Origin: Salinispira sp.
GTDB lineage: Bacteria; Spirochaetota; Spirochaetia; DSM-27196; Salinispiraceae
Assembly (NCBI GenBank): GCA_965602015.1
Contig: OZ271918.1
Location: forward strand, 1,952,001 to 2,016,000
DNA: 64,000 bases
Direction of reading: 5' to 3'
A program made the translations under genes and the position numbers. The notes under the pieces are model-generated. The model was not told the origin of the DNA, did no database searches, and saw only the letters and a list, made by a program, of their open reading frames with translations. This document shows positions 1 to 64,000 of the stretch, in pieces (positions within the stretch are counted from its first letter, which is position 1; each line of letters starts with the position of its first letter).

Positions 1-1529
1 ACGGTAAAATCGACGGCAAAGCGCTCGCGCAGATACTCAAGCTTCGCCGAAATCAGACGCAGATTATCGCCGATATCTTCACCGATTACTGAACCGCCGA
101 ATGCGAGCTCGGTGCGGAAATCTTCGGAGATAAACCAGGCAATGCCCACCGATCTGCCGGCGTACCATCCTTCTTTGCCGATAATTCTCGGATTCTCTAT
201 GTCTGCCGGTTCGGCTGATAGAAGCGTATTGGAATACCTCAGCGATACATCGCTGTGAAGGCGAAACTGGCTGCCGAGGTTTGCGGTGACAAGACTCCTG
301 AAGAACCAGGCCGGCTCGAGTAATCCGCCGCTTTCCCCCACCGTGTAGCTGTGCAGGGGATACAGCCGATGTATGGTCACCGGGGATATTTCCCGCACCC
401 GGTGCCCGGCTTCGAACAGGAGTTCCACCGGACTAAACGGAGTAAACAGCGCATGGGCTTCCACATTGTACAAGACCGCTGAACCCGGGGTAAACACCGG
501 TTTCCAGGCAAGCCCGACGGACAGACGGTCGCTGGGAGCGTATACCGCGCCCAGGCCGACGCCCGGACGGTGAAGAATAGGCTCTTCGGGCATTGCGGCC
601 AGGGAATAGCCAAGTTCAGCCGTGAAAATCCAGGGAGCCAGCGCGGCATTGAGGTGCAGGCCCGCAGCGCTTCTGATAAAATCACTGCTGAACTCCTCCA
701 GGGTGCTTCCGGCCTCGGCTGCCAATCGCCGGCGGGACCACGAGCCGGCGATATCTGCGGCAATGGTTAGCCTTTGGTCCCGGGTTTCCCACAGCCGGAA
801 ATCGGCGCTGATTTCTCCGCCGATAAGACGGAGACGGGATAAATCATTCTCCTCGAACGCACCGAGGGCGAAGGAGTCGACCTGCATTTCAAAGGAAGAA
901 AGGGTCCCTGTTCCCCGGTACCCCGATGTAAGCAGGTTTTCCCTCTGATACAGCCCTTCATTGTCAGTCCGCAAGCTCGAGTACAGGCTGCCCAGATACC
1001 AGAGGTTTTGCGATTCCACAAAAAACCGGCCTTCGCCGGGCAATCTCAATGTCAGTTCACCGCCGCCGATGATACCCGGAGCAAAACCTCCGCCGAGGTA
1101 GGCGCTAAACTCTGCCCCCGCCGGGTTTGATTCCTGTTCCTCAGCTTCTTCCGTCTCGTTCCCCGGAAAAGAATCATCGGGGCCAAGACCGCTGACCCCT
1201 CCAAGGTCCGGCAGGACGGAAAAATCCGAATCGATATTGTCAGTCTGCAAAAGCAGGGTTTCCACATCCTCATACTCGGGATCCTGTAGATCGACTATGA
1301 CCTCCGGAAGCAAAAACAGCGGCGTTTCCGGAGGAGCCAGGTCTTCCACGGGGAGGGCATCGTTGAGTAAATCGTCGGTGCTGATTGAGGACTCTCCGCC
1401 ATCACCAAATCGGGCGTCGCCGGTCTGGACCTGGCCAGCCTGGGCAACGGACTGAAAGGCAATCAGGCATGTCAGCAGTGCCCACAGGACGCCAACACGG
1501 ATTGTATGTGTATGCTGTAGTCTGTTCAT
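1..1529 (-). CDS. Secreted, probable outer-membrane beta-barrel protein (partial, runs off the window; absent from the ORF track)
   Basis: Manual translation from ATG at 1529 (overlapping the TPR gene stop, TGATG) is open to position 1. It starts with a signal-like MNRLQHTHTIRVGVLWALLTCLIAFQSVAQA, then an acidic linker, then alternating hydrophobic strands (IFTAELGYSL, LSVGLAWKP, FRTELAFGG). Confidence 0.75.
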   Translation of the reverse strand, partial: MNRLQHTHTIRVGVLWALLTCLIAFQSVAQAGQVQTGDARFGDGGESSISTDDLLNDALPVEDLAPPETPLFLLPEVIVDLQDPEYEDVETLLLQTDNIDSDFSVLPDLGGVSGLGPDDSFPGNETEEAEEQESNPAGAEFSAYLGGGFAPGIIGGGELTLRLPGEGRFFVESQNLWYLGSLYSSLRTDNEGLYQRENLLTSGYRGTGTLSSFEMQVDSFALGAFEENDLSRLRLIGGEISADFRLWETRDQRLTIAADIAGSWSRRRLAAEAGSTLEEFSSDFIRSAAGLHLNAALAPWIFTAELGYSLAAMPEEPILHRPGVGLGAVYAPSDRLSVGLAWKPVFTPGSAVLYNVEAHALFTPFSPVELLFEAGHRVREISPVTIHRLYPLHSYTVGESGGLLEPAWFFRSLVTANLGSQFRLHSDVSLRYSNTLLSAEPADIENPRIIGKEGWYAGRSVGIAWFISEDFRTELAFGGSVIGEDIGDNLRLISAKLEYLRERFAVDFT

Positions 1530-4500
1530 CAGTTTCGCCCTCCCCCGCTTTGCAACTCTGCCATTCTCCGCCGGGCTTCGGCTGTCCAGCTGCTGTTGGA
1601 ATAGCTGGCTTCAAGCTGAGCCAGTATTGCCCGGGCGCTGGCCAGCTGCCCTGACAACAGGTAGGCATCCAACGCGAAGTACAGGGATTGTGATGCCAGT
1701 TCACTGTTTCTCGGATCTGCTGCCGCGGCAGCCAGGAAGCGCTGAGCCGCCTGTTGCAACGCAGAGGTTTGCAGCAACTGTCGGCCGAGAAGGTAATTCG
1801 CCCTCGCCGAGTCGGCGGGGGGGATGGCGCTTTGGGAGGTCATCCGTTCAAGGAGGCCGACCAGCTCGGCGAGTCTCGGGGAGATTCCGCCTCGGCTTAT
1901 TACGATTCGGTTTCCCAGTTCGAGAACCGCCGACCGGGATGCGGGGGTTCCCAGGGGTGCGTCAGAAGGCACCCGTGCCCAGAGCCTGGCGAGCTCCGCG
2001 TCCTCCCCTCCGGTAATCACTTCAAGCTCGCGAATCCGCGCCTCCACATCCCTGCGGGTGGAAGATGCGACGCTGCCTTCCAGATAGCTTCGATAAAGCG
2101 TGAGGGCCTGGCTGAAATTCCGCCGCTCATCCTGAAGCACAGCCAGATCGTAGCGGGTCAGCTGGGCATAGTTTCCATCGGGATAGTCGCTGAGTATTCT
2201 CCGCCAGTACAGCTGGGCTGCGCCGGACTCATCGAGGGCGGCGGACGCCGCACCGCTGAAATACAGCGCAGCTTCAGCGAATTCCCCGTCGGGATACGTT
2301 CGCCGATAGGCGATAAATGCCTCCCTGGCCCGCTCATATTCCCCAATATCAAGAAGACTGCGGGCCCGGGTGAAGGCTGCCAGAGACGCCAGGGGAGAAT
2401 CCGCATATATTTCTCCGAACTCCTCAAGACTTCGAATTCCCCGCTCCTGTTGCTGGGAGGCAATCAGAATGCGGGCATAATCAAACAGCGCATCGTCGGC
2501 CAGGGGATGCCGGGGATTACGGCGGCGAAAATCCGAGAAACTGTCCAACGCGGCCTGCCCTTCTCCCTGGAGGCGAAAAACGGTTCCCCGGAGGTAGGCT
2601 GATCGGATTCTTATGTCTTCATTGCCCGCCCCGGAAACCGAAGCATTTTCAGCAAAGTCGATAAACGCAAGGGCCTGTTGGTAATCCTGCTGCCTGATCG
2701 CCGCCCAGGCGCCTTCATACGCCGCCCTGAGATGCAGCTCCCGGGCAAACGAGCTTTCGATGAGCTCCCGGTACGCCCCTATTGCCGCATCGTCGCGACC
2801 GCTTCGGTACGCCGTCCATCCCAAATAATAGCGGGAAAAATAATACAGCTGCGAAGTTTCCGCCTCTCCTCTCAGGGGACGAAGAAGGGAATCAAGGGCT
2901 GTGAGAACCTCATATGCGTCTTCAACCCGGCCCTGTTGAATAAGGGCCTGAGCGTAGAAATAATCCAGCGCGGGGTTGCGCTGTGAAAGGCTCTGATAGT
3001 ATCGGACAAGTTGGCCATAGCGCCGGTCGGCCAAAAGGTATTGGCTATACTCCACATCGAGTTCGCTGCTCCATGAAGCAGAGCCCACCAAAGGCTCAAG
3101 CTCGGCTATGGCCGAGGAGTAACGGCCTGACTGACCGTGAATGCGGCTCCTGAGAGTACGGGCGGAGGCGAGGTTTATTCCGTCCACCGCGCTGAGCGCT
3201 TCATCGTTGCGGCCGAGATTGTACAGGGCATACGCTCTAAGCAGGTTTCGCTGCCGGTTGAGACTTTCAAACTCGGGAGAATCCCGGGTTTCGGCGAAAA
3301 TCTGGAGCACCGTTTCATACGCTTCCAGTCGGTAATGCTGTTCGGCTCTGAGAAATTCCAGCCAGGGATGGCGCTCGCCGCCTTCCCGGTAATATCCGTT
3401 GATGATTTCAAGGGCCCTGCGGGGCTCATCGCCGCCGATGAGAAGCGCTTGATAGTACGGAGCGATAAATCCCCGCTCCCCGGCGCTGAAGCCTCCGAGA
3501 CGGTTGAGGTACTCGACCACCAGGGCAATATCCCCCCGGGAAAACGCATCGGCAACGATTCGCTGATAGAATTCCCTCAGCACCTCCGGCCGACGGGATA
3601 GCTCGGTCTGGGCCCGGCGGGCAAAGGCCAAAAGGGATTCGCCGTCGTCATCCCTGGCCCGGTAAATATCAAACAATCTCAAATAGGACGCCAGGCTGAT
3701 ATCGTCCTGGGGGCCAAGCAAATCCAGATACTGCGCCTCGGAGCCGATACGCTCGTCTCCGCCCAACGCGTATTTGGCCTCGGCGAGGCGAAATGACAGG
3801 TCCCGTTTTAGCTCCGGGCTTTTGATGTCGGACACCCGGGGGCTAAGATAATCGGCGATGCGCCGGTATTCGTTCAGGCGGTGTAATAGCTCCACCAGCC
3901 GGGGAGTCATAACCGGATCGACCTCCTGGCTCTGAAGGAGCCGCTCCTCCAGTTTTGCTGCAGCCTGGGCGAGTCCGCCGATCCGGCTGTCCAGAGAACT
4001 TCGAAGAATCCAGGCCCGGGCGAAAATCTCGGTGCCTATCGCCGGCGAGGCGGTGCCGGAAGATTCCGGGCTAAGCGCCGCGGCGTTTCCGGCCCGGGAT
4101 GTTCCCTCCTGCAACGCCTCAGGGGAGCCTAACCAATCTGACAGGAGTTCCAGGGCCCGGGGAAGGTCGCCGCTTCTTCTCGCTATCTCGGCTTCCCAGT
4201 ACCGGTACTCGCCGGCATCGACGGCGACCGGATGAAATCGCTCAGAGCGCCTCAGCAGGTCGGCGGCCCGCTGGAGATCGGCGGACTCGAAGCCGGGATC
4301 ACCGGCCATCCGAATCAGGCTCAGCGCCCGGTAGTACAGGTACTCTGATCGGCGGGGGGAAAGGGGAAAGTCTTCGATGAGTGATAAAAACCCCGATTCC
4401 GCCTCTTCGAACCGTCCTTCCTGGAGAAACTCCCGAAACTTCGCAAATTCCGCCGATTCGTCTCCGAGGGCGCCGAGAGACCCGGCAACAACAAACACAG

Positions 4501-4531
4501 CGCTGATCAACAACAGGGTTCTACGCATCAT
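1529..4531 (-). CDS. Large secreted tetratricopeptide-repeat protein (~1000 aa)
   Basis: Signal peptide MMRRTLLLISAVFVVAGSLGA and many TPR/BamD-like units (FRRRNPRHPLADDALFDYA, YRRTYPDGEFAEAALYFSG). Confidence 0.85.
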   Translation of the reverse strand: MMRRTLLLISAVFVVAGSLGALGDESAEFAKFREFLQEGRFEEAESGFLSLIEDFPLSPRRSEYLYYRALSLIRMAGDPGFESADLQRAADLLRRSERFHPVAVDAGEYRYWEAEIARRSGDLPRALELLSDWLGSPEALQEGTSRAGNAAALSPESSGTASPAIGTEIFARAWILRSSLDSRIGGLAQAAAKLEERLLQSQEVDPVMTPRLVELLHRLNEYRRIADYLSPRVSDIKSPELKRDLSFRLAEAKYALGGDERIGSEAQYLDLLGPQDDISLASYLRLFDIYRARDDDGESLLAFARRAQTELSRRPEVLREFYQRIVADAFSRGDIALVVEYLNRLGGFSAGERGFIAPYYQALLIGGDEPRRALEIINGYYREGGERHPWLEFLRAEQHYRLEAYETVLQIFAETRDSPEFESLNRQRNLLRAYALYNLGRNDEALSAVDGINLASARTLRSRIHGQSGRYSSAIAELEPLVGSASWSSELDVEYSQYLLADRRYGQLVRYYQSLSQRNPALDYFYAQALIQQGRVEDAYEVLTALDSLLRPLRGEAETSQLYYFSRYYLGWTAYRSGRDDAAIGAYRELIESSFARELHLRAAYEGAWAAIRQQDYQQALAFIDFAENASVSGAGNEDIRIRSAYLRGTVFRLQGEGQAALDSFSDFRRRNPRHPLADDALFDYARILIASQQQERGIRSLEEFGEIYADSPLASLAAFTRARSLLDIGEYERAREAFIAYRRTYPDGEFAEAALYFSGAASAALDESGAAQLYWRRILSDYPDGNYAQLTRYDLAVLQDERRNFSQALTLYRSYLEGSVASSTRRDVEARIRELEVITGGEDAELARLWARVPSDAPLGTPASRSAVLELGNRIVISRGGISPRLAELVGLLERMTSQSAIPPADSARANYLLGRQLLQTSALQQAAQRFLAAAAADPRNSELASQSLYFALDAYLLSGQLASARAILAQLEASYSNSSWTAEARRRMAELQSGGGRN

Positions 4532-4582
4532 ATTGTGTGTAAGAATAGCTTTCGTTCGCGGGTATTTCAATGCTAGCGCAGC

Positions 4583-5824
4583 TTAAAACCGGGGTATACG
4601 GTACTCCTGGGCGGGTTCCAGGGCCACCAGGTGGACAAATTCCCTGGGATAGCGGCGTTGAAGGGATGAAAGGGAACTCTCGACGTTGCGTTCCAAAACC
4701 GCGACCCTGAAGTTTCCCTGGTCGTCGAAATAGGGAAAAAAGACTACCACGTGGTAATGCTGCCAGAGTACCGGGTCCGAGCCGAATTCCCCGTTGATGC
4801 TGCCCAAATATATTTTGCCCGGGTCTCTCAGGGCGAGCAGGTACATAACCGGAATGATATGTTCGACAGCATAGCCGAGGTCTTCCCGATAGCTGTACCA
4901 CGGCAGATGGCGTACGTCTGCAAATTCCGGACTATCCGGTGAGTCCCCCGCAGCGGCAGCCAGGCTGACGGCGATGTTTCTGGTCCAGTCCAGTCCGAAG
5001 TAGGGATCCCGCTCATCCTCATATTCCAGGGAGATATCATTGCCCCGGTATTCGGGGTGCTTTGTTTTTAAAGCCTCAATGCTCATAAATCCGCCGGTGC
5101 GGGCGGCATAAATGCCGTCAGCCAGAAATTTTGCAAATCCCGAGCAATTAAACCCCGGCAGATCGTTGGTCCTGAGGGTTTCGATGCGGACGAGATTGCC
5201 GAATTCGTCCATGGCCCCGTCTTCAGCGTCGGGCAAGGAGGGCAGAACCTGCCGAATCTGGCTAAGGACATCGAGCATGTACCGGTAATCACCAGCTTCC
5301 ACTGCCGGGAAGAGCTGGTCCCAGGCTATAATGCCCGCGGTGAGATCCATGATCCGGTTGATATCCATCCCGATTATCTGCTCAATCGAAACGCCGATGG
5401 GTATTCGCCGGTAAAGCTCGTCATCGAACAGCGAGAGGCTTACCTGACTGCGAAAGCCCATGGGGGCAATGCGAAGCACCAAGGCGCCGATATCGTCCAA
5501 ATAGATCTTAATCTGTTCCACCGCACCATTGTTCAAATCCCGCCGGAGAATGAAATTACCTGAGCTGATAAGGGGGAAGGCGTCATTGCGCTGGTTGAGA
5601 AAAATCAGATAGAGCTTTTCGTCGGTCCGTTCGACTTCGAACTTCACCAGCTTCCGGGAAAACTGATCTTCCATGATGCGGCCCTGGTCAACTCCGATGA
5701 GGGACACCGGTGAAAGCATAAGCTCGCTCAGCCTTCGGCGTACCGTGGAGTTATCGGGAATGGCCCCGGAGAGTGCGGAAGTGACCGTGAGAATCAATAC
5801 TATTGTCAAAGCAAAACGCTTCAT
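4583..5824 (-). CDS. Secreted protein with a putative NlpC/P60-like (papain-fold) Cys-His domain
   Basis: Signal peptide MKRFALTIVLILTVTSALSG; motif GFNCSGFAK resembles the NlpC/P60 FDCSG motif; downstream QHYHVVVF. Confidence 0.6.
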   Translation of the reverse strand: MKRFALTIVLILTVTSALSGAIPDNSTVRRRLSELMLSPVSLIGVDQGRIMEDQFSRKLVKFEVERTDEKLYLIFLNQRNDAFPLISSGNFILRRDLNNGAVEQIKIYLDDIGALVLRIAPMGFRSQVSLSLFDDELYRRIPIGVSIEQIIGMDINRIMDLTAGIIAWDQLFPAVEAGDYRYMLDVLSQIRQVLPSLPDAEDGAMDEFGNLVRIETLRTNDLPGFNCSGFAKFLADGIYAARTGGFMSIEALKTKHPEYRGNDISLEYEDERDPYFGLDWTRNIAVSLAAAAGDSPDSPEFADVRHLPWYSYREDLGYAVEHIIPVMYLLALRDPGKIYLGSINGEFGSDPVLWQHYHVVVFFPYFDDQGNFRVAVLERNVESSLSSLQRRYPREFVHLVALEPAQEYRIPRF

Positions 5825-5836
5825 TGTGATGCCCCT

Positions 5837-7324
5837 TCACGCGTACAGTCCCGGTCTGCCCTGCCTCGCTCCCAGGCGGCGCACAAGCTCGTTTCGGTCC
5901 CGGGCGAACAGCGGACTGATTTCCGCATCGCCGCCGGGCAGGCCCAACCAGCTCGCATGGGTTTTTGCCATATGTGCGGCCAAAAGAGCCGAATCCCATC
6001 GATGAATGCCGTAAAGCGGGGGCATGAACTCCCACCGGTACGGGCGAAAAACCCTCGGCTGTATGCCGCCGGGAAAATGCAGCGCAAGACTGTCGGTAAT
6101 ACCAGTATCGGAGGAAACAAGGGCGGTGTTGATACGGCCCGGGCTGATTTTTCCCGGTTCGGGAAAATCCCGTCGGCGGATTCTGAAGTACAGTTCACCG
6201 GTCATACCGCTTCTCAAGGTGGCCAGCAGACTGCTCTGCCCGCCTGAAAGCAGACGGAGCGCTAACTCTTCATCGGGCAATGGAATGAGCGGATGTTCCA
6301 TGCTGTACACCAGACCGAATCCATAGCCCCGGTCTTCCAGCTGTGACAAGAGGAGTTTTTCCAGGGCAAATACCGCTCCCGCATCGCCGCTGCTGCGGTC
6401 CCGGTAATCCGGCTGAGGAAGCAGCACGACCCGGGATGGGGGCAGCGAAAAGAAATCCCGGTCGCTTAAGAAGGCTAACAGTTCATAAAAATGGGATTTT
6501 CGCACAGTAATCACCCATAGCGGCGGCCTGCCGTAGGCATTTGACGCAGCAATGATGTTTTCCGCCATGTACTCCAAAAGCGGAAGCCGTCTAATTGGGG
6601 TCGCGGGAGCCGAACCAGGGTAGCCGCGGTGAGGGCGGTAGGGGTCGGGGGTGAGAACCAGCCACGTGCCGGAACTCAACAGGGCGTCAAGCTCCCCGTG
6701 TGCCGGGGACTTTTGGGAGGCCGGGGAGATGCGGCCCTCATTGCCCGGACCGTTTGACAGAGATTGGCGCTCTGATGCCCCAATGCCGTCGCTAAGCCTG
6801 TGGTCGATGAAGTGGGCAAGCTCTGTTTCCAGGGCGGAGAAGCTGTCCCCGGGCAATAATCCGTCATCGGAAAAATGACCGAGGGGAGAAAACTCTGTAG
6901 CTGCCCTGTCGGCCCCCGCGTCAGCGCCCCTCAGGGCGGACTGCAGATGCAGGGAGTGCAGGCGGGCGCTCACCCTGGAGCTGTCGCTTTTGAGGGCCAT
7001 CCGGTTCGCCGCCTGCCGGCTTTGCAGCCTGGCCTTCAGCAGCTCGTGGCGAACCTGCATAAACCGTGCGGTACGATCCAGACTCGGCTGTTCGAGCTCG
7101 GCCAGCAGCCGGTCCGAGGCCTCCTTAAGACCGAGCCCCCGGTTTTGCGTCAGGGTGAGAATCCGGGAAAAGAGAAAGACATCTTTGAGGCTGTATATTT
7201 TGCGGCCCCGGTTGTCATAGGCCGTGCTGATAATGGGAAGCTGCTCCTCGATATACCTGATGTGATGAACCTTGCAGTCCAGCACCTGACAGATTTCAGA
7301 GAGCAAAAAGCCCCGATGCTTCAT
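5837..7324 (-). CDS. MerR-family HTH fused to a degenerate UDP-sugar pyrophosphorylase (UAP/UGPase-like) domain
   Basis: N-terminal LSEICQVLDCKVHHIRYIE..RGRKIYSLKD (MerR HTH). C-terminal LLEYMAENI..YGRPPLWVIT..DFFSLPPSRVVLLPQ and WEFMP..EISPLFA parallel UAP-family segments. Confidence 0.65.
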   Translation of the reverse strand: MKHRGFLLSEICQVLDCKVHHIRYIEEQLPIISTAYDNRGRKIYSLKDVFLFSRILTLTQNRGLGLKEASDRLLAELEQPSLDRTARFMQVRHELLKARLQSRQAANRMALKSDSSRVSARLHSLHLQSALRGADAGADRAATEFSPLGHFSDDGLLPGDSFSALETELAHFIDHRLSDGIGASERQSLSNGPGNEGRISPASQKSPAHGELDALLSSGTWLVLTPDPYRPHRGYPGSAPATPIRRLPLLEYMAENIIAASNAYGRPPLWVITVRKSHFYELLAFLSDRDFFSLPPSRVVLLPQPDYRDRSSGDAGAVFALEKLLLSQLEDRGYGFGLVYSMEHPLIPLPDEELALRLLSGGQSSLLATLRSGMTGELYFRIRRRDFPEPGKISPGRINTALVSSDTGITDSLALHFPGGIQPRVFRPYRWEFMPPLYGIHRWDSALLAAHMAKTHASWLGLPGGDAEISPLFARDRNELVRRLGARQGRPGLYA

Positions 7325-8793
7325 TTTCGCCTCGAATCCCTCAACTCGAACTGTATGGGAATCTTGTTGATATGAAAGTCAGTCCTGATACGATTTTTTA
7401 TAAAACCGACGTAGCTTTCGGGAAAATCCTTTTTCCGGTTTACAAAGAGGATGAATTTCATGGGCAAAACGCTCACCTGGGTGATGTACTTCACCTTCCA
7501 GAAAAAACCCTTGCGTGACGGCGGCGGCGTTTGCTCCTGCCAGGCCTTCAGCTTACGGTTCAATAGGCCGGTGTCGACCCGGGTGTACAGCATCCGTTGG
7601 AGCTTGCGGGAAGTGTCGAGCAGTTCTTTGACGCCGCTGCCCTCTTTGGCTGATAGCGGCAGGATCGGCGCGAACTCCAGCACAGGGAACAGGAAGTTGA
7701 TTCGGTCGGTCACCGCCTGAAGCTGATTAGGCAGATCGTCCAGAAGATCCCATTTATTCACCACCAAAATTATCCCCCGTCCCAGCTTTACGACCTGCGC
7801 GGCGATTTTTTTATCCTGATCAGACAGTCCCTTCACCGCGTCGACCATGAGAAAAACCACTTCGGCCTCTTCAATAGCCGATATGGCCCGGGTCACCGAG
7901 TAATACTCCAGGTCTTCATCGACCCGATTTTTTCGCCGGATGCCCGCAGTGTCCAACAGACGATATTTGACTCCATCGATCGAAAAACTGCCCTCGAGGA
8001 CATCCCGGGTGGTGCCGGCTATCTCGCTGACGATGGAATTGCTGCTGTTGGTTAACAGATTGGACAGGGTGCTCTTGCCGGTATTCGGCTGCCCGAGAAT
8101 GGCAACGCTTATATCCCAGGGCTGGCTGGCCCGGCGGTCCGCCCGAACCAGCTTCTCGGCGTCAATAATAATGCCCTCCGCCTCGGCATCCGCCTGGATC
8201 TGAGCGATATCCGCATCCAGCAGGGCTCTCACCCGGCCCCGCAGGTCCTCGATGTCCGAGGTTTTTAAATCCCGATCCCGTATGCGCCGGTGTTCGGCGT
8301 GTTCTATCCGCTTAACAAGCTCCTCGGCCAAGTCATCGACCCCTTCGCCGTGAGTTGCGGAAATGGGATACAGGGTGTCGAAACCGAGGGAGTAGAACTC
8401 GTAAATCATCTGGGCGCGCTTTTCATTATCGACCTTATTGACCGCAAGAACGATTCTGTCAGAGACCTGGCGCAGGCGGCCGAGAAACTCCTCATCCTCG
8501 GGCGTCACTTCCATCACGTCCAGGACGAAGACCAGCACGTCCGCCTGTTCAATGGTTGACAGGCTTTGACTGGTAATCAGAGTGTCCAGGTAATCTTTGG
8601 ATTCGGTGAGGCCGCCGGTGTCGATGAGCATGCACGCACGCCCTTCTATTTCGGTGCGGTGAAAAATGGGGTCCCGGGTGACCCCGGGAGTGGGATCGGT
8701 TATTGCCTTGCGCCGCCCCACGAAGCGGTTAAAAAGCGTTGATTTGCCCACGTTGGGCCGGCCGACAATGGCTACCCGGGGCAAAATTGCCAT
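7321..8793 (-). CDS. der: Ribosome biogenesis GTPase Der (EngA)
   Basis: Two G domains (GRPNVGKS/DTGG/NKVD and GQPNTGKS/DTAG/NKWD) plus a KH-like C-terminus. An upstream TTG at 8844 is an alternative start. Confidence 0.97.
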   Translation of the reverse strand: MAILPRVAIVGRPNVGKSTLFNRFVGRRKAITDPTPGVTRDPIFHRTEIEGRACMLIDTGGLTESKDYLDTLITSQSLSTIEQADVLVFVLDVMEVTPEDEEFLGRLRQVSDRIVLAVNKVDNEKRAQMIYEFYSLGFDTLYPISATHGEGVDDLAEELVKRIEHAEHRRIRDRDLKTSDIEDLRGRVRALLDADIAQIQADAEAEGIIIDAEKLVRADRRASQPWDISVAILGQPNTGKSTLSNLLTNSSNSIVSEIAGTTRDVLEGSFSIDGVKYRLLDTAGIRRKNRVDEDLEYYSVTRAISAIEEAEVVFLMVDAVKGLSDQDKKIAAQVVKLGRGIILVVNKWDLLDDLPNQLQAVTDRINFLFPVLEFAPILPLSAKEGSGVKELLDTSRKLQRMLYTRVDTGLLNRKLKAWQEQTPPPSRKGFFWKVKYITQVSVLPMKFILFVNRKKDFPESYVGFIKNRIRTDFHINKIPIQFELRDSRRK

Positions 8794-8827
8794 TTCTATT
8801 GTGTCGAGTTCGCGAATGAGCGCCTCT

Positions 8828-10582
8828 TTATCCTGTAATGTCAAAACGTTCCTCCATTGCGGCGGCTACGAAGTCGGGAATTCCCTCGGGGTTTTCGAAT
8901 TCCATAACCCTTCCGACGAATTCTTCTGCTTCCAAAATAGATGTCGACCGGATAATCTGCTTGATCCGCGGTATCCCGAAGGAACTCATGCTGAATTCAT
9001 CGAGTCCCAGTCCCAGGAGGATCAGCGTGTATAAGGGGTCGCCGGCCATTTCGCCGCACATGCCCGCAGAAATTCCGGCGTTGTGGGCGTTCTGAATAAT
9101 CATCTTCAGACTGCGCAGGATGCCGAGATGCAGCGGGTCGTAGAGGTATGCCACATGTTCGTTCCCCCGGTCAACTGCCAGGGTGTACTGAATGAGGTCG
9201 TTGGTTCCGATGGAAAAAAAGTTCGAATAACGGGCGAGAATATCGGTGGTCATGGCCGCGCTGGGCACCTCTATCATGATGCCCGTGGGGATATTCGCCG
9301 CGAAGGCTATTCCCTCGTTGCGCAACTCAATCTTAACCGCTTCTATGAGCGCCAGGGCTTCCTTGAGTTCCTGAACACCTGATATCAGGGGGATCATTAT
9401 TCTCAGTTTCCCGTAGACGCTGGCCCTGAGAAGCGCCCTGAGCTGGGTCCTGAAGATATCCACATGAGTCAGACAGAAGCGAATGGCCCTCCATCCGAGG
9501 ATGGGATTTTTTTCTCCGCCGCCCTGCACCTGGAGGCTGTGCATAAGTTTGTCGCCCCCCAAATCGAGGGTCCGGATGGTAACCGGACGGGGGTTCATTT
9601 CCGACAATACCTTTGCATAGGAATCGAACTGTTCATCCTCATCGGGCAGATGATCGGAGCGCATAAAAAGGAACTCTGAGCGGTACAGCCCGATGCCGTC
9701 GGCCCCGTGGGTATCGGCGGCATCCACCTCTTCGGGAAGCTCGATATTTGCCTTCAGACTAATAACCTTGCCGTCCCGGGTTTCCGCAGCCAGCTCATTG
9801 AAGCGCATAAGCTGCATTTCACGCTTTTGCGCGGCGTGATACTTTCTCAGATACTCTTCCCTGGCCTTTTTATCAGGGTCGAGGTAGACCTGTCCTTTGA
9901 ACCCATCGACGATAACGTAGTCGCCGGTGGACACCCGCTCGGTTATGTTGCCCAAGCCCAGCACAGCGGGAATTTCAAAAGCCCGGGCGATAATCGCCGT
10001 ATGGCTGGTCTTCCCGCCGGCATCCATAACGATACCCTTCACCTTCATTTTATCCATGGCAATGGCATCTGAGGGCATGAGATCGTGGCAAACCACAATG
10101 ACTTCCCGGTCGAGTTTTGCCAGATTCACCCGGTCGCGGGACAGGAGATTATTTATTATACGCTTGCCGACGTCATGAAGATCGGCGGTGCGCTCTCTTA
10201 AATAGTCATCTTTTACCGAGCCCAGTTTCTCCACCAGGTCCTGCATGTGGGTGTAAAGCACGAACTCCACATTAAGCAGGTGCTCGTACAGACCCTGTTG
10301 AATTTTATTGCCCAGATCCGGATCGCTGAGCATTAACTTGTGGGTGTCCAGCATCTGCTTTTCCCCGGGTTGCAGGGGAAGTTCGGACTGACTGGACTGG
10401 CTGATTATGCTCTCTATTTCATCGACCGCATTACTGACGGCGGCGTTGAACCGGTCATATTCCGAGCTGACCATCTCTTCATCGATGGCGTACCGGGGGA
10501 TATCCCGCTGCTCCTCTTTTACAAGGAGGACTGAGCACTGCGCTATGCCTGGACTTGCCGGAATTCCCCGTAGTTCTATCAT
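8828..10582 (-). CDS. ptsI: Phosphoenolpyruvate-protein phosphotransferase (PTS enzyme I)
   Basis: GGKTSHTAIIARA phospho-His motif, GIGLYRSEF, FSIGTNDLIQY, CGEMAGD. Confidence 0.97.
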   Translation of the reverse strand: MIELRGIPASPGIAQCSVLLVKEEQRDIPRYAIDEEMVSSEYDRFNAAVSNAVDEIESIISQSSQSELPLQPGEKQMLDTHKLMLSDPDLGNKIQQGLYEHLLNVEFVLYTHMQDLVEKLGSVKDDYLRERTADLHDVGKRIINNLLSRDRVNLAKLDREVIVVCHDLMPSDAIAMDKMKVKGIVMDAGGKTSHTAIIARAFEIPAVLGLGNITERVSTGDYVIVDGFKGQVYLDPDKKAREEYLRKYHAAQKREMQLMRFNELAAETRDGKVISLKANIELPEEVDAADTHGADGIGLYRSEFLFMRSDHLPDEDEQFDSYAKVLSEMNPRPVTIRTLDLGGDKLMHSLQVQGGGEKNPILGWRAIRFCLTHVDIFRTQLRALLRASVYGKLRIMIPLISGVQELKEALALIEAVKIELRNEGIAFAANIPTGIMIEVPSAAMTTDILARYSNFFSIGTNDLIQYTLAVDRGNEHVAYLYDPLHLGILRSLKMIIQNAHNAGISAGMCGEMAGDPLYTLILLGLGLDEFSMSSFGIPRIKQIIRSTSILEAEEFVGRVMEFENPEGIPDFVAAAMEERFDITG

Positions 10583-10687
10583 GACATCTCAAATAATAGA
10601 TCAGAGCCTGCTCTCCGTCAAATTAGCTGTTGATGATGTAACTCCGCCTTAATGACCCTGAGAGAAAATTCCGATAGCTTGAATAGT

Positions 10688-11593
10688 ATGTCAAAACAGG
10701 ATCGAAAGCGAAAAACATCACTGGGCGTCCTATTCTGGATTGCCGCAATTCTGCTCATTTTGGTGGTGTTTCTTTTTAACAGACGCAACATCGAGCAGGT
10801 CATGGAGAGCACCGGCCTCGTCGAAGTAATCAATCAGCGGATAGGAACCGAAGAGACGCCGGAAGATAACGGCATTGCAAATAATCCCGACTCCGCCGGG
10901 GATAATGACTCGGCTGAGTCGGACGCCCAGAGCGAGGCTGTAGGGGAAGATGGGGATGCCGTCGATGAAGACCCGGCTCCCGAACGGGAAGAGAACGGAT
11001 CGCAGGACTCTGCCAGCGAGACTCAGATGGATGAGACCACTGAAACAGAACAGACGGCGGAAAATGACAACGAAGCAGCCAGCGAATCCCGGGAAAATCG
11101 CCGGGACAGAGACGCTTCCCCCGATGGTGATGAGCCCGAGAGCGACACCAGCGAACAGGAAGAGCAAACCCGGGAGCGCAGCTATGTCATCAGCCTCGTT
11201 GAGCTCAGCGAAGACGGTTCCACGGCAATTATTTCCCGAGAGCGAACTATCAGCTTTGTCACCTCCCCGCTTACAAAGACAATTGAAACCCTCCTGAACT
11301 ACCCCGCAGAATCCGAAGGCGGCCGGGTGCGCAACCTCATTCCTGCAGGTACCCGGCTTGAACGCATTTGGATTGAGGAGGGGATTGCCTATATGGATTT
11401 TAACGAGCAGTTCCGCTTCAATCCCATGGGCGTTGAGGGTCAGCGCTTTCAGATACGGCAAATTGTCACGACAGCGGTGCAATTTCCCACAGTGGACAGA
11501 GTTCAAATTCTTATTGAGGGCCAACGGGTTGAATTCCTCGGCGGAGAAGGCACCTTTATCGGCCAGCCACTCGCTCCAGAAGATTTTCGCTAA
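10688..11593 (+). CDS. GerMN-domain membrane-anchored protein
   Basis: N-terminal TM helix, acidic disordered linker, C-terminal GerMN-like IPAGTRL..AYMDFN..QIVTTAVQFPTVDRVQILIEG. Confidence 0.85.
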   Translation: MSKQDRKRKTSLGVLFWIAAILLILVVFLFNRRNIEQVMESTGLVEVINQRIGTEETPEDNGIANNPDSAGDNDSAESDAQSEAVGEDGDAVDEDPAPEREENGSQDSASETQMDETTETEQTAENDNEAASESRENRRDRDASPDGDEPESDTSEQEEQTRERSYVISLVELSEDGSTAIISRERTISFVTSPLTKTIETLLNYPAESEGGRVRNLIPAGTRLERIWIEEGIAYMDFNEQFRFNPMGVEGQRFQIRQIVTTAVQFPTVDRVQILIEGQRVEFLGGEGTFIGQPLAPEDFR

Positions 11594-11667
11594 ACAAGTC
11601 GGAATGTCTTTGTAGAGATGTTCCGATGGATAATACCGCGCTCTTGCTGTACTATACTTTCTATCTA

Positions 11668-12309
11668 ATGATGTCACGAAAGATTCGGCGACAATGGCCA
11701 GTACTTGGCTTCTACCTTCTCGTTTTTTGCTCGAGCCTGACCGCCCAGGATGATCAGCTGATACCCGAAAGCGGCAGCGACAGGGGCGCGGCGACCGTCA
11801 GCCTTGGCCTTGGCGTTCAGCGAAACTGGGGATTCGGAAGCATCCTTGCGCTTTCCGACAGCGGATTTGCTGCGAGTATCGAAGGGACCTTCTCCCCTGC
11901 TTTTGCTGATCTCGGCGCGATAAGCTTTTCCGCTTTGGGCCGGGTGGGATTCGGCATGCTGCGTCCGAACCAAGCGAGTTACCGCAGCATCGCCATAGTG
12001 GAACCCGAGTTGGGAGTACGGGCCCTTTTTCGCATCTCAGACCGGTTCGCTTTTGGCCTGGGAATCAACGGGAGCATTCTGGTGTACATCATTAAAAACC
12101 AAAACCTGGCAGATCAATCCCAAAGCTATGCCGACGGCGGATTCAAGGTCGAACTCCCGGTTATATATCACAATCGGCCCCGTAGGAGCGGACGGCCCGC
12201 AATAGGATTTCTCATGGCGCCCACCCTAAGTATTCATTTCCAGCAGGGAAATACCGTAAACCAGGCGGGATTATTGCTAATGCACCGCTTGCTATGGGAA
12301 GGCAGCTGA
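11668..12309 (+). CDS. Secreted protein, probable small outer-membrane beta-barrel
   Basis: Signal peptide and amphipathic beta strands; stop overlaps the start of the next gene (TGATG). Confidence 0.55.
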   Translation: MMSRKIRRQWPVLGFYLLVFCSSLTAQDDQLIPESGSDRGAATVSLGLGVQRNWGFGSILALSDSGFAASIEGTFSPAFADLGAISFSALGRVGFGMLRPNQASYRSIAIVEPELGVRALFRISDRFAFGLGINGSILVYIIKNQNLADQSQSYADGGFKVELPVIYHNRPRRSGRPAIGFLMAPTLSIHFQQGNTVNQAGLLLMHRLLWEGS

Positions 12310-14213
12310 TGAAGGGCAATCTTTTTCCACCAGCCGGTATCCTTCTTTTATTACTCTCATGGACCTCCTGCTCTCCTCTTTTATCTGAAGCGAGCCGCAG
12401 CGCTGACGGGCTCATCGTGCCGGGAAGCATCATCACGGTGGAGGACTCCCGGGGAGACCAACTTCGAATCGGAATAATCGATGATAACAGCGACGGTATC
12501 GTTGATGCTCTTGATATTAATGCCGACAACACCGGGGACATTTCCCTCGAGCATATCCCGGAAAAACAACACTACCTGCTGGACATCGACGGCGACAACA
12601 CTCCGGACGGATATTTGCGGCTAAACAGCTCGGGTATTCCCCTGCTCACAAGCCTTCCCGACGGACGAGGGGAGGCATTAATCTTTGTTTTTGACAGTGA
12701 CGGGACCTTTATCGGAATCGAATACTCCGGCGGCGCCGGCGAACCGGTCATCGACCCGTCCTACGATACTGTGGCTCCGGTGTCAGCGGACAGCAGCATT
12801 CGAAGGGAAGAGACAATCATCGATCGGACTGAGGGCCGGGTTTTTCTCAGGCTCTCATGGCAGTCCGCGGCTGATAACCTGACCTCCGCGGAAGACATCC
12901 GCTACGATATTGTCTCATCCCTTTCTGATTTTACCGATCTTGCGGAACTCGACGGACTGATATCCCGGGGCCAGGCTTTTTTGACCCGCCAGGATATACG
13001 AGGAGCAACGTCGGTAGAACTGCGTGATCTTGAGTCAAACCGTTTGTACTTCATTGCGGTGATCGCCCGCGATCAGGCGGCCAACCGTCTGCTGTACAAT
13101 AGAATACGCTTCAATTCCGCCCTTTATCCCTATCTCTCGAGCGGGGACAATAAGTCCCTCGTCTTCACCCCGGAGGCCGACGGCGCCCCGACTCTAACAA
13201 GCGGTTTTTCCCTCAGCTGGACGGAACTGACCGATGATCAGACTCCCGCGGACATAAGCTACCGTACATATATTCTGGCCGATCAGGTTTTGGGTCTGGC
13301 CCAGGTGGAAGATACTGCGCTCCTCAGCTATAGCCTGCCTGCGGGCAGCGGCTCTCCTGCCAGCATACCGGGAACCGGCTTAAGCCCGGATTCGGGGTTT
13401 TGGGTCTATGTGGCCGGCAGCGATCCAGACGGCAACAGTTTCCTCTTTGACCCGGTTCGGGGATACACCGCCAGCAGCGTGGTGCCCGAGAGCGACTTTT
13501 TCTGGGAATTTGACGGAGACGCGGACAGCATTCGATTGCCAGACAGCATCGGCGAGACCATAGCAGCGGAAAGCACCACGGCGGCGAACTTTTTGCCCGA
13601 CCGCTTTGGCACGGACCCCGGCTCGCTGTCATTCTCGGGGGCCGGCGAGTACGTGGATACCGCAATCGGCAATGACGGTGCGACTTCCGGCGAACGGGAA
13701 CTTCTCGAAGGTGATTACAGCATTTCGCTGTGGGTCCAGTTTTTCAGCGGGCCGCTGTTGGAGGATCAGTACCAGAACATCCTGTATATGGATTCAAATG
13801 ACAGCGACGACGGACCCGACAGCGGCGGGACAAGCGTTCTTGCCATACGAAAGCGACCGGATCAGCACATCGAAATAATTCTCGGCGACCCGGCGAATCC
13901 TGATGACCCGACAATCCTCACCAGCGGCGGGCCAGCGGAGCTCAACCGCCTGTATAACCTTGCCGTTGTAAAAAGTCAGGATCGGCTGCGGCTCTATGTG
14001 GACGGCCTACCCCTTCAAACTGCATTCGAGGCGAATCTCCAAAACCGGACATTCTCTCCGGTGGATCTGGCGGGGGCGAACGGAAATATCGTGTTCGGCC
14101 GGGCCTGGGACGGAGCCGAAGGGTTTTACGGAATACTGGATGATGTGAGAATTTGGTCCCGGGAAGTAAGCGAACGGGAGATCCTGCAAAATTACCGGCT
14201 TCTCAGGCCCTGA
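12309..14213 (+). CDS. Lipoprotein with DxDxDG Ca-binding motifs, FN3-like repeats and a C-terminal LamG-like jellyroll
   Basis: Lipobox LLLLSWTSC; DDNSDG, DINADN, DIDGDN; LSWQSAADN..YFIAVIARD; SISLWVQ..LYVDG..FYGILDDVRIWSR. Confidence 0.8.
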   Translation: MKGNLFPPAGILLLLLSWTSCSPLLSEASRSADGLIVPGSIITVEDSRGDQLRIGIIDDNSDGIVDALDINADNTGDISLEHIPEKQHYLLDIDGDNTPDGYLRLNSSGIPLLTSLPDGRGEALIFVFDSDGTFIGIEYSGGAGEPVIDPSYDTVAPVSADSSIRREETIIDRTEGRVFLRLSWQSAADNLTSAEDIRYDIVSSLSDFTDLAELDGLISRGQAFLTRQDIRGATSVELRDLESNRLYFIAVIARDQAANRLLYNRIRFNSALYPYLSSGDNKSLVFTPEADGAPTLTSGFSLSWTELTDDQTPADISYRTYILADQVLGLAQVEDTALLSYSLPAGSGSPASIPGTGLSPDSGFWVYVAGSDPDGNSFLFDPVRGYTASSVVPESDFFWEFDGDADSIRLPDSIGETIAAESTTAANFLPDRFGTDPGSLSFSGAGEYVDTAIGNDGATSGERELLEGDYSISLWVQFFSGPLLEDQYQNILYMDSNDSDDGPDSGGTSVLAIRKRPDQHIEIILGDPANPDDPTILTSGGPAELNRLYNLAVVKSQDRLRLYVDGLPLQTAFEANLQNRTFSPVDLAGANGNIVFGRAWDGAEGFYGILDDVRIWSREVSEREILQNYRLLRP

Positions 14214-15189
14214 TTTTTAATAGCCAAAACTGTTCGCGGTTTCCCTGCTTTCCGACAAGCCCTGCTGGCCAGCGGTTCATTCTCTCGATTCTCTCCCCCT
14301 CGAGCCTCTTGAGGGTGTTTTCAAGCACCTGTTCAATAAGATCCGGGTCCCGCAGCACACCGTCAAAGTCCTTCGGGGTCAAACCCGAATACTCCAGCTC
14401 GAACTGGGGCTTTATCAAAGCCAGAAGCAGACCGCTGCGCCGGGTATCATTGGTATTTACCAGGCCCAGAATCCGGGCCGCTGCCCCCTCCATGCTGCGA
14501 AACGACAGGTCGGCCACGGCGTGTTCCGGGGGCGGCGTCAGATCACCGGGTTCCAGTGACATGATGTTGCATCGCTCTCTTGTGATTACCCGGTTATCAC
14601 TTCGCAGCCGGTAATCTAGCTGGTTGTAGCCCACATCCACCGCATGCACCGTTTTGGCGCCGTGACGCAATAGGCAATCGCTGAAACCGCCGGTCGAGGC
14701 CCCGGCGTCCAGGATTACCCGTCCGCGAAAATCAAAGCCCGCTTGCTCGGCTTTCCCAAGCACCGGCGCGAGCTTGTCTCCCCCGCGGCTGACATAGCTT
14801 CCGTGACCTTGGGGCGTTCCCGTCGGAACCATTTTTCTCGGGTCAGCGGGGTCACCGGCATGATCGGGGTCACCGGCATGATCGGCGTCACCGGGGTAAT
14901 CTGCGTCACCGGGATTGCCCGGGTGAACGGGTTCATCGGGGCCATAGGATCCAAAAGATTTCCGTTCAGTCGGGCCGGTTTCAGCCGTCATATCATTGCC
15001 TGAGAATGCGGGTTCGAACAGGGCCCGGATTTCCACATCGGGACTCAGTAGCCGTTTGCTGTCTTTTTCGCGGTGACCGGCGACGAACACGTCACCGTGA
15101 AGGATGCGGGCATAAAGCCACTGACGGGTGTGCTCAGGATGTCGTTGACACAGAAGGTCAATGAGGGTCCGACGTCCGGCCTTTTTCAT
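14203..15189 (-). CDS. tlyA: TlyA-family rRNA methyltransferase/haemolysin with a repeat-containing insertion
   Basis: S4-like N-terminus, YVSRGGDKL, LDAGASTGGFSDCLL, VDVGYNQL, DLSFRS, LIKPQFE. Confidence 0.92.
   Translation of the reverse strand: MKKAGRRTLIDLLCQRHPEHTRQWLYARILHGDVFVAGHREKDSKRLLSPDVEIRALFEPAFSGNDMTAETGPTERKSFGSYGPDEPVHPGNPGDADYPGDADHAGDPDHAGDPADPRKMVPTGTPQGHGSYVSRGGDKLAPVLGKAEQAGFDFRGRVILDAGASTGGFSDCLLRHGAKTVHAVDVGYNQLDYRLRSDNRVITRERCNIMSLEPGDLTPPPEHAVADLSFRSMEGAAARILGLVNTNDTRRSGLLLALIKPQFELEYSGLTPKDFDGVLRDPDLIEQVLENTLKRLEGERIERMNRWPAGLVGKQGNREQFWLLKIRA
14848..14914. repeat. 18-bp tandem repeat (~3.7 copies) inside tlyA
   Basis: ggggtcaccggcatgatc x2, then ggcgtcaccggggtaatc and partial tgcgtcaccggga; encodes (P/A)GD(A/P)D(Y/H)-type units. 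Confidence 0.85.
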
Positions 15190-15980
15190 CAGAGACCGGC
15201 CGCCTCTGAAAACATGCTGATGTCAGTTGCCTTAAGCGGAGCCGAATCATCGAAACGGATAACCGCCCCCTGTATTTTAGGAGGATTCTGGCTCACCTCG
15301 TTGCGCAGCGGTAGATCGGTTAAATGCCGTTGTATTCCGATATCAGGATCGAAGCCGATGATGCTTTGATCGGGCCCAGTGGAACCCAGGTCCGTCGCAT
15401 ATGCCAAGCCCTTGGGCAACAGTCGTTGGTCTGCAGTCTGGATGTGCGTGTGGGTGCCGACGAGGGCAGTCACCGAGCCATCAAAATGATAGGCTATGGC
15501 CTCTTTTTCCTGAGGATCATCGGCATGGAAATCAATAATAACCGCATCATACTCTGATTTGAGTTTGCGCAGTTCATCCTTTCCTTTTTTGAAGGGGCAA
15601 TCGATCGGCCACATTCGCTGGCGGCCCTGGAGGTTGAGAACGGCGAATCGGAGTCCTGAGCGTTCGACAATCACCGATCCGTGGCCCGGGTTTCCCGAAG
15701 GGTAGTTTGCCGGCCGAAGAATGTGGGGCTGTTCATCGAGATATCGGTATATTTCCCTCTGCTGCCAGATATGATTTCCCGATGTGATGACATCGGCGCC
15801 GGCTGCAAATATGGTCTCTGCCAGTTCAGGTGTCAGACCAAAACCGTCAGCGGCATTTTCAGCATTTACAATGCAGATATCTGCCTTGTGCTGCTTCTTT
15901 AATGCCGGCAGCTGGGAATATATTGCCCTCATGCCCGGCTGGCCGATGATGTCGCCGACCATAAGAATTGTCTTCTGCAT
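15189..15980 (-). CDS. ymdB: YmdB/TIGR00282-family metallophosphoesterase
   Basis: GDIIG, NAENA, TSGNHIW, LRPANYP, DFHA, GTHTH motifs; lies downstream of rny. Confidence 0.93.
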   Translation of the reverse strand: MQKTILMVGDIIGQPGMRAIYSQLPALKKQHKADICIVNAENAADGFGLTPELAETIFAAGADVITSGNHIWQQREIYRYLDEQPHILRPANYPSGNPGHGSVIVERSGLRFAVLNLQGRQRMWPIDCPFKKGKDELRKLKSEYDAVIIDFHADDPQEKEAIAYHFDGSVTALVGTHTHIQTADQRLLPKGLAYATDLGSTGPDQSIIGFDPDIGIQRHLTDLPLRNEVSQNPPKIQGAVIRFDDSAPLKATDISMFSEAAGL

Positions 15981-16088
15981 ATGCCATCCTTTGAGCTCGA
16001 ATTGTACCAGATAAGGTACTTTTGGGAGAAGCCGGGCGCTCCATCGGGCCTGTGACCAATCGACGGGGAGGCTCTTACCACACTGCAA

Positions 16089-16122
16089 TAAAAAACCGTC
16101 CGCGCTGGGCGGACGGTTTATT
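16089..16122 (-). terminator. Intrinsic terminator downstream of rny
   Basis: Hairpin aaccgtccgc/gcggacggtt followed by a U-tract on the minus strand. Confidence 0.75.
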
Positions 16123-16140
16123 AATACGGGAAAAATGCTG

Positions 16141-17670
16141 TTAGCGGGCGTATTCTACAATTCTGGTCTCCCGGATCATGGTAACCTTGATCCTGCCGGG
16201 GTAGCGCAGCTCTGCTTCTATCCGCTTGGCAATTTCCCGGGCAATTTCCCGCGCTTCGTTATCGCTGACCTTTTCATGATCAACCATGATGCGAAGCTCG
16301 CGCCCTGCCTGTATTGCGTAGGCCTTGTCCACTCCCTCAAAATCCTCGGCGATCTTCTCGAGATTTTCCAGGCGCTTGATGTAGTTATCCAGGGTCTCGC
16401 GACGGGCTCCGGGTCTGGAAGCGCTCAGGGCGTCGGCGATTTGCACAATGACCGATTCCACACAGCTGTGGGGAACATCGCCATGATGACTGGCGATGGC
16501 GTTGATGACTTTCTCATCCTCACCGATCCGCTTTGCCAGCTCCACCCCAAGTTCAACGTGGTTCGAATCGCCGTCGGATTCGATGCCCTTGCCCACGTCA
16601 TGCAGAAGCCCGGCTCTCCGGGCGACTTCGGTGTCGGCTCCGACCTCAGCGGCAATCATGCCGGCGAATACCGCAACTTCCTTTGAGTGAGCCAGCACGT
16701 TTTGACCGTAACTGGTTCGGAATACCAGGCGTCCGATTCCCCGAATACCCTCGGGTTTCATGTGATGTATGCCCAAATCGAAGAGAACTTTTTCGCCCTC
16801 TTCGAAAATATGCTGGCTGATTTCCTGGGTAACCTTTTGCACCACCTCTTCGATTCTTGTGGGGTGTATGCGCCCGTCGCTGATGAGCCGTTCCAGACTC
16901 CTCCGGGCTATTTCCTTCCTCACCGGATCAAAGCAGGAGACAACCACCGCCTCGGGGGTGTCGTCAATAATGATGTCGACGCCAGTGAGGGTCTCCAGGG
17001 TCCGGATATTCCGGCCTTCCCGGCCGATAATGCGTCCCTTCATTTCGTCGTTGGGAAGATTGACCGAGGCGACGGTAACTTCGGCGTTAACTTCGCTGGC
17101 CATTCTCTGGATAGTAGAGATGAGGATCTCCCTGCCCTTTCGCTCGGCAGTGATCTGACCTTCCTGTTCGATTTTGTGAATAAGCGCCTGGGCGTCATGG
17201 CGCGCCTCATCTTCCAGGGAGGAAATGATGAGCTTTTTCGCTTCCTCTCTGGTCAGACTCGAAACACGTTCGAGTTCGTTGCGCCAGTTATCTTCTTGTT
17301 TTTCCAGCTCGCGTTCCCGCTCGCCGATGTTCCTCTCACGGTCTGCAAAACTAGCCTGGGTCTTGTCGACATAGGCTACTTTTTCCTCTAGGTTTTCTTC
17401 TTTCTGGAGAATTCGTTTCTCAATTTTGTTGAGTTCTTGTCTGCGTTCCCGGAACTCCCGTTCCTGTTGATTTCTCTCTTGAAGAAGTTCATCTTTCGTT
17501 TCTAATACCAATTCCCTCTTAAGGGCTTCGGCTTCCTTTACGGCATCTCTTTTAAGTCGCTCACTCTTTTGCTCAGAAGAGGTGAGCTGAAATCTGGCAT
17601 AAAGCCAGCGTATGGTCCAACCTAGAATCAAACCCGCGAGGGGAAGGGTTACGTACAGCACGATTACCAT
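16141..17670 (-). CDS. rny: Ribonuclease Y
   Basis: N-terminal TM, coiled coil, KH (KGRIIGREGRNI) and HD (LLHDVGK) domains, SASRPGAR. Confidence 0.97.
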   Translation of the reverse strand: MVIVLYVTLPLAGLILGWTIRWLYARFQLTSSEQKSERLKRDAVKEAEALKRELVLETKDELLQERNQQEREFRERRQELNKIEKRILQKEENLEEKVAYVDKTQASFADRERNIGERERELEKQEDNWRNELERVSSLTREEAKKLIISSLEDEARHDAQALIHKIEQEGQITAERKGREILISTIQRMASEVNAEVTVASVNLPNDEMKGRIIGREGRNIRTLETLTGVDIIIDDTPEAVVVSCFDPVRKEIARRSLERLISDGRIHPTRIEEVVQKVTQEISQHIFEEGEKVLFDLGIHHMKPEGIRGIGRLVFRTSYGQNVLAHSKEVAVFAGMIAAEVGADTEVARRAGLLHDVGKGIESDGDSNHVELGVELAKRIGEDEKVINAIASHHGDVPHSCVESVIVQIADALSASRPGARRETLDNYIKRLENLEKIAEDFEGVDKAYAIQAGRELRIMVDHEKVSDNEAREIAREIAKRIEAELRYPGRIKVTMIRETRIVEYAR

Positions 17671-17700
17671 ACCTTGCCTCCACTCTTGCGTTGTCCTTAA

Positions 17701-17729
17701 AAATTAGGAGATTAGCACCCCTTTGTCAA
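17701..17729 (-). promoter_or_regulatory. Sigma-70 promoter for rny
   Basis: TTGACA-N17-TAATTT on the minus strand, 30 nt upstream of the ATG. Confidence 0.6.
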
Positions 17730-17774
17730 GCGCGATTTAACGCAGGCACAACAACTCTATTTTATGAACTTGCG

Positions 17775-18959
17775 TTAATTACTCGCCTTTATGCTCCGGA
17801 TTACCGCGATAGCCGCATCCAGCTCTTCCACGCTGTGGGCCGCTGATATTTGCACCCGGATGCGGGCTTTTCCCCGGGGCACCACGGGGTAGGAAAACGC
17901 CACCGCGTAAATATTCTTCTTCAACATGGCTGCCGCCCCGTCCACCGCCGTCTGCTCATCGTAAAACATGATGGGAATTATGGGATGAGGGAGGTCAGGG
18001 AGGGTAAATCCCATGTCGGTCAAGGCGTCGCGGAAATACTTGGTGTTCTCCCATAACCTGCGTCTGAGCTCAGGACTATTATCCCGTAAATCAAGAGCCT
18101 TGAGACTTGCGGCGACAATGGGAGGTGCCAGAGAATTCGAAAACAAATAGGGGCGGCTGCGCTGCCTCAATAGGTCGACAATAGGCTGACGGGCAGCGGT
18201 ATAGCCTCCGGAGGCTCCTCCCAGGGCCTTGCCCAGGGTTCCCGTAACGATGTCCACCCTGTCCATGACATTAAACATTTCCGCTGTACCGGCGCCGGTT
18301 CGGCCCACAAAGCCGACGGCGTGGCTGTCGTCAACCATGACCATGGCATCATACTCTTCCGCTATATCGCAAATGTCGCCAAGCGGCGCATAGGTGCCGT
18401 CCATGCTGAATACACCGTCGGTGGCAATGAGAATATGGCGGGCCCCGCCTTCCCGGGCCTGTGAAAGCGCTCTGCGCAGGTCATCGGTATCGCGGTTCTT
18501 GTATCGAAAGCGCCGGGCCTTGCACAACCGGATTCCGTCGATAATGCTGGCATGATTGAGCTCGTCGCTGACAATGGCGTCTTCGGCTCCGAGCAATGTT
18601 TCGAACAACCCGCCATTGGCGTCAAAACACGATGAGTAGAGAATCGCGTCGTCCAATCCGAGCATGGCGGCAAGACGGCTCTCGAGCAGCCGGTGCTGAT
18701 CCTGGGTACCGCAGATAAACCGCACCGAACTCATGCCGAATCCCCGGCTTTCAAGACTCGCGGCAGCCGCTGCAACAATATCGGAATGATCGCTGAGTCC
18801 GAGGTAATTATTTGCGCAGAAGTTAATATATTCGCCGTCCCGCCCCTTGAGAGTGAATTTGGGGTTCTGGGGACTGGTTATTTCAAACTCGTGTTTCCAT
18901 AATCCGGATTTCCGGATTGACGCTAACTCAGTAGTAAGATGTTCCAAAAAACTGTTCAC
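17775..18959 (-). CDS. kbl: Glycine C-acetyltransferase (2-amino-3-ketobutyrate CoA ligase)
   Basis: [59 protein letters not shown] start after an AAGGAG RBS. Confidence 0.93.
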
Positions 18960-19023
18960 AATAACTCCTTTATTCCCTGTCGTGTGATACATCCCGGGCA
19001 GACAGCTTCCCCGTATTATACCA

Positions 19024-20352
19024 TCAAAATACCCCGGTCTGGAGCAAGAGCGGCAGGGCTAGCGAGGCGACAATCAGTAATATAACCGGCCAGTCCGCCG
19101 CTCTGGGCAGCCGTTTCACCTGGCTGTCCCCAGCGTCCTCAGGCGGACTGTCGCTGAGCTCGAAGAGCACCCTGTCAAGCCGCTGAACCAGCCCCCCGAT
19201 GCTAGCCGCACGACGGTATTCATAAATGTGTTCGAAATACCGGAGAGTGCGGGACACCAGGTTGCCAAAGTTGCCGGGAATATGCAAATCACGGCGTATT
19301 GAGAAGAGCGAAAGGAAAACCAGACCGATTATGGTGCTCCCCCGGTAGAGCCCGGATAACAGCGCGCCTTCGGTAATGGCGAAACCGGCAATTTCTCCTA
19401 GCACCCTCCCCTGGGGTATGAGAATATGGAAAAACGTCACCGAAAGCATAAGAAAAATAAAATACGCGTAAAACAGTCGTTTTCCCGCCATAAGGGTCAA
19501 AACGCCGAGAATCACCACCTGGATGATGCGCGCAAGGGGTTCGGTCGCAAGCAAATACAGGGGAATACTGAGTACGCCGGCTGCGAAGGCCCCAGGGGTG
19601 CTCAGATGGGTAACCAGTACGGATGGAAACCTCGTCGTACGCCTCCTGGCGGTAGCAGATTTTGCAGTATCCCCGGGGTTGTTCCCTGGAGGCGAATCCT
19701 GAATGCCTGTCGCCTCGAAAAACCCGGCACCCTCCGCCGTGAGAGTCCCAAAATAACGGGAAAGGCGGGCAGGCCCATCCTTTCCTGAAACCCTGAGATA
19801 TTCACGAAAAAACCAGCGGGAACGTCGTGAAAGGATTTCGGCCAAAACGCCGATTACCATCCCGGCGGCGAATCCCAGCCCGTAAAATAGCGGGAGAATG
19901 ACCCAGGCCTGTTCCCCGAAAATCACCAGCACGGAGAACACCGACTGCACCGTATTACTGGCCAATGCACCGCCGAGGCTGATGCCAAGATAGCTGATTC
20001 GCCTGCCGGCAAGACGGTAGAGACCGTACATTATAAAAAATGAGGCAAAGGAACCGGTGAGGCTCAGGAGAAACACATAGCTGGCAAGGGTTCCGTTTAT
20101 CAGCGCCTGGCCTAGGACCTTCAAAAGAGTCAGCACTATTAATGAGGGAAAATCCAGAATGGGGAACGCCATGATAATCGGGAGATTCGCAAGGCCCAGG
20201 CGGAAAAACGGAACGGGACGGGGAAAGAGGTACTCAAGGGTGGCGGCGAACATGCTGAACGCGGCGAACAGGGCGATAGAACGCATTCGCATCTCCCGGT
20301 TGTTAATGCCTTCCCTGGCCGGACCTGGTTCTGTGGATGAATTTTTTGGCAT
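19024..20352 (-). CDS. Gx-transporter (heptaprenyl-diphosphate synthase component I-like) domain fused to an EcfT-like membrane domain
   Basis: [35 protein letters not shown] (Gx family); C-terminal [23 protein letters not shown] (EcfT-like). Start uncertain. Confidence 0.7.
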
Positions 20353-20371
20353 CGGCGCCTCAGTATCCTTT

Positions 20372-21355
20372 TTAGTGTTTTTCAAAAAATACTCCCTGAT
20401 GCCAGCCCTTTTCCTGTAAACGCCACTCAACCAGGCCCGTGAGGCGGTAATTTCTCATGTTACGCCATGAAGAATGAGAGCGCACCATAGTTGCAGGCGC
20501 GTCGGCACACAGACGGCCGATCAGTATTTCCGGCGAAAGCTGCGCCAGCACCGTTGTTAATGTATCGATATACGAGTCCACCGTCACCCCGCTTGAACGC
20601 CGAAGCTCGGCGGCCAGGGCAGAATCTCCTCCATCTGCCGCCGGCGGATTATCCGCAAGACTGCCCCAGGTGCTGCCCTGGATGAGATAGAACTGATGAA
20701 ATTTCACCATGGATACCGGGAGTCTGTTTATGTCATCGGCCGGGTTTGATTTCCCGTCCGAGCCGGGAAGCCCCAGAATCATATGAATATCCACGGGGAT
20801 TCCCCGTTCGTTGATATTGCGCACTGCATCGCGTGACTGAGCGGCGGTGCAGCCCCGGTTGGCCAGCCGCAGAACCGAATCTTCAAAGCTCTCAAGGCCC
20901 AGTTCAATGCGAATCATGGACTGACTGTAGTCCCGTGAGAGATTTTGAAAAAGCTGAAGCACATCATCGCCGATGCAATCGGGCCGGGTGCCGACAATCA
21001 GACCGCAGCAGCGGGGATGATCGAGCAACTGGCGATACCGGCTGTCCAAAAGGCTTACCGAGCCAAGGGTGCCGGTATACCCCTGTACATACGCCAGGTA
21101 CTTTTGCCCGGGATACTTGGCAGAAAACCGGGATATTCCCCGCTCCAGCTGTGTCGCCGGTGGAATGGAACTGTCGGCATTGGCGGGGAGAAAGCTTTGA
21201 GGATTGCAGTAGCTGCAGCCGCCCTGACCCGAGGGGCCGCGATTCGGACAGCTGGTCCCCAGATGGATGCTGATTTTTTGCACCCGGGATGCGAAGCGAT
21301 CTTTGAGATATTCTGAATAGTAATTGATTAGCGGTTTAGGGATTTTGCCGGGCAT
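20372..21355 (-). CDS. TIGR01212/YhcC-family radical SAM protein
   Basis: SCPNR..GGCSYC, VGTRPDC, ELGLES, HMILGLPG, KFHQ. Confidence 0.88.
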   Translation of the reverse strand: MPGKIPKPLINYYSEYLKDRFASRVQKISIHLGTSCPNRGPSGQGGCSYCNPQSFLPANADSSIPPATQLERGISRFSAKYPGQKYLAYVQGYTGTLGSVSLLDSRYRQLLDHPRCCGLIVGTRPDCIGDDVLQLFQNLSRDYSQSMIRIELGLESFEDSVLRLANRGCTAAQSRDAVRNINERGIPVDIHMILGLPGSDGKSNPADDINRLPVSMVKFHQFYLIQGSTWGSLADNPPAADGGDSALAAELRRSSGVTVDSYIDTLTTVLAQLSPEILIGRLCADAPATMVRSHSSWRNMRNYRLTGLVEWRLQEKGWHQGVFFEKH

Positions 21356-21382
21356 GGATCCAATCGGAATAAAAATAACATA

Positions 21383-21456
<74 letters not shown>

Positions 21457-21592
21457 ATAGTTAATGAAAAGAACTTAAATGAAAGGGTGCAAATCTGTCA
21501 ATAGCTGTGATTCCCGGGAAGACATAAGCCATAACGCGTTTGACCACTTCTTCCTTGCTCCGGCGATGGTGAATGTGTACAATTTGGCGCTT

Positions 21593-21829
21593 ATGAAACT
21601 CAACAGCAAAACAGGCTCATATCTGACTCGCTTCATTTTCCTAGGGGTGGTGATCGGCACCCTGAGCTGGGCGATTATCGAACGGCTGCTTAGCTTCGCC
21701 GGAATCCCTCTTGACCTGAGCATTGGCCCCCTGGGTGCGGACCTTTACGTCATCTCACTGTACTTCAGGGCAAATCCCGGCACAATTCTCGGCGCACTGC
21801 TAGGATACCGCCTGTTCATCCGCGCCTGA
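21593..21829 (+). CDS. Small membrane protein, DUF4321-like
   Basis: Hydrophobic helices and DLYVISLYFRANPGTILGALLG; sits immediately upstream of maf, as this family often does. Confidence 0.65.
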   Translation: MKLNSKTGSYLTRFIFLGVVIGTLSWAIIERLLSFAGIPLDLSIGPLGADLYVISLYFRANPGTILGALLGYRLFIRA

Positions 21830-21857
21830 TCTGAAATGACCTGTTATCCCCAGTTAT

Positions 21858-21900
21858 GAGGTAGCGACATGAAAAACAGAGGTAGCGACATGAAAAAACA
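21858..21900 (+). repeat. Tandem 21-bp duplication of the maf RBS and start codon
   Basis: gaggtagcgacatgaaaaaca followed by gaggtagcgacatgaaaaaaca; in-frame ATGs at 21869 and 21890. Confidence 0.9.
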
Positions 21901-22618
21901 GCAGATACCCTTCGTTCTTGCAAGCTCATCGCCCCAGCGGATGCGGCTTGTGGAGCAAATAGGCATTCATGCGAAGATTCTTCCAGTAGAAATCGAGGAG
22001 GACCACGATCAGGGCAGCGACGCCGCTGAACTGGTGCAAATCCTCGCCAGAGAAAAACTCGAAAAACGGCTAATGACTATCGCTTCGCCGGTCGGACAGG
22101 AGACCATGCCCGATCCCGGCGATGCGGTGATTCTCGCCGCCGATACCATCGTGGCTTTGGATCACCACAGACTTGGAAAACCCGTTGACCGGCGGCAAGC
22201 GGGAGAATTCCTCAAAGCCCTGTCAGACAGAACCCATGAGGTGCTCACCGCACAAGCGCTGTACATTCCACACCGAATACGACCCGATATACAAAAAATG
22301 AGTGGCGACGGTCTGCCGGCATTCACCACCATTGCACCCTCGGAGCTTGGCAACCTGCCCCGGGGCTACGGGGAAAACGGCATCATCGTTATGAGTACCG
22401 CAGTCACCAGAATCAGCTTGAAGGCCCTGGATGATGGGGAAATAGAGGACTATCTCTCATGGGAACAGTGGCGCGGTGCTGCCGGAGGGTATCGGGTTCA
22501 GGGCCGGGCCGGCTGCTTTCTCGATGAAATGTCCGGCTCTTATACCAATGTGGTGGGCTTGCCAATCGAAGTCTTATATGGCATACTCCGCCGAACTTCT
22601 TTTTGGGTGGATAGTTAA
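21890..22618 (+). CDS. maf: Maf-family nucleotide pyrophosphatase
   Basis: [36 protein letters not shown]. Confidence 0.92.
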
Positions 22619-22805
22619 CCGCCACGGCAATGTGCTGCGCACAATCGCGGAAAAGAAGAAATTTCCATATCGGCTGGAGGCCGTTCACCCGAGTGAGTGG
22701 TCACAAAAGCGGTATGAGATACAGAGAAGGCTGCGGAAACATCAGCCAGAACCCACGAGTCCGGAGCTCGGGGGTAAGCCGGAAGGTGTTCCGCGAGGAG
22801 GAAAC

Positions 22806-23771
22806 GTGGCGGTAGTCACTATGAAGAATCTCCTGGAATCAGGAGTACATTTTGGTCACCAGACAAAGCGCTGGGACCCCCGCATGAAGAAATTCATTTT
22901 CGCTGAGCGAAACGGGATTCACATCATCGACCTGCAGAAAACCATCGTATGCATCAAGGAAGCCTATGAGGCTGTCCGCAAAACTGTTCTGCAGAATAAA
23001 TCCGTGCTGTTTATCGGCACCAAAAAGCAAGCCCAGGGAGCTATCAAGGAACAAGCCGAACGCTGCGGCATGTTCTACGTAAACAACCGATGGCTCGGCG
23101 GTATGCTTACCAACTTTTCGACCATCAAGAAGTCCCTACTCAGATTAAAAAAGCTCGAGAAAATGGAAGTTGACGGCACCTTCGACAGCCTCACCAAGAA
23201 GGAGATTGCCAAACTCAATAAGGAAAAAGCCAAGCTCGAAAAGAACCTCGGCGGAATTAAGGACATGAAGGATCTTCCGGGTATCATTTTTATTATTGAC
23301 ACCCGCAAGGAAGCAATCGCGGTTGCCGAAGCCCGCAGAATGGGCATTCCCATTGTCGCGGTGGTCGACACCAACTCGAATCCCGAAGGAATCGACTATC
23401 CCATCCCCGGCAACGACGACGCAATTCGCGCCATCACCCTGTTTACCGAAATTGTGGCAAATGCCGTTGTGGAAGCCGACAATGAAGCCGGTCTCCAGGT
23501 CATCGAAAGCCTCAACGAAGACGAAGAAGTAACCGAAGCCGATGCCAATGCGGACCGTGACGAAGACGATGAAATTACCGCTCCGGTTGCCACGGTTGCC
23601 GCCCCTGAAGCTGAAGCCGAAGAAGCTTCCGACGATGAAGGCTTCGCCGCGGAAGATTATTCGGATTACACTCCGGATGACAAGGAAAAGGTCACCGTCG
23701 AAAAGCCCCGGGAAATGGAGCTTGCCGACGAAGCGGGAATCGACGAAGACAAACTCAACGAAGAAGACTAA
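22806..23771 (+). CDS. rpsB: 30S ribosomal protein S2 with acidic C-terminal tail
   Basis: [34 protein letters not shown] start after GAGGAGG. Confidence 0.98.
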
Positions 23772-23783
23772 GGAGCGTTTTAC

Positions 23784-24629
23784 ATGGCAATTAGTGCTGC
23801 TGACGTAAAAAAACTGCGGGATAAAACCGGCGCGGGAATGATGGACTGCAAGAAGGCTCTCAAGGAAGCCAACGGCGATTTCGACCGCGCTGAGGAGATC
23901 CTGAAAGAACTTGGACTCGCCGCCGTAGCCAAGCGCTCCGGCCGGGCCACAGAAGAAGGCCGGGTATTTGCCTATGTGGGCGATGAAGGCGCCGGCATCA
24001 TGGAAATTTCCTGCGAAACCGATTTCGTGGCCCGAAACGAAGAATTCGCCGCCACCGGTGCCGAGCTCGTCAAGGAAGCGGTGGTTAAGAAGCTGCCCGC
24101 CGATGACGAGGGATTGGGTGCCCAGGTCGCCGAACTGGCTGCGACAATCAAGGAAAACATGAGCGTCCGCCGTCTGGAGATCCTCGATTTAGCCGATAAC
24201 CAGCTGGCGGTGGATTATATCCACGGCGAAGCCGGAAGCCTGGGGGTCATCGTGGTTCTTGATCTTTCAGATGCTTCGCTGAAAACCAACGAAAAACTGG
24301 TAGGCATCGCCAAGGACCTGGCAATGCACGCCGCAGCGTTTAATCCCCTGTACCTCAATGAGGAAGCAGTGGATCCCGCTTACCTGGCTGATCAGGAAAA
24401 GATTTTCAAGGCTCAGGCTGAGAACATGGACAAGCCCGAAAATGTCATTCAGGGCATTATCAAGGGTAAGCTCAAGAAGCATCTCAAGGAAATCTGTTTT
24501 ACCGAACAGGGCTTTGTAAAAGATGAAAAGCGCTCGGTCAACCAGGTCCTGGCGGACCTGGGCAAGGAGTTGGGTGGTGATATCAAACTAACCAACTATC
24601 TGGTATACAGGGCCGGCGAAGAACTGTAA
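23784..24629 (+). CDS. tsf: Elongation factor Ts
   Basis: [16 protein letters not shown] and CETDFVARN. Confidence 0.98.
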
Positions 24630-24651
24630 ACTACTGTATAATGCTATTTAA

Positions 24652-24681
24652 GGGCTCCATCAGGTCTGGTGGGGCCCATTT
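24652..24681 (+). terminator. Stem-loop between tsf and frr
   Basis: gggctccatca-ggtc-tggtggggccc followed by attt. Confidence 0.45.
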
Positions 24682-24718
24682 ACTATGCGGAACCAGTTCC
24701 GGCAACCGGAGGATTAAA

Positions 24719-25273
24719 ATGGACAGTGCATTAAAGAACCACGAAGACCGAATGAAAAAAACCATCAAGAATCTTGAAGAGGAATTTAACAATCTCAGGA
24801 CCGGCCGGGCGAGCGCGTCGCTCTTTGACAAGATCAGGGTTGATTACTACGGCACCCCTACCCCCTTGAACCAGGTTGCGAATATTTCCATTCCCGAAGC
24901 CCGCTTGGTTGTTATTCAGCCCTGGGACAAGGCCCTCATCGGCGAGATCGAAAAGGCGATTCAGAAATCCGAGCTGTCTCTCAATCCGGCAAATGACGGC
25001 AAGGTGATCAGGATCAGCATTCCGCCGCTGACGGAGGAACGCCGGAAGGAGCTGGTAAAACACGCCAAGCAGATTGCCGAAAGCAGCCGGGTAGCCATCC
25101 GAAATATCCGCCGGGACGCCAACGACGAACTGAAGAAAATGGAAAAAGCCAGCGAAATCAGCGAAGATGATTTAAAACGCGGTGAAGACAATACCCAGAA
25201 ACTGACAGATAACTATATTAAAGATATAAACGATATTCTCGATGCCAAAGAAAAGGAGATCATGGAGGTTTGA
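24719..25273 (+). CDS. frr: Ribosome recycling factor
   Basis: [30 protein letters not shown]. Confidence 0.98.
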
Positions 25274-25965
25274 GTTCCGGTTCCCCCCCGCTCCATCTGG
25301 GCATTATCATGGACGGTAACGGCCGTTGGGCGAGTCAGAAAAATCTGCCCCGCAGCGCCGGCCATCGGGAGGGCCTAAAAGCCGCCAAGGCCGTCGTCAA
25401 GGCCGCTCACGATCTGGGCATTCGCTATGTCACACTGTACACCTTCTCAACGGAAAACTGGAAGCGCACCGAAGAAGAAGTATCTTTTTTGATGAAGCTC
25501 CTCAAAAACAACCTTCGAAAAGAGTATCAGTTCTACTTAGACAATGATATCCGGGTTGTCCACTCGGGCGATATCAGCTCCCTTCCCGATGATATCAAAC
25601 AGGTCATTCGCGATGTAGAGAAGGATACCGAAGACTTTTCGGGCACCACCGTGAACCTGGCGATAAACTACGGCGGCAGGGACGAAATTCTGCGGGCAGT
25701 AAAAACCGCAGCAGATACACTCGGAGGGGTCGACTTGCTTGACGAGGAAACGGTCAGAGCGCATCTCGACCAGGCGGACATTCCCGATCTCGACCTGGTT
25801 GTACGCAGCGGAGGAGAACAGCGCCTCAGTAACTTCATGCTCTGGCGAAGCAGCTACTCGGAAATCTACTTTACCCACACTCTCTGGCCGGATTTTACTG
25901 CCGGGGAACTTCAAGAAATAATACACTGGTTCCAAGGCCGGAACCGACGCTATGGAGGCCTGTAA
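25270..25965 (+). CDS. uppS: Undecaprenyl/isoprenyl diphosphate synthase
   Basis: [35 protein letters not shown]. Confidence 0.97.
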
Positions 25966-26885
25966 TGGAAATTACGCCGCAGAACCAGAACAAAGACGAG
26001 AAAACACCCTTTCCGCAGAAGCGCGGCTCGAATTTCATCGTCCGCCTTATTCTCTTCGCGGTAGCTCTTCCGGCGATCATTGCCCTTATTTTTCTTGCCC
26101 CCGAAGCATACCTCTGGCCGCTCAATGCCGTGTTGATTCTCATTGCAGTCCCCAGCGCATTCGAAGCCGCCCGTCTTTTTGGCATGAATCCGCGAAAAAC
26201 CCTTCCGCGGACCATCGGCGTCACCCTCAACGGTCTGGGGATGCCTACGGTCGCCTTTTTATGGGTTACGGGTGTCATCCAGACAAGGATGCTCTTTCCC
26301 GTGTATACGGCCATGGCCATGGCAATTCTGTTCATCCAGGTATTCCGCCAGCAAAACAAAGTTAAAAAAATATCTCCGGGAATCGGCAAGCACCTGGCAG
26401 TTCTCGCCTATCCCGGCCTTTTAATGTCTCACCTGATAATGATTACCGCCCTGCCGAATGCCAGTCTCCTTTATATGGTCTTTATCGCGGGAGTTTTTTC
26501 TAACGATACCATGGCCTATGTGGGAGGCAGACTCTTCGGGAGGCGGAGCATACACCCGGTTCCCATCAGCCCCAATAAATCACTGGTCGGCTTTATTACC
26601 GGGTACATTTTTAGCATCATCGGGATTCTCGTGGTGTATTTCATTGACAACGCCAGTTTTCCCGGCGGCCTGCCTGCGGCCCTAACCATGGGGGCTTTGG
26701 TGGGGCTCACCACCATAGTCGGCGATTTAATAGAATCCGGCCTCAAGCGCTCGGCAAAGCAGAAAGACTCTGGAATTGCAATTCCCGGAAGAGGTGGCCT
26801 GCTGGACAGCCTGGACAGTATCTTATTCACCGCACCGGTGTTTTTCTACGCATATCAGCTTTTAAACGGCATCTGGGTAATTTAG
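25965..26885 (+). CDS. cdsA: Phosphatidate cytidylyltransferase
   Basis: ISPNKS and GDLIESGLKR..KDSG..IPGRGGLLDSLDS. Confidence 0.95.
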   Translation: MEITPQNQNKDEKTPFPQKRGSNFIVRLILFAVALPAIIALIFLAPEAYLWPLNAVLILIAVPSAFEAARLFGMNPRKTLPRTIGVTLNGLGMPTVAFLWVTGVIQTRMLFPVYTAMAMAILFIQVFRQQNKVKKISPGIGKHLAVLAYPGLLMSHLIMITALPNASLLYMVFIAGVFSNDTMAYVGGRLFGRRSIHPVPISPNKSLVGFITGYIFSIIGILVVYFIDNASFPGGLPAALTMGALVGLTTIVGDLIESGLKRSAKQKDSGIAIPGRGGLLDSLDSILFTAPVFFYAYQLLNGIWVI

Positions 26886-26955
26886 ATTGATGCTAGCCTA
26901 ATCGGATAATGCTGTTTCAAACCGGTCAAACAAACGACGATTCGAGGTACGTGCA

Positions 26956-28329
26956 ATGCAATTGATATACGGAATTATCGGTCTGGGACTTGTGGTTCTC
27001 ATCCACGAAGCGGGTCATTTTTTTGCCGCCCGGGCGGTGGGAATCAGGGTTGAGGTCTTTTCTATCGGCTGGGGCAGAAAGCTGTTTGGTTTCCGCCGGA
27101 ACGACACGGAGTACCGGATTTCCTGGATACCCTTGGGCGGCTTTGTAAAGATGAAGGGAGAAACCGCGTATCAGAGTGCCGTCGAAGAGGGCAAAGACCT
27201 GATCGACGCGGAACCGGACTCGTATTTCGGAGCGGCGCCGTGGCGGCGCATCATCGTCGCACTGGCCGGGCCCGCCATGAACCTTATTTTCGCTCTCATT
27301 GTGCTGTCGCTGATTAATCTCGGGGGATACGAGTACCGCAGTTTTTCTAACCGGATCGTTCTGAGCGATGATTTCCCCGAGTACTCCGCCATTGAAGGCC
27401 AAAGCTCGCCGGCATTGAGGGCGGGCTTGTCCTCCGGAGATCGAATTCTGGCGGTGGATCAAACTACCACGGAGAATTTTCAAATCCTCTCCCAGGAGCT
27501 CTCGACCAGGGCCCTCGATGAGGTTCAATTGACCGTTCTCAGAAACGGCGAACAGATTACCCGGACGGCGGAACTCCTCCTCGACCCGGAATCCGGGGCG
27601 GGCATACTTGGCATTTACCCGTATATAGAGCCGATAGTCGGCGGTCTGGCCGAGGGCAGTACGGGTAATCTACGCATCGGCGACCGCATCCTGAGCATAA
27701 ACGGCACCGAAGTCGGAAACAGTTACGAGGTGCGCCGTGCTCTTGATGGTATCGCCGTCGGTGCCGAACAGGTCAATGCGGATCTGGTCATCGAGCGGGA
27801 CGGAATGGCGCGTGAACTGGTCCACCCGCTGATGTACGATTCTGAGCGCAATATGTTGCTGCTCGGTTTTTACTATCAGCAGGGAACATACCGGGTAGCA
27901 TCTGACGGCATCTTCGATGCCCTGGCATCCGGATGGAATGAGGTGTGGGAAACCTTGGCCATGACCTTCAAGGGGCTGGGGCTGATGTTCCGGGGACTGA
28001 ACCCGATGAACGCCCTTTCCGGGCCGATAAAAATAACCATGATGGTCGGGGAAATTACCGCGGAAGGTCTATCTCAAGGTATCTCCACAGGAATCAGAGC
28101 CTTTTTCCACCTTTTGAGTCTTCTATCGGTAGCCCTCTTTTTCGGGAACCTGCTGCCCATTCCCGTTCTCGACGGGGGGCAGGTTATCATTTCCCTGGCC
28201 GAGATAATTAAACGTTCGCCAATAGGGACCAAGGCATTTTTCAGGTATCAGAGCATAGGCGCGGTTATCGTCTTCGCGTTGATAGCGTTTATTCTATTCG
28301 GAGATTTACTGTTTATCTTCACCAGATAA
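26956..28329 (+). CDS. rseP: RIP metalloprotease RseP
   Basis: HEAGH, LGGFVKM, AGPAMN, two PDZ-like domains, NLLPIPVLDGG. Confidence 0.95.
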   Translation: MQLIYGIIGLGLVVLIHEAGHFFAARAVGIRVEVFSIGWGRKLFGFRRNDTEYRISWIPLGGFVKMKGETAYQSAVEEGKDLIDAEPDSYFGAAPWRRIIVALAGPAMNLIFALIVLSLINLGGYEYRSFSNRIVLSDDFPEYSAIEGQSSPALRAGLSSGDRILAVDQTTTENFQILSQELSTRALDEVQLTVLRNGEQITRTAELLLDPESGAGILGIYPYIEPIVGGLAEGSTGNLRIGDRILSINGTEVGNSYEVRRALDGIAVGAEQVNADLVIERDGMARELVHPLMYDSERNMLLLGFYYQQGTYRVASDGIFDALASGWNEVWETLAMTFKGLGLMFRGLNPMNALSGPIKITMMVGEITAEGLSQGISTGIRAFFHLLSLLSVALFFGNLLPIPVLDGGQVIISLAEIIKRSPIGTKAFFRYQSIGAVIVFALIAFILFGDLLFIFTR

Positions 28330-28348
28330 CGGGTTGAGAGGTTTTTTC

Positions 28349-30808
28349 ATGATTACAAAGACAAGTGCATCAGCGTGGCTTCTCCTGCTGCTCTCCTCCG
28401 CGTTGTTCGCCGTGGATGCGGTTCCGGGCAACTTCCTCCTGGTCAACCAGAGCCATCGCAGTCCGGTGACCGCTACTGCGATAAATTCAGAAACCGGACT
28501 TGCTTTTTCGGGAAGCAGCGACGGCGTATTAAAAGTTTGGGACATCGGTGCGGGAAAACTCCTGCAGCGCCTTCAGATTTCATCGGAGCCGATTATCATG
28601 ATCGCCCCTAGCCCCGCCGGCGATGAAGTGGCCATAGTGGAAGAGGGCTCGCAGGGGGAATACCGTCTTTCAGTGTGGGACTGGATAGAATCACGGCTGA
28701 GTTTTGCCCGAACCCTGGAAGACCTGCCGCTTTTCCTCGATTACAGCCCCCGGGGCGGTTTGCTCACCATGGCCCTGCCTCAATGGCGGTCGCTTCATTT
28801 CTTCGACAGCGCCCGGGCACGGGAACTCGACTATCTCGAGGACGGGTTCGGGATTGTTCACTTTGCCGCGGTTTCGAACAGCGAAGCGAGAATCATGACC
28901 TACAGCGCTACCAACGGCAGCATTCGCTATTTAGAGCTATCCAACGGCCAGCTCAATCACGAAACCCAAACTGTCAGAGATCTGGTGCACTTCACCCTGC
29001 TTCCGAATCGGCGGCATGCCCTGGGTCTTCGGGGCAGCACGCTGTTCCTGGTCGATGTACTCAACGGTTCGACCCTTGCCAGGGCCGAAGTCGGCGATGT
29101 GGAAGAAATCATTCCGGTAAACCCCGGGGCAAACCGGTACTTTCTGGCGGAAGAAAGCGGCGGCCGTCACCGCCTCTACCCTCTTGAAGTCCGGATCGGC
29201 GGTTCGTCTGCCGAGTTGAGCATAAGTCGCACCGACAGCATTGGCATGTCCGGAATAAACCGCTACTTCGCCAGCGGAAGTTCTTCCGGGGTGTTCTCCA
29301 ATAATAACGGAAACATCGGACTGATCGGCGATAACGGCGTCACGCTGATGGGACTCAACTCGGTCAGTCGGATTCAGTCGGTTGCAGGCCTTGGAGAGTA
29401 CCTCTATGTACAGAGCACCGACGGGATCAGCCGTTTTTCCGCCGATATACTCAGTCAGAGCGCCGGTAACGTGGACCGGATACAATCGAGTGATGAACCG
29501 ATTATCGAAAAACTTGATCTTCCCCTGGTAAGTCCAGGGGGCATGGCCCCGCTTAATAATGTGTCATTTCTCGCATGGGACCGGGAAAGTCTGGACGGAA
29601 TTATTGAATACAATAATTTTACCCGGGAGGTAACCCGGATACCTGTCGAACTCCGGGCTGCAGTGCGGAATATCCGGGTCGGCGAACGGTATATCATCGT
29701 CCTCGATACGGAAAACGGCCTGCATCTTCTGGACAGAAGCGATTACAGCCAGCGTTTTAGTTATCAGACCCTTGGACTCATCGATGCGGTTGAACTTGAC
29801 AACGGACTTATTCTCATCGGGAAAAACCAGTCGGGCTTTTTTAATTCGAGTCTTATTGAAGTTAATCCCCGCACCGGTGAGACCAGCATTGTTGAAAGCG
29901 ACGACACAGTAGTGTTCGAGTTTGCCGACGACCCGGGCGGCAGGGGCTTTTACAGCATCGGGATCAACAGCGATAACAACCGGTCATACACAGTGGTTCG
30001 GGAATTTTCCCAGGGCCGCCCCGACCAAAGCCGAACGCTGATGCGCTTCAACGGCGAGGACACCGATGCGGGTCTCGAGTTTAATACGATCAACAACACC
30101 CTGGTAACATCCGCCGGAAAGGAAAGCGTCAGCATCTACCAAAACCGGAGGCTGCGAACCACCGAGGGCAACAATAACCTGCCACGGCAGGTCTTCCTCT
30201 CGGGGGCTCACATCTTCGCAATCAATGCCGACGGCAGCCTCTCAGTGTGGGATAACCGGAGCCGCCGGCTCACACACCGCATCATCAGCCTGCCCAACGG
30301 CGACCTTGTGCTGATGAATGAACACGCCTCCTTCCTGGCATTGGAAAATCAGGCGGGATCGCCTGTTGTGGACTATCAACGGCTTATGGTTCCGGTAATG
30401 CGCTCATCAAGACCGACGATGAACAGGATACTTTTAGGCCCATCTCCCGGGGTTGAAGAGCAAAATGAGCAGACTACCCCCGCAGAACCGACATCCGATC
30501 AGCAAACCGAAGGTGATAGCGTTAATACCGACGGGGAGCGAGAGGACGCTGCCAACCAAAACACAAATAGCCAAAACACAAATAGCCAAAACACAAATAG
30601 CCAAAACACAAATAGCCAAAACACAAATAGACAAAACACAAACAGTCAAAACGATGATTCCGGAAATCCCGTTCCATCCGATGAACAGACAGCTGATCAG
30701 AATTCTGAGCAGACTGAAGGCTCCGAGCAGAACGACGATACTGATGCCGATAGTGACGGAGAAAATCCCCCTGGTTCGGCGGAAAATGAAGGGCAGGATG
30801 CGGACTGA
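28349..30808 (+). CDS. Secreted WD40/beta-propeller protein with a low-complexity acidic tail
   Basis: Signal peptide; SGSSDGVLKVWD, LSVWDW, DGSLSVWD; C-terminal (NTNSQ)n. Confidence 0.8.
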   Translation: MITKTSASAWLLLLLSSALFAVDAVPGNFLLVNQSHRSPVTATAINSETGLAFSGSSDGVLKVWDIGAGKLLQRLQISSEPIIMIAPSPAGDEVAIVEEGSQGEYRLSVWDWIESRLSFARTLEDLPLFLDYSPRGGLLTMALPQWRSLHFFDSARARELDYLEDGFGIVHFAAVSNSEARIMTYSATNGSIRYLELSNGQLNHETQTVRDLVHFTLLPNRRHALGLRGSTLFLVDVLNGSTLARAEVGDVEEIIPVNPGANRYFLAEESGGRHRLYPLEVRIGGSSAELSISRTDSIGMSGINRYFASGSSSGVFSNNNGNIGLIGDNGVTLMGLNSVSRIQSVAGLGEYLYVQSTDGISRFSADILSQSAGNVDRIQSSDEPIIEKLDLPLVSPGGMAPLNNVSFLAWDRESLDGIIEYNNFTREVTRIPVELRAAVRNIRVGERYIIVLDTENGLHLLDRSDYSQRFSYQTLGLIDAVELDNGLILIGKNQSGFFNSSLIEVNPRTGETSIVESDDTVVFEFADDPGGRGFYSIGINSDNNRSYTVVREFSQGRPDQSRTLMRFNGEDTDAGLEFNTINNTLVTSAGKESVSIYQNRRLRTTEGNNNLPRQVFLSGAHIFAINADGSLSVWDNRSRRLTHRIISLPNGDLVLMNEHASFLALENQAGSPVVDYQRLMVPVMRSSRPTMNRILLGPSPGVEEQNEQTTPAEPTSDQQTEGDSVNTDGEREDAANQNTNSQNTNSQNTNSQNTNSQNTNRQNTNSQNDDSGNPVPSDEQTADQNSEQTEGSEQNDDTDADSDGENPPGSAENEGQDAD
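30556..30652. repeat. 15-bp tandem repeat (5 perfect + 1 degenerate copy)
   Basis: ccaaaacacaaatag x5, then acaaaacacaaacag; encodes QNTNS. Confidence 0.95.
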
Positions 30809-30863
30809 TCTGACGGATAAAAACGCGAAGCTATGCTGCAGGTAGCAGTGATAGCGAGTTAAA

Positions 30864-30890
30864 GCGGCCGCAGCCCCGGCCGTTTTTTTT
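30864..30890 (+). terminator. Intrinsic terminator after the rpsB...WD40 operon
   Basis: gcggccg-cagccc-cggccgt followed by a T-run. Confidence 0.7.
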
Positions 30891-30918
30891 CGGCAGTTCG
30901 CAGGGCTATGCCAGTCCT

Positions 30919-31212
30919 TTAAGCAATTTCCGGCGGATTTTTTGAAATCTTTTTGATTGCCTTTGCAACGGCCTTCTCGATTTCCTTGTGATGCTCTTCC
31001 GACAGCGCCGGCTCATAGATTCGGCCCAAGAGGTTCGCCCGGTACATGGGCGTTACCAGATTCAGGGCGAAGGCAGCCATGTCGACCACCGAATCCTGAT
31101 CCCGCGGGACGGAAGCATCTGCCGAATCGAGCTGTAATTCCAACTCACGGAATACCAGTTCCTCAGCAGCGTTGTACAGATCTTCAAAATTATACTGTGC
31201 TTCCAGAGACAT
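30919..31212 (-). CDS. ComFB-family protein
   Basis: LYNAAEELV..DMAAFALNLVTPMY..AIKKISKNP matches the ComFB pattern (N..E..V..D..A.ALN..PP.Y..V..NP). Confidence 0.75.
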   Translation of the reverse strand: MSLEAQYNFEDLYNAAEELVFRELELQLDSADASVPRDQDSVVDMAAFALNLVTPMYRANLLGRIYEPALSEEHHKEIEKAVAKAIKKISKNPPEIA

Positions 31213-31229
31213 TTATCCCTCCCGTCGAA

Positions 31230-32573
31230 TTACATTCCGTGTCTGTCCAACGACACATATTCAGCATAACTCGGCAGGAAGTTAATATCAACCGTACCCA
31301 CCGGGCCGTTTCGGTTCTTGGCCAGGATAAGCTGAGTCTCAATGCCCTGCATGGCATCGGCCATTTCCTTGTCATGGCTGCGGTCTCTGTGAAGAAACAT
31401 TACCAGGTCGGCGTCCTGTTCTATGGCTCCGGACTCCCGAATGCTTGCCAAATGAGGCGCCTTTCCCTCGCTATCCCGGCTGACCTGACTGAGGGCGACC
31501 ACGGGTATTTCGAGCTCTCTGGCCAGGGCTTTCAGGCTCCGGCTGATTTCCGCAACCTGCAAGTGTCTGTCCATCATGTTGTTTTCCGGGGTGATGATCG
31601 AGATGTAATCGATAAAAATGATTTTTACATCATGCTGGGCCTTCATCCGGCGGGCCTGGGCCTTGAGATCCAGCAATCTCATATTCGGGGTGTCGGAAAT
31701 GTAAAACGGCGCATCGTATATTTCGCTGGCCACATCCATGATGGAGTGAAAATCCGAAGCCTTGAGTAATCCCTTGCGAAGATTTCCCCCGCTGATATGG
31801 GTTTCCATTGAAATTAATCGCTGCATGAGCTGCATATCCGCCATTTCAAGACTGAAAAAACCCGTGGGAATTTTGTGGCGAAGGCAGATGTTCCGCGTCA
31901 TGGTGAGAGCCAGGGCAGTCTTACCAATGGACGGCCGGGCACCGAGGATAATAAACTCGGAGTTTTGGAGTCCGTCGGTCATGTCGTCGAGCACCGGGAA
32001 GCCGGTTGCTATACCGGTGTAGTTTCCCTGATTTTTGTAATAGCTCTCAATGGTGGTAACTGCCAGGTTAACGATATCCCGGGCTTTTTTAAAACCCTCG
32101 GAAACCTGACCGTCTGTAATGTCGAATATTTTTCGTTCGGCATCGTCGATTACATGGCTAATTTCCATGCTCTCGTCGAAGGCTTCGCTGCTGATTTCCG
32201 CAGAGATGCGAAGAAGAGTTCTCCTCAGGCTATTGTCGCGGACAATGGCTGCATAATATTGAACGTTAGCGCTGGTGGGAACAATGGATGTCAGCTCAGA
32301 GATATACGAGGCCCCGCCCACCTGATCAAGTATTTTTTGCGCCGACAATTCATCGGTCAGGGTTATGAGGTCGATCGCTTCATTTTTTGCAGACAGGTCT
32401 TTTATTGCGGAAAAGATTCGCTGGTGGGCATTTCGATAGAAATCTTCCGGCCGTAACTGGAGCAAAACCCGGTCCATGGTATTTTCCGGATCGAGGAGAA
32501 TGGCCCCGAGACAGGCTTGTTCGGCTTCCAGATTGTGAGGAGGAACCCTTCCCCCCCCGTGAACGTCATTCAC
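31230..32573 (-). CDS. dnaB: Replicative DNA helicase DnaB
   Basis: PPHNLEAEQA, GARPSIGKT, FSLEM, IDY, LSQVSR, RESGAIEQDAD, KNRNGP. Confidence 0.98.
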   Translation of the reverse strand: MNDVHGGGRVPPHNLEAEQACLGAILLDPENTMDRVLLQLRPEDFYRNAHQRIFSAIKDLSAKNEAIDLITLTDELSAQKILDQVGGASYISELTSIVPTSANVQYYAAIVRDNSLRRTLLRISAEISSEAFDESMEISHVIDDAERKIFDITDGQVSEGFKKARDIVNLAVTTIESYYKNQGNYTGIATGFPVLDDMTDGLQNSEFIILGARPSIGKTALALTMTRNICLRHKIPTGFFSLEMADMQLMQRLISMETHISGGNLRKGLLKASDFHSIMDVASEIYDAPFYISDTPNMRLLDLKAQARRMKAQHDVKIIFIDYISIITPENNMMDRHLQVAEISRSLKALARELEIPVVALSQVSRDSEGKAPHLASIRESGAIEQDADLVMFLHRDRSHDKEMADAMQGIETQLILAKNRNGPVGTVDINFLPSYAEYVSLDRHGM

Positions 32574-32616
32574 CCTGTTTACCTCAGAAATAGTGGTTTT
32601 CCGGATAGGCCCGGAG

Positions 32617-32650
32617 AAAAAAAATGCACATCCGCTTGTGCGGATGTGCA
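32617..32650 (-). terminator. Intrinsic terminator after rplI
   Basis: 11-bp stem tgcacatccgc/gcggatgtgca plus T8 on the minus strand. Confidence 0.8.
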
Positions 32651-32670
32651 GTATAGCATGTCAGCTGCGT

Positions 32671-33291
32671 CTATTCTGCAGAAACGGCTTCATCATCCGT
32701 AGAAGGGGCTTCTGCCGCGGGGGCAGCAGGCTCTTCAGTATCGGCTTCTTCGGCAGGAGCCTGTTCTGCTACGGCGGCAGGTGCTTCGGCGGGTTTGGCC
32801 GCGCTTTTAGAAGCCGCCTGCTCTTTGCCGGTTCCCGCGGATGCTCCCTCGGGCTTAACTTCAATCGGCAGCTCGGCTTCCTCTTCACCGTACAGACGAA
32901 CGCGGATCTTGTAGTTGCCGACCGCTTTGATGGTGTGGCCGGGAATGTCGATTTTCTTTCTTTCGACTTCCATACCCTGCTCGCTGAGGGCATCGACGAT
33001 CATCTGAGCAGTTACCGCTCCAAAGAGCTTGCCGTTGTCGCCGGCGGGCATTGCAAACTCAACTCTGCCGGTTTTAATCTTCTCTTTGAGCGAAAGGGCA
33101 TGCTGCCTCTTTTCCTCACGGCGCTTTTCGATGGCTTTTTTCTTACCGTCGAGAATTGAAAGATTGGTCTTGTTGTACATTGACACAAGACCCTTGGGAA
33201 GGAGGTAATTACGGGCATAGCCCGGGGATACGTTCAGGATATCCCCTTCCTCGCCAAGGTTGGGAATGTCGGTGTTCAAAATAACCTTCAT
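32671..33291 (-). CDS. rplI: 50S ribosomal protein L9 with Ala/Glu/Pro-rich tail
   Basis: MKVIL..LG..G..V..GYARNYLLPKG, GKLFGAVT. Confidence 0.97.
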   Translation of the reverse strand: MKVILNTDIPNLGEEGDILNVSPGYARNYLLPKGLVSMYNKTNLSILDGKKKAIEKRREEKRQHALSLKEKIKTGRVEFAMPAGDNGKLFGAVTAQMIVDALSEQGMEVERKKIDIPGHTIKAVGNYKIRVRLYGEEEAELPIEVKPEGASAGTGKEQAASKSAAKPAEAPAAVAEQAPAEEADTEEPAAPAAEAPSTDDEAVSAE

Positions 33292-33371
33292 TCATGTCAC
33301 CTCTTTAGTGTATTCTTCTTGGACTTCGGCATATGCCGTTGCCCACTTCGAAGACCCTTATAGCCGACGGC

Positions 33372-34373
33372 TCAGGAATCTTCCGCCGAAGCGGTACCGC
33401 CGCCCGTAGGCGCTGCACCGCTTCCATCCGAATATCTAATCCATACGGACGAAATACCCAGTAATGTCAACGCGATCGCCAGGATGAAATTCACCCCGGG
33501 CGCGATTACGCTCAAAATAAGTACTCCCGGCAATACTGCCCGGATCAGGGGTTTTTGAATGGCAAAGCCTGCCACTATACCCAAACCCCTAATGAGGTAC
33601 AGCAGGGCTGCTAACAGAAACCCGTTCCAGAACAGGTATGCGGGAATCATCCAGCCCATACGCTCGGAAACCATGAGTCCCGCCGCCGGGAGGATAAAGC
33701 CCCAGATCATTTCCGCCGGCAAGCGGTACCTGCTCAGCGGGTAAAAAAGCGAAGCCGTACCTCCGGCCAGAGACCTGCCTAACGCATAGGCTAGTAGCAG
33801 GACCAGCCCGGAACTGAATACCAGGGACCGGTAGAGAATAGCCTGGGTCAGGGCGATCGCCTCGGCTGCGCTGAGCCCCGGAAGCAGGCTTTCGAGTACT
33901 CTGGCGAAATCGGGGTTTTCCCGCATTATGTCGGAGAACTGATCCCACACACCCTGATTCTCCAGGGAAATAACCGCAAGCAATGTAGCCCCGGCGGAAA
34001 TTGTCGCAGCGGCAAGAATCCGAACCCACGGAAGAATCCGAGCTCGCGGAACGACGGCATTCCAGTTAAGGGCGTACAAGCCCGCTAACAGTCCGAGGGC
34101 TGACAGGTAAATCAACACTTCCGTGGATTCCGGTCCGCGTAGAAGCCAGATTAGCCCGCCCAGCCCAAGGGAGGCGGCGGTGGCGTAGACAAAGGTCTTT
34201 CGCCCCCGGCGCGCCATTGCGAACTGCAGGGGAATCAGGTACAGCATGTTTACCACACCGATACCCAACAGGAAACCGCTGAACCCCGCACTAAATATGA
34301 GGGTCCGCAGACATCCGGGGCAGAGCCCGGAGTTTTTTTCCTCCCCGAGTGTCTTATTCAAAGCGCGGATCAA
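33372..34373 (-). CDS. DUF2232 (YybS-like) membrane protein
   Basis: Multi-TM protein with [11 protein letters not shown] and YLIRGLGIV, located between rpsR and rplI. Start uncertain. Confidence 0.75.
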
Positions 34374-34648
34374 CCCATGGGAAGAAGGGCCAGGTAACGG
34401 GCCTTTTTTATTTCCCGTACCAATCGGCGCTGGTTTTTCGCGCTGGTGCCGGTAATCCGCCGAGGCAGGATTTTCCCCTTCTCGGTGACAAAGCGGCGCA
34501 GCACCTCGGGATGCTTGTAATCAATGGTCAGATTCTGGGTTGCAATCTTATCGACCTTCTTCTTGAAGAAGGGTTTTCCTCCCCTTCTGGGGGGGCGGCG
34601 ATCGCCGCGGTCATCGCTATTTCTGTCGTTCTGATTATTATCGCTCAT
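34370..34648 (-). CDS. rpsR: 30S ribosomal protein S18 (Cys-free type)
   Basis: [37 protein letters not shown]. Confidence 0.97.
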
Positions 34649-34686
34649 TGTTTTCCTCCAAAAGCGCTAGTGGGTCGCCGGCAGGC

Positions 34687-35148
34687 CTAAAACGGGATAT
34701 CGTCGTCGAATCCGTCGTCTGCGGGCATTGATCCCTGATCCTGGTAACCGCCCCCGCCATAGCCCGATGAGCCGGCAGAATTAGCCGGTCCCTGCTGTGA
34801 CCCGCCGCCGGAACCCCGGCCGCCGAGAAGCTGGATGTCGTTAACCAATATTTCAACCCGGCTTCGATTTTGCCCGGTTTGCTTATCCTGCCAGCGGCTT
34901 TGCTGCAGGGTTCCGATGATGCCCACCTGCTGACCTTTGGTGAGGTAACGCTGCAGGGCATCGGCCCGGCGACCCAGCATGACCGCATCAAAATAATGGC
35001 TTTCTTCGACCCACTGCTCCCCCTGCTTTCTGCTCTGAGTGGTACCCAGGGAAAGCCGGGCAATTGCGGTTCCCGAAGTGCTGTACTTGAGTTCCACATC
35101 GCGGGTGAGCCGTCCGACAATGGTTACTGAATTGAGATCTGTGGCCAT
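34687..35148 (-). CDS. ssb: Single-stranded DNA-binding protein
   Basis: LNSVTIVGRLTRD and C-terminal DDDIPF. Confidence 0.97.
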   Translation of the reverse strand: MATDLNSVTIVGRLTRDVELKYSTSGTAIARLSLGTTQSRKQGEQWVEESHYFDAVMLGRRADALQRYLTKGQQVGIIGTLQQSRWQDKQTGQNRSRVEILVNDIQLLGGRGSGGGSQQGPANSAGSSGYGGGGYQDQGSMPADDGFDDDIPF

Positions 35149-35160
35149 AGACCCTCCGGT

Positions 35161-35442
35161 TTAGTCGTCGTGCCGGGTTACGAGAATTCTCATCAGGTCG
35201 GTGAAATATTTCACCCTGTCTTCGATCTGATGGGCGGATGCGGGTTCCATGTTGAATTCGAACACAACATAGTGACCCTGAAGTTCGTTCTCAATCTGGT
35301 AGGCGAGGGTGCGGACTCCCATGTCATTATCTTTCAGGGAATCGGCACCGAGATCGTTGAGCACCTTCTGTACTTCTTCCTTGGCGGGTCGGAATTTATC
35401 TTCCTCCGCGCGGAAAATACAGGCTGCTTCGTACTTGCGCAT
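35161..35442 (-). CDS. rpsF: 30S ribosomal protein S6
   Basis: MRKYEAACIF..MGVRTLAYQI..GHYV, with GAGGAGG RBS. Confidence 0.95.
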   Translation of the reverse strand: MRKYEAACIFRAEEDKFRPAKEEVQKVLNDLGADSLKDNDMGVRTLAYQIENELQGHYVVFEFNMEPASAHQIEDRVKYFTDLMRILVTRHDD

Positions 35443-35652
35443 GGTTCCTCCTCGTGGACCAATCATCAGCAGCGCTCCCCTATGAAGCGCAACTGGTGAC
35501 ATCGACCATTCCTCGGACCGGAGGGCTGCCGCCGGAGGCGGTCGAGCCGGAATGGTAAAGAGGCAGAGAGACATTGCCGCTCTGTTCTTTTTTTATGATG
35601 TCAGGTATTATCGCATTATCCTGTCGGGAGTTAACTCCCTTCGGGAAGCGAT

Positions 35653-35681
35653 AAACTACCACAGAGCACCGGCACTGTCAA
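35653..35681 (-). promoter_or_regulatory. Sigma-70 promoter for the rpsF operon
   Basis: TTGACA-N17-TAGTTT with a TG extension, implying a ~200-nt leader. Confidence 0.6.
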
Positions 35682-35724
35682 GATTTGCCGCCGTAGGCCG
35701 ATGCTGTGTAGCGAGAGGTTTGGC

Positions 35725-36180
35725 GTGAGTTCCCAGTTTCATTACGATTCAGATATATTCTATCTTTCCCAGATTATCAGGGTTATCCGGCGGGGAGTCA
35801 GCATTCCTATCGACCAGGAATTTTTCCTCGACAAAATAATCGAAGATATCATGTTCGTGGACGGCGTGTTAAAGAGCCTGTATGCCCGATTGAACCAAAA
35901 TGACCTCCTGGTTAACCGGCAGCAGTATCTTCGGGATACCTATCTGGCCAAACGCGATCTGGTTTTACTCCTTGAGGATCTCATAGGAGGCAGCCTGGAG
36001 TTTTCCTCAGAGATCAAGCAATACCACAGCCGATTAAAACAGATTATCCGCAGTCAGAAAGAAGACATGATGGTTATTGATGACAGTCTCAACAGCGACA
36101 GCCGCCATGAAGAAGAAAAAACCATTGTCAGCCAGGAGGAGTTTTCAATCCTGTTGGACAGCGATAATACAGACGATTAA
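35725..36180 (+). CDS. Hypothetical helical protein
   Basis: Open frame with GTG after a GAGG-like RBS; acidic, amphipathic helices; no recognised motif. Confidence 0.7.
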   Translation: MSSQFHYDSDIFYLSQIIRVIRRGVSIPIDQEFFLDKIIEDIMFVDGVLKSLYARLNQNDLLVNRQQYLRDTYLAKRDLVLLLEDLIGGSLEFSSEIKQYHSRLKQIIRSQKEDMMVIDDSLNSDSRHEEEKTIVSQEEFSILLDSDNTDD

Positions 36181-36216
36181 TCCCTTAAACTGACATACAT
36201 ACGCGGAAGTACCTGC

Positions 36217-36245
36217 TTGCCCCAATTCATACGTTAATGTAGTAT
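36217..36245 (+). promoter_or_regulatory. Sigma-70 promoter of the nifA-like gene with an overlapping TACG-N4-TGTA site
   Basis: TTGCCC-N17-TAGTAT; atacgttaatgtagtat at 36229-36245. Confidence 0.5.
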
Positions 36246-36262
36246 GTTGGCGAGGTGGTACG

Positions 36263-37816
<1,554 letters not shown>

Positions 37817-37931
37817 TATCGGTTTCGAAGCATCAGCTCCGAGAGTCCAACACCCTGGCTTTCTTTTCTAAAGTCTGTACGCCAATTTCGCCGTACAACT
37901 CCGACATTTCCGGCACAGAAGCAAAATATTA

Positions 37932-37974
37932 ATACATTTATGTAGTATTTCATTTTAATAATTACATTTCTGTA
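37932..37974. promoter_or_regulatory. Candidate upstream activator sites (2 x TACA-N4-TGTA)
   Basis: TACATTTATGTA at 37933-37944 and TACATTTCTGTA at 37963-37974, 30 bp apart and 120-160 bp upstream of the sigma-54 promoter. Confidence 0.55.
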
Positions 37975-38093
37975 TTTTTTTATTGCGATATATACAAACA
38001 CGTTGCTTCTGAGCAAAATTATTTGCAGGTATAAATCTCCATGGCATAGTGATTTACATTTTTATACATAATTCTTTTGATATTTATGCATTA

Positions 38094-38110
38094 TTGGCAC
38101 GAAATCTGCA
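38094..38110 (+). promoter_or_regulatory. Sigma-54 (-24/-12) promoter of amtB-glnK
   Basis: TTGGCACGAAATCTGCA closely matches the YTGGCACG-N4-TTGCW consensus. Confidence 0.85.
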
Positions 38111-38214
38111 CTACACAGATGACGTGAAAAATAGGCCTGGGAAAACGGTTCCCATGACGGTAGGCTCCGCACAGCAGCAAACCGTCGGGCTGTGAAACAA
38201 TTGTAGGAGGACGT

Positions 38215-39585
38215 ATGAAGGGGAAATTCCGCATTTCGGCGATACTCATTGTAGTAGCCCTTCTTCTCAGCACCGGTGTGCTTTTTGCACAGGATTCGGT
38301 TTCCGCTGACGCGGTGGCAGCCGCGGTGGACATGATCTGGCTGACTCTGGCGGCCGCTCTGGTATTCTTTATGCAGGCGGGCTTTGCCATGGTTGAGATC
38401 GGTCTCACCCAAGCGAAAAACGCCGGTAACATCATCATGAAAAACCTGATGGACTTTTCCGTCGGGGCGCTTGCATATTGGGCCATCGGTTGGGCTTTTA
38501 TGTACGGCGACAGCATCGGAGGATTCATCGGCGGAAGCGCCTTTTTCCTGAATTACGATGCGGCAGGTTTGTCGAGCTACGGTGTAGGCACTATGCAGGA
38601 AATCTACCGTGACTGGATTTTCCAGGTAGTTTTCGCCGCAACCGCAGCGACCATCGTTTCGGGAGCCATGGCGGAACGGACAAAATTCACCGCATACCTG
38701 GTGTATTCCGTATTTATTTCGGCGCTCATCTATCCCATCGCCGGTCACTGGCACTGGGGCGGCGGCTGGTTGGCTGAAATGGGATTCCATGATTTCGCCG
38801 GTTCGACCCTGGTTCACTCAGTCGGCGGTTGGGCAGCCCTTGCAGGCGCGGTGGTACTCGGCGCCCGGAGTGGCAAGTACACCAAGGTCGGCAACAAAGT
38901 GGTATCAAAGGCGATTCCCGGTCACAGTCTGCCTCTGGCAGCCCTGGGTGTGTTCATCCTGTGGTTCGGCTGGTTCGGTTTCAACGCCGGTTCTACACTC
39001 AGCGGTAATGATGCGACCATCGGTCATATCGCCGTAACCACTACCCTTGCGGCCAGCGCCGGTGCGATTGCAGCCATGATCGTTTCATGGGTATGGTTCG
39101 GAAAGCCCGATCCTTCCATGAGCCTCAACGGCGCTCTTGCAGGTCTGGTCGGTATCACTGCCGGTACATGGGTTGTGGGTCCTGGAGCATCGATTATCAT
39201 CGGTCTTATCGCCGGTATCCTGGTAGTACTTTCCGTCGAGTTCTTCGACAAGGTGCTGCACATTGACGATCCTGTCGGTGCAATCTCTGTACACGGCGTC
39301 AACGGTGCCTGGGGTACCCTGGCAGTCGGGCTCTTCGCAGACGGTGTGAATGACTCGTCGGTAGTAGGGCTGTTCTACGGCGGCGGTCTTCAGCAGCTTG
39401 GCGTACAGGCGATTGGCGTCCTGGCTTACCTTGCATGGACTCTGGGTACCGGATTTATCCTGTTCTTCATCATCAAAGCCACCATGGGTCTTCGGGTCGA
39501 TGAAAAGGATGAGCGCACAGGTCTGGACATCAGTGAGCACGCTACTGATTCGTACGCCGGATTCCAGATTTTCTCAAATCTGTAA
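38215..39585 (+). CDS. amtB: Ammonium transporter
   Basis: [50 protein letters not shown]. Confidence 0.97.
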
Positions 39586-39621
39586 GCCACCGGTCAGCTG
39601 AGGTAAAGAGGAGCATAAGGA

Positions 39622-39963
39622 ATGAAATTAGTTACGGCATACATCCAGCCCCATAAGCTTCACGAAGTGAAGGACGAGCTGTACAAGGCTGAGATTTTTA
39701 AGATGAGCGTTTCAAACGTTCTGGGAGCCGGTCAGCAGAAAGGCTACACCGAGACCTACCGCGGTATCGCATACGAGGTAAATCTGCTGAAAAAAGTGAA
39801 AATTGAAATCGCCGTGAACGACGATTTCGTCCAGCCCACGGTCGATGCAATCGTGAAAGGCGCGAGAACCGGGGAAATCGGAGACGGCAAGATTCTGGTC
39901 TCTTCCCTGGATGAAGTTATCCGCATTAGGAGCGGAGAAAAAGGAGAGGTCGCTATCGGATAA
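39622..39963 (+). CDS. glnK: P-II nitrogen regulatory protein (GlnK/GlnB)
   Basis: [28 protein letters not shown]; linked to amtB. Confidence 0.93.
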
Positions 39964-39994
39964 ATCCGTCGCGACAAGGATGAACCCATCCATT

Positions 39995-40025
39995 GGCAGT
40001 CCGGCTGAGCCGGACTGCCTTTTTT
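39995..40025 (+). terminator. Intrinsic terminator after glnK
   Basis: ggcagtccggc-tga-gccggactgcc followed by T6. Confidence 0.9.
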
Positions 40026-40090
40026 ATGCCGAGAGCGAAAATGCCTTAGTATGTCCGCCGGATCTGCCGATGGTAAAAAAGGAGGAAGAA

Positions 40091-40474
40091 GTGATGAACG
40101 CAACACTTTACAGCAACGATATTCTCAGTCCTCAAATAGCGGGAATAAAATCCTTCGTAGACGCCCAATTCGATCATTCCTGGCTGATTCACGGTTTTCA
40201 CCCCCAGGTCTTTAATGAAATGGATATGCAGGAGCTTCGCACCGAACTGGCTAACGTGGTGAGCTACGGAACCAGCCCGGGTCACATTCGCTACATCCTT
40301 GAGAAATTAAAAAAACTGCACAAAGCCCTGGTACAGCTGTCCGCTTCCGAGCTCAGGCACCAACTGCGGATGCGGGGGGAAAAAACCGTGCAAAAGGAAC
40401 TCATCCTCAGCACCCTTGAGGCCAACGCAGCACGGCTCAATACTGCTATAGAGGGAATCCAGGCCCAGCTATAG
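40091..40474 (+). CDS. Hypothetical protein
   Basis: AGGAGG RBS followed by GTG/ATG; helical, no recognised motif. Confidence 0.65.
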   Translation: MMNATLYSNDILSPQIAGIKSFVDAQFDHSWLIHGFHPQVFNEMDMQELRTELANVVSYGTSPGHIRYILEKLKKLHKALVQLSASELRHQLRMRGEKTVQKELILSTLEANAARLNTAIEGIQAQL

Positions 40475-40535
40475 GCCGCAGGAAATTGCCGACCGGTCTA
40501 TCTTCCTATTACTGATTAATCTGATACAATGCAGT

Positions 40536-43427
40536 ATGTCCCGACGCCTATCCCTTCACAGCATTATCCCGATTTTCTTTCTTTTACTTATAGCAGCCGC
40601 GATCCTTTCCATTCTCGCGGTATACAGCATCAGCAGCCGACAAACGTATCTTGAACACTCCCGGGAAATCATGACCCGATCTGGGGGGTATATGTTCGAT
40701 AAGACATCCGCCCACCTGCGCTCGGCCAGTGATGCGGTTGCCCTGTTGACCCGCCTTGCAGAAGCCGATGTGGTGAATCACAGCAACCAGAATTCCCTTG
40801 AAGACAGCTTTTACAGTTTTATGAGCATCAACTCACAGATTTCCGGCATTTTCATCGGCAAACCAAACGGAGATTTCCTCATGGCCAGCCGGTACAACGA
40901 CCGGAACTCCAGCGGATACTTTACGAAAGATATCAGAAATCGCGAAGGCGGTCTCAGAAGCGTGGAATACCGCTATTATGATTCCGAGGGGATTCTTACT
41001 GCCCGGGAGGACATACCGGAAGATGAATACGATCCCCGGACCCGGCCCTGGTACTCATCGGGGATTTCCAGCCAAAACGCCCAATGGACACGCCCCTACA
41101 TGTTTTTCACCAGCGGCCAGCCGGGAATCACCACCTCATTGGCGGTACGGGACGGCAGCGGTGCAGTTATTGCGGTTCTCGGCGTCGATTTAACCTTGGG
41201 GGATCTTTCGGACTTTGTGGCACAAACGCGAATCTCGGAAAACGGCGCAGCCTTCATCCTCGATGAAGATGACCGCTTCCTGGCCCTTTCTGACCGGGAC
41301 CGCCTCGACGGGATATCAGGAGATGTGGATGCGGGATTACTCTCGGTTCTGGATATTGATGATCCGATATACCGTACAGCCCTCTCCCAGTTCGATTCGG
41401 TAGCTGCCGACGGTTTTTCCGGCGGGTCCCTGCCGTTTGTTTTCGAACACGCCGGCCAGGTCTACCACGCCCTATTCCGCACCCTTGAGAATCCGAACTG
41501 GCTGTGGAAAATCGGACTCTTTATTCCCCAGGACGATATCATGGGGGACCTCATCGCGAACCGCCGTCTTATTCTGTTATTCACCGGCAGCGCAGGCCTG
41601 ATCTTTGCGGTGATAGGCTTCTTCTTTGCTCGGGCCCTAACCCGGCCTTTGGTGGAAATTCAGGAGTCTCTCAAGGTCATAGAACACGGAGGATATCCCT
41701 CGGTTTTTCCCGGAAGATTCGTCTCCCGGGAAATTGAAAGCATCGTTCAGCGAATTAAGGATATGAGCGACAGTCTGAGACAGTATCACGGGGAGCTGGA
41801 AGACAGGGTGGATCAGCGTACCGAGGAGCTTAAGCAGGCAAACGAGGCTAAAAGCCGGTTCCTGGCCAAGGTGAGTCACGAAATGCGAAGCCCGCTTCAG
41901 GCGATTATGGGATACGCAGAAATTCTCGGGGGCAATAAAATACCCCGGAGCAGGCAGCTCGCAAGTCTGGAAATTATCCGGGACGAGGGTGAGCGGCTCT
42001 TGACGTTTATCGATGAGCTGCTGGACATCCACCGGATTTCACAGGGACATTTCCAACTGGACACCCGTCCTTTTGATCTCAGCGAGATTCTCGAGGCCGT
42101 CAACAGCAGGTTTACCCCGCTGGCGCGCAAAAAGGGTCTAAGCTTTAGTATACGCTTCGATGAATCAATAGAGCCCATTCGCAACGGCGATGGTTTTCGT
42201 CTCGAACAAATTCTCAGTAACCTGACGGCCAACGCTTTAAAATTCACCGAGAAGGGCTCGGTGGTCATCGAAATAAGCAAGCGCGAACAGGGCCTGTACT
42301 TTTCCGTGTCGGACAGCGGACCGGGAATACCGGAGGAAAAGCGGGAACTGATTTTCAAACCATTCGAAAAGCTCCCCTCGGACCATGGGGGCCTGACCGA
42401 GGGTTTCGGGTTGGGGCTCAACATCACCAGGGAACTTATCGAGCTATTCGGCGGCCAGCTTTCCCTCGACAGCGCACCGGGAACCGGAAGCCGTTTCTAT
42501 TTCACCCTCCCCCTGCACCCTGCGGATCCTGAGCTTGTGCGCCATCGGGTATCAAGCCGTGCGGCGCTTCCCCTGTCAGCCGGTGAAAATCCTCAACAGA
42601 AAAACAACGGCGCGCAACAACAGTATCGCATTCTTTTGGTTGACGATTACCCGGTCAATCAGGATCTGCTGTCTCAATATCTCAAGAACCTGGCGAAGGA
42701 CCTAGTGATTTGCTCAAGCGGCGAGGACGCTATCAAAAAAGGCAGAAAGCGAAAATTCGACGCCATCCTCATGGATATCATCTTACCGGGCATCGACGGC
42801 ATCGAGGCGGCAAAAGCCATACGCGCAGAAGGAGCCAACCGGCGCACGGCCATCGTGGCCATCAGCGCCAGCGATGATGGGGAACTGCGTTCCCGCATTG
42901 CATCACCGACGGAAGATCGGGATATTCCGATTTTTACGGAAATCCTGGTCAAACCCTTTTCCCGGAAAGCCCTTGAGGATTGCATCCGGCGGGTCACCGC
43001 CTCACCGCCGGGAAAACGTCCCATTGCCATGAATCAAATCATCGAACAGCTGTCGGGGGATAATCGACAGGCAATTGAATTACTCGAGCAGTTTCTAGAG
43101 CAATCAGACCGCCTGCTCCTACAGCTGCAAACCCACCTTCAGCAGAAAGATTGGAAGGAAAGTCACCGCCTGGTCCATTCCCTGAAAAACGGCGCAGAAG
43201 CGCTTTTTGCCGCTCCCCTCGCCCAGCAGGCGAAAGCTTTCGAACTGCGCCTCAAAGACCTTATGACCGAGGATGATCGCGACGATTCCGAAGATACATC
43301 TAAGGAAACCCATGACGACCGGCGGTTAATCCTCGATCTGCTTCAGTCACTCATGGTCAGCTTCGATGAAGTTCAAAGCTATTGCGAACAGAATATTCTT
43401 CAGGACTCAATGGCCGACGAGGCGTAA
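40536..43427 (+). CDS. Hybrid sensor histidine kinase (Cache-HAMP-HisKA-HATPase-REC-Hpt)
   Basis: YDPRTRPWY, SHEMRSPL, NALKFT, DSGPGI, GLGL, LLVDD..MD..KP, HSLKNGA. Confidence 0.93.
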   Translation: MSRRLSLHSIIPIFFLLLIAAAILSILAVYSISSRQTYLEHSREIMTRSGGYMFDKTSAHLRSASDAVALLTRLAEADVVNHSNQNSLEDSFYSFMSINSQISGIFIGKPNGDFLMASRYNDRNSSGYFTKDIRNREGGLRSVEYRYYDSEGILTAREDIPEDEYDPRTRPWYSSGISSQNAQWTRPYMFFTSGQPGITTSLAVRDGSGAVIAVLGVDLTLGDLSDFVAQTRISENGAAFILDEDDRFLALSDRDRLDGISGDVDAGLLSVLDIDDPIYRTALSQFDSVAADGFSGGSLPFVFEHAGQVYHALFRTLENPNWLWKIGLFIPQDDIMGDLIANRRLILLFTGSAGLIFAVIGFFFARALTRPLVEIQESLKVIEHGGYPSVFPGRFVSREIESIVQRIKDMSDSLRQYHGELEDRVDQRTEELKQANEAKSRFLAKVSHEMRSPLQAIMGYAEILGGNKIPRSRQLASLEIIRDEGERLLTFIDELLDIHRISQGHFQLDTRPFDLSEILEAVNSRFTPLARKKGLSFSIRFDESIEPIRNGDGFRLEQILSNLTANALKFTEKGSVVIEISKREQGLYFSVSDSGPGIPEEKRELIFKPFEKLPSDHGGLTEGFGLGLNITRELIELFGGQLSLDSAPGTGSRFYFTLPLHPADPELVRHRVSSRAALPLSAGENPQQKNNGAQQQYRILLVDDYPVNQDLLSQYLKNLAKDLVICSSGEDAIKKGRKRKFDAILMDIILPGIDGIEAAKAIRAEGANRRTAIVAISASDDGELRSRIASPTEDRDIPIFTEILVKPFSRKALEDCIRRVTASPPGKRPIAMNQIIEQLSGDNRQAIELLEQFLEQSDRLLLQLQTHLQQKDWKESHRLVHSLKNGAEALFAAPLAQQAKAFELRLKDLMTEDDRDDSEDTSKETHDDRRLILDLLQSLMVSFDEVQSYCEQNILQDSMADEA

Positions 43428-43468
43428 GCCCATAATTCACGAGCGAGCATGGGCAAGCTTTGATGTGC

Positions 43469-44431
43469 TCAGGCCAGGGGAAGTCCATCCGACTGGTCGA
43501 GCTGAACCATGTGGAGCAGCTGATGCACCGATCGAAGACCCATTTTTTCGAGGATGGGTCTGGTCTCCTTTCTGAGAGTGGACAGCCCGTAGAATTGAAC
43601 CGTCTCACCCCAGCCCCGTTCAAAGAAGTATCTCAAAATCTCTTCCTGGGTTTCACTTAGCGGGCAGCTGCGCTTGAGGTACGCAAGCGCAGCCTGCACA
43701 TCGATAAAGGCAATGGCGGATCGGTAGATAGTTATGGTGCTGGCAAAACGAAAGATGGAAGGCAGCAGGGCAATAATTACCGATAACGTGCTGAACCAAC
43801 GGGGAGTCAAATACTCACCGATTACATACAAAGAAAGGACCGAGGGAACAAGTTCATCTATCAGGATGCCAAAGGGGAAGAGTCCTGTCAAAAGGACCAG
43901 GGATTGCCACACCGATCGTTCAATCGGCATGCTTCTTTCAGGGCGCCTCTTCATGAGGCGGAAAAAGATTACGAAACTGAGAATCCCCACCGCGGTCAGC
44001 AGCAGCTTGGTCGCTATAAAAAAACTGCTGTCATCCAAACCCCCGATCCATCGAAAAATTCTCAAGACAAGCAGAATCAGCGTGAGGCCGACAGTCAGCG
44101 TTTTTTTGGGGAATTGCCATTCGACGGATTTTTCGAGCCTCAGGACATCTTCAACCAGGAGGAAAACTACGTAACCCAGGGCGATGAAGCTGAAAGTATC
44201 AATAACCTTACCAACGGCAAAGTACGTCAGGAAATGAGGAATGCCGCTGTAATAGCCAATGAACAGCAGCTCGACCGTTACATAGCGGACGAGCAGAATC
44301 AGCGAGAGAATGGTGAAATTACCGATAAGCCTATGTGGATGCCGCAAATACCACAGGGCGGCAAGCCAAAACATTCCGAGAGAAGCAAGAAGGGCAAATG
44401 TCTTGAACAAATACAGAAGCTGTATCATCAC
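43469..44431 (-). CDS. Multi-pass membrane protein with a degenerate LuxR-like C-terminal HTH
   Basis: About 7 TM segments; tail PLSETQEEILRY..TLRKETRPILEKMGLRSVHQLL. Confidence 0.55.
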   Translation of the reverse strand: MMIQLLYLFKTFALLASLGMFWLAALWYLRHPHRLIGNFTILSLILLVRYVTVELLFIGYYSGIPHFLTYFAVGKVIDTFSFIALGYVVFLLVEDVLRLEKSVEWQFPKKTLTVGLTLILLVLRIFRWIGGLDDSSFFIATKLLLTAVGILSFVIFFRLMKRRPERSMPIERSVWQSLVLLTGLFPFGILIDELVPSVLSLYVIGEYLTPRWFSTLSVIIALLPSIFRFASTITIYRSAIAFIDVQAALAYLKRSCPLSETQEEILRYFFERGWGETVQFYGLSTLRKETRPILEKMGLRSVHQLLHMVQLDQSDGLPLA

Positions 44432-45999
44432 GTATCAGTATACTCTATGCCGAGACGACTCATCCAGTTTGATAAGGTCTGATGATTTGCAAATCCCAGT
44501 TCCCTCGCCGCCTGTTTTTTTCGCCAGCGGTTTTTCTCAAGAACGGCGAGAATCCGCCTCCGGGCAAGCTCATCGAGCTCGTTCTGCAGGCCGGTTTCCA
44601 GGGAGCTATGCCCGCGAATTGTGAAGCTGTCTTTGCTACTCCTGGCGCCTGCATCACGAACTCGGCCGGACTCGTTGGGTTGATCCAGCACAGACTCGGG
44701 ACTCTCCTCCAGGGAATCCCGGATTTCATCCGCCGTAATGATCAGCGAAGAACTCCACAGCACAGCCTGTTTCAGGCAATTGAGAAGCTGCCGGACATTC
44801 CCCGGCCAAATGAGTCCGGAAATTAGCTTCACCGCCTCCGGAGCGATATCCCTATCCTGCCACTGAGGATCGGCCAGGGAGAATTCGCTATTAATTTGGG
44901 TAAGCAGCCGGCGAATCAACAGGGGAATGTCTCCGGGGCGCTGTCGTAAAGGAGGGATGTGCAAAGAAGCAACCGCGAGGCGGTAATACAAATCTGATCG
45001 GAAACGCCCGGCGCTGATTTCCTTCGATAGCGTTCGGTTGGTGGCGGCAATAATTCGCAGATCAATCTGCTGCGGAGCGGATGATCCAAGCGGAGTGACC
45101 TCCGATTCCTGCAGGGCACGCAGGAGCTTTACCTGCATGGGCGCGGGCAGTTCGCCGACCTCATCAAGAAACAGGGTACCTCCGTCCGCCTGCTGAAAGA
45201 AACCCGGACTGTCGCGATCCGCACCGGTGAATGCGCCGCGGCGGTACCCGAAAAACTGGGACTCCATGAGTTCGGAGGGAATCGCACCGCAGTTCACCGC
45301 CACAAAGGGCTTTGAAGATCGGGGACTGGAGGCGTGGATGGCTCTGCTCAAAAGCTCTTTCCCGGTTCCCGATTCGCCGCTTATGAGCACCGGCACGTCG
45401 AACTTCGAAGCTCTGGCGGCTTTATCAATAAGGCGCTTCATCGCGGCGTCCCGATGAATTATCGCCCGGAATTCCTGGCCGGCTAGCCGTTGATCGACCA
45501 TCAAGTCCTGAAACATCCTGCTCAATGAACTGCGTTCCCTGGCTGCCAGAACAAAGGGCAGCTCTACTTCAACCAGGCCCTGCTCACGGGAAGTCTGGAT
45601 GAGCTGAGCCTTGTGGCTGCTCTGAGACAGGACGATCCAGACAGCGGCCATGGCGGGGGTTCCGGGGGACAGGTGAAACCATCGCTGGTCCTCACCGGCG
45701 CTTCGGGAGTCCAGGAGCTGCTTAACCTCGTAGTATATCCGGGAATAGTCTGTGGGATCTTTTAAGACAAAATACACGGTCTCCGCGGCGATTTCCCGTC
45801 CCTGCAGCGCAAGCCGGCTCTTCAGGGAGGCCACATATCCTTCGGTTTCCTCTTTGCTGCTATTTGAGAGCAACACCAGAGCGGTGAACCTGTTGTCCAG
45901 GAGGGCATAATATAGCGGACCCCGTTGATGGTCCTCCACTGCTTCCTGATCAATTAATCGCATGTCGCTCATGCCGAGCCAGCTGTAGAGCAGCGCCAT
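44428..45999 (-). CDS. Sigma-54 activator with an N-terminal RtcR/CARF-like domain
   Basis: [59 protein letters not shown]-terminal HTH. Confidence 0.85.
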   Translation of the reverse strand: MALLYSWLGMSDMRLIDQEAVEDHQRGPLYYALLDNRFTALVLLSNSSKEETEGYVASLKSRLALQGREIAAETVYFVLKDPTDYSRIYYEVKQLLDSRSAGEDQRWFHLSPGTPAMAAVWIVLSQSSHKAQLIQTSREQGLVEVELPFVLAARERSSLSRMFQDLMVDQRLAGQEFRAIIHRDAAMKRLIDKAARASKFDVPVLISGESGTGKELLSRAIHASSPRSSKPFVAVNCGAIPSELMESQFFGYRRGAFTGADRDSPGFFQQADGGTLFLDEVGELPAPMQVKLLRALQESEVTPLGSSAPQQIDLRIIAATNRTLSKEISAGRFRSDLYYRLAVASLHIPPLRQRPGDIPLLIRRLLTQINSEFSLADPQWQDRDIAPEAVKLISGLIWPGNVRQLLNCLKQAVLWSSSLIITADEIRDSLEESPESVLDQPNESGRVRDAGARSSKDSFTIRGHSSLETGLQNELDELARRRILAVLEKNRWRKKQAARELGFANHQTLSNWMSRLGIEYTDT

Positions 46000-46049
46000 G
46001 GGGGTAATACTACTTGACAAAACGGCCTTCGAGCAAGGTAGGCTGAACC

Positions 46050-47036
46050 ATGAGCGATTTGAAAAAAACTGATATACAAGCTGACGATAGCAGTCACAAC
46101 CTGATTTACGGATGCATGAACATCGGCGGAAATTGGGAAGACCGTGAAGCCAGCGCTGATGAACGGAAGGCGGCTTTTTTATCCTTGGATGCCGCATTTG
46201 AAGCGGGGTTCAGACGATTCGACCATGCGGATATTTACTGCAGGGGGAAATCCGAAAGCCTGTTCGGAGAATACCTCGCCGCCCATCCGGAGATTTCCCG
46301 GGAAGAGATAATCATTCAGAGCAAAACCGGCATACGTTTCGCAGGTGATCCCAACCCGGACTCCCCCGGCCGATACGACTTTGGGGCGCATTACGTTCTT
46401 TCTCAGGTGGATAAGATCCTCGCCCGTCTGGGATGCGAATACTTGGACGTGTTGCTCTTCCACCGGCCCGATGCGTTGGTAGAAGGCGAGGAATTCGCCG
46501 AAGCATGCCACAAGCTCTTCACAAGCGGTAAAGTCCGACGATTTGGAGTCAGCAACCATTCGGCTGCCAGGATCCGCTATCTTCAATCATACGTGGATCA
46601 GCCCATCGAGATTAACCAGCTCGAATTCAGTCTTGGCCACCGAGCTCTGGTGGAAGCGGAAATTCTGACAAACCAGGATGCCGATGGGGCAATATGCCAG
46701 GCTGCGGGTTTGCTGGATTATTGCCGGAGCAATGGCATTTCCCTTCAGGCATGGTCGCCGCTTGCCAGAGGCCGATTCACCGGCAACGCAGGGGCGGATG
46801 ATTCAATTGCCTTCGAAACCAAAGCGTATCTGGACGCTCTGGCGGTGAAAAAGCAGTGCAGCCCGGAGGCACTGGCGCTGGCCTGGATTTGCAGGATACC
46901 CGCTTCATTAACTCCTGTGGTGGGAAGCACAAATCCCGACCGCATTCACGCATGTGCCCAGGCGGCTAACGCGGTTCTCTCAAGGGAGGAATGGTATACC
47001 CTTCTCACCCTGGCGCGAGGCCAAGCCCTACCCTAA
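46050..47036 (+). CDS. Aldo/keto reductase (YdhF/YcsN-like)
   Basis: YGCM, FDHADIY, QSKTG, LLFHRPD, FGVSN, QAWSPLA, VVGSTN. Confidence 0.92.
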   Translation: MSDLKKTDIQADDSSHNLIYGCMNIGGNWEDREASADERKAAFLSLDAAFEAGFRRFDHADIYCRGKSESLFGEYLAAHPEISREEIIIQSKTGIRFAGDPNPDSPGRYDFGAHYVLSQVDKILARLGCEYLDVLLFHRPDALVEGEEFAEACHKLFTSGKVRRFGVSNHSAARIRYLQSYVDQPIEINQLEFSLGHRALVEAEILTNQDADGAICQAAGLLDYCRSNGISLQAWSPLARGRFTGNAGADDSIAFETKAYLDALAVKKQCSPEALALAWICRIPASLTPVVGSTNPDRIHACAQAANAVLSREEWYTLLTLARGQALP

Positions 47037-48547
47037 TCCGAGGCATATTCCAGCACCTTGTAAGCGCCGTGATATATGCCCGCCTCGAGGTTGTTCAGAA
47101 TGTTCCTGGAGAGCATGGCGATAAGGTCCCTGCTGTCAACGAGCATGTTCAGACTTTGAATAAGATTGTTTTCACCGACGGTTTCAAGAGTACTGTCACC
47201 TATTTCCGAACCCCGTATTGCCCCCCAGGCCTCATGCCGGCCGACCCGCTGGATAAAGAACTTCGGTATGGGATAGAAGGAAAGTTCGCTCGGCTTGGTA
47301 ATCAGCAAATCAGCCGATCGCATGAGAATATTGGTTACATACACCGCAGGCAGGACGTCGTCGTGGAGAAAAATATGGATTCCCTGAATATCCCGGTTGT
47401 AGAGATCCCGGGCGAAGGCAAAACTGTCCTCCCAACGCTCATATAGCTTGCTTGCCAGACCTATTGAGTCGAGGAAAGCCGCAAGCGGCTGATACAACTT
47501 TCGGTGATCCCCGAGGTTTATTAATAAGCACAGTTCCTTCCGCTGCAGGCGCAGGGCCAGTTGTTGAATGATAAACTGAAATTTTTTCATCTGAGCGCCC
47601 GCGCCGCCGATGGTGAGCAGGAATCTCCGGGGTTTGCCGTTTTCGCAGCGTTCTATCCGTTTTTCGCAATCCTCCTGAGCATTGGCCACCAGCTCGTGAT
47701 CGACAAAATGTCCGCTGTACTTGACCTGGTCTGGATTCATGGGCTTGAGAATTTCGTTAACGCCCCCCATGTTCCGCAGGCTTCTATAGCCCATGTATGC
47801 AGAGGGTCCCTGCACGCAGTGGATTGATCCGGGCGCCAGGTGAAATGCCAATGCCAGGTTATCGGGGATCGCGGTGATGACTCGCTTAATTCCCGCGTGG
47901 ATTGCCGCCTGTGCAGCCCAGGGGTGTACCGAAAGAAAGGGAATGTCCGGAGGAATCGCCCGGCAGGAGGGGGCGAAAAACCGGCTCATATGCCAGTCCC
48001 TGAGCTGGTAATCCAGTTTTCGCGCAACGGTATCAGTCACCTTTTCCCACACCAGCGCGTTGAAAAGCGGCAGACTTTCGCTCAGGCGGCTGCCCCAGCT
48101 GTACAAGCCCTCAAGACCGGTTATGACCTTGCTGGCGATGGAGCGGGGATTCTCAAGCAAGTCGAGCCAGACCGGAGTGTATCCCATAAAATGGGCAACC
48201 GATGCCAGGGCAAGGGCGATGCGGTAGTGCCCGAAACCCATACGGATTGTCCCGATAATCAGGGGTCTATCAATCTGGGAAAAATCGCAGTGGCTAACCG
48301 GCACCGCCTTGCTAAACTCGAGACTTCGATCTGCGGGCACGAGATAGCGCATGCCGAAAAGCGAAGATCCCTTTGCCCGTTCTGAAATCTGCAGAGGGTA
48401 GTATTTATTGTCCGGGTTTCCGTATCTCCGATACAGGCGTTTGAAACGGCCCCGGGCCTTTCGAACCGCCGCGCTCCGTATACGGTTATCGAACAGCAGA
48501 TAATCAGTGTCCCGGTCTCCGGGAAAGCCGTTAAAAATTTCACTCAT
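47033..48547 (-). CDS. Conserved protein, GT-B glycosyltransferase-like (GT28/MGDG-synthase-like)
   Basis: MGFGHYRIA, HPW, IPDN, LLTIGGAG, LITKPSE. Confidence 0.6.
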   Translation of the reverse strand: MSEIFNGFPGDRDTDYLLFDNRIRSAAVRKARGRFKRLYRRYGNPDNKYYPLQISERAKGSSLFGMRYLVPADRSLEFSKAVPVSHCDFSQIDRPLIIGTIRMGFGHYRIALALASVAHFMGYTPVWLDLLENPRSIASKVITGLEGLYSWGSRLSESLPLFNALVWEKVTDTVARKLDYQLRDWHMSRFFAPSCRAIPPDIPFLSVHPWAAQAAIHAGIKRVITAIPDNLALAFHLAPGSIHCVQGPSAYMGYRSLRNMGGVNEILKPMNPDQVKYSGHFVDHELVANAQEDCEKRIERCENGKPRRFLLTIGGAGAQMKKFQFIIQQLALRLQRKELCLLINLGDHRKLYQPLAAFLDSIGLASKLYERWEDSFAFARDLYNRDIQGIHIFLHDDVLPAVYVTNILMRSADLLITKPSELSFYPIPKFFIQRVGRHEAWGAIRGSEIGDSTLETVGENNLIQSLNMLVDSRDLIAMLSRNILNNLEAGIYHGAYKVLEYASD

Positions 48548-48586
48548 TCATTCACCGCCTGATAGTAATAATAGGGCATCCGAACC

Positions 48587-49285
48587 TTAGTTCTCAAATT
48601 CTACGGAGTTCGACAGAACCCCGATGGGGGGAATCTCCACTTCCACCTGATCACCGTGAAAGACGGGAGCGATACCTTCGGGAGTACCTGTGGCGATAAT
48701 ATCGCCTGGCTCAAGGCGAATGTGACGGCTGATATAGGAAATCAGTTCTTCGACGGGAAAAATCATGTTTCTGGTATTTGATGACTGGCGGACCTCACCG
48801 TTTACCCGGCAGATTATGTCCAGATTCTGCGGATCGGCAATTTCCTCCCGTGGAACTATTCGCGGCCCGATGGGACCAAAGCTGTCCAGGCTTTTTCCCC
48901 TGAACCAGCCGGACGGATCGCTTTTTTGAATATTTCGCTGGCTGACGTCATTAAAGCAGGTGTATCCCAGGACAAAATCAAGAGCATCCGGGGCTTTCAC
49001 CCGGGAGCAGGTTTTAGAAATAATGATGGCCAGCTCGGCTTCCGGATCCACCCTGGGCTCGGGAAAACCCAACTCAAAAAGAAATTTCGGGACCCGGATG
49101 GCTTCACCGGGACCGATAAGCACATTGGGAGTCTTGGCGAACAGCACCGGTTCTGTGGGCAGGTCGAGCTTCTCATGATCGTAACTCAGGCTTTCGACCA
49201 CATGGTCGGCGTAATTTAACCCCACGGCGATGATTTTTCGGGGATCGATGCGGTAGCTGTCATTTCCCATTGGCAGTTCAATCAT
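48587..49285 (-). CDS. Fumarylacetoacetate hydrolase family protein
   Basis: AVGLNYADH, EAELA, GYTCFNDVS, KSLDSFGPIGP, LEPGDIIATGTP. Confidence 0.93.
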   Translation of the reverse strand: MIELPMGNDSYRIDPRKIIAVGLNYADHVVESLSYDHEKLDLPTEPVLFAKTPNVLIGPGEAIRVPKFLFELGFPEPRVDPEAELAIIISKTCSRVKAPDALDFVLGYTCFNDVSQRNIQKSDPSGWFRGKSLDSFGPIGPRIVPREEIADPQNLDIICRVNGEVRQSSNTRNMIFPVEELISYISRHIRLEPGDIIATGTPEGIAPVFHGDQVEVEIPPIGVLSNSVEFEN

Positions 49286-50856
49286 TCCATATCCTTTTCC
49301 AAATCTTCCAAACCCAGTTCCGAACGATGCTCCTCATACTGACGGGGCGTCGACACCCTCCGTAATTCCTTGAGGAGCTTTTTCAGGGAATCCATGGTAT
49401 GCATATCCTTTCTGAGAATAGTGACCAGTTCGGATTCCCGCAGTTCCAGGCACAGCAGCAAAAGAACGCTGGCCACAGTTTCCATGGCCTTCCTGACGCT
49501 CTGGCCGGCGAGGAACACCGAACTGTACTGGATGCTCTTTTCATGGGGGATAAAAAACTGCACATCTCCATATGCAAGAGGACGAAGCATGGGCACATTC
49601 TCGGATTTTTTTGCCGAGCTACCGTGTTTCAAAATCAGGGCGAGGGTACGGGAAATCTGAAAAAAAATGTTGAGGAGCTCCGAGATATTGGCAACCACCG
49701 GCTCTTCGCCGGCATTCACGCTGAGATTTCCCTCAGAGAGAATCCTCAGATAACGCCCCCGGTCAAATCGGGGCATCTTGAGAATGGTTTTATCGAGCTT
49801 TTCTTTCAAATACCCCATACGGACCAGGTAGTTTGAGAACATCGTCGCATCAAACACCTGCACCCGCTTGTCCGAACCGCCCTTGATTTTAAAGTCCGAG
49901 GTGAGAAAGCGGCGAAACTCATCCTGAACTCTTTGGCAAAAACCGACGAGAAAATTCAGCACATTGGTCCAGTCGGCTCCGAATCGGTCCTGATCTCCCG
50001 CTCCGGTATTGTAGAATTGCTTCAACAACGCAATATCATGGGAAACCGAGAGTCCCTCGCTAATCGGTATGAGACCACGGTACAGGGCTATTTCGCCGTG
50101 GTTCCGCAGGTGTTTTTGAATTGAGACAACCACCTCATGGCTGTAATTAATTAGCAGAAGCCGGCTGTGTTCATCGAGGTCAAAATCTTCAGAGCTGAAA
50201 TACAGATGCTTTTCATCGCTCAGCATATCCCCGATGTCCACATATTTCATTGCGTGCATGGAGTTCAGCGAAACAAACAGCGAGTACAGCGTGAGACGCT
50301 TTATGCTGGGGGAAAGTATCATTTGCATGGCCCGGACAATGCCGTCTACCGGGAAGTTGTCGGCGTGGCCGAGTTTGGCATAGAGGCTCAGCTGGCGCTC
50401 AAGGCTCGATAGCATAGCGGGATCTGAGTACAGAATCAAAAAGGCCTGCTCAATGCCCCTCATCGTTTCAAGGATTCGCCCCGGCGGACTCTGCAGCTGT
50501 TCAGGCTTTACCCCGGCGACGGCTTTGGCAAAATCGTGGATAAAAACAAGCTTGTTGTATTCGAGCTTTTCGAATACCCTCCACCCGTTATCCACGACCG
50601 GGAAAAGCGCTTTGTGCAGGGGTTCGGCAAGATTTCTCTGGATCTGCTGGATAAATCGCTCGGGAAGCTTAGAATCGAGGCGCATAAAGAGAAAAAATGT
50701 GAAATGGATAATTCCGTTATGTCTGCTGAACTCGCGAATTTTCAACAGTTCAGATGATATGAACTGAAAAAAGCTGTTCGGCTGAATGGTTTTTTTAACC
50801 AGTCGCCGGTTGCGCGCAATAGTCTCCCGGGAAATACCCGCTACCGATAGCTCCAT
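49282..50856 (-). CDS. Hypothetical protein (524 aa, helical)
   Basis: Long ORF co-oriented and tightly spaced with its neighbours; no recognised motif. Confidence 0.75.
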   Translation of the reverse strand: MELSVAGISRETIARNRRLVKKTIQPNSFFQFISSELLKIREFSRHNGIIHFTFFLFMRLDSKLPERFIQQIQRNLAEPLHKALFPVVDNGWRVFEKLEYNKLVFIHDFAKAVAGVKPEQLQSPPGRILETMRGIEQAFLILYSDPAMLSSLERQLSLYAKLGHADNFPVDGIVRAMQMILSPSIKRLTLYSLFVSLNSMHAMKYVDIGDMLSDEKHLYFSSEDFDLDEHSRLLLINYSHEVVVSIQKHLRNHGEIALYRGLIPISEGLSVSHDIALLKQFYNTGAGDQDRFGADWTNVLNFLVGFCQRVQDEFRRFLTSDFKIKGGSDKRVQVFDATMFSNYLVRMGYLKEKLDKTILKMPRFDRGRYLRILSEGNLSVNAGEEPVVANISELLNIFFQISRTLALILKHGSSAKKSENVPMLRPLAYGDVQFFIPHEKSIQYSSVFLAGQSVRKAMETVASVLLLLCLELRESELVTILRKDMHTMDSLKKLLKELRRVSTPRQYEEHRSELGLEDLEKDME

Positions 50857-50862
50857 GTAAAC

Positions 50863-51258
50863 CTAATCGATGAGCCCAAAAGCCCTCAGCTCGGCAAGCA
50901 GGGCATCCCGTTCTATGGGCTTTGCCAGGTACGCCTCGCATTGTTGGGTAAAGGCATCTATGATGTTTTTGCTGTCCCGCAGGGCCGTGGTCATGATTAT
51001 TTTTACTCCCTCGAGACCATTAACCCCGTTTTCTCCTTCGAAGGTCCTGATTTTTTTTAGAACTTCCTGTCCATCCAACTTTGGCAGCATGATATCCAGG
51101 CATATAAGATCGTAGGGTGTTTTTGTAGAATACGCGGCGACGAATTTCTCGACGGCCTGTTCACCGTCTACCGCGTAATCACATTCGCCATACTGCTCAA
51201 GTACCTTCTGGATAAATTTCCGGCTGGGCATGTCATCTTTAACGATTAAGGCTCTCAT
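50863..51258 (-). CDS. Single-domain (CheY-like) response regulator
   Basis: LIVKDD, LDIMLP, MTTA, YLAKP. Confidence 0.9.
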   Translation of the reverse strand: MRALIVKDDMPSRKFIQKVLEQYGECDYAVDGEQAVEKFVAAYSTKTPYDLICLDIMLPKLDGQEVLKKIRTFEGENGVNGLEGVKIIMTTALRDSKNIIDAFTQQCEAYLAKPIERDALLAELRAFGLID

Positions 51259-51367
51259 GCGGTCTCCTGTTAGACTATCTATGCGATCGCTTTTTCCACA
51301 AAGCTGCAATCGGCAACGGAGTTATACTATAATTATGCGGGTAAAGTACTAAAAATGCGAGGGAGAA

Positions 51368-53662
51368 GTGCAAGAACAGCTGGTTAGCGCCGATTTCATC
51401 AGGATTTTTTCCCGACATCGCCAACCGCATTTCGCCGTAGATACTAATGACGGGCGTTTCCTCATGATCAACGAAGCCTGCGCCGCAATGCTTGAACTGG
51501 ATGCGCACACCGGCCTTCCGGACAACATCTCCAAGCTGTCCCACCGGGGGTTTCCCGGCCTGAAGCTGCTCACCGGACCGGCCGCCTCCCTGGAAATAAT
51601 GCACCAGTTTGTCTACACCGGTAGCCGCAAGGCGCGGGAAATTCGCTTAACCGGCAGCGCCCAGGATTGCGCCGACGCCTCTCTGTTCATCGCCCGCCTT
51701 GAAGACATAAGCTCCCGTCTCGCCTTTAATACCTATCTTATTGAACAAGGGCAGAAAAACCGGGATTTGACGGTCGAGGCTCCTCAGCTTATTGCCTTCA
51801 CCCTTGAGCTCCTGTCGGGCATGGTCCCGGTGAAACAGGCGGCCGCCTTTTTTCCCGGGTATGCCTCAGAGTATCTCTACCGGCCCGAGGAAGTGGATGA
51901 GCCCATCGCCGCCCAACTCAAACAGGTAATCGATACCACAGGCGACAGGACCGGGGAGAACTCGGGGGAAATCAATGTAGTAGATTTGCCGGGAGATCTC
52001 GGTGCGGTATTGTGCATCTCGGTGACTGAGGAAGGGGAACACCTGGGAGTCATTGCATTGGCCCTCCCCGACCGTTCCGCCCTGCGGCCCTTTGCCCTGC
52101 CGCCGATACAATATCTCGGCCAGCTTTTGGGCGAACAGCTGGTTCGCAACCGGGCCAAGGCGCGCATCATGCTTCGCCTTCACAACTTCAGCCGGTACCG
52201 GGACGGCACCCAGTTGGGGGTGGCGGTTTTAGACTCGCAACGGCGTATCGCCCAATGCACCGCGGTCTTTTGCGATTTTTTCGGTCTCCAGGAGGAAACC
52301 CTTCTCGGCCGAAACCTTGAAAACATCAGGAACCTCATTCGCATCCCCTTCGAACAGGAAGAATCGCGGCAAATTCCGGTGATGTACAGTTACACAAAGC
52401 CGGATGGGATGCATGTGTATTTCAACATTACTGAGATCGATGCGGAGGAGGACAGCTCGATGATCCTGCTCTGGGACGTCAGCTCGGTCAGACGCCTTGA
52501 AGATGAACTTGAGCTCGCCAGAAATCAGGCTGAGGCGGCAAAAAGATCAAAGGGCGATTTTATTTCAAACATATCCCATGAACTGCGCACCCCCCTCAAC
52601 GGCATAAATGGAATGGCCCAATTGCTGGAGGAAACCAGTTTGGATTCCGAGCAGAACGATCTCGTGGAAACCCTCCGGCATTCTGTGGAAAACCTCAACA
52701 ATCTCATTCAGGATTTACTGGATTTCAGCCGCCTCGATTCGGGAAAACTCAAAATGGATGAGGATTTCTTTCCGGTGTTCGACGTACTGTCCCGTGTCGT
52801 TCAGAACCACGGCGCTGATGCAAAGGCAAAGGGCCTGTATCTGAGAATCGACAGCCCTGATTCCCGGCTTTTATATTTCAGCGATGCCATGCGCTTTCAG
52901 CAGATAATCAGCAACCTGGTCTCAAACGCGATTAAGTTTACCGATAGCGGAGGGGTCGCTATCTCCTACGTCCTGGAAAAGCACAAGCTCATCGTTGAGG
53001 TTAAGGACAGCGGCATCGGCATCCCCGAAAAAATGCAGAGGCGGATATTCGATAGTTTCACCCAATTGGAACACACCTACACTAAATACCGTCAAGGACT
53101 TGGTTTGGGACTGGCCATCTGCCGTCGGCTGTCGGTTTTAATGGGGGGCAAACTGGATTTGAGTTCACAGGTTGGCGCGGGCTCTACATTCTCCCTTACT
53201 CTTCCGGCGAAGGAAGAACAAGTCAGCGATCGTTCGCAGTCTTCCGGCAATGAACGAAGGGGCCCAAACGCACGCCGGGAACGGTTTCCGGGTCTGAGGG
53301 TGCTGGTCGCAGAAGACGACTTCCTGAACAGGAAAACTCTGGTGCGATTTTTGAAGATGCAGGGATGCCTGGTTTCCGCCGCCGGCGACGGCCTGGAGGC
53401 TGAGCACCTCATTAGAACCATGGATTTTGATATACTGATTTTCGATATCACCATGCCCGAAATTACCGGTCAGGAGCTCACCCACCTGGTTCGCCGGAAA
53501 AATATCAGCTCCCGCCGGGACATCCCCATTTTGGGGGTGACGGCGCATGTGTACCCCGGAGAAATTCAATCCTTCCTGGAAAGCGGGATGAACGATGTAC
53601 TCACCAAACCCTTTGTTGCGGCACAGCTGTTTGAAAAAATGGAAGGAATACTGCAGGGATAA
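51368..53662 (+). CDS. Cytoplasmic hybrid histidine kinase (PAS/GAF-like inputs, HisKA, HATPase, REC)
   Basis: SHELRTPL, NAIKFT, DSGIGI, GLGLGL, VAEDD..FD..KP. Confidence 0.92.
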   Translation: MQEQLVSADFIRIFSRHRQPHFAVDTNDGRFLMINEACAAMLELDAHTGLPDNISKLSHRGFPGLKLLTGPAASLEIMHQFVYTGSRKAREIRLTGSAQDCADASLFIARLEDISSRLAFNTYLIEQGQKNRDLTVEAPQLIAFTLELLSGMVPVKQAAAFFPGYASEYLYRPEEVDEPIAAQLKQVIDTTGDRTGENSGEINVVDLPGDLGAVLCISVTEEGEHLGVIALALPDRSALRPFALPPIQYLGQLLGEQLVRNRAKARIMLRLHNFSRYRDGTQLGVAVLDSQRRIAQCTAVFCDFFGLQEETLLGRNLENIRNLIRIPFEQEESRQIPVMYSYTKPDGMHVYFNITEIDAEEDSSMILLWDVSSVRRLEDELELARNQAEAAKRSKGDFISNISHELRTPLNGINGMAQLLEETSLDSEQNDLVETLRHSVENLNNLIQDLLDFSRLDSGKLKMDEDFFPVFDVLSRVVQNHGADAKAKGLYLRIDSPDSRLLYFSDAMRFQQIISNLVSNAIKFTDSGGVAISYVLEKHKLIVEVKDSGIGIPEKMQRRIFDSFTQLEHTYTKYRQGLGLGLAICRRLSVLMGGKLDLSSQVGAGSTFSLTLPAKEEQVSDRSQSSGNERRGPNARRERFPGLRVLVAEDDFLNRKTLVRFLKMQGCLVSAAGDGLEAEHLIRTMDFDILIFDITMPEITGQELTHLVRRKNISSRRDIPILGVTAHVYPGEIQSFLESGMNDVLTKPFVAAQLFEKMEGILQG

Positions 53663-53702
53663 AAAAAACGGCGGTGAACAGTAGCTAACCGTCACCGCCG
53701 TT
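53661..53702 (-). terminator. Intrinsic, possibly bidirectional, terminator between the kinase and nrdJ
   Basis: aacggcggtga/tcaccgccgtt stem with an A-run. Confidence 0.7.
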
Positions 53703-53715
53703 GGTCTCTTGAGTG

Positions 53716-56004
53716 TTAAATATCGCAGTGTCCTGCCATACAGGCGAGTTCCTGGGCTGCGGTGGTCAAATCCTTTTCTTCATAACGGTATACCTTGGCG
53801 AAATCGATGACCGGAAACTCCTTGGCGAGTTTTTTATAGGTCTTCTCGTCGATTTCCTCATAGGGCATCTGCTCGTACTGGGCGTCGGTGGCGGGCAGAA
53901 AGGCCATGCCGCCGATGCGATCCTGATTCGCCCATATCCACTGGATGATATCGATCACCTCATCCGGTTTGTAGGTGATGGTAACCGAGGGATTGTGTTC
54001 GGTGTAGTGGACCTTGTTTTGCAGCCAGTATTCGCACTGCTCCAGGGCGCTTCGGTCGCCCCGGGTCCGTGCGCTCGCCGGGCTCTTTACCGGGAAATGG
54101 GCAACCCAGGTGGTCGCATTGTCGACGCTCTGTCCGTTTTCCGGATCCATGGGAACGCCTTCATCTTTTAGTACCCGGAAAATCGGCGTGTGAGCGCCCA
54201 CCCGCACATTTCTCACATAGTAGGGAGCCCATCGTGAGTGAAGCCCGGAAGATGAATTGAGGAGCTGACTCGAATTGCCCGAGGGTTTTACCGCGGTAAC
54301 CGAAGAACTCTGATTTATTCCGAGCTTTTCTGCGTAAATACGGTTCGTCTCAACGGCGACGTAGCGCAGCCGGCTTTGAACGTCCGAGTCCTGAGCCAGG
54401 GCGCTGTCCATCTGTCCGTTCAAATCCACCCCGAGAAGCCGTTCTTCCTCGCAGTTTTGCTTCCAGATCGGACGCAGACCGGGGAAGTTGGTGGCCATGC
54501 TTTGAATCGTTCCCAGCATGGATGCCAGCTCGACTTTCTCCTTGAGATCCTCAAAACTATCGTCGGCTCTGGCGACGGCGGAGGTCAGGTTACAAAACTG
54601 ATAGGGTCTGAGGATAATCTCGCCGCAGGGATTCGTGCCGAAGTCCGCTTCTTTTCGGCGGTCCGGGCGGTTCATCACCGCTGCCCGGCGGTTAAAAATG
54701 CCGGGTTCTCCCCTTCCCGAGCCCACCATGTCGAGTACGAAGCGGGCAATCTCTTCCTGGGTCAGTTCGCGGTTCGGCCATACCGCCGAGTTGTTGGCGT
54801 TCCAACGCTGGCTGTTCTTTATCCAGAAGTCCCCGTCTTTGCTGTGACGCATTTCGCTGTCGTCGTAATCAAACAGGCTGATCATGGCGGTTCGTCTGAC
54901 TCCGCCGGACACCGCTGCTCCGCCGACGGAACACATAATATCGTGGGCATCGAGGCTGGTCATAAATCGGCCCTGACGGGCAAATATCCTGTCACGGGCG
55001 AACAGGAGCATCTGACGAAGGGGTTCGGGACCGCTGGCCCTGCCTCCCTTAATTTTGAGCGGGGCCCCCGCGGGACGAACAAGGGAGTAATCAAAATCCA
55101 CGTCCTCGCCGGCAAACCAGGTCTCTAGTCCGTAGCGAAGGGTATCGGCCCACCCCTCGGAGGTATCCTGCACAATGTAGGTATCCCGCTTGATTCCCGT
55201 CTGACGCTTAATCCGGGGCATCTGTTCGATGTACTGACGCTCAACCGAATACCCCACTCCGCAGCCGTTCATGGAGATGATGAGAGCCTCGACAAAAGAG
55301 TCGATGCTGTCGACCGGAAGATAGGAGCAGTTATAGATAGCGATATTGCTTCGCCTGGCAGGATCTCCCGCCATCGCCAGAAGGCGCATTGAGGGCATGA
55401 CCTTCATTTCCAGGATTCCCCGGTGAAGACGGTCGTAATCGGCCTCGGAAAGCTTGTTTTCGCTGACTTCCTTCAGGTAGTCCACCGCCCGGCTCACGGT
55501 TTCCACCCAGGTTTCCCGTCTGCCATATTCATAATTAAAACGGCTATATTTATCATAAAACTGGAATTTCTGGAGCTGAGTGGGGAAATAGTGGTCAGAC
55601 TCATCAAAAGCTTTTTGTACTTCCGCCGGAACGGGCCGGGATTTCCGAATTTCGGCGTGAGATGCCCGGTAGAGTATGTAGGATTTTGCGGCGGCGTATT
55701 CACCTGCTGCCTGGAGTACCATCTCCACAATGTCCTGGACCTGTTCCACCGTGGGAGTCTGATATTTTACCGCAACGACATTGACAATCTGGTTAGTCAG
55801 TTCGTCAAGATCGGCCTTCGGCTTCTCCCCGGTGCTTTGAAAACATTTATGCATGGCGTTGCGGATTCGCAACGGATCGAAATCCTGTTTGCTCCCATCG
55901 CGTTTGAGAATATGCGCGGGCATGGAAAACCCCTCCTCAAGCACGATGTTCAGTCCGCTATCCGCTGCGATATCGAGTGCTTGAACGTCGACGACCTTGT
56001 CCAT
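53716..56004 (-). CDS. nrdJ: Class II (B12-dependent) ribonucleotide reductase with N-terminal ATP cone
   Basis: ILKRDG ATP cone, RRETW, PSMR, YNCSY, GGRASGP, GGVRRTA, TNPCGEI, VKPSG, C-terminal CxxGxC. Confidence 0.93.
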   Translation of the reverse strand: MDKVVDVQALDIAADSGLNIVLEEGFSMPAHILKRDGSKQDFDPLRIRNAMHKCFQSTGEKPKADLDELTNQIVNVVAVKYQTPTVEQVQDIVEMVLQAAGEYAAAKSYILYRASHAEIRKSRPVPAEVQKAFDESDHYFPTQLQKFQFYDKYSRFNYEYGRRETWVETVSRAVDYLKEVSENKLSEADYDRLHRGILEMKVMPSMRLLAMAGDPARRSNIAIYNCSYLPVDSIDSFVEALIISMNGCGVGYSVERQYIEQMPRIKRQTGIKRDTYIVQDTSEGWADTLRYGLETWFAGEDVDFDYSLVRPAGAPLKIKGGRASGPEPLRQMLLFARDRIFARQGRFMTSLDAHDIMCSVGGAAVSGGVRRTAMISLFDYDDSEMRHSKDGDFWIKNSQRWNANNSAVWPNRELTQEEIARFVLDMVGSGRGEPGIFNRRAAVMNRPDRRKEADFGTNPCGEIILRPYQFCNLTSAVARADDSFEDLKEKVELASMLGTIQSMATNFPGLRPIWKQNCEEERLLGVDLNGQMDSALAQDSDVQSRLRYVAVETNRIYAEKLGINQSSSVTAVKPSGNSSQLLNSSSGLHSRWAPYYVRNVRVGAHTPIFRVLKDEGVPMDPENGQSVDNATTWVAHFPVKSPASARTRGDRSALEQCEYWLQNKVHYTEHNPSVTITYKPDEVIDIIQWIWANQDRIGGMAFLPATDAQYEQMPYEEIDEKTYKKLAKEFPVIDFAKVYRYEEKDLTTAAQELACMAGHCDI

Positions 56005-56031
56005 GATTCCTCCCAGTTTTGTGTGGTATAA

Positions 56032-56079
56032 ACCCTACATATAGCAGCCCCTTTTCAAAGGCGACACCATATATAGCGT
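56032..56079. promoter_or_regulatory. Tandem NrdR boxes
   Basis: ACCCTACATATAGCAG (56032) and ACACCATATATAGCGT (56064), 32 bp apart, upstream of nrdJ; consensus acaCwAtATaTwGtgt. Confidence 0.8.
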
Positions 56080-56150
56080 CATCTCTGCCAATATAGCATT
56101 ATCGCCACAGGGCTGCAATTCCATGAGAGGAAAAAAGAAGTTTTTTTTTA

Positions 56151-56543
56151 CTATTTTGGATGGACCTGGTAAACCCAGATTCTCAAACCCTCGGGATCAT
56201 CGATACCAAAGCTGCTGTGACCCCAGGGATCATCGGTAAGTTTGCGCGCAATAGGCATTTTGTGTTTCGACAGATGATTGTACACGGCGCTGACATCATC
56301 GACCTCAAGACTTAGTTCGATATTCACCGGAGCCGGGGCGCTCGGTACTGCCACATCATTTAGCTGGATAATTTCAATTAGCGCGTTGCCACTCATCTCA
56401 CCGGGGGATAGAAGGACACCGCGGTCGTTGGTCCCCCGATTCCATTCCCGCACAGCCTTCATGCCGAGTATTTCCTCGTAAAATTTTCGCATTATAAGAT
56501 AGTTTCTTGTGTGCCTGACAATAGTGAACTCTTTGGTACGCAC
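56151..56543 (-). CDS. VOC/glyoxalase family protein
   Basis: FYEEILGM, LEVDDV, PWGHSSFGIDDPEG; GTG start after AGGAGG. Confidence 0.85.
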   Translation of the reverse strand: MRTKEFTIVRHTRNYLIMRKFYEEILGMKAVREWNRGTNDRGVLLSPGEMSGNALIEIIQLNDVAVPSAPAPVNIELSLEVDDVSAVYNHLSKHKMPIARKLTDDPWGHSSFGIDDPEGLRIWVYQVHPK

Positions 56544-56788
56544 CGGCGGCCTCCTGAATTTTACGATGGAAGATCGTCTCTCGAATAAATATACCGTATA
56601 CCGCAGCAACATTTCCAGCTAGAATCCCGACAAACACATAAGCTTATTTTTACTTTTAGTAACTTTTTTTACTTATCATTTTGCACTATGCACCCTCATA
56701 TACCCCTGTTGAGCCATATATCCAGGCCGTTGGAATCAAAACACAATGAATTGTACAAAATATGACAAATTACCGACGAGCAGCTGAC

Positions 56789-56805
56789 TTGGCATAGATA
56801 TAGCA
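56789..56805 (+). promoter_or_regulatory. Candidate sigma-54 promoter
   Basis: TTGGCATAGATATAGCA (GG-N10-GC); TGT-N10-ACA palindrome at 56752-56767. Confidence 0.55.
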
Positions 56806-56831
56806 TTATTTACCCGTACATGGAGGTAACA

Positions 56832-57023
56832 ATGAGTATAACGGTAACGGCAATTGAGGGCACCTTGATAGTAGCGGCAGCGATTATCCCGATTATTCTG
56901 TTTCTGGGGAGCGTGGAGAAACTCGTAAGCGTATTGGACGAGGTTCGCTATCGAAACCGTCTGCGGAAGCAGGTGCGCCTTCTTCGGGCAAATCTCGGGG
57001 AAGATTTTAAACGGGCAGCCTAA
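56832..57023 (+). CDS. Small single-TM protein (63 aa)
   Basis: GGAGG RBS, hydrophobic N-terminal helix, basic C-terminal half. Confidence 0.65.
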   Translation: MSITVTAIEGTLIVAAAIIPIILFLGSVEKLVSVLDEVRYRNRLRKQVRLLRANLGEDFKRAA

Positions 57024-57076
57024 TCGCAAATTTGCAACAGCAGGCATCGGTGTTACAATGAAACCAGGAGCCCTCT

Positions 57077-57577
57077 ATGAAAAAAATTATCGTAGCCCTG
57101 GATTTCACACCGGTTTCGAAGGCCCTCATAAAATATGGAAAGATGTACGCATCAAAGCTTGAGGCTGAGCTGGTTCTGCTGCATGTGGCTACGGCGGTTC
57201 GCGATCTATACATCGGCTACAATCTTGGTTCGCAGGACGTGCTTGGCGCCGGAATGCCGATGTATTTCAGCGATGACGGTGTTATGGAAGTCATAAAACA
57301 GGAGCTCGAGAACGAACACAATGAGCTCATGAAGTACGTTGGCGAACTAAAATCTGAAATAGGAGTAAGCGCCTTGCTCAAGCAGGGGCCTGTTGTTGAG
57401 ACCATACTGGAAGAAGCGGAGAAGCAAAACGCCGACCTTATAATTATCGGAAGTCACGGTCACCGCCCCTTGCGACGGGTCATTCTCGGTTCGGTGAGCG
57501 AAGGAATAGTTGCCGAATCATGCTGTCCTGTAATGGTTATTCCGAGTAGCTGTTCCGGGGAAGAATCCGAACAATAG
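57077..57577 (+). CDS. Universal stress protein (UspA family)
   Basis: IIVALDFT, LLHV, ADLIIIGSHG, LGSVSE, PVMVIP. Confidence 0.92.
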   Translation: MKKIIVALDFTPVSKALIKYGKMYASKLEAELVLLHVATAVRDLYIGYNLGSQDVLGAGMPMYFSDDGVMEVIKQELENEHNELMKYVGELKSEIGVSALLKQGPVVETILEEAEKQNADLIIIGSHGHRPLRRVILGSVSEGIVAESCCPVMVIPSSCSGEESEQ

Positions 57578-58031
57578 CATCGGCAACCTTGCCGACGGAA
57601 TCAACATCGAGGGTGAAACCACACGGACCGCTGTAATCCTCTCTTCCCACCTCCCTCATTCCCTCAAAAGTCTTTTTTATCATCGCGTTGGAGCGTAGGC
57701 GAATCTTTCCCACATCAGAGCGAATAAGTCTTTTGATGAAGCCGGGCTCTTCGCGGTATTCGAGGGTGAGGCCGGAAGCGGGAAAACAGATGGCCAAATC
57801 CTCAACTACCCGCCTTTTGCTGCTCATCATCTCAAGCCAACCGTCTTGATCAAAGTGATAGAAAACCAATTGTTCGCCGTCTCCGCTTATCAGCAGGAGG
57901 CCCCATGCTTCGCCCGGAATGTCGTCCGGGCGATCATCGTGAAGATAAAGTTTCGCCGCCGAAATCAGCTCGCTATCAGGCCCAAAGAGATTTCGAAGTT
58001 GTTCCTCAATGTGTTGCTGATCAGTACCCAT
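57537..58031 (-). CDS. Hypothetical protein
   Basis: ORF with GGAG RBS downstream of msrA; no recognised motif. Confidence 0.6.
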   Translation of the reverse strand: MGTDQQHIEEQLRNLFGPDSELISAAKLYLHDDRPDDIPGEAWGLLLISGDGEQLVFYHFDQDGWLEMMSSKRRVVEDLAICFPASGLTLEYREEPGFIKRLIRSDVGKIRLRSNAMIKKTFEGMREVGREDYSGPCGFTLDVDSVGKVADAIVRILPRNSYSE

Positions 58032-58090
58032 ACCCAACTCCCGACGGCTGATGAAGATCAGCTCAATAATGTTCGGACTGATGATGCTCC

Positions 58091-58798
58091 TTACAAATCC
58101 ACATCAAGGATATCAATGGTTTCAATGCCCTCCAACCCGAGCTTCTCCAGTTTAGGCCGGATAACCGCAGCGCAATACCCGTAGTTCGGATTATTTTCAT
58201 AGAAATCCTGATGATAATCCTCCGCAGGATAAAATCGCTCGAATGGAACAATCTCCGTCACAATGGGGTCTGGCCAGTCTTCCTGAGCCTCTGCCGCGAC
58301 TTTTTGGGCAATCCGGGCCTGCTCTTCATCATGGGTGAGTATGATTGAACGATATTGGGGGCCGACATCATAGCCCTGACGATTCAGCGTTGTCGGATCG
58401 TGGGCCCGAAAGAATAACTGGATAATTTGCTCATAGCTGACCTTTGATTGGTCGTAATACAACTGAACAACTTCGGCATGGCGACTCCTGCCGCTGCTGA
58501 CCAAACGGTAGTTGGGATTTTCCTCTTCACCGCCGGAATATCCGGAGATAGCATGAACCACGCCTTCGATGGGTTCATAGACCGCTTCCACACACCAAAA
58601 ACAACCACCCCCGATGGTTGCTACCGAATATCCGCTGAGATCTGCCATAATTGCTCCTATTTGACGGGTATCGCTGGGATTCATCGCCGTGTCCCCGGGT
58701 TCTTCCGAGCCGGGTAATGCCGTAATTATCGGTACAGCAATTACTCCTATAAGAATGAGCAGGGTAAACCCAATGCCGCGTATTTTTTTATTTTTCAT
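58091..58798 (-). CDS. msrA: Peptide-methionine (S)-S-oxide reductase with N-terminal signal/anchor
   Basis: GGGCFWC, GYSGG, HAEVV, HDPTTLNRQG, QYRS, AEDYHQ. Confidence 0.95.
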   Translation of the reverse strand: MKNKKIRGIGFTLLILIGVIAVPIITALPGSEEPGDTAMNPSDTRQIGAIMADLSGYSVATIGGGCFWCVEAVYEPIEGVVHAISGYSGGEEENPNYRLVSSGRSRHAEVVQLYYDQSKVSYEQIIQLFFRAHDPTTLNRQGYDVGPQYRSIILTHDEEQARIAQKVAAEAQEDWPDPIVTEIVPFERFYPAEDYHQDFYENNPNYGYCAAVIRPKLEKLGLEGIETIDILDVDL

Positions 58799-58891
58799 AA
58801 TCAACCTCGTGTGATCATAATATACTTACCTGCAGGCCAGAAAGAAAATCCTTCCTTGCCCTGATCGGCAATGGCATTATAATAGGATCAT

Positions 58892-59758
58892 ATGGACAAG
58901 GTGCTCATCTCCCGTTACCAGGAAATGTATGCCGGTAACAGCTTGAAAATTGATGCTTTTTATATCTCCAAGATGGGCCTCATGCAAAAGCATACGTTTT
59001 TAAAGGTAAAAGACTTTTTCCTGTACGCCATTCCGACCCGGCTCGGCTTTGACAGCGGACAGATACTTATCGCCATGAGCGAACGGGAGCGGGACCTTCT
59101 CGATAGTTTAAAAGACAAGCCGCAGCAATTGCGCATGAGATTTAATAGCCCCCTTTTTGGCAAAGAAATGGGCTTTTTTATTAAGGCCCAGCTTAGCGCT
59201 ATCAACAGCGACGTGGGTAAGGGCAATTATGTTCTTGTGGACTTGAAGTTTCTCACTACGCCGGACGATTTCAAGGAGATTGTCATCGAGCTGTTTCTTA
59301 TGCATGACCGGTTGAGCAAGGAATACGGGGAGAGGATGGATGATCCTACCGCTATTCCCAACACCTTTTTCAAGCAGCTCGGCCTTTCCACCTCGACGCA
59401 CATTTCCGTACCGGGCAAGGGGAGGCATCGTTGCCTGTTCAAAAGCCTTTCAATCGGCAGGGCCGAAATATACATCTCCGAAAAGCTTCAGCCCCAACTG
59501 CCGCCGGCGGGAGAGATTTTTAGTATCGAGTGCAATTGGAATGCATCGATTTTTTCAGTCACCGCGGAACTCGAGAGCGAAGTCGAGAACACCCACCAGG
59601 ACGGGGTTAAACTTATCACACCGAAACTGAAGTTTTCGGCAGCATTGACTGATATTCTCATTCCCATGACTGATCTCCTAAAACAGAGACGGCAAGAGCA
59701 CAAATCCGCCTCAGACAACACTGATGATCCCTCCGACAAGGCCGAGACCACGGCTTGA
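58892..59758 (+). CDS. Spirochaetal PilZN3/PlzA-like protein
   Basis: N-terminal half resembles the PlzA PilZN3 domain (RYQEMY..MGL..FLKV..LKFLTTPDDF); the C-terminal PilZ-like barrel lacks RxxxR. Confidence 0.55.
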   Translation: MDKVLISRYQEMYAGNSLKIDAFYISKMGLMQKHTFLKVKDFFLYAIPTRLGFDSGQILIAMSERERDLLDSLKDKPQQLRMRFNSPLFGKEMGFFIKAQLSAINSDVGKGNYVLVDLKFLTTPDDFKEIVIELFLMHDRLSKEYGERMDDPTAIPNTFFKQLGLSTSTHISVPGKGRHRCLFKSLSIGRAEIYISEKLQPQLPPAGEIFSIECNWNASIFSVTAELESEVENTHQDGVKLITPKLKFSAALTDILIPMTDLLKQRRQEHKSASDNTDDPSDKAETTA

Positions 59759-59812
59759 TCAAAAAACCCGTTCCTGATACTGAGGTGAGACTACAAATAA
59801 GGAAGGTTAGAC

Positions 59813-60511
59813 ATGAGTATTCACATTAAGGCGGAAAAAGGGGACATCGCGCCCACGGTTCTGTTTCCCGGAGATCCCCTTCGGGCCAAGCATATTGCCC
59901 AGACCATGTTCGAGAATCCCCGCTGCGTCAACGAGCTGCGCGGCATGCTCTGCTACACCGGCACCTACAAAGGCAAAGCTGTTTCAGCCATGGGCTCCGG
60001 GATGGGTCAACCCTCGCTATCCATTTATGCGAATGAGTTGTACCGGGATTATGGCGTTCAGCAAATAATCAGGATCGGCAGCGCAGGCTCTCTTCAAAGC
60101 TCGGTTAAGGTTGGAGACATTGTGCTTGCTCAGGGAGCATGTACAAACGCCTCCATGAACCGCCGTCGCTTCTCGGGAAATGATTTCGCCCCTATTTCGG
60201 ATTTTGACCTGCTCCGCCGCGCCTGGGAAGCGGCCGCAGCAATGAAGCTGCCGATGCATGTGGGAAACGTCCTGTCCACCGACAGCTTCTACGATCCCCA
60301 ACCCGATATGTGGAAAAAGTGGGCGGAATACGGCGTGCTCGCCGTTGAAATGGAAAGCGCAGAACTCCTGACTCTCGGCTCGTTGTACCAGCGAAAAGCT
60401 CTTGGAATCCTCACGATAAGCGACAGCCTGGTCGACTCCTCTCACGATATTTTGAACGACCGTGAAAAGGGAATGACCGATATGGTTACCCTGGCTCTGT
60501 CCCTGCTATAG
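59813..60511 (+). CDS. deoD: Purine-nucleoside phosphorylase
   Basis: PGDPLRAK, GMGQPS, IRIGSAG, VEMES, TISD. Confidence 0.96.
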   Translation: MSIHIKAEKGDIAPTVLFPGDPLRAKHIAQTMFENPRCVNELRGMLCYTGTYKGKAVSAMGSGMGQPSLSIYANELYRDYGVQQIIRIGSAGSLQSSVKVGDIVLAQGACTNASMNRRRFSGNDFAPISDFDLLRRAWEAAAAMKLPMHVGNVLSTDSFYDPQPDMWKKWAEYGVLAVEMESAELLTLGSLYQRKALGILTISDSLVDSSHDILNDREKGMTDMVTLALSLL

Positions 60512-60560
60512 GAGTACACATTCCGATGGTTTTTTCACCTGCGGCCATAATGATTAAATA

Positions 60561-61874
60561 ATGCTCTACGGACTGGAACGCGGACAAGGGCTCAGGCGCA
60601 GCTTTATTATTTTACCAGCCGTCAGCCTGATAAGCCTGGTAATCCTCAGCCTTGCCCTGGCACAGTTATTTCGGAGCACTGCTATCGGGTCTTTAGAGGA
60701 GCGCTTGTTCGAGAGCAACACCATGTATCAGCAGGCCCTTATTCGCGAGAGCATTCGCCACCCAAACCTGGATGCATGGAACATCGATGACTACATCAAT
60801 GGCCTTGCAGCAGGTTCGGTAATGCGGATCACGGTGATCGACGAGTCCGGCAGAGTGCTCGCCGACAGCGAGGGGAATCCCGGTGAAATGGATAACCATA
60901 TTGACCGGCCGGAGGTAAGGCAGGCGCTGATGGGCAGACCGACCTTTATCAGCCGCTTTAGCGACACCCTGGGCTACGATCTACTGTATCACGCCAGGCA
61001 ATTCAAATTGAGGGAAAGTCCGGAAACCCGGCTCATACTAAGAACAGCATTTCCAAAGATCGAATTGGAAAATACCCTCCTCTCAAGTTACCGCTTGATT
61101 GTGGCACTAAGCCTGCTGCTAATACTCCTGTCGGGGATAGTCATCTACTTCCAGATACGGGCAATTCAAAAACCCATCGCCAGAATACTGAAGGCGGCGG
61201 AGCATATCGAGGCAAACGAATGGGACCTTGATCTATACATTCTCAGGCCCTATGAGTTTGCCCGAATCGCCCATGCAATGAAGAAAATGGCAAAAAAGCT
61301 CCGGAGCCAAATCGACAGCCTTGAATCCCAGAGAAATGATTTACAGCAGATTCTCAATATCCAAAAAGATCCGGTTTTTGTGCTGGATAGTCAGCAAAAC
61401 ATCGTGAATTGCAATGCGCCGTCGCTGCGATTCCTCAAGGCCGAAGGAGTTGGACCGGGCGCCTATCAGGCCGACAGCGCCTACCAGGCCGACAGCGCCT
61501 ACCAGGCCGACAGCGCCTACCAGCCGGTATCTCCCCCCAGGCAAAACGCCACAGACCGCCGGGAAATTTCCGCTGTCCCGCAGTCCGCCGCCAAGGAAAA
61601 GTACAAGAACACCGCAAGTTCACCCCAATCCGAGGCTTCACAATACATCGGCAAAAATCTCATCACCTACATCCGCAGCACCGAACTCAACGAAATCTTC
61701 GAGCGGGCAGCTGGGCTCGGCTCCTATCAGCGGGGAACGTTCAGGATTTTTTCCCCTACTCCGGCCCGATATGAATGCTATGTCACGCCTTTTTCAGGCT
61801 CGGGATTCGAGGGGAGCAAAGAGGATAGAGACTTGTATTTGCTTGTTATATATCAGGTTCCGGTTAGCGTTTAG
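60561..61874 (+). CDS. PhoR-like membrane sensor (Cache-like, HAMP, PAS) lacking a kinase domain
   Basis: RITVIDESGRVLADS..MDNHIDRPEV..RFSDTL typical of PhoR N-termini; HAMP and PAS; no H-box or G-boxes. Confidence 0.75.
   Translation: MLYGLERGQGLRRSFIILPAVSLISLVILSLALAQLFRSTAIGSLEERLFESNTMYQQALIRESIRHPNLDAWNIDDYINGLAAGSVMRITVIDESGRVLADSEGNPGEMDNHIDRPEVRQALMGRPTFISRFSDTLGYDLLYHARQFKLRESPETRLILRTAFPKIELENTLLSSYRLIVALSLLLILLSGIVIYFQIRAIQKPIARILKAAEHIEANEWDLDLYILRPYEFARIAHAMKKMAKKLRSQIDSLESQRNDLQQILNIQKDPVFVLDSQQNIVNCNAPSLRFLKAEGVGPGAYQADSAYQADSAYQADSAYQPVSPPRQNATDRREISAVPQSAAKEKYKNTASSPQSEASQYIGKNLITYIRSTELNEIFERAAGLGSYQRGTFRIFSPTPARYECYVTPFSGSGFEGSKEDRDLYLLVIYQVPVSV
61459..61523. repeat. 18-bp tandem repeat (~3.6 copies)
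   Basis: gcgccta(t/c)caggccgaca x3 plus a partial copy; encodes AYQADS. Confidence 0.95.
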
Positions 61875-62338
61875 CTATCGGCGATTTCTTCATTTTCCAG
61901 TTCGATGATTCTGTTCAACTCGTCGAGCTGGGCTTGAAATTGCTCATCACGAATGATCAGCCCGCCCAGAAACTCGTCAATTTCACCCGTGCGAACATCG
62001 GGGCCGTCGGCTTCTATTTTTAATCTGCGCAGGTAATTTCGCCACCAGGTGGTGAGGTCCTGAATTCCCGCAAGGGGAACTTCATTTGCCTCAATGCCAT
62101 TAAAAATCAGGGAGTCAACCAGCGGTTCAACAAAGAGCAGAAGGTCATCATATGCGGTCAGAACAAGGCTGAAGTCGTCCTCATTTCTCAGCACACTCGG
62201 CAACTGCGGGCTATCCGGAACCTGGGGGATGGGGATATCAAATTCCTGAGGCGGTTCTTCGGTACCTCCCCCGGCAAACAACGGAGCAGATATAAACACA
62301 GCAAGAAATAATGCAGTACATAGTAGAGATTTGCTCAT
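61871..62338 (-). CDS. Secreted hypothetical protein
   Basis: Signal peptide ending LFAGGGTE (spirochaete-type), GGAGG RBS. Confidence 0.75.
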   Translation of the reverse strand: MSKSLLCTALFLAVFISAPLFAGGGTEEPPQEFDIPIPQVPDSPQLPSVLRNEDDFSLVLTAYDDLLLFVEPLVDSLIFNGIEANEVPLAGIQDLTTWWRNYLRRLKIEADGPDVRTGEIDEFLGGLIIRDEQFQAQLDELNRIIELENEEIADS

Positions 62339-62516
62339 TGGACCTCCCCTGATCCGGTACTGAACACAGTATATCCCGCCCCCTATGACAAGTCAAAAGC
62401 CTGGCATACGTTTCGCAAGGCTACTCACCCCGTTGACAAATCTCCTGAGGGCGGGAAAAACGTAATCCGCATAAATTACCCTGTCCAAGCACGAAAAAAC
62501 GCGATATATTTTGGCA

Positions 62517-63221
62517 ATGAATATGACATACGAAGAAATAATGATGACCTTTCCTGCGGCCAGTGACTATCTGTCCGCTGTGTATTTGATAGATCGGGAT
62601 CACGGTACTGTGGCCAACTCCAAACTTGCCGCCTGGCTTCATGTCAGCCGTCCGGCGGTCAGCCAAGCGGTAACCAGGCTCAAAAAGCTCGGGTTGATCA
62701 CCCAGGAACGCTATTCGGAAATTGTCCTGACTGACAGGGGCCGGGAGTTCGCCAGAAAAATGCTTCGCCGGCATTATCTTTTGGAACATTTTCTTATGAA
62801 TAATCTCAATATGTCCTGGCATGAAATAGATGAGGAAGCGAAGCGTCTTCAAAACAGCATTTCGGACAACTTCGAAGAGAAAATGTATCAGGTTCTTGGC
62901 AAACCCCTCACCTGCCCTCACGGGAATCCGATTCCCGGCGTAGATGGAGAGGAGGAAATTCTCGCAGCCCCTCCGCTAAGCAGCGCTGACGAGGGCAGCA
63001 GAGTCCGTTTTATAAGGATAACCGAGGAAGGGGAAGAGTACGAGGGCTTGCTGGATTACGTGTATGAGCACGACGTAAACCTGGAATATGAGTTTGATAT
63101 TCTCGGAAAAAATGACGAGGGAATTTCCGTACGGGTCTACTCGCCGGACGGCAATACCGCCCACGAACAGCTTTTGATCCCCGCACAATATACCGGGTAT
63201 TTAACCTGGGTCCCCGCATAG
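62517..63221 (+). CDS. DtxR/MntR-family metal-dependent regulator
   Basis: DYLSAVY, LHVSRPAVSQ, RRHYLLEHFL, CPHGNPIP, FeoA-like C-terminus. Confidence 0.92.
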   Translation: MNMTYEEIMMTFPAASDYLSAVYLIDRDHGTVANSKLAAWLHVSRPAVSQAVTRLKKLGLITQERYSEIVLTDRGREFARKMLRRHYLLEHFLMNNLNMSWHEIDEEAKRLQNSISDNFEEKMYQVLGKPLTCPHGNPIPGVDGEEEILAAPPLSSADEGSRVRFIRITEEGEEYEGLLDYVYEHDVNLEYEFDILGKNDEGISVRVYSPDGNTAHEQLLIPAQYTGYLTWVPA

Positions 63222-63249
63222 ACCGGCAATAGGAATAGCGGCCGGGGAC

Positions 63250-64000
63250 CTATCTTCCCCGGCTCACTCCATTTACCACGTTGACCGGTGCACCATCCTT
63301 CCACGCACGGACATTTTCGATGGCAATTTTAACCGCGCGGCTGCGGGCTTCAATGCTGGCCCAGGCAATGTGCGGAGTGAATATCGTCTTGGGATGGTGA
63401 ATAAGCGGCGATCCTGACTTCGGAGGTTCTTCGCGGTACACGTCCGCCGCGTACCAGGACAGGTTGCCGTCATCAAGGGCATCGAGGACCGCATCGTCAT
63501 TGACCAGGGCTCCCCGTGCGGTGTTGATCAGCACCGAACCTTTTTTGCATCTGGATAGAAGGCGCTCGTCAAAGAGATTGCCCGTCGCCTCGGTGAGGGG
63601 GATATTCAGACTGATAAAATCGGATTCGGCAACCATATCTTCCAGCGGAATTACTTCCACAGCCCCCCGGTCAACATCGGCCTTTGCCTGGCGAGGAGGT
63701 GATCCGTCTCCCTTGGCTGAAGTAAGTACCCGCATTCCAAAAACCCGGGCGATATCTGCGATTCTCCGGCCAATGTCGCCATAGCCCACTACGCCGAGGG
63801 TTTTTCCCGTGAGCTCGATGGGAATAGTCCTCAGGTAACTGAAGTCCCGGGATGTCTCCCAATCGCCATTTTTTACCGATCGGTTATAATCATCAACATC
63901 ATTGCACACCTTCAGAATAAAGGCGAACACCGATTGGGCCACCGAATCCCGTGAATAGCCGGGGATGTTTGTTACCGGCAGCTCGAGCTGCTTTGCATAT
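63250..64000 (-). CDS. D-2-hydroxyacid dehydrogenase (glycerate dehydrogenase-like), 5' end outside the window
   Basis: NIPGYS, ELTGKTLGVVGYGDIG, LINTARG, DVYREEP, TPHIAW. Confidence 0.92.
   Translation of the reverse strand, partial: YAKQLELPVTNIPGYSRDSVAQSVFAFILKVCNDVDDYNRSVKNGDWETSRDFSYLRTIPIELTGKTLGVVGYGDIGRRIADIARVFGMRVLTSAKGDGSPPRQAKADVDRGAVEVIPLEDMVAESDFISLNIPLTEATGNLFDERLLSRCKKGSVLINTARGALVNDDAVLDALDDGNLSWYAADVYREEPPKSGSPLIHHPKTIFTPHIAWASIEARSRAVKIAIENVRAWKDGAPVNVVNGVSRGR

Follow-up and report, generated by a model that had tools for sequence, protein, structure and literature searches.

What role is left to a gene that joins a DNA-binding domain to a sugar-nucleotide enzyme apparently stripped of its active site? 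The question is raised by one open reading frame of Salinispira sp., found within a window of 64,000 nucleotides (the whole stretch of DNA that was analyzed), in which a MerR-type winged helix-turn-helix (HTH) is followed by a degenerate domain of the UDP-GlcNAc pyrophosphorylase (UAP/NagU) type (Table 1). A reading made from the letters alone, hereafter the sequence-only reading, had proposed a pseudo-enzyme retained as a ligand sensor that links envelope precursor pools to transcription.

Table 1. Features of the fusion gene, its neighbors and related loci; positions are those of the window unless a locus label is given.
Feature	Position	Strand	Basis or remark
Fusion gene: ZapT-like MerR-type HTH plus degenerate UAP/NagU domain	5837..7324	-	495-aa ORF
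MerR-type winged HTH, residues 8-73, ZapT/ihfA-linked subfamily	7106..7303	-	Pfam MerR_1, Foldseek, subfamily scores
Amphipathic helix, residues 83-118, R92 and L95 conserved; candidate ZauP-binding element (predicted)	6971..7078	-	Alignments, tail comparison, complex prediction
Degenerate UAP core, residues ~207-495	5840..6706	-	Alignment and predicted structure
Replaced nucleotide-binding loop: LTPDPYRPHRGYPGSAP instead of LTVAGGQGSRLGFxGPKG	6605..6655	-	Catalytic Arg and Lys gone
SSGDAG, remnant of PNGHGG; G313 and G316 retained	6377..6394	-	Alignment
SMEHP where intact enzymes read QVDNP	6290..6304	-	Alignment
Site of ~35-40-aa deletion (EKLG...IEYS sugar-binding segment)	6197..6211	-	DNP-to-GSI distance
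WEFMPPLY where intact enzymes read EEFAPLKN	6011..6034	-	Alignment; phosphate-binding Lys gone
der/engA GTPase, conserved upstream neighbor	7321..8844	-	Stop overlaps fusion-gene start (ATGA)
413-aa spirochaete-specific protein, conserved downstream neighbor	4583..5824	-	No Pfam family
ZauP/ZapB-like coiled coil and zapA	L213:811-1488 and 1498-1872 (G000:C1:2056312-2057373)		Long acidic tail on coiled coil; behind rplT
Spirochaete-type UDPGP-family enzyme L032	L032:1324-2958 (G000:C1:666409-668043)		Motifs LNGGSATSY, GGHG, GNVDN
Twelve intact HTH-UAP fusions	L033, L035-L039, L076, L150, L151, L156-L158		All catalytic motifs

The gene sits in a tightly packed operon in the order ptsI, der, fusion gene, the gene of the 413-aa unknown and a TPR protein gene. 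Der and the fusion gene are translationally coupled within this housekeeping operon through their ATGA overlap, and a same-strand der accompanies the HTH gene in 169 of 170 locus records. Full-length homologues number four to five (46-52% identity), one of them annotated as a MerR regulator in Salinispira pacifica. A frameshift or pseudogene artefact was rejected, because five such full-length homologues exist and their synonymous sites are saturated. The downstream 413-aa protein has a signal-peptide-like start, belongs to no Pfam family and carries a GFNCSGF motif, which we take to resemble a papain-like cysteine nucleophile; its gene still stands behind der even in genomes where the HTH gene is lost.

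In sequence searches of Pfam (PF01704 included), NCBIfam and PDB the C-terminal region had no direct match, and its homology showed up only through relatives and the structural model. A PF01704 search of 301 Spirochaetia genomes recovered the same HTH fused to or beside a complete enzyme with all seven scored motifs, and the intact UAPs at the der locus match human AGX1 at E 1e-63. The fusion protein aligns end to end and collinearly with intact HTH-UAP fusions from the same locus (hhalign probability 97.6 over residues 7-352, HTH included), and a profile of residues ~200-495 from five close homologues matched intact UAPs at E 1e-6 to 5e-13. A word-index search with a broad alignment added one further intact UAP only, and the neighbors in the ESM Atlas were PF01704 clusters (0.90; lead only). 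Computed with nothing but 32 degenerate sequences, the AlphaFold model (mean pLDDT 77) gives residues ~160-495 the fold of a eukaryote-type UDP-GlcNAc pyrophosphorylase, helix 158-176 being what is left of the N-terminal helical domain of UAP. With this model UAP structures were the best Foldseek matches (E 1.4e-11), and VIA structure comparison gave Z 21.3 for UAP (rmsd 4.0 over 289 residues) against 17.2 for UGPase, 16.4 for USP and 13.6 for IspD. The C-terminal domain is thus predicted to keep the UAP fold.

Alignment with intact copies located the losses: GGQGSRLG..PKG reads PDPYRPH..GYPG, so that the glycine-rich nucleotide loop is replaced by PDPY, PNGHGG reads SSGDAG, QVDNP reads SMEHP, EFAPLKN reads FMPPLYG, and KFEMF (KxExF) is gone. 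Moreover DNP and GSI are 71 aa apart in each of the 10 intact enzymes and 31-53 aa apart in all 32 degenerate copies, with 31 aa here; the deleted segment of ~35 residues, common to all 32 copies aligned, holds EKLG and IEYS, and further full-length fusions from a 50%-cluster library carry the same gap. In reading these motifs we assigned catalytic or site roles to R115, K122, Q196, G222, E303 and K455 of AGX1, and we took Q304 and G313 of the fusion protein to be the uracil-contact positions. Two AGX1 papers name N223, N327 and K407 as pocket residues (PMC9105790, PMC7038226). Q304 and G313 are kept here and in all five close homologues, and in only part of the wider family: roughly half of the degenerate copies, of which 32 were aligned, lack the Gln of the uracil site. 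Of the 132 columns invariant across 10 intact enzymes, this protein keeps 31; 20, mostly fold-core residues, survive in half or more of the degenerate set of 32, and no ligand-site or pocket residue is invariant across the 32 aligned copies. Nor is any surface of the dead domain conserved family-wide, with the possible exception of D406 (window ~6107-6109, minus strand), which is Asp in 32 of 32 degenerate copies and Glu in most intact enzymes, and which is possibly an alignment effect or a gained surface residue. By its sequence, the C-terminal domain appears catalytically dead and its sugar-binding motifs are lost.

Much of the sequence-only reading was borne out by these comparisons. Every peptide that it quoted is present; the MerR HTH that it placed at residues ~1-75, with a coiled segment behind, corresponds to MerR_1 at residues 8-73 and a predicted helix at 83-131; the UAP-like C-terminal region is upheld by collinear alignment, profile matches and the model, which has a nucleotidyltransferase fold; and the nucleotide loop and VDNPL (now MEHPL) are indeed replaced. 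Its statement that PxGxG is absent holds for the motif, yet SSGDAG keeps G313 and G316. It had missed the ~35-aa deletion (EKxG...IEYS) and the loss of KxExF and PLKN. The term pseudo-enzyme fits a domain whose motifs are lost, whose fold is predicted to be kept and which is under purifying selection.

That selection was gauged in 22 degenerate pairs, where C-terminal dN/dS was 0.04-0.36 (median 0.21, not the value near 1 expected of a decaying region) and fell to 0.04-0.07 in some genera; three same-genus pairs have saturated dS and the other 19 were chosen for >55% identity, so the estimate is biased low. The C-terminal dN was ~3.4 times that of the HTH (median, degenerate pairs). Among intact fusions the dN ratio was mostly 0.6-1.8, and dN/dS was 0.10-0.26 (30 unsaturated of 66 pairs). 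By these rates purifying selection still acts on the dead domain but is relaxed, and relative to the HTH the domain is less constrained than the intact enzyme.

The HTH is present in 169 of 401 genomes of the class and in 84 of 99 genomes of the order. The fused architecture was followed through 151 loci of 149 genomes, a selection and not a random sample, and four states were distinguished: i) HTH alone (54 loci); ii) HTH beside an intact UAP (7); iii) intact fusion (12); iv) long fusion without UAP motifs (74, spanning more than 10 family codes). Three further loci are cut by contig ends and one has an N run. The intact fusions combine a DNA-binding protein with a probably active UDP-GlcNAc pyrophosphorylase and are arguably the more tractable object. 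Lineages outside this order mostly carry the HTH alone. Of five relatives without an HTH match, four have the gene of the 413-aa protein immediately behind der, and the fifth has a barely recognizable remnant.

Among the 73 distinct closed long fusions, 29 were used to build a profile; 21 of the 44 outside it match at E <1e-3, the best reversed control scoring 9.4 bits. For the 23 that do not match, the UAP origin is inferred from position only. Scores against the intact-UAP profile form a decay gradient from 156 bits down to 0, and the C-terminal regions of different genera have almost nothing in common. Four candidates for intermediates (P0009, P0012, P0023 and P0077) were set aside as they look like truncated or frameshifted intact fusions. 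In a UAP-domain tree (40 rows, quick mode, without AU test) 17 degenerate copies form one clade (SH-aLRT 100); long branches meet there, and single origin is therefore argued from the shared deletion instead. The HTH-only tree (68 rows, 105 columns) is unresolved and cannot order the four locus states.

How the cell could afford to lose the enzyme bears on its UDP-GlcNAc supply. GlmU was not found above cut-off in this genome or in any of 38 genomes checked. A single further PF01704 protein, L032, is encoded in the genome; its motifs look intact, and it is a candidate UDP-GlcNAc pyrophosphorylase of GlmU-less Spirochaetia. In 80 chosen genomes an intact UAP occurs in 22, none of which (0/22) has an L032 homologue, and 42 of the 58 genomes without an intact UAP do have one. 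This distribution suggests that displacement by a second UDPGP-type enzyme freed the UAP domain; the intact-UAP genomes fall in only five family codes and therefore represent few independent events, and 8 of 37 degenerate-fusion genomes have no match to the spirochaete-type UDPGP enzyme, so that displacement does not cover all cases. With these queries, sixteen genomes show neither of the two enzymes, nor GlmU above cut-off (G021, G013, G010, G179, G064, G139, G117, G076, G074, G335, G309, G389, G248, G410, G069 and G328). A diadenylate cyclase gene is found ~5 kb away from L032; all five genomes that were checked encode such a cyclase (lead only).

Pfam MerR_1 matches the N-terminal domain above cut-off (E 2.7e-5), all NCBIfam models score far below theirs, and the predicted model resembles MerR folds by Foldseek, a winged HTH followed by a dimerization-type helix. 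When a standalone spirochaete HTH protein was compared with 72,556 plasmid records, 26 matches were returned; five of the seven inspected, from alpha- and betaproteobacteria, follow ihfA immediately. One match without ihfA linkage was discarded as an unrelated longer MerR protein. The spirochaete HTH profile gave three ihfA-linked proteins 64-81 bits vs 36.5 for the best PDB MerR; reciprocally, a profile of these three ranked the fusion gene top in its own genome (27.1 bits), the other MerR protein there scoring 11.2 bits. In metagenomes 7 of 51 loci were ihfA-linked, and these seven are not independent, because the search pattern came from our own alignment. The ihfA-linked proteins terminate in a leucine-rich amphipathic helix that resembles residues 83-100 here (tail comparison), and R92 is invariant in both alignments examined. 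A Bacteroides protein (L212:2468-2812; 74 bits), probably of the same HTH subfamily, lies behind an M23 peptidase gene rather than ihfA, hinting that ZapT-like proteins occur in Bacteroidota too.

Ozaki et al. 2020 (PMC7188993) define putative ZapT homologues by ihfA synteny plus zapA/zauP. In Caulobacter, they show, ZapT contacts DNA near the terminus, for the most part in the interior of ORFs, and is recovered together with ZapA and ZauP on purification; it thereby ties the terminus to the divisome. ZauP binding was mapped to a leucine-rich C-terminal stretch by Ozaki et al. 2021 (PMC7858052). By subfamily scores and tails the spirochaete HTH is closest to the ihfA-linked MerR proteins and groups with them, the comparison being with these putative ZapT homologues. 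Two features qualify the kinship. The fusion gene flanks der, not ihfA (the single IHF/HU gene found lies ~56 kb off), so that the published synteny of ZapT is lacking; and the HTH of this genus is the family's most diverged (28 bits vs a median of 67; branch length 2.0), with the motif LRYWE turned into IRYIE and its invariant Trp replaced, and may therefore have changed function.

Putative divisome partners are at hand. ZapA is encoded in 164 of the 169 HTH carriers among the 401 genomes, and the five exceptions are genomes 81-92% complete; 139 genomes have ZapA without the HTH, and since ZapA is very common, its co-occurrence among kin is weak evidence. Directly upstream of zapA, in this genome as well, stands a conserved coiled-coil gene that is matched in 55 of 61 genomes; its position and shape make it ZauP-like, and family models match it weakly. 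Complex prediction of residues 1-120 with this coiled coil scored 0.39 in three runs (best control 0.01), which agree in at least 85% of contacts with a partner pLDDT of at least 71. Of 157 solved pairs 116 reach the mark for such scores, as do 2 of 215 mismatched pairs, and the passing scores of 0.60 or below comprise 18 solved pairs and both mismatches; a score of 0.39 lies where predictions are more often wrong than right unless the complex was likely beforehand, and lends the predicted interaction weak support.

Comparison of the copies establishes what any explanation must accommodate: a fused gene whose enzyme domain has lost its motifs together with one shared segment, purifying selection on that domain, and, at the der locus of other Spirochaetia, intact UAPs that are either fused or neighboring. 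We tentatively favor, a little short of calling it probable, a ZapT-type linker between DNA and divisome in which the dead UAP domain, its fold kept, is a non-catalytic protein-binding or scaffold module and not a nucleotide-sugar sensor. The HTH gene and a uap gene would once have stood side by side behind der and then fused; the sugar-binding segment would have been lost in one ancestor, probably after the other UDPGP-family enzyme took over UDP-GlcNAc supply; and later lineages would have retained, eroded or dropped the dead domain. At present the HTH dimer would bind terminus-proximal DNA with little specificity and helix 83-118 would dock on the coiled coil whose gene precedes zapA, so that terminus DNA would be clustered at the Z-ring, the dead UAP domain being carried along as a binding surface. 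A precedent for such a non-catalytic role is S. aureus NagU, a bacterial UAP that binds DacA and still does so as the dead R106A variant (bioRxiv 10.64898/2026.06.23.733835). A bolder extension, which we consider unlikely, is that in Spirochaetia fusing the linker to the UDP-GlcNAc-making enzyme, as in the 12 intact fusions, put synthesis of peptidoglycan precursors at the division site on the terminus, and that in this order the domain has come to serve regulation alone, taking up a uridine nucleotide or a partner (for example a diadenylate cyclase) and thereby tuning chromosome-to-Z-ring coupling to the state of the envelope.

The same linker might instead drag the UAP region along as a functionless passenger, selected only for folding or solubility and slowly lost. 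Conserved residues that are mostly fold core (T225, G265, W270, F292, P350 and G376), nearly unrelated C-terminal sequences between genera, the 54 loci with a bare HTH, the graded decay of profile scores and the loss of the whole gene in close relatives would all fit; yet one stop codon would remove this domain of ~300 aa, which is nevertheless kept at 74 of 151 loci, shows strong constraint in some genera and is shared over the full length by the five close homologues, and we hold a passenger to be possible but rather unlikely. Were the dead domain to bind UMP, UDP or UTP, the linker could gate terminus-divisome coupling by precursor supply. The retained Q304 and G313 and the modeled fold speak for this, and nucleotide-sugar control of division reportedly exists in OpgH; however, the loop that cradles the nucleotide is now PDPY, and with the Gln missing from about half of the degenerate copies and no pocket residue invariant, such gating seems quite improbable.

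It is marginally less credible still, in our estimate, that the protein is a MerR transcription factor whose pseudo-UAP senses UDP-GlcNAc, UTP or sugar-1-phosphate and controls envelope genes, which is where the sequence-only reading parted from the evidence. MerR fold, dimerization-type helix and large C-terminal domain do have the layout of such a regulator, databases annotate homologues as MerR regulators, and the HTH of this genus has diverged from the ZapT-like consensus. But the sugar-binding half is deleted in every one of the 32 copies and the 20 of 132 invariant columns that survive are mostly fold core, which speaks against ligand sensing tied to transcription; the HTH groups with ihfA-linked proteins, Caulobacter ZapT being a terminus binder and not a promoter-bound activator; the gene is embedded in a housekeeping operon and coupled to der; and an HTH without any C-terminal domain, as at 54 of 151 loci, is what most lineages outside the order use. 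Least credible of all, to the point of being highly improbable, is an enzyme with an altered reaction: the fold is kept, and D227, Y229, R230, D314, E343 and H344 at the old site are invariant in the genus, but these polar residues are absent from other genera, and neither the Arg/Lys pair nor the Asp of DNP nor the Lys of PLKN survives.

If the favored linker reading holds, a ZapT-ZauP-ZapA linkage of the terminus is indicated in spirochaetes. The locus also provides a natural series (separate genes, intact fusion, pseudo-enzyme fusion and loss) in which the birth of a pseudo-enzyme is directly testable, and the mutual exclusion of UAP and the UDPGP-type enzyme in 80 genomes names a candidate for UDP-GlcNAc synthesis without GlmU in Spirochaetia. 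In the open-licence PMC papers and bioRxiv searched, neither an HTH-UAP fusion, intact or dead, nor a ZapT-type linker in spirochaetes is described, and nothing relevant was found there on a pseudoenzyme nucleotidyltransferase regulator with UDP-GlcNAc or on the absence of GlmU in Spirochaetia or Borrelia. The main text of the NagU preprint (bioRxiv 10.64898/2026.06.23.733835) names neither spirochaetes nor MerR nor a fusion, and its NagU tree may include spirochaetes. The ZapT-type HTH and the UAP domain are each of a known kind; their combination would be new.

Among known systems, classical MerR activators (CueR, BmrR/Mta, CarH and BrlR) share the winged HTH and long helix, but score at most 36.5 bits, and the fusion protein has no metal-binding or B12 domain. 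GlmR/YvcK, which binds UDP-GlcNAc and regulates GlmS, and OpgH/UgtP, which inhibit division depending on nucleotide sugars, are alike in concept only, in that envelope precursors are linked to regulation or division; their folds are unrelated to the UAP domain, and unlike the fusion protein they have no DNA-binding domain and retain the ligand binding that the dead UAP probably lacks. UAP1/AGX1 and NagU share the fold of the C-terminal domain (Z 21.3), whereas here all catalytic and sugar-binding motifs are lost, ~35 aa are deleted and a DNA-binding domain is fused. From ZapT (CCNA_01434 of Caulobacter crescentus) the spirochaete gene differs in its place behind der, in its fusion to a UAP-derived region of ~350 aa and in the strong divergence of its HTH; it resembles ZapT in its ihfA-linked MerR-like subfamily, in the leucine-rich helix after the HTH, and in a genome that encodes both ZapA and a coiled coil upstream of zapA.
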